IMG/VR virus record: IMGVR_UViG_2675903481_000015 | Source: a virus | Lineage: Duplodnaviria; Heunggongvirae; Uroviricota; Caudoviricetes | Direction: 5' to 3' (one strand) | DNA: 5,885 bases | Program-made: the position numbers and the translations under genes | In this document: positions 1 to 5,885 of the stretch, in pieces | Position numbering within the stretch: the first letter of the stretch is position 1 | Layout: each line of letters opens with the position of its first letter | The notes under the pieces: model-generated | Seen by the model: the letters and a program-made list of their open reading frames with translations, nothing else | Database searches by the model: none | Told to the model about the DNA's origin: nothing

Positions 1-95
1 GCTTTACTGTTGATGGCGTCGCCTGGAAGGTGCGCATAGATGCAGGTGTCGCGGCCCTCGACTATCGCGGATTACTGAAATCGAGTGGAGCATGA
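1..95 (+). CDS. 3' end of an unidentified ORF entering from the left edge (C-terminus ...FTVDGVAWKVRIDAGVAALDYRGLLKSSGA, stop TGA 93-95)
   Basis: Frame 3 is open from the window edge to TGA at 93-95 and is followed directly by a hairpin plus T-run. Too short for any family assignment. Confidence 0.3.
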   Translation, partial: FTVDGVAWKVRIDAGVAALDYRGLLKSSGA

Positions 96-102
96 CAACA
101 AG

Positions 103-125
103 GGCGGCGATAGCCGCCTTTTTTT
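103..125 (+). terminator. Rho-independent terminator-like hairpin (GGCGGC-GATA-GCCGCC followed by 7 T)
   Basis: Perfect 6-bp GC stem 103-108/113-118 with 4-nt loop, then TTTTTTT 119-125, immediately after the stop at 93-95. Confidence 0.45.
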
Positions 126-352
126 ACGGGTCCTCCCGGTGGGGTGGTCTGCCACGGGGCGGGAGCGGCGCGGAAAAAGGCTGGTTTTTGCATTTTCATT
201 CGTCATCATCATCTTTCTATCATATTGAATTTTAAGTGCTTTTATTTTTGGTATGTTAATTTTGCTTATTTTGCGTTCAACATACAGCGCGTTTTTTGAC
301 CTTTTTTAAAAGATATTTGCAAGATGCATGTTTAAAACATTCTGGAGCGGGT
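126..352 (+). other. Lambda-like cos region (cosQ/cosN-like GC-rich segment 126-175, then AT-rich cosB-like segment up to the terS start)
   Basis: 126-173 ACGGGTCCTCCCGGTGGGGTGGTCTGCCACGGGGCGGGAGCGGCGCGG resembles the lambda right-end/left-end junction as I recall it (ACGGGTCCTTTCCGGTG...GTTACG|GGGCGGCGACCTCGCGG). The AT-rich stretch that follows contains TTCGTCAT, also recalled from lambda cosB. Position about 180 bp upstream of a Nu1-like gene matches lambdoid layout. Recalled, not aligned. Confidence 0.5.
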
Positions 353-838
353 ATGGATCGGGAACTGAAAAATCTGATGCTGAACATTAACCAGCTGGCG
401 GCGATAGCGGGAATATGTCGCCAGACTGCGGCGGCAAGGCTGAAAAATATCCAGCCAGCCGGAGGACATGACAAGCTGAAACTCTATCGGGTGACTGACA
501 TTCTGACCTGTTTTCTTGATCTTCCCGTTCCGGCATCACTGGAAGAAATGGAGCCACACGACCGTAAGGCCTGGTATCAGTCCGAACGTGAGCGCCTCAA
601 GTTCGAACAGGAAACGGCGCAACTCATACCCGCCGATGATGTGCGAAAAGAGATGGCTATATGGGGAGAAATCGTAAGCGAGGAACTGGAAAAACTCCCC
701 AGTATTCTGGCACGTGATGCTGGGCTTAAACCGATGGCAGTAAACAGAGTGCAGTCAATTATTGACGATTTGTGTAATCTGATTATCAGCCGGATGGTAA
801 AAAATGACGTAGTGAATGAGGTCGCAAAACAGGCATGA
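353..838 (+). CDS. Terminase small subunit, Nu1 family (or a satellite-encoded TerS-like packaging protein)
   Basis: Track ORF 296-838; preferred start ATG 353 (MDRELKN...) with GGAG at 344-347. N-terminus LNINQLAAIAGICRQTAAARLKN...P.GG..K..LY matches the lambda gpNu1 winged-HTH pattern (VNKKQLADIFGASIRTIQNWQ...), and GEIVSEELEKLP resembles gpNu1 AGEIASILDGLP. Sits downstream of the cos-like site. Confidence 0.72.
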   Translation: MDRELKNLMLNINQLAAIAGICRQTAAARLKNIQPAGGHDKLKLYRVTDILTCFLDLPVPASLEEMEPHDRKAWYQSERERLKFEQETAQLIPADDVRKEMAIWGEIVSEELEKLPSILARDAGLKPMAVNRVQSIIDDLCNLIISRMVKNDVVNEVAKQA

Positions 839-1122
839 TAATGACCGAATCTGAAATACTGCGATTAATCCGCTGTGCTGGTGGAATTAGCCAGTTGGCT
901 GACGAACAGGCCGCGCAGCCGGATACAGTCACCGCTGAAAATTACGCGCGTGTGGTGGCTGAGGTGATGCGCCGTGACGGTATTGAGCTTAACGGCGTGG
1001 ATATGCGCAACATACGAACCAGAGTCCTTGAGTTGCTGGCATACCGTCGCCGTTCTCAACAACGGAGGGAGAGCGCGAAAAATACTTACCAGTGGAAGAA
1101 GCCGGAACGACTGCGGCGGTAA
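835..1122 (+). CDS. Hypothetical 95-aa protein coupled to terS, occupying the position of the large terminase gene; possibly a terL N-terminal remnant
   Basis: ATG 835 overlaps the terS stop (ATGA, 835-838); alternative ATG 841. Basic C-terminus (RRRSQQRRESAKNTYQWKKPERLRR). N-terminal SEILRLIRCAGG weakly resembles recalled lambda gpA N-terminus (SQVNRLRHFVRAGL). No ATPase or nuclease motifs. Confidence 0.4.
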   Translation: MIMTESEILRLIRCAGGISQLADEQAAQPDTVTAENYARVVAEVMRRDGIELNGVDMRNIRTRVLELLAYRRRSQQRRESAKNTYQWKKPERLRR

Positions 1123-1363
1123 CTTGCTGATATTCCCGATAACGCAAAATTGCGTTGGCTGGTGGGTGAGTTGCAGATTTGCAACTCGACCATGAAACTA
1201 CGGAAACTACCCGTAGTTTGGGTAGTAAGAGTAACACCCAGATTTTGGGGCTTACTCGCGATACCCAAATAAAGGGTATCGGTGGAAGAAATATCGTTTC
1301 TCATATGTAAGTACCGAGGGCGGAATTCCGCCTTCGGTTACTTATTGTGCTCATGCACAGGGA

Positions 1364-1423
1364 GGGGCGGGTCAAATCTCTGTACCCTGACGTCTTCAGG
1401 ACTGCCCGCCCCATCGATTTTTT
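1364..1423 (+). terminator. Long-loop hairpin with T-tract (GGGGCGGG ... CCCGCCCC, then TTTTTT)
   Basis: Perfect 8-bp GC inverted repeat 1364-1371/1405-1412 around 33 nt that holds an inner CCTGA/TCAGG pair (1386-1390/1396-1400); TTTTTT at 1418-1423. Plausible terminator for the terS transcript, though the loop is atypical. Confidence 0.3.
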
Positions 1424-1585
1424 ATACCCGCGAAAAATGAAAAACGCTTCACGCTGGTGGGCCTGATGCCGATATGGGGATCCACATAACGGATTATCCG
1501 TGATCATCCACCAGCTTCATAGCGGATAGCCGAAAAATGATAACGGTTAAGCAAAACTGCCAGCAAATTTCCCTTTTGTTTGTTA

Positions 1586-1640
1586 TTGTTCGTCGTTGTT
1601 CGTAGGGCTTCAACGAAATGTGTGGTCAGTTGTGTGGTCA
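1586..1640. repeat. Short tandem direct repeats: TTGTTCGT x2 (1586-1593, 1596-1603) and TGTGTGGTCA x2 (1619-1628, 1631-1640)
   Basis: Exact repeats read directly from the sequence, in an AT-rich non-coding stretch about 70-120 bp upstream of the junction with the thiM leader. Confidence 0.5.
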
Positions 1641-1708
1641 TTTTTGAGGTTTTTAATTCTTATATGCTTAAAAACTTATTAATTATCAACTGATAACAAA
1701 AATTAGTA

Positions 1709-1803
1709 AGAAATACCCGTATCACCTGATCTGGATAATGCCAGCGTAGGGAAGTCACGGACCACCAGGTCATTGCTTCTTCACGTTATGGCAGGAGCAA
1801 ACT
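1709..1803 (+). promoter_or_regulatory. thiM leader: 3' part of the TPP riboswitch (THI-box) plus expression platform and SD; 5' aptamer half absent
   Basis: AAATACCCGTATCACCTGATCTGGATAATGCCAGCGTAGGGAAGTCACGGACCACCAGG...GGCAGGAGCAAACT matches the E. coli thiM leader as I recall it. The preceding GGGGTGCCC...GAAGGCTGAG is missing (GTAAGA here in place of CUGAGA). GGAG SD at 1794-1797. Confidence 0.6.
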
Positions 1804-2592
1804 ATGCAAGTCGACCTGCTGAGTTCAGCGCAATCTGCGCACGCGTTACACCTTTTTCACCAACATTCCCCTCTTGTGCACTGCATGACCAACGATGTGG
1901 TGCAAACTTTTACTGCCAATACCTTGCTGGCGCTCGGCGCATCGCCAGCGATGGTTATCGAAACCGAAGAGGCCAGTCAGTTTGCGGCTATCGCCAGTGC
2001 CTTGTTGATTAACGTTGGCACGCTGACGCAGCCACGAGCGCAAGCGATGAGTGCTGCCGTTGAGCAAGCAACACGATCACAAACGCCCTGGACGCTTGAT
2101 CCGGTTGCGGTTGGTGCGCTCGATTATCGCCGCCGTTTTTGTGTGGAACTTCTGTCCCATAAGCCAACCGCCATACGTGGTAATGCTTCGGAAATCATGG
2201 CATTAGCTGGCGTTGCTAATGGTGGACGGGGAGTGGATACCACTGATGCCGCAGCTAACGCGATACCCGCTGCACAAACACTGGCACGGGAAACTGGCGC
2301 AATCGTCGTGGTCACTGGCGAGGTGGATTATGTTACCGATGGACATCGTATCATTGGCATTCACGGTGGCGATCCGTTAATGACCAAAGTGGTAGGAACT
2401 GGCTGTGCACTATCGGCGGTTGTCGCTGCCTGTTGTGCGCTACCAGGCGATACGCTGGAAAATATCGCATCTGCCTGTCACTGGATGAAACAAGCCGGAG
2501 AACGCGCAGTTGCCAGAAGCGAGGGGCCAGGCAGTTTTGTTCCACATTTCCTTGATGCGCTCTGGCAATTGACGCAGGAGGTGCAGGCATGA
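1804..2592 (+). CDS. thiM: Hydroxyethylthiazole kinase
   Basis: 262-aa ORF with SD GGAG upstream; near-identical by recall to E. coli ThiM ([32 protein letters not shown]...[18 protein letters not shown]). Confidence 0.95.
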
Positions 2593-3389
2593 AACGAATT
2601 AACGCTCTGACGATTGCCGGTACTGATCCGAGTGGTGGTGCGGGGATTCAGGCCGATCTTAAAACCTTCTCGGCACTTGGCGCTTATGGTTGCTCAGTTA
2701 TTACTGCACTGGTGGCGCAAAATACCCGTGGTGTACAGTCGGTGTATCGCATTGAGCCTGATTTTGTCGCCGCCCAGCTCGATTCGGTGTTCAGTGATGT
2801 GCGAATCGACACCACTAAAATCGGTATGTTGGCGGAAACCGATATTGTTGAAGCGGTGGCAGAACGGTTGCAACGTTATCAGATCCAAAACGTGGTACTC
2901 GACACCGTTATGCTGGCAAAAAGCGGCGACCCGCTGCTTTCACCATCGGCGGTTGCTACGCTGCGCAGTCGATTATTGCCACATGTTTCATTAATAACGC
3001 CAAACTTGCCCGAAGCAGCCGCCTTGCTCGACGCGCCACACGCGCGCACCGAACAGGAAATGCTGGAACAAGGGCGATCGCTGTTGGCGATGGGCTGTGG
3101 CGCAGTGCTAATGAAAGGTGGTCATCTGGATGATGAGCAAAGCCCGGACTGGCTGTTTACTCGTGAGGGGGAACAACGATTTACTGCACCGCGCATTATG
3201 ACCAAAAACACCCACGGCACTGGTTGTACGCTCTCTGCGGCGTTGGCTGCACTACGCCCGCGCCATACAAACTGGGCTGACACCGTACAGGAGGCAAAAA
3301 GCTGGCTTTCATCGGCATTAGCCCAGGCCGACACGCTGGAAGTTGGTCACGGTATTGGTCCGGTTCACCACTTCCACGCCTGGTGGTGA
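2589..3389 (+). CDS. thiD: Hydroxymethylpyrimidine / phosphomethylpyrimidine kinase
   Basis: 266-aa ORF; ATG 2589 overlaps the thiM stop (ATGA), indicating translational coupling. N-terminus [27 protein letters not shown] and GTGC motif are typical of ThiD. Confidence 0.95.
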
Positions 3390-3453
3390 GCACCGTACTA
3401 TAGCTGCTTTGGTTATTGTCAGCCTTTGGTGCTGACATTCAGGGATGAAACCA

Positions 3454-4272
3454 ATGCAGTTGAGAATCACCAGTCGAAAAAAATTCACCGTTTTATTATG
3501 CGCTCTTGGGCTAATTTCCATCGTTGCAATTTATCCGCGTCAGACGGTGAATTTTTTCTATTCGACAGCAATTCAGATTAAAGACTACATCCACTTCTAC
3601 GGTTATCGCCCGGTTAAATCTTTCGCTATTCGCATTCCTGCCAGTTACACTATTCACGGAATAGATGTTTCACGCTGGCAGGAGCGGATCGACTGGCAGC
3701 GTGTGGCAAAAATGCGCGACAACGGTATCCGCTTACAGTTTGCTTTTATTAAGGCGACGGAAGGCGAAAAGCTGGTGGACCCCTATTTTTCGCGTAACTG
3801 GCAACTAAGCCGCGAAAATGGCCTGCTGCGCGGGGCGTATCATTATTTTTCCCCGTCGGTATCTGCTTCAGTTCAGGCGAGATTATTTCTGCAAACGGTG
3901 GATTTCTCACAAGGCGATTTCCCTGCCGTGCTGGACGTAGAAGAACGGGGAAAATTATCGGCAAAAGAATTACGCAAGCGGGTAAGTCAGTGGCTAAAAA
4001 TGGTCGAAAAACGTACGGGTAAAAAGCCAATTATTTACTCAGGAGCCGTTTTTTATCACACCAATCTGGCGGGCTATTTCAATGAATATCCGTGGTGGGT
4101 GGCTCACTATTATCAACGTCGCCCGGACAATGACGGCATGGCCTGGCGCTTCTGGCAGCATTCCGACCGTGGACAGGTCGATGGCATTAATGGTCCGGTG
4201 GATTTTAATGTGTTTAATGGCACGGTGGAGGAGTTGCAGGCATTCGTTGATGGGATTAAAGAAACGCCTTAA
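3454..4272 (+). CDS. yegX: Glycoside hydrolase family 25 (Chalaropsis-type lysozyme-like) protein with N-terminal signal-anchor
   Basis: Track ORF 3445-4272. ATG 3454 is preferred because AGGGA 3440-3444 abuts ATG 3445; this gives 272 aa, the length I recall for E. coli YegX. Hydrophobic N-terminus FTVLLCALGLISIVAIY; GH25-like GIDVSRWQ, FAFIKATEG and LDVEE. Confidence 0.85.
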   Translation: MQLRITSRKKFTVLLCALGLISIVAIYPRQTVNFFYSTAIQIKDYIHFYGYRPVKSFAIRIPASYTIHGIDVSRWQERIDWQRVAKMRDNGIRLQFAFIKATEGEKLVDPYFSRNWQLSRENGLLRGAYHYFSPSVSASVQARLFLQTVDFSQGDFPAVLDVEERGKLSAKELRKRVSQWLKMVEKRTGKKPIIYSGAVFYHTNLAGYFNEYPWWVAHYYQRRPDNDGMAWRFWQHSDRGQVDGINGPVDFNVFNGTVEELQAFVDGIKETP

Positions 4273-4323
4273 ATAAGAAGCAGTGATATACTCCCACCAG
4301 ATTCCCCGGCAGGAAAAAGACAA

Positions 4324-5070
4324 ATGGAACAAGCGCATACCCAGCTGATTGCCCAACTGAACGAGCGTATTTTAGCGGCGGATAACACGCCGCTTTATAT
4401 TAAGTTTGCCGAAACGGTAAAAAATGCCGTGCGCAGCGGGGTGCTGGAGCATGGCAATATTTTGCCCGGTGAGCGTGATTTAAGTCAGTTAACCGGCGTT
4501 TCGCGCATTACGGTGCGCAAGGCGATGCAGTCGCTGGAAGAAGAGGGCGTGGTGACGCGTTCGCGTGGTTACGGCACGCAGATCAACAACATCTTCGAAT
4601 ACTCGCTGAAAGAAGCGCGGGGGTTTTCTCAGCAGGTGGTATTGCGCGGGAAAAAGCCCGATACGTTATGGGTTAACAAGCGTGTCGTGAAATGTCCCGA
4701 AGAAGTCGCGCAGCAGCTGGCGGTCGAAGCGGGAAGTGATGTCTTTTTGCTTAAGCGTATTCGCTATGTCGATGAAGAGGCGGTATCGATTGAGGAATCG
4801 TGGGTTCCGGCACATTTAATTCATGATGTTGATGCCATCGGGATTTCTCTTTATGACTACTTCCGCAGCCAGCACATTTACCCACAACGTACGCGTTCCC
4901 GCGTTAGCGCCCGGATGCCGGATGCCGAGTTTCAGTCACATATTCAGTTAGATAGCAAAATACCGGTGCTGGTGATCAAGCAAGTGGCGCTTGACCAACA
5001 GCAACGGCCTATTGAGTACAGCATCAGCCACTGTCGCAGCGATCTATACGTTTTTGTGTGCGAGGAGTAG
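4324..5070 (+). CDS. yegW: GntR-family (HutC subfamily) transcriptional regulator
   Basis: 248-aa ORF; N-terminal winged-HTH signature (ERDLSQLTGVSRITVRKAMQSLEEEG) and a C-terminal effector-binding-like domain. Follows yegX as in E. coli. Confidence 0.85.
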   Translation: MEQAHTQLIAQLNERILAADNTPLYIKFAETVKNAVRSGVLEHGNILPGERDLSQLTGVSRITVRKAMQSLEEEGVVTRSRGYGTQINNIFEYSLKEARGFSQQVVLRGKKPDTLWVNKRVVKCPEEVAQQLAVEAGSDVFLLKRIRYVDEEAVSIEESWVPAHLIHDVDAIGISLYDYFRSQHIYPQRTRSRVSARMPDAEFQSHIQLDSKIPVLVIKQVALDQQQRPIEYSISHCRSDLYVFVCEE

Positions 5071-5885
5071 TTCCTCGCGCGTTGGTGCACAATCACCGCC
5101 CCGATGCCCGACAACCCACGACGCCACTGCATTGCCCAGTAATACGGCATCCGCCAGTGGCAGACCAGAGGCCAGCCCGGCAAGTACGCCACCGGCATGA
5201 CTGTCGCCCGCCCCAATGGTGTCTACAACTTGCGTTGGAAATGCCGGAATGCAGCCAGAAGCGTCGTTGCTGAAATACCATGCGCCTTCTTTATCGAGGC
5301 GAACGATCAACGGCGCGGCAAATTTCTCCTGCCATTGCTTGCCAAGTGTTGTTATCTCTGCGGATAAAGCAAAACGTTCGGCGGCAATCTCAGCCTCTTG
5401 ACGATTGAGTGACACTAAAGGTCGACAGGCCATGATCCGCGCCAGTAATGCATCCGGGATATCGCCAATACGTGGGCCAAAATCGATAAACGGCGTCACG
5501 TCTTGTAGCTTTTCCAGCCATTCCACTAACAATTCGCCGCAGGGCGAGGCCAGTTGATAACCGGAAAAATAGAGCAGGCTGCCAGGCGCAACGGTTAATC
5601 GCGCCAGCCACTGGCGATTCCATTGATTTTCCACACCGCTGAATGACATAAAAGTGCGTTCGCCATCCGGCTCAACCAGCGCCAGACACCAGCCGTTATC
5701 ACCTTCGGCGTTATCGATCAGGCTGATTAAGTCCTCTTTTGCCATGCGGTTGCGAATAATCTCCGCCCACACCCCCTGACCGAGCGGCAAGGCATTACCC
5801 GCTTCGATGCCGAGGCGCTTTAATGCCACGGCAATATTCAGGGCGCAGCCGCCAACGTTAACGCTCTGCTGTTTCAGTTCGATAT
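5044..5885 (-). CDS. yegV: PfkB-family carbohydrate/nucleoside kinase, N-terminus beyond the window edge
   Basis: Minus-strand frame is open from the window edge (5885) to stop TAG (complement 5044-5046). The track's GTG at 5829 is internal; upstream codons read ...IELKQQSVNVGGCALNIAVALKRLGIEAGN. C-terminal DTIGAGD motif. Overlaps the yegW 3' end by 27 bp. Confidence 0.85.
   Translation of the reverse strand, partial: IELKQQSVNVGGCALNIAVALKRLGIEAGNALPLGQGVWAEIIRNRMAKEDLISLIDNAEGDNGWCLALVEPDGERTFMSFSGVENQWNRQWLARLTVAPGSLLYFSGYQLASPCGELLVEWLEKLQDVTPFIDFGPRIGDIPDALLARIMACRPLVSLNRQEAEIAAERFALSAEITTLGKQWQEKFAAPLIVRLDKEGAWYFSNDASGCIPAFPTQVVDTIGAGDSHAGGVLAGLASGLPLADAVLLGNAVASWVVGHRGGDCAPTREELLLAHKNV

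Follow-up and report, generated by a model that had tools for sequence, protein, structure and literature searches.

PICIs are high-frequency vehicles for virulence, resistance and anti-phage defence genes, and which phages spread them is decided by the way in which they capture the packaging motor of the helper. In the published Gram-negative model, the cos-type island EcCICFT073, a private cosB that is unlike the helper's is combined with a mimic of the TerS DNA-binding domain: the protein Rpp (144-153 aa) heterodimerises with the helper TerS and thereby creates a new specificity (PMC6092414, PMC6739421). Capsid homologues, two cos sites and the packaging of phage-length concatemers are already on record for cos-type Gram-negative PICIs (PMC6092414, PMC6739421, PMC10111431), and the PICI core set used by SatelliteFinder includes capsid and terS (PMC10085698). 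Pac-type SaPIs encode a TerS paralogue that works with the helper TerL and combines a divergent DNA-recognition part with a phage-compatible TerL-binding part. Cos SaPIs of the SaPIbov5/SaPIbov4 type and PLE, the latter by pac mimicry, carry a copied helper packaging signal, through which the terminase of the helper packages them (PMC5052747, PMC11417361), and SaPIbov5 additionally has the capsid homologue Ccm.

The element described here very probably belongs to this group: positions 1-1722 of the window (the whole stretch of 5,885 nucleotides that was analysed) read as the packaging end, on the right, of a cos-type PICI that is intact and mobile and is packaged by a helper. The island comprises 10,949 bp (10.95 kb) between rcnR and thiM of E. 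coli, with the order int, DUF6387, AlpA, Icd-like, D5-type primase with ori iterons, HEPN, prohead-protease/MCP fusion, cos1, TerS-like DUF1441 gene, orf93, cos2 and attR (Table 1). Pfam scans place an integrase (Arm-DNA-bind_3 and Phage_integrase) at one end of the island, which is flanked by att repeats as in other PICIs, and identify a PICI-type AlpA regulator (PF05930 Phage_AlpA, 4.8e-16) as well as a primase of 605 aa with D5_N, DUF5906 and Pox_D5 domains. Directly 3' of the primase gene, AACTGTTCACC iterons (16727-16915 of locus L001) form a putative ori, an arrangement that agrees with the primase-ori unit of PICIs, as does the succession of a capsid-morphogenesis gene and a small-terminase homologue (DUF1441 / PHROG 141). 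Neither RefSeq annotation nor Pfam scans revealed TerL, portal, tail or lysis genes within the 10,949 bp, and these functions must therefore be borrowed from a helper; size and gene content are those of a PICI, i.e. ~10-20 kb devoid of these four functions. PADLOC gave no match for HEPN, DUF6387 and the small island proteins.

The original prediction, made from the window, had weighed a PICI-like satellite of the cos type against the decayed left arm of a lambdoid prophage and regarded the choice as undecidable from the window. The surrounding context does decide it in favour of the satellite: int, AlpA, a D5-type primase and ori iterons lie to the left, just the kind of genes that the prediction itself had named as the mark of a satellite, and the duplication of a 14-bp att core together with the occurrence of the capsid-cos-TerS-orf93 module at at least five different chromosomal sites, including thiM, tRNA-Ile and clpS, provides further backing. 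In contrast, the description as a stand-alone module without structural genes does not hold, because the 3' end of a protease/major-capsid fusion gene occupies the very beginning of the window. Besides this adjacent upstream capsid gene, the first reading had overlooked cos2, the mosaicism of TerS and the fact that the core genes start inside a split riboswitch. It had correctly noted that the large-terminase position holds only a short ORF (835-1122, or 841-1122 with 93 aa according to RefSeq), and a terL gene hidden by a frameshift or an assembly error is excluded, as the window sequence is 100% identical in at least eight independent complete genomes. Altogether, 142 genomes contain at least 80% of window 100-1530 and 76 have the exact thiM junction of the island. 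Most of the island-bearing genomes listed have no second cos1/TerS-type locus and some have no second cos2, so that a resident helper is often absent.

Table 1. Features at the right-hand end of the island and at its junction with thiM (positions in the window).
Feature	Position	Strand	Basis and remarks
ClpP-like prohead protease / major capsid fusion gene, 3' end	3-95	+	translation equals the C-terminus of L001 18182-20095
Intrinsic-terminator-like hairpin, GGCGGC-GATA-GCCGCC + T7	101-125	+	sequence reading, hairpin detection, alignment
cos1, left part with cosQ heptamer GGGTCCT (128-134), 22 bp 5' of cosN	126-156	+	alignments
cos1, cosN, putative 12-nt cohesive end GGGCGGGAGCGG	157-168	.	homology by position to lambda GGGCGGCGACCT
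cos1, cosB-type region, type A (putative TerS specificity determinant)	169-305	+	co-variation with TerS N-terminal type
Conserved leader and ribosome-binding site of the TerS-like gene	306-352	+	same in type A/B satellites and phages
TerS-like gene, helper-matched half, residues 1-~97	353-642	+	predicted winged-HTH domain and conserved central helix
TerS-like gene, satellite-specific half, residues ~98-161	643-838	+	helical domain and non-acidic tail ...ISRMVKNDVVNEVAKQA
orf93, last gene, satellite-specific and conserved	841-1122	+	PHROG 1561, unknown function; small, helical, basic C-terminus
Hairpin-rich non-coding block	1123-1359	.	96-99% identical among satellites with different integrases
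cos2, SfV/SfI/SfII/ST64B type	1360-1442	+	10-nt cohesive end TGCCCGCCCC at 1403-1412
Integrase-specific right att arm	1530-1708	.	satellites with other integrases stop matching at ~1529
attR crossover core AGAAATACCCGTAT, 14 bp	1709-1722	.	empty K-12 site aligned with both junctions
thiM TPP riboswitch aptamer, 3' remnant	1709-1769	+	Rfam; island separates the 5' half

With the EcCICFT073-type PICIs the island shares the order int-alpA-primase/ori-capsid homologue-packaging gene-cos, a size of ~10-15 kb, the dependence on the helper TerL, the retention of the helper cosQ and cosN, the presence of two cos sites and a packaging gene with an N-terminal TerS-like wHTH (predicted in our case), and both are satellites of lambdoid phages. 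Whereas the cosB of EcCICFT073 is unlike that of its helper, the island copies the cosB of the helper, and instead of an Rpp it encodes a full-length TerS paralogue of the DUF1441 family, for which sequence and profile comparison with the RppC chains of the PDB gave no match. Moreover, the novelty of this protein lies in its C-terminal half and not, as in Rpp, in the DNA-binding domain. Both cos sites of EcCICFT073 are lambda-type, while those of the island derive from unrelated terminase systems, and the capsid gene is a protease/MCP fusion as opposed to the E-like MCP and decoration protein of EcCICFT073. Compared to the SaPI TerS, the distribution of divergent and phage-compatible parts is reversed. 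The cos SaPIs and PLE belong to other hosts and phage families, and two unrelated cos systems or a cassette-swapping TerS are unreported for them. The kind of element is already known, and it is the pairing of unrelated cos sites and the cassette-swapping TerS that appear to be undescribed.

As source or counterpart of cos1 we found mEp460- and vB_EcoS-569R4-type lambdoid phages together with P0131 prophages, whose TerS N-terminal half (67-100% aa) and protease/MCP fusion (58% aa) likewise correspond to those of the island and which are likely the helpers. These phages differ from the island in possessing genes for TerL, W, portal, tail and lysis, and their TerS ends in an acidic tail. The predicted lambda-like nature of the cos region is borne out by the alignment of window 126-176 with the joined ends of phage lambda. 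The left part of cos1, which includes the lambda cosQ heptamer, is invariant across satellites and mEp460-type phages, and the flanks of cosN (ACG-GGGCGGGAGCGG-CGCGG, compared with ACG-GGGCGGCGACCT-CGCGG in lambda) show lambda-like sequence and spacing. From this similarity we infer the positions of cleavage within cosN; the records of the mEp460-type phages themselves start at arbitrary positions. The same cosN is present in prophage L011, only one base distinguishes window 126-176 from the cos region of phage vB_EcoS-569R4, and the 20-mer spanning cosN occurs once in 41.8 kb with a chance expectation of 0.

Over the complete cosQ-cosN-cosB region, cos1 is 93% identical to one lineage of mEp460-type lambdoid prophages. 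Its sole variable part is cosB, which is ~90% identical to prophage L011 and exists in three types that co-vary with the N-terminal half of TerS in satellites as well as in phages, a behaviour that would be expected of a TerS-binding region. Similarity to the lambda R-elements and clear repeats were searched for in cosB and none were found, with the repeat searches being uninformative. A mismatch to 569R4 had raised the idea of a satellite cosB that is unlike the helper's, as in EcCICFT073; it was dropped, as a P0131-type prophage has the same cosB.

The product of 353-838 indeed belongs to the predicted small-terminase family (Pfam DUF1441, 1e-35; PHROG 141 'terminase small subunit', 2e-56), although its length is 161 and not 162 aa, and it shares 67% identity with the TerS of 569R4. 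The designation as Nu1-like is only partly sustained: the position of the gene fits and the fold does so weakly, but there is no match to Pfam Phage_Nu1, with DUF1441 as the sole Pfam family found, and no significant PDB match by sequence or profile. The same PDB searches also returned nothing significant for the O157 Nu1-like protein, and NCBIfam gave no match for the DUF1441 protein or orf93. An AlphaFold model (pLDDT 81) predicts a strand-helix-helix-hairpin-helix arrangement, for which Foldseek ranks MerR-type wHTH proteins and the lambda TerS chain 6hn7_B (probability 0.85) highest, all of them weak matches (E >= 0.12). In the profile-profile comparison with Nu1 (probability 4%), residues 9-56 align to residues 2-52 of the Nu1 wHTH.

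Judged from the alignments, the TerS-like protein is a chimera of a helper-identical DNA-binding half and an old, satellite-only C-terminal half. Residues 1-60 are identical to those of the phage TerS P0131 (60/60) and the alignment continues unchanged to about residue 95; DNA identity to the prophage amounts to 93% over window 126-642, and dN/dS of the N-terminal half is 0.04. For the C-terminal half, dS is saturated and dN is 0.37 relative to the phage copy, and the satellite tail retains only 18% identity to the phage tail. Among satellites with differing N-terminal halves, residues 61-144 are 86-92% and residues 145-161 88-100% identical, and all five variants with a satellite-type C-terminal half that we examined are located in satellites. 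Across satellites and phages, the three cosB/N-terminal types swap together, while the satellite C-terminal half stays constant. The phage-type DUF1441 members shown end in an acidic tail, which is replaced by ...KNDVVNEVAKQA in the satellite. By analogy with lambda Nu1, the acidic tail presumably binds TerL, and with its replacement the satellite protein would lack the TerL-binding C-terminal segment of a small terminase. The mosaic could partly be set by where homologous recombination is possible rather than by selection, because there is no homology downstream of terS, but such limits do not account for the missing acidic tail, which is otherwise conserved. Phage DUF1441 homologues sit directly 5' of a GpA-type terL, which they overlap, whereas the overlapping downstream gene of the satellite is orf93. 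In the sister satellite L007 the TerS-like gene is missing altogether, yet cos1, cos2, orf93 and the capsid gene are all retained; structurally, the element can thus do without it.

The protease/capsid fusion upstream of cos1 is 637 aa long in full, combines Pfam CLP_protease and Phage_capsid_4 and shows 58% identity to the fusion protein of phage 569R4 over its full length, with a 29-aa gap in the linker. The terminator-like hairpin behind it is confined to the satellites, whereas the aligned phages have no hairpin at the same position. On the other side of TerS, orf93 is represented by 959 protein clusters in Enterobacteriaceae, is essentially absent from phage genomes and occurs in satellites of both the lambda and the mEp460 type, whether or not they have a TerS. 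We rejected the idea that orf93 is left over from the N-terminus of TerL or imitates it, as there is no similarity to TerL, and disregarded a marginal match to BrxA (E 0.008). No significant sequence or profile match was obtained in the PDB, and the model of orf93 is of low confidence (pLDDT 67) with no fold matches. Sequestration of the acidic tail of the helper TerS by the basic C-terminal helix of orf93 was also considered and judged unlikely, because the gene is present in lambda-type satellites and in a satellite without TerS as well.

Over its 83 bp, cos2 shares 92-95% identity with the intergenic segment that carries cos between HNH and TerS in SfII, ST64B, vB_EcoM-720R4 and others, and the exact 10-mer of an SfV/SfI-type cos lies within this conserved segment. 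In SfI the cohesive end was mapped experimentally and equals the cos2 10-mer (PMC3636060; PMC3851460), and the similarity to the SfV/SfI/SfII/SfIV and ST64B-type phages includes the mapped end TGCCCGCCCC. The parent packaging system consists of HNH, a Terminase_4 TerS and TerL_ATPase and is unrelated to the cos1 system; unlike these phages, the island has none of their HNH, Terminase_4 TerS, TerL and head genes. We found cos2 in all four protease/MCP-type satellites examined, in three other satellites with one mismatch in the 10-mer (TGCCAGCCCC), and the cos2 block in 328 of 5,426 complete genomes. The non-coding block that precedes it has a fold z-score of -7.7 on the + strand and -8.4 on the - strand. 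Rfam yielded no match in 1123-1529 and phage genomes no match to 1123-1362, and a contig scan started from orf93 gave just one Shigella locus, which does not suffice for a covariation analysis of the structured region.

Based on these data, induction of a helper would lead to excision of the island and to its replication from the own ori into concatemers, which would be cut and packaged at cos1 by the GpA-type TerL of the helper. The mEp460-type lambdoid phages carry both a DUF1441 TerS and a GpA-type TerL among their packaging genes. The satellite TerS-like protein is predicted to bind cosB; since its DNA-binding half and central helix equal those of the helper, it would not discriminate satellite from helper DNA, and the satellite C-terminal half would most likely alter the engagement of TerL or of helper TerS oligomers and thus bias packaging, either towards satellite DNA or at the expense of the helper. 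The role of the protease/MCP fusion is probably to build or remodel capsids. Small heads could receive monomers, or full heads tetramers, the latter being conceivable because 4 x 10.95 = 43.8 kb is near the helper genome of 42.9-44.5 kb. cos2 would allow a second helper family of the SfV/SfI type to package the same island.

Taken further, this suggests a two-part strategy that is undescribed, and which we propose tentatively, as a possibility that falls short of being probable: two unrelated cos sites, the lambda/GpA-type cos1 and the SfV/HNH-type cos2, would address two helper families, and a modular TerS would redirect packaging at a protein-protein step and not at DNA recognition, the opposite of Rpp as well as of the SaPI TerS. 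A cassette of cosB and the DNA-binding part would be repeatedly swapped in from the current helper lineage, and the ancient satellite-only C-terminal half, devoid of the acidic tail, would rewire the contact with the helper TerL or TerS. Compared with EcCICFT073 and Rpp, the island shows a different solution in the same species, with the whole helper cos copied, the DNA-binding half of TerS matched by cassette exchange, the divergence placed in the half expected to contact the motor, and a second cos added from an unrelated phage family. If functional, it would extend the range of helpers predicted for this common family of E. coli satellites and offer a natural system to dissect TerS-TerL coupling in GpA-type terminases.

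Concerning the nature of the element, a decayed left arm of a lambdoid prophage, in which cos and terS were left behind after deletion of terL and the structural genes, is rejected from the genomic context and hardly conceivable. Such an origin would account for the 93% identity to a real prophage seen in cos1 and in the 5'-terminal 290 nt of the TerS-like gene and for the adjoining phage-type capsid gene, but the flanks contain int, AlpA, primase and ori and not lysis or tail genes, and capsid-terminator-cos-TerS is not the phage order (lysis, cos, TerS, TerL, W, portal, capsid). The precise 14-bp att duplication, a module that is identical at several att sites and present in 142 genomes, a TerS-like gene under purifying selection and an orf93 unrelated to TerL argue in the same direction. 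It is also very unlikely that the island is a cf-PICI or a P4-like satellite and not a classical PICI. While its own major capsid protein and protease, and the AlpA, Icd-like protein and large primase as in P4-like elements, would be compatible with this assignment, the TerL, portal, HNH and head-tail connector genes that define cf-PICIs (PMC10085698) are missing from the 10.95 kb, no Psu/Sid/Delta genes are annotated, and with a lambda-like cos1 and an SfV-like cos2 neither site is P2/P4-like.

Objections of more weight concern the function of the two packaging elements in the classical PICI that we favour. A satellite TerS that shares the DNA specificity of the helper offers no obvious selectivity, and loss of the acidic tail could mean that TerL is not recruited at all. 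In that case, the protein might mainly be an interference factor that poisons helper packaging by an Rpp-like logic or as a dominant-negative subunit; it would co-assemble with the helper TerS or occupy cosB without recruiting TerL, and the satellite itself would be packaged via helper TerS subunits or cos2. We regard this scenario as rather unlikely, despite the N-terminal 95 residues that are identical to the helper's and include the probable oligomerisation helix, the acidic tail that is conserved in phage-type family members and lost in the satellite, the dispensability of the gene in L007 and the precedent of Rpp, which imitates the DNA-binding domain of TerS and binds the helper TerS (PMC6739421). 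With an identical cosB, packaging of the satellite at its own cos1 would be poisoned as well; here cosB does not differ from the helper's as it does in the Rpp case, sequence similarity to RppC is absent, and the C-terminal helical domain is kept and conserved, which suggests that it binds a partner. Doubts of a similar degree apply to cos2, which might not be a working cos but a recombination scar, a terminator captured from an SfV-type phage or part of a larger structured RNA or DNA element with a different role. A hairpin-rich stretch of 360 bp, conserved in its entirety, surrounds cos2, which ends in a GC inverted repeat with a T-run, resembling a terminator; the 10-mer has its one mismatch in three sister satellites, and SfV-type capsid and TerS genes are missing from the island. 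However, the similarity of 92-95% covers most of the ~105-bp HNH-TerS intergenic segment including the exact mapped cohesive end, the site is kept in every one of the four protease/MCP satellites, and carrying a helper cos is an established satellite strategy (PMC6092414, PMC5052747), which makes a non-working cos2 the less likely assumption.

At its right boundary, the island ends with the attR core, the second copy of which (attL) lies at L001 10760-10773, and genomes with an empty site align to the window from 1709 onward only. A 70-bp repeat (1576-1645), which contains TGTGTGGTCAG twice and is mirrored near attL, had been considered as att boundary; the alignment with the empty K-12 site shows the 14-bp core instead and places the 70-bp repeats inside the island arms, where they are candidate arm-type Int binding sites. 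Insertion at this position separates the two halves of the TPP riboswitch (RF00059) of thiM, whose start lies at 1804. The remnant scores 33.3 bits, which is below the Rfam gathering threshold of 54.3 bits, compared with 71.2 bits in K-12, and P1-P3 are broken. The island splits the thiM riboswitch in 1.4% of complete E. coli genomes, and these genomes represent a natural experiment on riboswitch loss and the control of thiMD expression.

The cos region and small-terminase gene near the left end of the window had been read in the original prediction as either the decayed left arm of a lambdoid prophage or the packaging module of a PICI-like cos satellite. The window as a whole comes from an E. 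coli chromosome. Window 1-1800, which is 100% identical to at least eight complete genomes, is the right end of an insertion that occupies the rcnR/thiM interval in NZ_CP147608 (locus L001). When aligned against the empty K-12 site, the island measures 10,949 bp and carries a 14-bp att core, AGAAATACCCGTAT, at both junctions. The island encodes, in order, a tyrosine integrase, DUF6387, AlpA, a YlcI/YnfO-like protein, an Icd-like protein, two small ORFs, a D5-type primase (605 aa), a HEPN-domain protein, a ClpP-protease/major-capsid (MCP) fusion (637 aa), the DUF1441 TerS-like protein and a 93-aa ORF (orf93). All components that the published definition of a PICI treats as core are thus found in order, namely integrase, AlpA, primase-replicase with adjacent iterons, capsid gene and terS, and none of the phage genes which that definition excludes occurs in the island (PMC10085698).

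The exact attR junction is present in 76 of 5,426 complete genomes (1.4%) and window 100-1530, at least 80% covered, in 142 genomes. The capsid-cos-DUF1441-orf93 block also occurs elsewhere, at a tRNA-Ile site and next to clpS among others, accompanied by different integrases, and purifying selection acts on the TerS-like gene. These five lines (PICI components and their order, att core, multiple sites, genome counts, purifying selection) lead us to reject the decayed-prophage reading, and the integrase, AlpA and primase genes expected of a satellite indeed lie on the left flank. The element is a Gram-negative cos-type PICI, a known kind. Alignments, Pfam and PHROG confirm the cos region, the TerS-like gene and the short ORF behind it as real features. 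The large-terminase position is indeed free of terL, as orf93 has no similarity to TerL and no hidden terL exists, while the description of the module as stand-alone fails because the capsid gene adjoins it directly upstream.

Positions of features in the window and in reference loci
Feature	Sequence	Position	Remark
Protease/MCP fusion gene, 3' end	window	95	
cos1, alignable to joined lambda ends	window	126-176	one base different in phage vB_EcoS-569R4
GGGTCCT	window	128-134	lambda cosQ heptamer
High-identity tract with P0131-type prophage	window	126-642	93%
Post-cosN region (cosB)	window	169-305	divergent from 569R4
TerS-like DUF1441 gene	window	353-838	161 aa
orf93	window	841 (RefSeq start)	93 aa
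Hairpin block	window	1123-1359	about six consecutive hairpins
Structured stretch	window	1123-1490	fold z-scores about -8, both strands
Long stem	window	1309-1342	one G-T wobble, weakly favouring + strand RNA
Phage-like cos2 segment	window	1360-1442	92-95% identity
SfI cohesive-end 10-mer	window	1403-1412	TGCCCGCCCC
70-bp direct repeat	window; L001	1576-1645; 10859-10928	87% identical
attR; attL	window; L001	1709-1769; 10700-10773	
thiM, thiD, yegX, yegW, part of yegV	window	1804 onward	
Iterons and inverted repeats	L001	16727-16915	AACTGTTCACC; GGTGAACAGTT...AACTGTTCACC
HEPN-domain protein gene	L001	17116-17829 (-)	237 aa
Protease/MCP fusion, satellite	L001	18182-20095	
Protease/MCP fusion, phage 569R4	L002	13545-15503	58% identity to satellite fusion
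O111:H8 satellite	L007	11745-12004	
O157:H7 satellite	L008	9169-12283	

The att core lies inside the aptamer of the thiM TPP riboswitch. Integration leaves the native promoter and P1-P3 (with CUGAGA) at attL, facing the integrase gene, and thiM retains only the 3' half of the aptamer, with CUGAGA changed to GUAAGA. The Rfam TPP score falls from 71.2 bits in K-12 to 33.3 bits at the occupied site (threshold 54.3), where RefSeq annotates no riboswitch; the literature search yielded no paper that connects prophage integration with thiM and a riboswitch. Both att arms carry a 70-bp direct repeat containing tandem TGTGTGGTCAG, probably the arm-type binding sites of the island integrase with its Arm-DNA-bind_3 domain.

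As proposed, cos1 is lambda-like, with cosN reading ..ACG|GGGCGGGAGCGG|CGCGG compared with ..ACG|GGGCGGCGACCT|CGCGG in lambda. The 20-mer spanning cosN occurs once in 41.8 kb (chance expectation 0), and the 569R4 counterpart of cos1 is positioned between the lysis genes and terS. The post-cosN divergence from 569R4 had suggested a private cosB as in EcCICFT073, a candidate we discarded since prophages L011-L014 have a cos nearly equal to that of the window across cosQ, cosN and cosB. These mEp460-type prophages encode P0131, the closest acidic-tailed homologue of the window protein, followed by a GpA TerL, a portal and a protease/capsid fusion.

The TerS-like protein matches DUF1441 (1e-35) and PHROG 141 'terminase small subunit' (2e-56), in line with the predicted function. 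It is 67% identical to the TerS of 569R4, and its phage homologues are encoded directly upstream of a 700-aa GpA-type TerL. The protein is a mosaic: it is identical to P0131 up to about residue 95 (60/60 over residues 1-60; 13 synonymous and 2 non-synonymous changes in this stretch, dN/dS 0.04), whereas over residues 97-149 synonymous sites are saturated and dN is 0.37. The C-terminal half is common to other satellite copies, even those with quite different N-terminal halves, and the N-terminal half of satellite protein P0126 equals that of 569R4.

Identity of DUF1441 homologues to the window protein, by residue range
Homologue	1-60	61-144	145-161
P0131 (phage)	100%	77%	18%
569R4 (phage)	70%	69%	18%
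P0124 (satellite)	88%	86%	88%
P0126 (satellite)	70%	89%	100%
P0135 (satellite)	52%	92%	100%

All 12 satellite-type proteins listed end in ...ISRMV(K/I)ND(V/A)VNE(V/D)(A/V)K(Q/L)A, and the other typical-length members printed (Escherichia to Proteus, Serratia) carry an acidic C-terminal tail, e.g. EAGADDEEELQQEE, with two aberrant exceptions. Where context was examined, non-acidic-tail variants lay in satellites (5/5) and acidic-tail members in phages. In the AlphaFold model (pLDDT 81), a strand-helix-helix-hairpin-helix at the N-terminus is followed by a long helix and a C-terminal domain that is also helical; the best Foldseek matches, all weak, are to MerR-type wHTH proteins and to lambda TerS from its complex with RppC, and profile comparison weakly aligns residues 9-56 with the Nu1 wHTH.

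Among the satellites and phages compared, cosQ and cosN are constant, and cosB falls into three types that track the type of the N-terminal half: A (window, satellite L022, prophage L011), B (satellite L020 with P0126, and 569R4, with the same 10-bp deletion in both) and C (satellites L015 with P0135 and L007 without a TerS gene; no phage or prophage found). This co-variation supports a role of the post-cosN region as the TerS-specificity part of cos and of the DUF1441 N-terminal half as the DNA-recognition domain for cosB. It likewise supports the exchange of both as one cassette between helpers and satellites, with the satellite C-terminal half kept.

The 360 bp 3' of orf93 are strongly structured and 96-99% conserved among satellites with different integrases. 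They contain cos2, a segment shared with SfII, ST64B, vB_EcoM-720R4 and related phages, in which it sits between an HNH endonuclease gene and terS. The SfI cohesive end is known from virion DNA sequencing, and its 10-mer is present in cos2; the SfI cos is reported to differ by one base in SfV and to be identical in SfII and SfIV (PMC3636060, PMC3851460). The packaging set of SfII/ST64B-type phages (HNH endonuclease, Terminase_4 TerS, TerL_ATPase/TerL_nuclease TerL) bears no relation to the DUF1441/GpA pair. cos2 is present in each of the four protease/MCP satellites examined, with one mismatch in three of them, and 328 of 5,426 complete genomes contain the cos2 block. We found no literature report of a satellite that combines cos sites of two unrelated systems. 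The non-coding hairpin block of about 240 bp preceding cos2 is better conserved (96-99%) than the TerS gene and has no Rfam or phage match.

Beyond the anatomy, homologies, mosaic and co-variation, which are observed directly, we propose that a helper induces the island, which would excise at the 14-bp core and replicate from its own origin, and that the helper's GpA-type TerL would cut its concatemers at cos1 before they are packaged; the satellite protease/MCP may serve to build capsids or to remodel them. A tetramer of the island amounts to 43.8 kb, close to mEp460-type genomes (42.9-44.5 kb), and packaging as phage-length concatemers is known from EcCICFT073 (PMC6092414, PMC10111431); the alternative is island monomers in small heads. 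The TerS-like protein would not tell satellite DNA from helper DNA. In lambda, the C-terminus of Nu1 binds gpA, and by analogy the C-terminal half, divergent and without the acidic tail, should change how TerL is recruited or how the TerS oligomer is composed. We somewhat favour a working satellite TerS with altered coupling over a subunit that acts purely as a poison. The gene is not structurally essential, because sister satellite L007 does without it. cos2 would open a second helper family. Of the 14 genomes with the island that were listed at ≥99.8% identity, 9 have no second cos1/TerS-type locus, and a second cos2 locus is likewise missing from some of the listed island carriers, e.g. AH19E045; in many cases there is thus no resident helper, and mobilisation would then need an incoming phage.

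EcCICFT073 also has two cos sites, both lambda-type (PMC6092414). In contrast to EcCICFT073/Rpp, our island i) copies cosB rather than replacing it, ii) relies on a full-length TerS paralogue that belongs to another family and is distinctive in its C-terminal part and iii) pairs two unrelated cos types. SaPI TerS has the reverse pattern, with a divergent DNA-recognition part and a shared TerL-binding part. Earlier work had already noted PICIs at tRNA-Ile that carry ClpP-protease capsid genes (PMC10111431). The E. coli O111:H8 satellite (L007), which adjoins a prophage at a tRNA-Ile site, has the protease/MCP fusion, orf93 and a cos1 whose cosN, GGGCGGGCGG, is two bases shorter. A lambda-type sister between roxA and phoQ in E. 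coli O157:H7 (L008) encodes orf93, an E-like MCP with a head decoration protein, and a Nu1 homologue of full length, which shares 40% identity with lambda Nu1 and has a divergent N-terminal DNA-binding region; its cosN is exactly that of lambda and cos2 is absent. orf93 thus stays the last gene in satellites that are matched to different helpers.

Several minor features complete the picture. The iteron region directly 3' of the primase gene is likely the island replication origin. Between it and the capsid gene, in the accessory position held by SSB in other satellites, the HEPN-domain protein (weak Pfam match, E 3e-4; no PADLOC match) could be defence or toxin cargo. Compared with the phage fusion, the satellite protease/MCP fusion is 29 residues shorter in the protease-capsid linker, near residue 210, which may bear on capsid size or scaffolding. 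Finally, GCA_031665325.1 carries two satellite packaging blocks (L020 and L021) about 21 kb apart, one with a further int-AlpA pair directly behind it, suggesting that the satellites lie in tandem or as neighbours.

Follow-up and report, generated by a model that had tools for sequence, protein, structure and literature searches.

A lambda-like cos site in a PICI-type satellite of Escherichia coli is probably that of mEp460-like lambdoid phages

Positions 126-352 of the window, by which we mean the whole 5,885-nucleotide stretch of DNA that was analyzed, very probably constitute the cos site (cosQ-cosN-cosB) of a 10.9-kb PICI-type satellite, copied from mEp460-like lambdoid phages that are the likely helpers of this satellite, and the differences from lambda's own cos would represent lineage variation. 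Judged from its sequence, the cos site itself appears ordinary: a PICI carries the site of a lambdoid lineage that is already known. More interesting is the chimeric TerS-like protein encoded next to it.

Several E. coli chromosomes match the window at 100% identity. In NZ_CP147608.1, the RefSeq annotation shows an island between rcnR and thiM, with the cos region at its right end. This island, which measures 10,948 bp from core to core, encodes in order an integrase, a DUF6387 protein, an HTH regulator, YlcI, an Icd-like protein, a DUF4222 protein, a primase, a HEPN protein, a ClpP-protease/capsid fusion and, after the cos site, a DUF1441 protein and a 93-aa ORF (ORF93). The window opens with the 3' end of the gene for the 637-aa fusion of a ClpP-like prohead protease and the major capsid protein (1-95, plus strand; RefSeq NZ_CP147608.1), the last base of which is position 20095 in our sequence of the island locus (L002). 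An intrinsic terminator follows (103-125, plus strand), with a GGCGGC/GCCGCC stem, a GATA loop and a run of seven T that abuts cosQ. It was read from the letters as an inverted repeat, the hairpin listing giving the minus strand only, and the same junction of terminator and cosQ (GCCGCCTTTTTTT-ACGGGTCC) is also present in related satellites. At its other end, the satellite is bounded on the right by the attR core AGAAATACCCGTAT (1709-1722, no strand assigned), which lies inside the TPP-riboswitch aptamer of thiM. This 14-mer is found again at the left junction (L002 10761-10774), beside the 5' half of the THI-box. Rfam returned nothing at the gathering threshold in the window, where TPP scored 33 bits against a threshold of 54.3. 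The island and its thiM junction are found in 125 of 5426 complete E. coli genomes; the thiM TPP riboswitch is split by the island, and thiMD may be deregulated in ~2% of sequenced strains.

Several features place this island in a known class of satellites. It shows the architecture of Gram-negative cos-type PICIs, which are 10-20 kb long with a co-oriented int, an alpA-type regulator, a primase, a late zone and att repeats, and its cosN is identical to that of mEp460 and of P0011-type prophages, the presumed helpers, which matches the rule for PICIs. Its late genes are limited to the protease-capsid fusion, the TerS-like gene and ORF93, with no TerL, portal, HNH or head-tail connectors. Because TerL, portal and connectors are absent, the gene content identifies the island as a Gram-negative cos-type PICI rather than a cf-PICI. 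No second cos site was found in the island, unlike in its relatives L083 and L020. ORF93 (841-1122, plus strand) is a late gene of unknown function that is conserved among PICIs (PHROG 1561, 1e-52); EcCICFT073 has a 93-aa ORF with 74% identity to it after rppA. Among the related satellites inspected, most have ORF93 3' of the TerS-like gene, and L040 lacks it. The possibility that ORF93 is a decoy of the TerL N terminus was ruled out, tblastn and blastn searches against phage terL having yielded nothing.

As for the cos site, the first-pass annotation had described a lambda-like flank and core at 126-175, followed by bases that differ from those of lambda. Both points hold when the letters are read directly and aligned to the two ends of the lambda genome (NC_001416), and the lambda sequence given there for comparison proved correct, since it matches both ends. 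Positions 121-180 read TTTTTACGGGTCCTCCCGGTGGGGTGGTCTGCCACGGGGCGGGAGCGGCGCGGAAAAAGG, with ACGGGTCCTCCCGGTG at 126-141, ACGGGGCGG at 154-162 and GAGCGGCGCGG at 163-173. The right end of lambda reads ...CACTTTACGGGTCCTTTCCGGTGATCCGACAGGTTACG and the left end GGGCGGCGACCTCGCGGGTTTTCGC; joined, they give a cos junction composed of ...ACGGGTCCTTTCCGGTGATCCGACAGGTTACG, the cohesive end GGGCGGCGACCT and CGCGGGTTTTCGC. A cosQ-like heptamer, GGGTCCT (128-134, no strand assigned), is identical to a lambda heptamer (L003 271-277), which we take to be cosQ at lambda bp 48473-48479. It is located 22 bp 5' of the predicted top-strand nick, one base pair closer than in lambda (23 bp). Alignment with lambda defines cosN as CG, GGGCGGGAGCGG and CG (155-170, no strand assigned), within the core ACG/GGGCGGGAGCGG/CGCGG, and positions the predicted nicks at 156/157 on the top strand and at 168/169 on the bottom strand. 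Cleavage there would generate a 12-nt 5' cohesive end (157-168, plus strand). When GGGCGGGAGCGG is aligned by its nick to lambda GGGCGGCGACCT, five of the 12 bases differ (bp 7, 8, 9, 11 and 12), all of them in the right half. Besides cosQ, the left flank ACG, the first six bases of the cohesive end (GGGCGG), the right flank CGCGG, the 12-bp stagger and the order of cos and terS are shared with lambda, whereas cosB is unrelated and the TerS differs from Nu1. The rotational symmetry of cosN extends over eight of 16 positions, versus 10 of 16 in lambda. A cosQ some 20-25 bp 5' of the nick, a conserved left half, CG flanks and nick sites 12 bp apart, which are features of lambda-like cos sites, are thus all present. 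In BLAST searches, E-values reached 1e-50 for 126-352 against the cos regions of lambdoid phages and, at ~73% identity, 6e-107 for 126-783 against cos and terS of GenBank phages. With such values, the lambda-like appearance of 126-352 is, as far as sequence comparison can tell, not a chance match.

The alignments also indicate to which phages this cosN belongs. The GenBank phage matches to 126-783 are Escherichia phages vB_EcoS-569R4, phi458, PhiR47_1 and mEp460. The cohesive-end 12-mer of mEp460 (JQ182728) is identical to GGGCGGGAGCGG, as are its flanks, and the same 12-mer occurs exactly in four of five P0011-type prophages. That of 569R4, phi458, HannyBb, Tritos and cdtI is GGGCGGGAGCGT, with 11 of 12 bases identical to the window. 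Throughout mEp460, the P0011 type, 569R4, phi458, cdtI and Tritos, the cosQ, the 22-bp spacing and the ACG/GGGCGGGAGCG(G/T)/CGCGGAAAAAGGCT core are the same or one base off. The corresponding 12-mer is GGGCGGCAGCGG in Fels-1 and GGGCGGCGCGCT in mEp043, the latter in agreement with the putative end quoted independently for the related mEp213, GGGCGGCGCGCT (PMC12315714). Both the linear Tritos record and the cdtI record in GenBank start, with GGGCGGGAGCGT, exactly at the G homologous to window position 157, which offers indirect support for the predicted end. No experimental end-mapping for this cosN variant was found in the searchable literature, and a literal text search of papers for GGGCGGGAGCG returned unrelated matches only. 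The distinctiveness that had been suggested for this cosN is lost in these alignments: as judged from the letters, it is neither novel nor satellite-specific, but belongs to a known lambdoid lineage, mEp460 and P0011-type phages having the identical sequence.

The cosB-like region (171-352, no strand assigned), which we designate type a, begins with the conserved proximal sequence GGAAAAAGGCTxGTTTTTGCATTTTCATTCGTCATCA and continues with a lineage-specific distal part, which includes a 10-bp segment missing from 569R4-type phages. Across phages and satellites, the first ~45 bp of cosB are invariant, as is the cosQ-cosN block with the exception of bp 12 (the cosQ heptamer is unchanged or differs by one base in every aligned cos region), whereas eight sequences from phages and satellites diverge in the upstream flank and in distal cosB. 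The upstream flank consists of the terminator in the island and of phage sequence in the phages. Over the stretch from cosQ to the ATG (126-362), the window is 90.7% identical to P0011-type prophages, ~81% to 569R4 and 61% to Stx2d_112808. Three types of cosB can be distinguished, each with a phage and a satellite representative: type a (window and P0011 phage, 90.7% identity), type b (P0006 satellites and 569R4, 96%) and type c (P0015 satellite and Stx2d_112808, 91%), with 60-84% identity between types. In these three phage/satellite pairs, we observed that the type of cosB co-varies with the type of the TerS DNA-binding domain (DBD). The arrangement in the window, a region homologous to phage cosB (171-352) directly followed by an apparent terS homologue from 353, is that of a cosB adjacent to its terS. 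One point counts against our explanation: cosB shows no repeated R-like elements, no R3-I1-R2-R1 organization and, over 171-352, no IHF consensus even with one mismatch allowed, hence nothing of this kind that would mark TerS sites. The R3-I1-R2-R1 organization is also missing from N15 and PICI cos sites (PMC9026076), so it does not define all lambda-like cos members.

P0011-type prophages contain, in order, lysis genes, cos, a DUF1441 TerS, a 700-aa GpA TerL, a portal and a protease-capsid fusion. In the phages, cos therefore sits between lysis genes and terS-terL, whereas in the island it sits between the capsid gene and the TerS-like gene, with no terL. In two IMG/VR contigs (L020 and L040), a satellite with a near-identical late module interrupts the terL of a 569R4-like prophage at codon ~326-333. 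Compared to the island, the capsid fusion of these modules is 93-99% identical and the TerS-like protein 96-98%, and their cos has G at bp 12; ORF93 is present in the L020 module only. In L020, the cos of the helper (with T at bp 12), its TerS and the N terminus of its TerL lie upstream of the satellite. Such late modules embedded in a 569R4-like terL physically tie the satellite family to the helper lineage. L020 and L040 correspond to the HE-PICIs described previously, for which A:Terminase_1 is listed as a target class (PMC10111431); the island differs from them in its integrase (~25% identical) and in its chromosomal site, the thiM riboswitch. Modules of the helper type (cos-terS-terL) are found in 1331 of 5426 complete E. 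coli genomes, and the satellite-type late segment in 191 genomes of the same census. On these sequence grounds, mEp460-like lambdoid phages with a DUF1441 TerS and a 700-aa GpA-family TerL are the probable helpers.

The gene immediately 3' of cosB (353-838, plus strand) encodes a 161-aa DUF1441 small-terminase homologue. Residues 10-147 match Pfam DUF1441 (PF07278, 1.1e-35), and the protein as a whole matches PHROG 141, "terminase small subunit" (2.4e-56). An alignment of 33 homologues reveals a mosaic. Codons 1-70 form a winged helix-turn-helix (wHTH) DBD that is amino-acid-identical to that of P0011-type phage TerS, whereas codons ~71-161 form a satellite-specific central and C-terminal half devoid of an acidic tail. 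The C terminus reads VKNDVVNEVAKQA, versus TEAGADDEEELQQEE in the phage; across the alignment, the phage-type C-terminal half ends in ...TEAGADDEEELQQEE, which is acidic, and the satellite type in ...ISRMVKNDVVNEVAKQA. In the contexts inspected, the satellite C-terminal type is restricted to satellites, at several integration sites, and it is joined to three N-terminal DBD types (a, b and c), each of which also occurs in true phage TerS. All eight distinct satellite alleles are full-length ORFs. This is not a TerS with its own terL, the island having no terL and the protein no phage-type acidic tail, and the lack of that tail is a further point against our explanation of the site.

Substitution counts differ markedly between the three segments of the gene. 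Between the window gene and P0011 phage TerS, codons 1-70 show no nonsynonymous and seven synonymous changes (dS 0.15), and the central block shows a dS of 0.6 and a dN of 0.03. In the homologous C-terminal part, synonymous sites are saturated between satellite and phage, with a dN of 0.30. The satellite C-terminal halves differ among themselves by a dS of at most 0.1, too few changes for selection to be read from dN/dS. The counts between satellite and phage indicate that satellites repeatedly re-acquire a segment comprising cosB and the DBD from phages while keeping an old, satellite-specific C-terminal half. The exchange presumably proceeds by recombination within cosQ-cosN and within the central RKAWYQSERERLKFEQETAQLIP region, both of which are conserved.

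Structural comparisons brought little similarity to described proteins. The AlphaFold2 (AF2) model of the 353-838 protein shows an N-terminal domain of helices and strands followed by long helices (mean pLDDT 76.6, pTM 0.35). Foldseek found no match below E = 0.1 for this model in the PDB; the N-terminal ~50 residues resemble MerR-like winged-helix domains (RacA, BldC and MtaN), a match that would suit a DBD like that of Nu1 but is not significant. A search against PDB sequences returned noise only, with no Nu1 or RppC chain at E up to 1, and BLASTP detected no similarity to lambda Nu1 and an E-value of 2.7 with the 144-aa ORF of EcCICFT073 discussed below. By these comparisons, in which RppC was also outside the top 50 Foldseek hits, the protein shows no detectable homology to RppA or RppC. 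Rpp (redirecting phage packaging) proteins bind the TerS of the helper, block its packaging and redirect terminase to the cosB of the PICI. The island protein parallels them by occupying the slot of rppA, and its central block is identical to that of phage TerS.

EcCICFT073, which we located in the CFT073 chromosome, has the same gene order as the island. Its cos slot contains a lambda-identical cosN, GGGCGGCGACCT, then a 144-aa ORF and a 93-aa ORF. From its length, which is the published one, and the presence of R21, T22, R25 and K29, we take the 144-aa ORF to be RppA. The cos1-rppA region and the island thus share a capsid gene, a cos, a small wHTH-type protein, an ORF93 homologue and attR (PMC6092414, PMC6739421, PMC9026076), and in both the cosN is that of the helper lineage. 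In EcCICFT073, however, the cosN is of the lambda type, cosB is unlike that of the helper and Rpp is not a TerS by sequence, whereas the island has an mEp460-type cosN, a phage-matching cosB and a true TerS homologue. This comparison suggests that a cassette made of a cos and its partner protein has been exchanged, with lambda-type cos and Rpp in CFT073 and mEp460-type cos and a TerS homologue here. A second parallel is offered by pac-type SaPIs (such as SaPI1 and SaPIbov1), in which a satellite TerS homologue is used with the TerL of the helper (PMC6739421, PMC6092414). The SaPI TerS acts on a SaPI-specific pac site with headful packaging, whereas the island is of the cos type with a phage-identical DBD, and it is the putative TerL-binding end that differs in the island protein.

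The C-terminal part of lambda Nu1 binds TerL (PMC9026076). By analogy, the satellite protein may be set apart not by the DNA that it reads but by its mode of engaging TerL or TerS oligomers, if it does so at all, and its diverged half would be the counterpart of the oligomerization and TerL-binding part of Nu1. We tentatively raise the possibility, which we regard as rather doubtful, that 353-838 encodes an undescribed, TerS-derived counterpart of Rpp, a satellite-only chimera that co-assembles or competes with the TerS of the helper and represents an intermediate in the proposed evolution from TerS to Rpp. This proposal, with the same reservation, also holds that the DBD is kept phage-identical by recurrent recombination and that the rest, lacking the acidic tail, diverged anciently. 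Such a protein could interfere with helper packaging, promote satellite packaging or do both.

Altered packaging specificity had been proposed in the first-pass annotation from the changed cohesive end, and the proposal stands in one respect: this is a packaging system separate from that of lambda, with a helper-type TerL only 25% identical to lambda gpA, a TerS unlike Nu1 and an unrelated cosB. For the cosN change as the determinant, we found no evidence. That the cohesive-end change is itself a specificity switch, the satellite having altered its cosN so that only a particular or redirected terminase, and not one of the lambda type, cuts it, is quite unlikely in our estimation. Five of the 12 bases do differ from lambda, and with so distant a TerL some co-adaptation of TerL and cosN is conceivable, but the variant is the cosN of the phages themselves, and a single cosN serves phages whose TerS and cosB differ widely (identity is ~30% between DUF1441-type and Tritos-type TerS and 77-87% between the corresponding TerLs). 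Moreover, cos sites that otherwise resemble each other differ greatly in the right half. Scanning IMG/VR with ACGGGGCGG-N6-CGCGG, a pattern that fixes the left half by design and is uninformative on its conservation, recovered more than 15 different right-half hexamers in clearly cos-like contexts, which shows that the right half of cosN is naturally hypervariable among lambdoid phages. cosN has also been surveyed, reportedly, by Vahanian et al. in 2017 (Virology 509:140). The cosN of N15 differs from that of lambda at bp 9 and 12, and neither terminase discriminates the two alleles; lambda TerL was reported to nick right-half variants efficiently, and mismatched cohesive ends reduced the yield only ~fourfold (PMC4669245). 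Published work instead places packaging specificity in cosB and TerS, and finds the cosN sequences of EcCICFT073 to be those of the inducing prophage (PMC9026076, PMC6092414, PMC6739421), following the rule that the cosN of a PICI equals that of its helper (PMC6092414). The difference in specificity from lambda resides in the whole terminase/cosB system, not in the cosN substitutions, and within the mEp460-like family it appears to track the co-varying pair of cosB and TerS DBD. A narrower version of the idea, that satellites have adapted by having G rather than T at bp 12 of the cohesive end, perhaps to prevent cross-annealing with helper ends or to bias nicking, seems scarcely likely. In the IMG/VR sample, G is found in all eight distinct satellite contexts, in eight of 69 phage contexts with a DUF1441 TerS and in none of 22 Tritos-type phages, and L020, a helper-embedded pair, combines a T in the helper with a G in the satellite. 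The eight satellites are, however, not independent, their late module being recently related (dS of at most 0.1 in the C-terminal half), and T is found in the second cos site of L083 and L020. G also occurs in those phages that are closest in cosB and DBD (four of five of the P0011 type, and mEp460), so inheritance is enough to produce the pattern, and we do not regard this G as an adaptation but as probably explained by descent.

It could also be that the segment of cos and terS-like gene is a non-functional relic of a decayed prophage, which we consider highly improbable. The absence of TerL, portal and tail genes from the island and the loss of the phage-type C terminus by the TerS-like protein would fit such decay. 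Nonetheless, the module of capsid, cos and TerS-like gene, usually with ORF93, is intact at integration sites that are unrelated to one another (thiM, inside prophage terL, upstream of clpS and the allantoin region), none of the eight distinct TerS-like alleles is truncated, and the cosQ-cosN block is invariant between variable flanks. In addition, recent exchange of cosB and DBD with phages implies ongoing selection for matching, and the architecture is that of EcCICFT073, which has been mobilized experimentally (PMC6092414).

If the site is instead a working cos of the mEp460 type, as we favor, packaging may be envisaged as follows. During lytic growth of the helper, the satellite would replicate as concatemers. 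A TerS-type protein, which may be the 353-838 product, the TerS of the helper or a mixed oligomer, would bind cosB and position the GpA-family TerL of the helper for nicking at 156/157 and 168/169. Cleavage at these predicted positions would yield 12-nt 5' ends, GGGCGGGAGCGG, with cosQ acting in termination. The five bases that differ from lambda would be lineage variation in a tolerant right half, inherited along with a helper-type cosB and TerS DBD. Four copies of the excised 10,948-bp circle amount to 43.8 kb, near the 44.5 kb of mEp460, which would make packaging of tetramers in full-size heads possible; alternatively, small heads might be made by the island capsid fusion.

These findings bear on how cos sites of satellites should be read. 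A cohesive end unlike that of lambda is not evidence of re-engineered specificity, since free drift of the right half is seen from one lambdoid lineage to another and a satellite simply has the cosN of its helper. The PICIs of E. coli have at least two interchangeable packaging cassettes in one slot, lambda-type cos with Rpp and mEp460-type cos with a chimeric TerS. The chimeric TerS-like gene, these interchangeable cassettes and the disrupted thiM riboswitch merit follow-up. The co-variation of cosB and DBD provides a natural map of how recognition is paired in a terminase family that about a quarter of the complete E. coli genomes contain, and the satellite-specific C-terminal half of TerS is a candidate for a new mechanism of hijacking or interference.

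The TerS-like protein encoded at positions 353-838 has a mosaic make-up. The amino acid sequence of its DNA-binding domain is the same as in a true phage TerS, the two coding sequences differing by seven synonymous and no nonsynonymous substitutions, whereas its C-terminal half (codons about 71-161, window 563-838) belongs to an anciently diverged type seen in satellites only, which is without the acidic tail of the phage protein. This satellite-type C-terminal half is joined to three different types of DNA-binding domain, depending on the satellite. The next gene, ORF93 (841-1122; PHROG 1561), is a conserved right-end gene of E. coli PICIs and has full- or partial-coverage matches in 890 of 5426 complete genomes. 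The corresponding ORF in EcCICFT073, which follows rppA, is 74% identical to it. A relationship of ORF93 to the N terminus of TerL was considered and ruled out.

Two relatives carry not one cos site but two, at 7639 and 10175 in L083 and at 8231 and 10767 in L020. The extra site lies upstream of the capsid gene, has T at bp 12 and shows a cosB start of the Tritos/cdtI type (TTTCATGGCGGCGGCAGCAT). This pairing, to which the cos1 and cos2 of EcCICFT073 can be likened, suggests dual helper compatibility. The island studied here has a minus-strand HEPN gene in place of the second-cos segment (16980-17890 in L002, the island region of NZ_CP147608.1), which leaves it with a single cos. As for other phages, the cos core of the Stx2d-converting phage Stx2_112808 (about 1500-1560 in region L011) reads ACG GGGCGGGCGGCG CGGAAAAAGG, with two bases fewer before the A-run than the mEp460 type, so that this phage has yet another cohesive end or right flank. 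The record of mEp460_4F5 (LR595868) begins 5 nt upstream of where the end is expected and has 3 nt missing from cosN, probably as an artefact of assembly.

In the IMG/VR contigs L020 (1-11983) and L040 (1-11367), the satellites sit inside the terL gene of 569R4-like prophages, at codon about 326-333, and this arrangement is a helper-embedded PICI configuration. In their capsid-cos-TerS-like module these satellites are near-identical to our island; their integrase shares only about 25% identity with the island's.

The interval of about 580 bp between ORF93 and attR (window 1123-1700) contains no convincing ORF and matches no Rfam family. A strong hairpin (ACCGAGGGCGGAATTCCGCCTTCGGT) lies at 1313-1338. 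There is also a long inverted repeat, GC-clamped and followed by a T-run, with GGGGCGGG at ~1365-1372 and CCCGCCCC at ~1405-1412. Just within both island ends lies a direct repeat, imperfect and some 75 nt long (window 1575-1650; L002 10840-10940), which includes two copies of TGTGTGGTCA and is placed upstream of int at the left end and upstream of attR at the right. These repeats may be integrase arm-type binding sites. Outside the window, dense TGTTCACC-type repeats directly 3' of the primase gene (L002 16765-16944) are a probable signature of the PICI replication origin; they also set off a spurious microRNA-family match. A SymR-like match between the YlcI and Icd-like genes (L002 14015-14087) is weak, at 33.6 bits for a threshold of 61.

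The integration point falls inside the aptamer of the thiM TPP riboswitch (window 1635-1803; L002 10720-10774). In the window, only the 3' half of the THI-box is found upstream of thiM, and Rfam gave no TPP match at the gathering score (33 bits vs. 54.3). The rcnR side retains the promoter of thiM together with the THI-box's 5' half (GCAACCAAACGACTCGGGGTGCCCTTCTTTGTGAAGGCTGAGAAATACCCGTAT). This split arrangement occurs in 125 of 5426 complete genomes, and it leaves thiMD separated by 10.9 kb from its promoter and half of its riboswitch.

Follow-up and report, generated by a model that had tools for sequence, protein, structure and literature searches.

Several phage satellites are established carriers of a helper-type cos site, among them P4, SaPIbov5 and EcCICFT073 (PMC6092414, PMC6739421). 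In P4 (helper P2) and SaPIbov5 (phi12/phiSLT), the copy lets the helper terminase package satellite concatemers, and SaPIbov5 also encodes Ccm. E. coli PICIs of the EcCICFT073 type have an int gene, an alpA-like gene, a primase module and more than one cos-like site, and in EcCICFT073 both cos sites are lambda-like and lie just upstream of rpp (PMC6092414, PMC6739421). Helper-embedded PICIs sit inside the terminase or capsid genes of prophages (PMC10111431). The cf-PICIs, in turn, have the full set of capsid, protease, portal, connector, HNH, TerS and TerL genes; no cos site is mapped in the cf-PICI preprints that we consulted. Among the cos phages, the 10-nt cohesive end of SfI was mapped experimentally from virion DNA as TGCCCGCCCC (PMC3636060).

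The window analyzed here is a stretch of 5,885 nucleotides (IMG/VR virus record IMGVR_UViG_2675903481_000015), and its positions 1123-1500 are the non-coding right end of a 10.9-kb (10,949 bp) PICI-type phage satellite of E. coli, integrated in the TPP riboswitch of the thiM leader. The insertion parts thiM from its riboswitch and native promoter. The genes of the island are, in order, int, HTH, Icd-like, a primase with an iteron origin, HEPN, a prohead-protease/capsid fusion, a DUF1441 small-terminase-like gene and p93. Alignment of the empty site in K-12 with the island-bearing thiM locus supports the att boundaries. We consider it likely that the segment is the right end of the satellite, composed of a structured 3' UTR, a copy of an HK97-like cos site and a spacer. 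The features on which this reading depends are as follows.

157-168, no strand assigned: predicted lambda-like cosN, GGGCGGGAGCGG, with the flanks ACG and CGCGG, as in lambda.
353-838: DUF1441 terS-like gene, 196 nt downstream of the predicted lambda-like cosN.
841-1122, plus strand: p93, the last island gene, encoding a 93-aa helical protein with a basic tail (hypothetical protein in RefSeq).
1141-1156, plus strand: hairpin A (stem of 6-7 bp, A-rich tetraloop), located 21 nt past the p93 stop codon.
1158-1345, plus strand: block B, conserved hairpin-rich non-coding DNA with palindromes at 1168-1187, 1194-1226 and 1259-1281 and hairpins at 1287-1301 and 1313-1338.
1360-1442, no strand assigned: copy of the HK97-like cos of the HNH-dependent cos phages SfI, SfII, SfV and SfIV of Shigella, ST64B of Salmonella and the Stx phage phiP27.
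1403-1412, no strand assigned: predicted cosN, TGCCCGCCCC, overlapping the CCCGCCCC arm (1405-1412) of the GGGGCGGG/CCCGCCCC repeat.
1614-1642, plus strand: TGTGTGGTCA repeated in tandem; these are probably arm-type sites for the integrase in the P arm of attP.
1709-1722, no strand assigned: attR core, AGAAATACCCGTAT, the right island boundary in the thiM TPP riboswitch; the identical 14 bp form attL at position 8760 of L001.

The island has a tyrosine integrase annotated at its left end, att direct repeats at a specific site, its own replication module (the primase and adjacent iterons) and a size within about 10-15 kb. Tail, portal and large-terminase genes are absent from the annotation, a gene content that points to a PICI. 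The RefSeq annotation of the island also has no HNH gene. Since portal, connectors, HNH and TerL are absent and only the protease/capsid fusion and the TerS-like gene are present, the island falls outside the definition of a cf-PICI (EcCIEDL933 type). It shares with SaPIbov5 the possession of a capsid-protein homologue and with EcCICFT073-type PICIs the general gene content and the plurality of cos-like sites. The strategy appears to be that of P4 and SaPIbov5, but host, phage family and sequence are different. A closer relative, the cf-PICI L062, sits at the same thiM site and, besides a full cf-PICI gene set, has in common with the window island the genes from integrase to primase, p93, hairpin A, block B and the cos copy at the right end. 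Block B and p93 also end helper-embedded PICIs; these relatives are without the HK97-type cos, and the window island differs from them in occupying a chromosomal riboswitch rather than a prophage late gene.

The full 83 bp of 1360-1442 are 91-95% identical to SfII, ST64B and vB_EcoM-720R4. Identity is 94-96% to SfI, SfV and SfIV over the parts in their records, and 83% to phiP27. Window positions 1403-1412 are identical to the SfI cohesive-end decamer and align with the annotated cos-site of phiP27, whose decamer is CGCCCGCCCC; the last position of the SfI record corresponds to window position 1412. GGGGAGGGGCGGGTCAAATC lies upstream of the decamer and ATCG(A/T)TTTTTTATACCCGCGAAAAA downstream. 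Cohesive end, upstream GGGGCGGG arm, spacing, T-tract and downstream ACCCGCGAAAAA are all as in the HK97-like cos phages, and the inverted-repeat arms and T-tract are invariant across the phages. The satellite copies differ from these phages by lineage-specific substitutions; in most of them the decamer is TGCCAGCCCC, not the phage version. The location also differs, since the phage counterparts sit between the HNH gene and terS, whereas 1360-1442 lies between the last island gene and attR in an island with neither HNH nor TerL. Judged by these likenesses, the GGGGCGGG/CCCGCCCC repeat and T-tract are part of a cos DNA packaging signal and no terminator. A Rho-independent terminator at 1364-1423 was rejected, as 33 nt separate the arms and the scan for terminators makes no call there.

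That this copy is an inactive relic, with only the lambda-like cos at 157-168 in use, is unlikely in our judgment. A relic would have arisen when a cf-PICI-type island exchanged its HK97-type capsid/packaging module for a lambda-type one (protease/capsid fusion plus DUF1441). Such an exchange fits the sibling at the same thiM site, with its identical left-end genes, full HK97-type module and same right end, as well as the lack of HNH, TerL and portal genes in the window island and the position of the lambda-like cos in the canonical place upstream of the island's terS-like gene. Furthermore, a search of the host genome (strain MS21324) returned no second copy of this cos type and hence no prophage that carries it, indicating that there is no resident helper with a matching terminase. 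The sibling cf-PICI carries another, diverged cos-like site at the canonical hnh-terS position, so the right-end copy could be accessory or a relic. However, the copy in the window is intact, with a decamer identical to that of a functional phage cos, and satellite copies form a well-conserved lineage in which 77-83 of the 83 positions are identical, and in about 25 satellite loci their distance to the block B motif is constant at +151 nt. The copy is also retained in islands with a diverged cos-like site of their own. Finally, this cos type is present in 1650 of 5426 E. coli genomes (about 30% of complete genomes), so superinfecting helpers are plentiful.

The second cos was assigned by analogy. 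Window positions 126-360 are 76-81% identical to the region upstream of the DUF1441-type terS in mEp460-like lambdoid phages, and one phage record begins at the equivalent of window 152. Lambda cosN, GGGCGGCGACCT, provided the model for reading 157-168 as a putative cosN. The island would thus combine one lambda-like and one HK97-like cos, unlike EcCICFT073 with its two lambda-like sites, and no Rpp homologue was identified in it.

The original prediction had reported at least seven strong inverted repeats, and all seven are present.

1141-1147/1150-1156: AACGCAA/TTGCGTT, inverted repeat in hairpin A.
1168-1175/1180-1187: GAGTTGCA/TGCAACTC, inverted repeat in block B.
1195-1203/1211-1219: AAACTACGG/CCGTAGTTT, inverted repeat, with the direct repeat GAAACTAC at 1194 and 1203.
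1259-1266/1274-1281: CGATACCC/GGGTATCG, inverted repeat in block B.
1319-1332: GGCGGAATTCCGCC, perfect palindrome within ACCGAGGGCGGAA/TTCCGCCTTCGGT (1313-1338).
1364-1371/1405-1412: GGGGCGGG/CCCGCCCC, inverted repeat, followed by TTTTTT at 1417-1422.
1489-1501, no strand assigned: ACGGATTATCCGT, non-conserved palindrome of the spacer that separates cos from the integrase arm sites.

The last of these had been placed at 1481-1493, a slip of 8 nt. It is also not conserved, being missing in the closest sibling island (L062), which has an insertion of about 115 bp there. The stretch 1443-1560 is a spacer on the side of the integrase arm sites and att core. The density of inverted repeats is far above chance: 1123-1500 contains 11 perfect inverted-repeat seeds with stems of 7 or more and loops of 12 or fewer, whereas 1000 dinucleotide shuffles had 0.31 on average and never more than 4. 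For 1123-1360, folding gives a minimum free energy of -106.5 kcal/mol on the plus strand (z = -8.8) and -96.7 kcal/mol on the minus strand (z = -9.8), and none of 200 shuffles folded as well. A large imperfect palindrome at 1208-1278 (33 nt, 73% complementary) was rejected as a conserved structure and is not counted, because L016- and L063-type relatives disrupt its middle helix, GAGTAA/TTACTC, with no compensating change.

The strength of these folds, together with the run of T residues after CCCGCCCC, might suggest that 1130-1430 as a whole forms a single structured non-coding RNA terminated by GGGGCGGG/CCCGCCCC and the T-tract, but we regard this as very improbable. Besides the wide separation of the GGGGCGGG/CCCGCCCC arms and the failure of the terminator scan to call that repeat, 1360-1442 is a phage cos region, and block B and the cos occur independently: about two thirds of the block B loci are without the cos copy, phages have the cos without block B, and the module of hairpin A and block B occurs with or without the HK97-like copy. 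Nor did Rfam 15 return any match below E 2.8 in 1100-1600 (lax filters, E up to 10), and a scan of the whole island gave only sub-threshold noise. The segment is a mosaic of separate modules, not one object. Of the original alternatives, a structured RNA or an array of binding sites, it holds that the DNA is non-coding and functional, but it is neither a single RNA over 1130-1430 nor a uniform array. The comparison with right ends of related elements that had been proposed there proved well chosen.

Equally little speaks for a replication origin or small-protein coding in the segment, which we hold to be the least credible readings. Repeats and palindromes are present, as are mechanical ORFs of 39-82 aa that overlap the segment on both strands, which qualifies its description as ORF-poor; RefSeq annotates no gene there, and five of these ORFs had no match in Pfam or PHROGs. 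One minus-strand frame is open in relatives, but the substitutions in it are nearly all non-synonymous. Protein coding was rejected on these grounds, in agreement with the original view. An origin resembling P4 ori/crr was likewise rejected, as at least ten copies of the iteron TGTTCACC lie directly after the primase gene (L001 14737-14960) and none is in window positions 1123-1500.

Block B is satellite-specific. It was found after p93 homologues in about 90 loci, about 25 loci share the cos copy, and the phage collection contained no match to block B. Homologues of p93 (65-100% identity) lie upstream in all but 3 of the approximately 90 loci, and 2 of these 3 are cut by a contig end. The loci comprise PICIs, helper-embedded PICIs and cf-PICIs. 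Where the adjoining p93 gene has 72-86% nucleotide identity, the block B core (1168-1312) has 84-98%, a difference of 10-12 percentage points. The p93 protein itself matches PHROG 1561 (E = 1e-52) and had no match in Pfam or, by sequence, in the PDB. Since a p93 search of genome contigs gave only one locus, in Shigella, sequence diversity was taken from pattern scans of IMG/VR; these yield close relatives by design, which limits the power to detect covariation. Three elements within block B are listed below.

1194-1226, plus strand: GAAACTAC units, two direct, one full inverted and one partial inverted copy, forming the 9-bp hairpin AAACTACGG/CCGTAGTTT.
1259-1281, plus strand: hairpin CGATACCC/GGGTATCG, with the compensatory variants TGATACCC/GGGTATCA and GATCCCC/GGGGATC.
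1313-1338, plus strand: GC-rich hairpin that holds the palindrome GGCGGAATTCCGCC and is followed by TACTTATTGT.

Units of GAAACTAC are gained or lost in relatives by 9-nt insertions or deletions, and in 12 of 25 sequences a C-to-T change in the 1194-1226 hairpin keeps a U-G pair on the plus strand. For the 1259-1281 hairpin, a mismatched intermediate (GATACCC/GGGGATC) is present as well as the compensated forms. In the 1313-1338 hairpin a G-U pair became G-C in 3 relatives and a G-C pair became G-U in 7. A consensus terminator scan calls this hairpin (11 pairs, 8 of them G-C, a loop of 4 and the tail TACTTATTGT); the T-tract after 1338 is weak and interrupted, and it is missing in L063-type relatives. 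We read the hairpin as terminator-like and as the probable end of the transcript of the late operon.

Hairpin A is preceded by a conserved TGATATTCCCGA. At least eight distinct, fully complementary stem sequences occupy this position in relatives, including AACGCA/TGCGTT, AGTGCA/TGCACT, GGCCC/GGGCC, AGCGCA/TGCGCT, TTCGCC/GGCGAA, CCACG/TGTGG and AGCTCA/TGAGC. Changes on both sides occur at 3 base pairs, and the stem variants do not track p93 variants. Moreover, wherever a change on one side leaves a pair intact in hairpin A or in the hairpins at 1194-1219, 1287-1301 and 1313-1338, the result is a plus-strand G-U (35 cells), a pattern relevant to RNA and not to duplex DNA. Thus, of the folding and covariation evidence envisaged in the original prediction, the strong z-scores and the compensatory changes in hairpin A and 1259-1281 were found; the same cannot be said of a global consensus, which RNAalifold supported poorly on 29 variants (covariation term -1.05), and the long-range closing helix of the single-sequence fold was dropped for this reason. 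The Rfam scan added no known family. Most block B stems are invariant among the relatives and are uninformative either way about an RNA reading. We also looked for antisense targets within the island; exact matches of at least 10 nt to the block were all short and chance-like, and the candidate was rejected. A literature search on PICI-encoded small RNAs returned nothing relevant.

The same block could instead be read as DNA, with the palindromes of 1141-1345 serving as an operator or recognition array for a dimeric satellite protein (for example, p93) or a helper protein, with a part in the control of the late operon or, as an accessory site, in packaging. Loopless perfect palindromes (GAGTTGCAGATCTGCAACTC in relatives, and GGCGGAATTCCGCC) speak for this reading, as does an 8-bp unit, GAAACTAC, that is present in direct and inverted copies and changes its copy number in 9-bp steps. 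The constant linkage of the block to the p93 gene and the strong sequence conservation of linkers and loops, not of stems alone, point the same way. We nevertheless find an array of DNA sites doubtful, because hairpin A stays complementary while its sequence changes completely and independently of p93, and because one-sided substitutions keep plus-strand G-U pairs. The AlphaFold model of p93, of low confidence (pLDDT 68, pTM 0.43), appears to have no recognizable DNA-binding fold, and a Foldseek comparison with the PDB found no fold match (best E-value 5.4). In addition, the islands that carry the block span three different terS types, which counts against a TerS-specific site. Plus-strand RNA hairpins fit the covariation and the G-U-preserving changes at 1141-1345; a role at the DNA level is also possible.

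We therefore return to the reading of the segment as a structured 3' UTR followed by a packaging site and spacer. From homology, position and conservation, we infer how it might be transcribed, cleaved and packaged. Hairpin A and block B (1141-1345) would form a structured, satellite-specific 3' UTR of the late capsid/packaging operon, closed by the terminator-like GC hairpin at 1313-1338, and would act as RNA in 3'-end formation and stabilization and possibly as a processed RNA. After excision, the island would replicate as concatemers, and a terminase made up of TerS (P27 family), TerL and an HNH endonuclease would bind the cos copy at 1360-1442. This terminase could be supplied by a superinfecting helper of the SfI/SfII/ST64B type or by a co-resident cf-PICI. 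It would make staggered nicks around TGCCCGCCCC (1403-1412) and package the island DNA in unit lengths that end in 10-nt cohesive ends. In this scheme GGGGCGGG/CCCGCCCC and the T-tract are conserved parts of the recognition and cleavage site.

The conspicuous cluster of palindromes is in this way explained as the packaging end of a mobile element, and the explanation predicts both the phages that would move the island (cos phages of the SfI/SfII/ST64B type) and the exact ends of the packaged DNA. Carrying the cos of a helper is a strategy already known from satellites. Block B, on the other hand, is undescribed, and the function proposed for it is putative. The satellite literature that we examined does not cover a block of about 190 bp that is common to three satellite lineages and more conserved than the neighboring gene, nor the presence of the same right-end phage-type cos both in cf-PICIs with a diverged cos-like site of their own and in an island lacking a terminase. 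Two further readings, of which we regard it as possible, if tentatively, that one or the other holds, would extend the significance of the locus. If hairpin A and block B together make up a structured RNA that is undescribed and shared by PICIs, helper-embedded PICIs and cf-PICIs, it would have a function of its own and might represent, for example, a regulatory RNA derived from a 3' UTR or a cis element for late-operon expression. If, alternatively, the island is a dual-specificity satellite with a lambda-like and an HK97-like cos, it could be packaged by two unrelated terminase systems, and should the second terminase come from a co-resident cf-PICI, the island would be a satellite of a satellite.

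The window is E. coli chromosome, which at this locus carries an island of 10,949 bp between rcnR and thiM. The genes of this island, in order, and the features to its right that concern us here are as follows:

tyrosine integrase, DUF6387 protein, HTH regulator, YlcI/YnfO protein, Icd-like protein
hypothetical protein, DUF4222 protein, primase
HEPN protein and a further hypothetical protein, both on the opposite strand
ClpP-like prohead protease/major capsid fusion
353-838, DUF1441 protein
841-1122, + strand, p93, a 93-aa hypothetical protein and the last gene
1141-1156, hairpin A
1158-1345, block B
1360-1442, copy of an HK97-type cos (DNA-packaging cut site)

The island shows those features of a phage-inducible chromosomal island (PICI) that were open to testing here; it falls outside the definition of a capsid-forming PICI (cf-PICI), since genes for a portal, connector, HNH and TerL are all missing. 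A 14-bp repeat, AGAAATACCCGTAT, bounds the island (position 8760 of the chromosomal locus L001, and window 1709-1722), and alignment with the empty K-12 site places this att core inside the thiM TPP riboswitch. The 5' half of the riboswitch stays beside rcnR, about 10.9 kb from thiM (L001 8700-8775; window 1635-1803), as presumably does the native thiM promoter, and what remains upstream of thiM has a score of 33.3 bits, compared to 71.2 for the intact K-12 riboswitch (L002 2337-2433) and a gathering score of 54.3. Since the island splits the riboswitch, thiMD expression and regulation must differ in carriers; islands occupy the thiM site in at least 125 complete genomes. Immediately downstream of the primase gene (L001 14737-14960), at least 10 copies of TGTTCACC, which matches the type I iteron of P4 (a satellite phage), occur in both orientations, and this cluster is the island's replication origin. 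A direct repeat some 75 bp long is present at both island ends (window 1575-1650, L001 8860-8935) and contains tandem TGTGTGGTCAGT/TGTGTGGTCA units, and the TGTGTGGTCA repeats of the attR arm recur beside int; these units are probably the integrase arm-type sites of the P and P' arms. Given this context, the palindrome-rich segment is flanked by p93, the final gene of a PICI-type satellite, and by the attR arm.

The inverted repeats listed for 1123-1500 in the original prediction are all present, with ACGGATTATCCGT at 1489-1501 rather than 1481-1493. Their density is far above chance: 11 perfect seeds with stems of 7 or longer and loops no longer than 12, compared to a mean of 0.31 and a maximum of 4 in 1000 dinucleotide-preserving shuffles. 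Folding of 1123-1360 yields -106.5 kcal/mol for the + strand and -96.7 kcal/mol for the - strand (z = -8.8 and -9.8, respectively). The description of the segment as ORF-poor holds for annotated genes and profile matches, but mechanical ORFs of 39-82 aa do overlap it. RefSeq annotates no gene between 1122 and thiM, none of five ORFs matched Pfam or PHROGs, and the sole frame kept open in relatives has mostly amino-acid-changing substitutions. The ACGGATTATCCGT palindrome falls at an indel junction (window 1491-1500 versus 17390-17510 of L062, a cf-PICI likewise inserted at thiM, which has some 115 additional bp at this point), and a short - strand ORF starting MKLVDD is found in both versions.

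When 1100-1730 was compared with 50,697 phage records at high sensitivity, only 1360-1442 matched. The full 83 bp are 91-95% identical in Shigella phage SfII, Salmonella ST64B, 118970_sal3 and Escherichia phages 720R4, SKA5 and 689R6; identity is 94-96% in SfI, SfV and SfIV over the portions present in their records, and 83% in Stx phage phiP27. The phage counterpart falls in the short gap separating the gene for an HNH endonuclease from terS; terL and the portal, protease and capsid genes come next, an HK97-type layout. Window 1403-1412 aligns with the annotated 10-nt cos-site of phiP27 and is identical to the SfI cohesive end determined on virion DNA, 5'-TGCCCGCCCC-3' (PMC3636060); the SfI record stops at the equivalent of 1412. 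These phages show no variation in the left arm GGGGCGGG, the spacing, the T-run or ACCCGCGAAAAA, so the sixth listed inverted repeat belongs to a DNA packaging signal as one of its conserved components. Its arms lie 33 nt apart and a terminator scan makes no call there, so a reading as terminator was rejected. Region 1360-1442 has the sequence characters of the SfI/HK97-type cos family and lacks its positional one.

Of 5426 complete E. coli genomes, 1650 contain this cos type. The island copy is the only one in the window's own strain, indicating that no resident helper with this terminase is present. Among satellites, right-end copies are identical at 77-83 of the 83 positions; the decamer is TGCCAGCCCC in most and TGCCCGCTCC in four, whereas the window has the phage-type TGCCCGCCCC. 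The variant decamers (IMG/VR loci L062, L033, L068, L041, L044 and L060) may represent a satellite-specific cohesive end or decay. L062 has in its own hnh-terS gap (14625-14715) a diverged cos-like site of the same architecture (GAGGGGGTGGGGGTGG ... CGACCGCCCC ... AAATTTTT, decamer CGACCGCCCC), so its right-end copy is an additional, phage-type site.

Neither the module 1141-1345 nor block B alone was found in the 50,697 phage records, and the module recurs in many islands. The relatives covered are a complete cf-PICI likewise sitting at thiM (L062: int through primase, capsid protein, HK97 protease, portal, connector, HNH, P27-family TerS, TerL and p93, with the same right end), islands within a prophage terminase gpA gene (L008, L009), an island within a lambda-like major capsid gene (L063) and about 90 IMG/VR loci. 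L008, L009 and L063, inserted in prophage late genes, are helper-embedded PICIs (PMC10111431); their cargo is varied and defence-like (TIR, Abi), and that of the window's island is HEPN. Nearly all relatives have a p93 homologue (65-100% identical) upstream of the module; a scan of genome contigs with p93 returned one locus only, and the predicted model of p93 was of low confidence with no fold match. In the three relatives compared, core 1168-1312 is much more uniform than p93: 96% versus 86% (nt) in L062, 84% versus 72% (nt) in L063, and 96% versus 83% (aa for p93) in the further relative L016.

Hairpin A lies 21 nt past the p93 stop codon, preceded by a conserved TGATATTCCCGA. Relatives have at least eight unrelated yet complementary stem sequences around an A-rich tetraloop, a clear sign of selection on pairing rather than on sequence; these variants do not follow those of p93. 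When pairs were counted over 29 distinct variants, with local hairpins written by hand, 94.9% of cells paired, compared to 31-45% with 3' partners slid by 1-3 columns, and four pairs had both-sided changes. One-sided changes that keep a pair are G-U on the + strand in 35 cells, without exception (hairpin A, 1194-1219, 1287-1301 and 1313-1338); in L063-type loci, a few changes would give G-U on the - strand only. Hairpin 1259-1281 forms a series from GATACCC/GGGTATC through the mismatched GATACCC/GGGGATC to the restored GATCCCC/GGGGATC. Block B ends in a GC hairpin (1313-1338) that is called by the terminator scan, with a weak T-run. These features fit a rightward late operon that ends in a structured 3' untranslated region. 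Region 1141-1345 may instead be a set of protein-binding sites acting at the DNA level, in keeping with the invariance of most stems, several perfect palindromes without a loop, variation of the GAAACTAC unit in 9-bp steps and a small RNAalifold covariation term. Searches of Rfam for similar families, of antisense targets with the block, and of the literature for a PICI-encoded small RNA all returned nothing. The conserved block also behaves as a mosaic recombination boundary: breakpoints occur at the equivalents of 1252, 1286 and 1312-1320, and some IMG/VR contigs (L018, L068, L079, L087) have two copies about 434 nt apart.

In about one third of loci, the HK97-type cos lies at a constant distance beyond block B; the other loci lack it. 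Since cos occurs without block B in phages and block B without cos in most loci, the two are separate modules, and this independent occurrence rules out a single RNA across 1130-1430.

A second, predicted cos region lies to the left. Positions 126-360 correspond, at 76-81% identity, to the lysis-terS intergenic region in lambdoid phages of the mEp460 type (mEp460/phi458/569R4), and the DUF1441 protein is homologous to their small terminase (up to 71% identity). Window 154-173, ACG GGGCGGGAGCGG CGCGG, mirrors the lambda cosN context, ACG GGGCGGCGACCT CGCGG, and lies 196 nt before the DUF1441 gene start, compared to a start at bp 191 for lambda Nu1. We therefore predict a lambda-type cosN at 157-168; with this lambda-like region (126-352) and the HK97-type copy, the island would have two cos sites of different classes. 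Just upstream, after the capsid-fusion gene, a GC hairpin GGCGGCGATAGCCGCC with a T-run (100-127) resembles a terminator within the late operon.

The cos and A/B readings rest on homology, position, conservation and covariation; transcription, cleavage and packaging are predicted from them. After induction, the island would excise at the att core and replicate from the iteron origin, and the late operon would be transcribed through p93 into the A/B region, ending near 1340. Packaging of concatemers would follow cleavage at one of the cos sites. An HNH-dependent TerS/TerL terminase would act on the HK97-type site, supplied perhaps by a superinfecting phage of the SfI/SfII/ST64B type or by a co-resident cf-PICI, and a gpA-type terminase with the DUF1441 TerS of island or helper would act on the lambda-type site. 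At 10.9 kb and with a capsid protein of its own, the island would fit P4-like packaging into small heads. Carriage of a helper cos is an already known kind of satellite strategy (P4, SaPIbov5 and EcCICFT073; PMC6092414, PMC6739421), and two cos sites in one PICI are known from EcCICFT073 and SaPIbov4 (PMC6092414), although both sites of EcCICFT073 are lambda-like. Beyond what is described in the satellite literature examined, the island presents an A/B module common to three satellite lineages and the pairing of a predicted lambda-type with an HK97-type cos in one island.

Follow-up and report, generated by a model that had tools for sequence, protein, structure and literature searches.

Gene content and organization of the locus

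The window, by which we mean the whole 5,885-nucleotide stretch of viral (Caudoviricetes) DNA that was analysed, is identical to the genome of strain SCU-123, in which an island of ~10.9 kb lies between rcnR and thiM (locus L001). The island genes follow the order tyrosine integrase, DUF6387 protein, AlpA, Icd-like protein, DUF4222 protein, D5-type primase, HEPN protein, protease-capsid fusion, DUF1441 protein and a 93-aa protein; the last of these genes measures 282-285 nt in all related islands. The integrase contains the domains PF13356 Arm-DNA-bind_3 (E=4e-17) and PF00589 Phage_integrase (E=8e-17) and is homologous to P4 Int (BLASTP E=4e-14). The island AlpA matches Pfam Phage_AlpA (E=5e-16) and the PHROG 'excisionase and transcriptional regulator', and it is 45% identical to Vis, the excisionase of P4. 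The element shows the marks of a phage-inducible chromosomal island (PICI): a size of 10-15 kb, the genes int, alpA, primase/replicase and packaging genes, transcription in one direction and a PICI-specific att site. The features of the locus are collected in Table 1.

Table 1. Features of the window and of the att sites discussed in the text (positions refer to the window unless a locus is named)
Feature	Position	Strand	Description
cos-like site	121-175		between the end of the capsid gene and the terS-like DUF1441 gene
DUF1441 / terminase-small-subunit-like gene	353..838	+	PF07278 E=1e-35; PHROG 141 'terminase small subunit' E=2e-56
Final island gene	841..1122	+	conserved 93-aa protein, function not assigned; PHROG 1561, E=1e-52
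Conserved PICI tail	1501..1547	+	GATCATCCACCAGCTTCAT.GCGGATAGCCGAAAAATGATAACGG; common to islands with different integrase alleles
Octamer repeats TTGTTYGT x3	1576..1605	+	TTGTTTGTTA, TTGTTCGTCG, TTGTTCGTAG; candidate AlpA/Vis-like excisionase sites
TTGTTCGT x2	1586-1593, 1596-1603		period 10
Linker	1606..1618	+	GGGCTTCAACGAA; joins octamers to 12-mers, included in the block duplicated on the other arm
Tandem 12-mers	1619..1642	+	TGTGTGGTCAGT, TGTGTGGTCATT; putative arm-type sites (P arm) for the integrase N-terminal domain
TGTGTGGTCA x2	1619-1628, 1631-1640		period 12
AT-rich spacer	1643..1708	+	66 bp from arm sites to core; most variable part of the arm
Palindrome	1683..1696	.	TTATCAACTGATAA (TTATCA-AC-TGATAA); not the core; overlaps the IHF-like site
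att core	1709..1722	+	AGAAATACCCGTAT; 14-bp direct repeat at both junctions, single copy in empty sites
Truncated thiM leader	1709..1803	+	3' half of the TPP aptamer and expression platform
thiM	1804..2592	+	hydroxyethylthiazole kinase; intact
thiD	2589-3389		directly after thiM
5' aptamer half at attL	L001 9625-9677		with the thiM promoter, reads toward int
attB			gctgAGAAATACCCGTATcacctg; K-12 empty site
attL			gctgAGAAATACCCGTATtttctc; left junction
attR			tagtaAGAAATACCCGTATcacctg; right junction, in the window
Arm tandems published as cores	L011 1051-1074, 12308-12331; L012 1049-1072, 11665-11688
TTAGTGTTTTTTG	L001 9683-9697; L013 14827-14839; L012 ~931-943

An island of this kind has already been published. 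EcCI224, a 10.6-kb element of strain Ecol_224, is entered with the att core AGAAATACCCGTAT at 'frmR-thiM' in Table S1 of Fillol-Salom et al. (2018; PMC6092414), and the right arm of Ecol_224 is 100% identical to the window. EcCI224, which is treated there together with other E. coli PICIs, agrees with our element in insertion site, 14-bp core, size class and the order int, alpA, primase, packaging genes; neither the arm repeats nor the position of the core in a TPP riboswitch is described in the searched parts of that paper.

The same int/att module (int with 92-100% DNA identity, same arms and core) was found in loci L003, L004 and L006 as well as in L001 and L005, that is, in capsid-forming PICIs (capsid, portal, connector, HNH, TerS, TerL) and in classical DUF1441-type PICIs, respectively, all of them at thiM. 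This distribution shows a modular exchange of the integration module between PICI backbones.

Several further features were observed in the window. The cos-like site, TTTACGGGTCCTCCCGG ... ACGGGGCGG, aligns with the cos sequences of phi80 and EcCICFT073 and diverges within the cohesive-end region (GGGCGGGAGCGG vs GGGCGGCGACCT). Positions 1130-1500 are non-coding and rich in inverted repeats (including 1195-1281), with a terminator-like hairpin at 1313-1338 and, at 1364-1412, the pair GGGGCGGG/CCCGCCCC, behind which stands a run of T. This region gave no Rfam match, and it is conserved up to 98.7% at other PICI sites and in other genomes, in up to 7 places per genome. A minus-strand ORF of 45 aa that runs over the repeats (1504-1641) was rejected as spurious; it is annotated in some carriers only, and with differing lengths.

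Right junction of the island and the att core

The original prediction had placed a junction between element and chromosome at the repeats, and the comparison with ordinary genomes bears this out. When window positions 1100-1900 were compared by megablast with 5426 complete E. coli genomes, the positions from 1709 on (thiM leader and gene) were matched in every genome and the junction was spanned by matches in only 50, the arm being carried by 76 of the 5426 (~1.4%). Ordinary E. coli thiM leaders begin to match at 1709, 12 bp past the palindrome, and the island is bounded on both sides by the 14-bp repeat.

The core was derived by reading attL and attR of the island against the K-12 empty site. 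The sequence AGAAATACCCGTAT is present at attL, at attR and once in K-12, and because the read-out of attB, attL and attR places the repeat there, the core is this 14-bp sequence and not the palindrome, so that the original prediction is not borne out with regard to the core; the 14-bp sequence is also the core published for EcCI224. The inverted repeat within the thiM-type core has arms of 6 bp only (AAATAC-CC-GTATTT), and the phoQ-type core contains a clear perfect inverted repeat, TGATAAAA-GGACATA-TTTTATCA.

One carrier departs from this pattern: the attL core of TUM1881 (L005 ~413-426) has a substitution, AGAAATGCCCGTAT, which is absent from its attR copy. If this substitution was inherited from the host attB, strand exchange would take place to the right of core position 7, within CCCGTAT.

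Tandem repeats in the window and at the opposite end of the island

Both tandem repeats and the palindrome were found where the original prediction had reported them (Table 1). The first set is accompanied by a third, degenerate octamer, TTGTTTGT, at 1576-1583, and it is therefore a triple with a 10-bp period; the two 12-mers of the window differ from each other by one base. Such tandem repetition is far beyond chance. Within positions 1100-1810, five exact tandem 8-mer matches with a period of <=15 were observed against 0.09 expected, a number reached in 0/1000 dinucleotide shuffles, and a single exact tandem 10-mer was present where 0.003 would be expected. In the 40.8-kb locus L001 there are only four copies of the 9-mer GTGTGGTCA, each inside one of two tandem pairs.

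The repeats are also the well-conserved part of the arm. Among five thiM-type right arms of 90-100% identity, variable columns amount to 1/30 in the octamers, 1/24 in the 12-mers, 2/13 in the linker and 0/14 in the core, with 16/66 in the spacer and 3/14 in the palindrome. The integrase-specific att module starts directly after the conserved PICI tail. This tail is the sole part of the arm query that was matched by hundreds of genomes, at other loci, and it also precedes the arms of the islands at the IS110, tRNA-Pro and clpS sites.

A block of ~75 bp, consisting of the octamers, the linker and the two 12-mers, recurs as a near-copy at the far end of the island, 36 bp upstream of int, where the 12-mer pair is identical to that of the window; in other carriers the block copies of the two arms are almost identical to each other. 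Two findings had been named along with the original prediction that would refute it, and neither was made: the K-12 empty site is without the repeat block, and the opposite end has it upstream of int together with the core repeat. In the reconstituted attP the block copies flank the core, one ending 66 bp before it and the other separated from it by 128 bp and from the start of int by 36 bp. The 12-mers stand at -90/-78 and +142/+154, counted from the start of the core, so that repeated arm motifs distinct in sequence from the core are present on both of its sides within about 150 bp. Seven TTGTTCGT-like octamers (<=1 mismatch) were counted in attP, all on a single strand (-133, -123, -113, +45, +55, +99 and +109), against 0.68 expected. 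At up to 3 mismatches, attP contains no extra or inverted 12-mers such as those of P4 apart from one weak match in inverted orientation, which coincides with the palindrome and is missing from L003 and L004.

The idea that the repeats include integrase arm-type sites finds good support here: the block recurs beside int, the integrase has an arm-binding domain and the layout matches that of the P4 arms, which by analogy makes the 12-mers putative binding sites of the integrase. Window positions 1548-1722 very probably represent the P arm of attR together with the core, i.e. the right junction of an integrated EcCI224-type PICI.

Comparison with P4, lambda and related islands

Among the closest known systems is the attP of P4, reportedly described by Pierson and Kahn in 1987. 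The P4 record NC_001609 annotates 12-bp 'attP arm sequence repeats' as a tandem pair on each side of a 20-bp core, and int starts 15 bp past one of the pairs. The likeness to the thiM-type site is considerable: in both systems a tyrosine integrase with an arm-binding N-domain and an excisionase of the Vis/AlpA type are combined with 12-bp tandem arm pairs that flank the core, one of them just upstream of the int start, and the spacing is similar (53 and 112 bp in P4, 66 and 128 bp in the thiM type). However, the two integrases are only 23% identical, the P4 12-mer ATTGGGGGCATA is unrelated to TGTGTGGTCAGT, and the P4 core comprises 20 bp in a tRNA-Leu gene, whereas that of the thiM type comprises 14 bp in a riboswitch. 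Additionally, P4 has an inverted copy of the repeat over the int start, none of which was found in the thiM type, and 10-bp-phased TTGTTYGT repeats beside the 12-mer pairs, present in the thiM type, are not annotated in P4. The targets of P4 Int and Vis used in this comparison are those of the GenBank annotation and of a secondary account (PMC7286903).

Within the E. coli PICIs the geometry is kept across integrase alleles. The distance from the P-arm pair to the core is 66 bp in the thiM type, 74 bp in the phoQ type and 71 bp in the clpS type (53 bp in P4), the distance from the core to the P'-arm pair is 128, 125 and 126 bp (112 bp in P4), and the P'-arm pair precedes the start of int by 36, 22 and 23 bp (15 bp in P4). 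PICIs at roxA-phoQ, at cspD-clpS and at the IS110 site have T-rich octamers in a 10-bp phase followed by GGTGTAGTTAAT x2, at both ends. In the island at the tRNA-Pro site, whose integrase shares no more than ~23% identity, each end carries a pair of 12-mers of the TTTAGTTATACG type, and two inverted copies lie upstream of int.

When other species were scanned with the Int sequence alone, no loci were found, and a scan with an Int alignment gave nine, with 42-66% Int identity, in Raoultella, Serratia, Shigella, Xenorhabdus and Phytobacter. A tandem pair is present ~20-60 bp upstream of int in 9/9 of these relatives. Eight of them have 12-mers with a 12-bp period that share GTGT(A/G) and differ in the 3' half, and the ninth, a Serratia locus, has an unrelated 11-mer pair with an 11-bp period. 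The far ends of the nine loci lay outside the 10-kb flanks; thus the P-arm copies are confirmed in the E. coli loci with fetched ends and in P4 only.

The attP of phage lambda is built from the arm-type sites P1, P2 and P'1-3, IHF sites and Xis sites. Its logic is alike, since a bivalent integrase bridges arm and core with bending proteins between them and the sites of the recombination directionality factor (RDF) are phased direct repeats. Lambda differs in belonging to another integrase subfamily, in having 2+3 arm sites and not 2+2, in lacking sequence similarity and in carrying its Xis sites on a single arm.

The feature of the window is an ordinary P4-style attachment-site arm of an already published satellite. 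What it offers beyond this is a definition of the working parts of the attachment site, namely core, arm 12-mers, phased octamers and spacer, for the whole group of E. coli phage satellites. The arm architecture of E. coli PICIs is, in our opinion, worth following up, as are certain published cores that appear to be mislabelled and the division of the riboswitch, both of which are discussed below.

Proposed assignment of the repeats to Int and AlpA

The islands at cspD-clpS combine alleles of different origin. The N-domain of their Int is 76-81% identical to the phoQ type and ~61% to the thiM type, and their 12-mer is that of the phoQ type. Their AlpA is 68-92% identical to the thiM type (84-92% in three of the four) and ~62% to the phoQ type, and their octamer is the thiM-type TTGTTCG and not TTGTTCC/TTGTTTC. 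Simple linkage fails to explain this pattern because the two types of repeats lie only ~15 bp apart. Judging from these natural recombinants and from the likeness to P4, the 12-mers are probably the sites of the integrase N-domain; on the same grounds the octamers may be AlpA sites, an assignment that we make more tentatively, and the allele groups behind both assignments number three to five and are related, hence not fully independent. A testable code would follow, in which Int reads the 12-mers and AlpA reads the octamers.

Two properties of the octamers have to be kept in mind. Sites of RDFs typically take the form of direct repeats spaced by one helical turn (PMC7498355). They are usually confined to one arm, whereas the thiM-type octamers are present on both. 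The octamer motif is degenerate, and the linker is conserved between the arms as well, therefore the block may act as a single composite site.

The mechanism that we propose for the thiM-type site is as follows. The N-domains of an integrase tetramer would bind four 12-mers, two per arm, as has been proposed for P4, and the catalytic domains would work on the core. Arm and core could be bridged by one protein owing to the AT-rich spacer, which IHF may bend at the site that overlaps the palindrome. The TTGTTYGT repeats with their 10-bp phase would be the likeliest docking sites for AlpA acting as RDF; at the int-proximal copy AlpA could also regulate int, and the window copy would be needed for recombination of attL with attR and thereby for excision of the island.

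Palindrome and IHF-like site

The palindrome was rejected as a significant element: a perfect palindrome with 6-nt arms occurs in 34% of the shuffles of its own AT-rich stretch (1640-1708), and its symmetry is lost in the functional-looking loci L003 and L004, where the counterpart reads TTATCA-AT-TACTAA, so that the right half is lost and the WATCAA half is kept. The sole site of the arm that resembles the IHF consensus, TATCAACTGATAA at 1684-1696, has one mismatch to WATCAANNNNTTR and overlaps the palindrome. One IHF-like site is found in the core-proximal half of each P spacer, that is, in the thiM, phoQ (perfect match) and clpS types and in P4, the chance of such a site being 32% per shuffled spacer. 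An IHF bend site at this position of the window is plausible.

Alternative explanations of the repeats

One would argue that the repeats are mainly operators, with Int and/or AlpA autoregulating int at the near copy and the window copy being a by-product with no role in recombination. The P' copy does end 36 bp before the int start, and P4 Int and Vis each repress Pint, the int promoter (PMC7286903), which fits the int-proximal copy doubling as an operator. However, the distal copy has hardly changed (1/24 variable columns in the 12-mers, 1/30 in the octamers) although the neighbouring spacer drifts, its distance to the core is conserved in every allele and in P4, and it moves with the int allele onto unrelated island backbones. 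Besides, the roles are not exclusive, and an operator function of the P' copy belongs to the arm-site explanation. The operator sites of the original prediction are thus retained for the copy adjacent to int and given up for the copy in the window, and a mainly regulatory function of the repeats appears very unlikely to us. Another explanation concerns the AT-rich stretch of the palindrome, which could be an outward promoter or operator of the island that drives thiMD, severed from its own promoter by the insertion. Both thiM and thiD are intact in 5/5 of the carrier loci examined, thiD is needed for de novo thiamine synthesis, and the native promoter with the 5' aptamer half is now ~11 kb away, at attL. 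Nevertheless, a consensus scan found no sigma-70-type promoter, the best weight-matrix candidates reach <=4.6 bits on a scale that gives the native thiM promoter 10.4, and the stretch is the least conserved in the arm, with the palindrome lost in L003 and L004. We hold such a promoter to be highly unlikely.

Direct repeats that are short and recur with the helical period are reminiscent of iterons, and the crr region of P4, which contains 8-bp repeats, lies ~120 bp from an attP arm; the repeats could hence be iterons of the replication origin of the island, in the manner of the octamer repeats of P4 ori/crr. Against this, the arms are nearly identical in L001, L003 and L004, which encode a D5-type primase, and in L005 and L006, which have a DUF927 protein unrelated to it. 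Both ends carry the block, its sequence goes with the alleles of int and alpA, and the repeats sit at the ends of the element, far from the replication gene and not next to an initiator. We have rejected the iterons of the original prediction on account of these two unrelated replication proteins, and consider them extremely improbable. Hardly any credit can be given either to the view that the repeats are non-functional leftovers of duplication or chance matches. Repeats that are short and present in two copies are often fortuitous, and the second 12-mer of the window is one base off the first; however, the observed tandem count was not reached by any of the 1000 shuffles, and the conservation of layout and spacing across integrase alleles, genera and P4 already contradicts this view.

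Insertion into the thiM TPP riboswitch

The core that belongs to these arms is located centrally in the thiM TPP aptamer (aptamer annotated at L002 2965-3061, core at 3001-3014), and the insertion splits the aptamer in every carrier examined. With the TPP model RF00059, which has a gathering score of 54.3 bits, K-12 scores 71.2 bits, attR 33.3 bits and attL 19.7 bits, so that a complete aptamer is recognized at neither junction. A replacement of the 5' aptamer half by island sequence was ruled out, as Rfam aligns the 3' half only. The native thiM promoter and the 5' aptamer half now point into int, across the candidate sites of Int and AlpA. In the truncated leader the helix between GGGAAG and the anti-Shine-Dalgarno sequence CUUCUU still forms, and given the known mechanism of thiM regulation its persistence implies that translation should be constitutively permitted. 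Left with the 3' aptamer half alone and lacking a recognizable promoter, thiMD would be blind to TPP and would need read-through from the island.

The island targets the middle of the TPP aptamer, and it could be that its insertion leaves thiMD insensitive to TPP and dependent on read-through; taken as a whole, this scenario of consequences seems rather doubtful to us. If it were true, a vitamin operon would have been rewired by a satellite and a host promoter may have become coupled to integrase expression. A bisected thiM riboswitch is present in ~1.4% of the complete E. coli genomes (76/5426), which bears on the thiamine regulation of these strains. Literature searches on the core sequence and on riboswitches as targets of PICIs found nothing beyond the table entry of EcCI224, and we regard the split of the riboswitch as a modestly novel side observation. 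In SCU-123 the 5' aptamer half at attL differs from K-12 and the remaining carriers by two substitutions (cttctTTgtgaagg vs cttctGCgtgaagg), located at L001 9636-9637 in the region of the P3 loop.

Published att cores of sister islands

For some sister islands the table of PMC6092414 gives the tandem of arm 12-mers as the 'att core'. The 'att site cores' published there for the PICIs at yejM-luxR and at the IS110 site (TTTGTAGTTATACG... and GGTGTAGTTAAT x2, respectively) coincide with arm 12-mer tandems (Table 1), and it seems that in some cases arm repeats, not crossover sites, have been published as PICI 'att cores'. Mislabelled cores affect the detection of satellites and of their empty sites. 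The 3' end of tRNA-Pro is partially repeated in ATCC 25922 (CTCTCGTG; L011 905, 12393); this repeat lies ~61 bp beyond the P-arm pair and is a likelier core than the published one.

In islands that differ in core and integrase allele, a further short sequence, TTAGTGTTTTTTG, is found on the int side of the core at a distance of 6-20 bp; it may serve as a core-type half-site common to these islands or as some other accessory site.

Follow-up and report, generated by a model that had tools for sequence, protein, structure and literature searches.

The rcnR-thiM locus

The window, by which we mean the whole stretch of 5,885 nucleotides analysed here, carries phage-related late genes, an AT-rich intergenic region and the thiamine genes thiM and thiD. 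Positions 1-1810 are 100% identical to a locus (L001) of strain MS21324, where a window position equals the L001 position minus 20,000. In that strain rcnR and thiM, usually separated by a spacer of ~220 bp, are held apart by an integrase-bearing island of 10,949 bp, the right end of which (attR) falls in the window. The features of the window are as follows.

1-95, + strand: 3' end of a ClpP-like prohead protease / major capsid fusion gene (RefSeq annotation of the identical locus, L001 18182-20095)
353-838, + strand: DUF1441 / small-terminase-like gene (PF07278, 123 bits; PHROG 141, 'terminase small subunit', E = 2.4e-56)
841-1122, + strand: last satellite ORF, 93 aa, PHROG 1561 (no assigned function)
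1197-1278: candidate region for packaging (cos-type) or protein binding, made up of nested inverted repeats on TACCC/GGGTA half-sites
1307-1423, + strand: two strong GC-rich hairpins (1307-1345 and 1364-1412), then TTTTTT at 1418-1423
1530-1708, + strand: AT-rich, integrase-specific attR arm, conserved in 9 metagenome contigs and in locus L012
1576-1645, + strand: 70-nt repeat whose counterpart at attL, immediately before int, is 87% identical
1709-1722, + strand: att core AGAAATACCCGTAT, right-hand copy, lying in J3/2 and the P2 3' strand of the TPP aptamer
1709-1769, + strand: retained 3' half of the thiM TPP aptamer (P2 3' strand, P4/P5, P1 3' strand), 100% identical to intact-site genomes
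1773-1803, + strand: expression platform, with anti-SD TTGCTTCT at 1773-1780 and SD AGGAGCAA at 1793-1800 (from sequence and folding)
1804-2592, + strand: thiM, hydroxyethylthiazole kinase, intact, 262 aa, ATG at 1804
2589-3389, + strand: thiD, HMP / HMP-P kinase, intact, 266 aa, overlapping the thiM stop

Across its length the island encodes a tyrosine integrase, a DUF6387 protein, AlpA, an Icd-like protein, a hypothetical protein, a DUF4222 protein and a D5-type primase, together with the late genes for the protease-capsid fusion, the small-terminase-like DUF1441 protein and the 93-aa protein. The genes for the integrase, AlpA, the primase, the fusion and the TerS-like DUF1441 protein are co-directional, and a YlcI/YnfO-like protein, a HEPN protein and a 42-aa ORF lie on the opposite strand. 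Pfam and PHROG searches covered eight of the island proteins. The integrase carries PF13356 (Arm-DNA-bind_3, 62.5 bits) and PF00589 (62.0 bits), both above the cut-off, and the fusion combines Phage_capsid_4 with CLP_protease (PHROG 133). PADLOC returned no match for the HEPN and DUF6387 proteins. The island annotation is without lysis genes, tail genes or a full virion module, being confined in this respect to the fusion and the TerS-like gene, and the cf-PICI module of portal, large terminase and head-tail connectors is likewise absent from it.

This gene content is that of a Gram-negative PICI: an integrase, alpA, primase/replication genes, a single direction of transcription, a size within about 10-20 kb, and an att site of its own with a flanking direct repeat. 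Window 1-1708 is almost certainly the right end of a 10,949-bp PICI of the EcCI224 type, integrated conservatively into the thiM aptamer. The hairpins at 1307-1423, with a fold z-score of -4.9 for the region and one terminator-like match at 1313-1338, are predicted structures that likely act as transcription stops, or as a cos structure, 3' of the satellite late genes. A match to RF02189 (ST7-OT4_3) at 38-275 belongs to a human lncRNA family and, at E = 0.28, was dismissed as chance.

A truncated riboswitch beside thiM

The initial annotation, made from the sequence of the window, held that the leader from about 1709 corresponds to the 3' region and expression platform of the TPP riboswitch of E. 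coli thiM, with AT-rich repeat DNA where CUGAGA and the other upstream aptamer elements should be. These observations are borne out. When window 1560-1860 was compared by BLAST with 5,426 complete E. coli genomes, identity to empty sites started exactly at 1709 (query base 150) and continued through thiM at 99-100%, while no alignment of 1500-1708 to the reference rcnR-thiM spacer was obtained; the boundary is exact and the sequence before it is not colinear with the reference. Positions 1706-1711 read GTAAGA where the reference E. coli thiM leader has CTGAGA, and P1 and P3 are missing as intact helices. GC content is 0.18 at 1641-1708 and 0.32 at 1530-1708, against 0.51 for the whole window, and this AT-rich stretch contains a tandem motif within the 70-nt repeat.

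A covariance-model search agrees with the absence of a full-length significant riboswitch that was predicted for this leader. The match to RF00059 at 1635-1769 (cmscan, 33.3 bits, E = 0.00096) falls below the gathering score of 54.3 bits, and the intact thiM site scores 71.2 bits. Formally the alignment spans model positions 1-105; however, it requires a 48-nt insertion, and almost all of its score comes from the native 3' half, which aligns with high posterior probability to positions of about 53-105. P1 and P3 are flagged as non-canonical, three of the five P1 pairs being affected, and no pyrimidine-sensor arm could be recognised, since CUGAGA finds no match and the columns of P3 are either absent or non-canonical. 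What is kept, at 100% identity to intact-site genomes from 1709, is the P4/P5 pyrophosphate-sensor arm ACCUGAUCUGGAUAAUGCCAGCGUAGGGAA and the thiM SD/anti-SD platform.

An integrase attachment site that bisects the aptamer

The other half of the riboswitch lies at the far end of the island. A 14-bp direct repeat, AGAAATACCCGTAT, occurs at both island ends, with its copies 10,949 bp apart at L001 10760-10773 (attL) and window 1709-1722 (attR). Homology to the empty site ends at L001 10773, which is the end of the left core, and resumes at the first base of the right core. At attL, 10.9 kb upstream, the aptamer 5' half (GGGGTGCCC...GAAGGCTGAG) is intact and reads ...CGACTCGGGGTGCCCTTCTTTGTGAAGGCTG and then the core; 5' of it the native promoter candidate, TTTACA-17-TACCAT, is intact as well. 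The aptamer half and core sit ~190 bp upstream of the int start codon in the same orientation as int, and no terminator-like site was found between the promoter candidate and that codon. Judged from its sequence context, the host thiM promoter candidate now reads into int.

Since both ends carry the 14-bp core, the recombination was of the conservative tyrosine-integrase kind, and the split should consequently be reversed upon excision. In the mechanism that we propose, with high confidence, a P4-type tyrosine integrase recombines AGAAATACCCGTAT, which codes for J3/2 and the 3' strand of P2 and is conserved in Escherichia and Salmonella. Integration bisects the aptamer, leaving the native promoter, the P1 and P2 5' strands, P3 and CUGAG at attL, facing int, and the P4/P5 arm, the P1 3' strand, the anti-SD/SD platform and thiMD at attR behind the AT-rich arm. 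Excision would restore the riboswitch exactly, yielding attB CTGAGAAATACCCGTATCACC and the circular junction TTAGTAAGAAATACCCGTATTTTCTC. While integrated, the island does not restore its target, as the block of identity at its junction is just 14 bp and its right arm is without the aptamer 5' half.

The arms appear to travel with the integrase. Satellites at other chromosomal sites (H22-H25) have window 1-1529 in common with this island, but not 1530-1708, and a near-identical satellite backbone lies between cspD and clpS with a 66%-identical integrase. Because relatives elsewhere share the backbone without this arm and with another integrase, the integrase and its arms can be regarded as an exchangeable module. 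Within the 70-nt repeat, at 1619-1642, is a tandem TGTGTGGTCAGT/TGTGTGGTCATT motif that is present in both arms. The same tandem motif is found upstream of Salmonella integrases, and in one of these loci (L004) both copies are altered together (TGTGAGGTCAG twice). On this pattern of conservation, the tandem repeats are probably arm-type integrase binding sites. The 70-nt repeat was also considered as a duplicated int promoter; this was rejected because it has no promoter-like hexamers and contains the tandem 12-mer, which covaries in the Salmonella relative.

A recurrent target in Escherichia and Salmonella

Of the 5,426 complete E. coli genomes, 75 (about 1.4%) carry the attR junction and 76 carry attL with int, and the aptamer is contiguous in 5,338 genomes of the same set. 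Carrier isolates come from human, dog, deer and chicken and have differing thiM protein alleles. A metagenome scan for the core and 3' half, preceded by any base except the native G, recovered 9 contigs, all of which carry the same arm and junction. Found in 75 complete genomes and 9 metagenome contigs, the junction is not a product of chance or of faulty assembly. Among species-representative genome contigs, the integrase protein search gave no confirmed relative and no attR-type junction was found; these genomes are evidently without the island.

Five Salmonella-type integrases, 67-74% identical to the one of this island, adjoin rcnB, at the equivalent chromosomal position. Three of them (P0002, P0003 and P0005) have the identical attL junction, ...GGCTGAGAAATACCCGTAT followed directly by TTTCT..., with differing host flanks and island cargo; the Salmonella junction is thus known from attL alone, in the upstream DNA of three of the five integrases, as the loci end after int or exceed the 10-kb flank. 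The recurrence of one junction amid different flanks and cargo argues that the conserved aptamer sequence is itself the target.

A second family of islands uses the same aptamer. Strain 19KM1776 has the PICI, a second island and thiM in that order, and the PICI attR, together with riboswitch bases up to GCGTAGGG, abuts a different integrase of 435 aa. The cargo of this second island comprises a GmrSD-like DUF262/HNH protein, a resolvase-family recombinase and HTH proteins. Its thiM-proximal end holds an aptamer copy of its own, CAACCAAACGACTC...GCGTAGGG, such that a full-scoring TPP riboswitch (71.2 bits) precedes thiM, with island DNA supplanting the native promoter region. The 435-aa integrase lies beside the riboswitch in about 123 genomes and gave no match to an arm-binding domain. 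The rcnR-thiM interval, and within it the thiM TPP aptamer, is thus the integration site of both families. They differ in their integrases, which are unrelated, in the length of the identity block (about 80 bp in the second family, 14 bp in the PICI), and in the fate of the target, which the second family restores and the PICI does not.

In the thiM leader of another strain we also observed an IS3 insertion, a third and independent disruption of this region.

Predicted consequences for thiMD and int

In the solved structures of the thiM aptamer, TPP binding requires both sensor arms, and the G of the invariant CUGAGA contacts the pyrimidine ring. Lacking all of the pyrimidine-sensor arm as well as the 5' strand of P1, the thiM-proximal RNA should be TPP-blind, and from its sequence we think it probable that TPP sensing has been lost. 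The retained half is predicted to form a long hairpin that pairs the anti-SD region with GCCAGCGUAGGGAAGUC and leaves the GGAG mostly unpaired, with an SD pairing probability of 0.1-0.36 in short transcripts. For the truncated leader, the SD-free fold is calculated at -35.8 kcal/mol and the forced SD:anti-SD fold at -32.3, a margin of 3.5 kcal/mol that equals the one in the ligand-free full-length leader. The platform thus defaults in these models to an SD-accessible fold, and translation of thiM should be constitutively permitted in carriers. When the transcript is given a long 5' extension, the start region of thiM is paired with island sequence in the MFE model, and translation could be lowered as a result. 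One such distant interaction, joining the arm repeat to the start codon of thiM, was set aside as unreliable, for it relies on G-U pairs and shifts with the chosen 5' end.

How thiMD would be transcribed in carriers is less evident from the DNA. A strict sigma-70 consensus scan of 1100-1850 returned zero promoters, and relaxed scoring of the right arm returned weak matches only, at positions that vary between island variants; the most -10-like stretch in the arm varies among them too. Transcription might start weakly within the arm or arrive by read-through from the PICI late operon, although read-through may be poor because two strong hairpins stand between the last PICI gene and thiM. The thiD gene is required for de novo thiamine synthesis in E. 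coli, and some expression of thiMD is therefore expected in prototrophic carriers. In each carrier inspected, the reading frames of thiM and thiD are undamaged.

Weighing the alternatives

According to the initial annotation, phage-related DNA had replaced the 5' half of the riboswitch. That phage-related DNA abuts the 3' half at about 1709 is correct, and the aptamer left beside thiM should indeed be unable to sense TPP. Its further suggestion, that thiMD would then depend on promoters in the insert, is reasonable, although no convincing promoter was recognised there. The word 'replaced' is wrong, because the aptamer 5' half and native promoter sit intact at attL and nothing was lost. Within the window alone, a deletion or illegitimate recombination that destroyed the 5' half would look just like this, with foreign DNA where the missing half should be, yet such an event is barely credible given the direct repeat that brackets the island, an identical junction in E. 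coli with different thiM alleles and again in Salmonella, and a core that is a published att site. The insertion is the programmed att-site choice of a known PICI and not an illegitimate rearrangement. It is also very improbable that the right arm provides a stand-in for the missing 5' half, much as islands in tRNA genes reconstitute their target, and that a divergent but working TPP sensor still controls thiM. Such an arrangement would fit the formal alignment of the leader over the full model and the behaviour of the second island family, which does rebuild its target at this very site. It is at odds with a score below threshold that derives mostly from the native half, with the non-canonical P1 and P3 pairs and the 48-nt insertion, with an arm of 18% GC, and with the change of CUGAGA to GUAAGA, by which the pyrimidine-contacting G is lost.

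More weight is due to the possibility that insertion is polar, leaving thiMD essentially untranscribed and carriers either thiamine auxotrophs or dependent on salvage in the gut. The native promoter now lies 11 kb away, no consensus promoter was found in 1100-1850, strong hairpins occupy 1307-1412, and PICI operons are described as repressed until induction by a helper phage (PMC6092414). Carriers nevertheless retain both ORFs in every case examined, though there may not yet have been time for the genes to decay since insertion, and about 1.4% of genomes, of human and several animal origins, carry an occupied site. Further, AT-rich DNA often supports some initiation at a low level, and the cell's need for TPP is very small; on balance we consider silencing unlikely, if far from negligible. 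Selection for the rewiring itself, with constitutive or PICI-coupled thiMD expression and int under the host thiM promoter as the benefit, seems quite improbable to us. A promoter candidate that reads into int without a terminator, a platform that defaults to ON and island genes co-oriented with thiM are what adaptive rewiring would lead one to expect; a highly conserved core, as in tRNA genes, is a simpler cause for the choice of site, however, and the same satellite backbone uses other integrases at other sites, carrier frequency is low, and the putative -10-like stretch of the arm is not conserved.

Returning to programmed integration, we speculate on a more ambitious synthesis, which as a whole strikes us as unlikely. 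The thiM aptamer DNA would be a true integration hotspot comparable to a tRNA gene, its strong conservation making it a target for integrases of at least two unrelated families. The riboswitch would be rebuilt by one of them, and the PICI would turn some Salmonella and about 1.4% of E. coli into natural, reversible 'riboswitch-split' strains, with thiMD blind to TPP and int placed behind the host thiM promoter: a two-way coupling in cis with a measurable physiological effect.

Implications

If this reading is correct, a natural and reversible knockout of a textbook riboswitch is segregating in wild E. coli and Salmonella. Comparison of carriers with precisely cured derivatives would reveal the value of TPP control over thiMD, and carriers would show how a leader behaves when the expression platform alone remains. 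Riboswitch aptamers would join tRNA, tmRNA, sRNA and ffs genes as conserved structured-RNA att sites, and strategies that do and do not restore the target coexist at this one locus. For PICI catalogues, 'intergenic rcnR-thiM' would be better given as 'within the thiM TPP riboswitch', and an absent riboswitch call upstream of thiM could serve as a flag for an occupied att site.

Relation to described elements and att sites

The element and its insertion site are already published; the bisected riboswitch appears to have gone unremarked. EcCI224, a reference PICI of Gram-negative bacteria, was described from strain Ecol_224 (CP018948.1:1961620-1972242, 10.6 kb) with the core AGAAATACCCGTAT and the location "frmR-thiM" (Fillol-Salom et al. 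2018, ISME J, PMC6092414 supplement), and attL and attR sequences are given under "rcnR_thiM.EcCI224" in the supplements of Mageeney et al. 2023 (PMC10111431). These published att sequences are those of the present island, base for base, and the published end coordinate of EcCI224 maps to the end of the attR core. Ecol_224 is 100% identical to the window over 1560-1860 and 96.6% identical over 1-1810. With the same core, location and att sequences but a length of 10.9 rather than 10.6 kb, this island is thus an EcCI224 variant in another strain, with 96.6% identity in the late region. The word 'riboswitch' has no occurrence in the text or consulted supplements of PMC6092414 and PMC10111431. 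Across the searchable library of literature, no running text connected thiM, or any natural riboswitch, with the att site of a PICI or integrase, and the site is listed in supplementary tables only. A paper of 2025 that reviews such targets names protein-coding genes, tRNA/tmRNA, csRNA and intergenic targets, with riboswitches absent (PMC12540744). What is new here is the recognition that the EcCI224 att site splits the thiM TPP riboswitch and is a shared hotspot.

Among characterised elements, the model E. coli PICI EcCICFT073 shares with this island the int-alpA-primase backbone, unidirectional genes, a capsid homologue, a TerS-like late gene and a size of 10-20 kb. Its integrase and att site differ. 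With respect to the target, the nearest parallels are integrases directed at structured RNAs, that is, at tRNA and tmRNA genes, at ffs in the case of phiEf11, and at the pneumococcal csRNA (PMC12540744). These and the present PICI use a short, highly conserved, RNA-coding attB, and the PICI integrase is of the P4 arm-binding type, like the P4-type integrases that target tRNA and tmRNA genes. The difference is that structured-RNA integrases hit stand-alone RNA genes, whereas this PICI hits a cis-regulatory mRNA leader and does not rebuild it, so that for as long as the island stays integrated the RNA element is functionally divided. In this last respect it resembles helper-embedded PICIs and 'regulated gene integrity' elements (PMC10111431, PMC7192596), which likewise interrupt a functional unit that excision restores. 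In those elements that unit is a protein-coding late gene; here it is a riboswitch and the connection between a promoter and its leader.

Other occupants of the thiM aptamer

The TPP aptamer of thiM is also the target of a second island family, unrelated to the PICI and present in approximately 123 of 5,426 E. coli genomes. In strain 19KM1776 (L014, NZ_CP151009.1), the PICI and a member of this family sit at the riboswitch in tandem (L014 5839-18900).

L014 18887-27860, second island
L014 19013-20320, integrase of the second island

The second island encodes a 435-aa tyrosine integrase, a GmrSD-like DUF262/HNH protein, a resolvase-family recombinase and HTH proteins. It also brings its own aptamer copy of approximately 80 bp, so that a full riboswitch (71.2 bits) is still present ahead of thiM. 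The neighbouring PICI copy looks degraded, with a frameshifted capsid fusion gene and a duplicated late-gene segment.

The 14-bp core is also occupied by a shorter island of approximately 7.6 kb with a PerC-family regulator. Its attR (L012, NZ_LR882057.1, 14001-14030) reads GTATTACCTG rather than GTATCACCTG. Here, the base immediately 3′ of the core agrees with the island side, which hints at the position of strand exchange. In a further strain (L011, NZ_CM172609.1, 1420-3000), the thiM leader carries an IS3 insertion, after which homology to the window restarts at position 1737, within P4/P5. Here, the thiM riboswitch has been disrupted naturally by an independent event.

Integrase and attachment-site modules

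Otherwise similar PICIs exchange their integrase/att module. At the cspD-clpS site (L006, GCA_010686425.1, 9600-20400) lies a satellite with a backbone near-identical to that of the PICI, sharing DUF4222, primase, capsid fusion, DUF1441 and orf93 genes, and an integrase of 66% identity. Putative arm-type motifs also occur in the Salmonella-type integrase loci.

L003-L005 9770-10000, arm-type motif in tandem, upstream of the integrase genes in Salmonella

The tandem is kept in L003 (TGTGTGGTCAG twice), and in L004 both copies are altered alike (TGTGAGGTCAG twice), as would be expected of sites co-evolving with the arm-binding domain of the integrase. The window also has an inverted copy of the arm-type motif with 83% complementarity (CAACTGATAACA; 1621-1632 and 1687-1698), at a distance of 10 bp from the core, which could be another site for the integrase or for an accessory factor.

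Structures and genes flanking the junctions

After integration, the PICI int gene lies directly downstream of the 5′ half-aptamer and of TTTACA-17-TACCAT, the candidate for the native thiM promoter, and in the same direction as both; no terminator-like site was found between them and int (L001 10670-10962, strain MS21324).

At the other end, nested inverted repeats with TACCC/GGGTA half-sites, such as CTACCCGTAGTTTGGGTAG and GATACCCAAATAAAGGGTATC, are located downstream of the TerS-like gene (window 1197-1278), and may represent a packaging site or a region bound by protein. Two highly stable hairpins (window 1307-1423; fold z-score -4.9), the second followed by TTTTTT, could act as terminators that insulate thiM against transcription of the PICI late genes, or could belong to a cos site.

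Among the PICI genes on the opposite strand is one with a HEPN domain.

L001 17116-17829, minus strand, HEPN-domain gene between the primase and capsid genes

A PADLOC search of the HEPN protein gave no match; the position of its gene is typical of accessory or defence genes.
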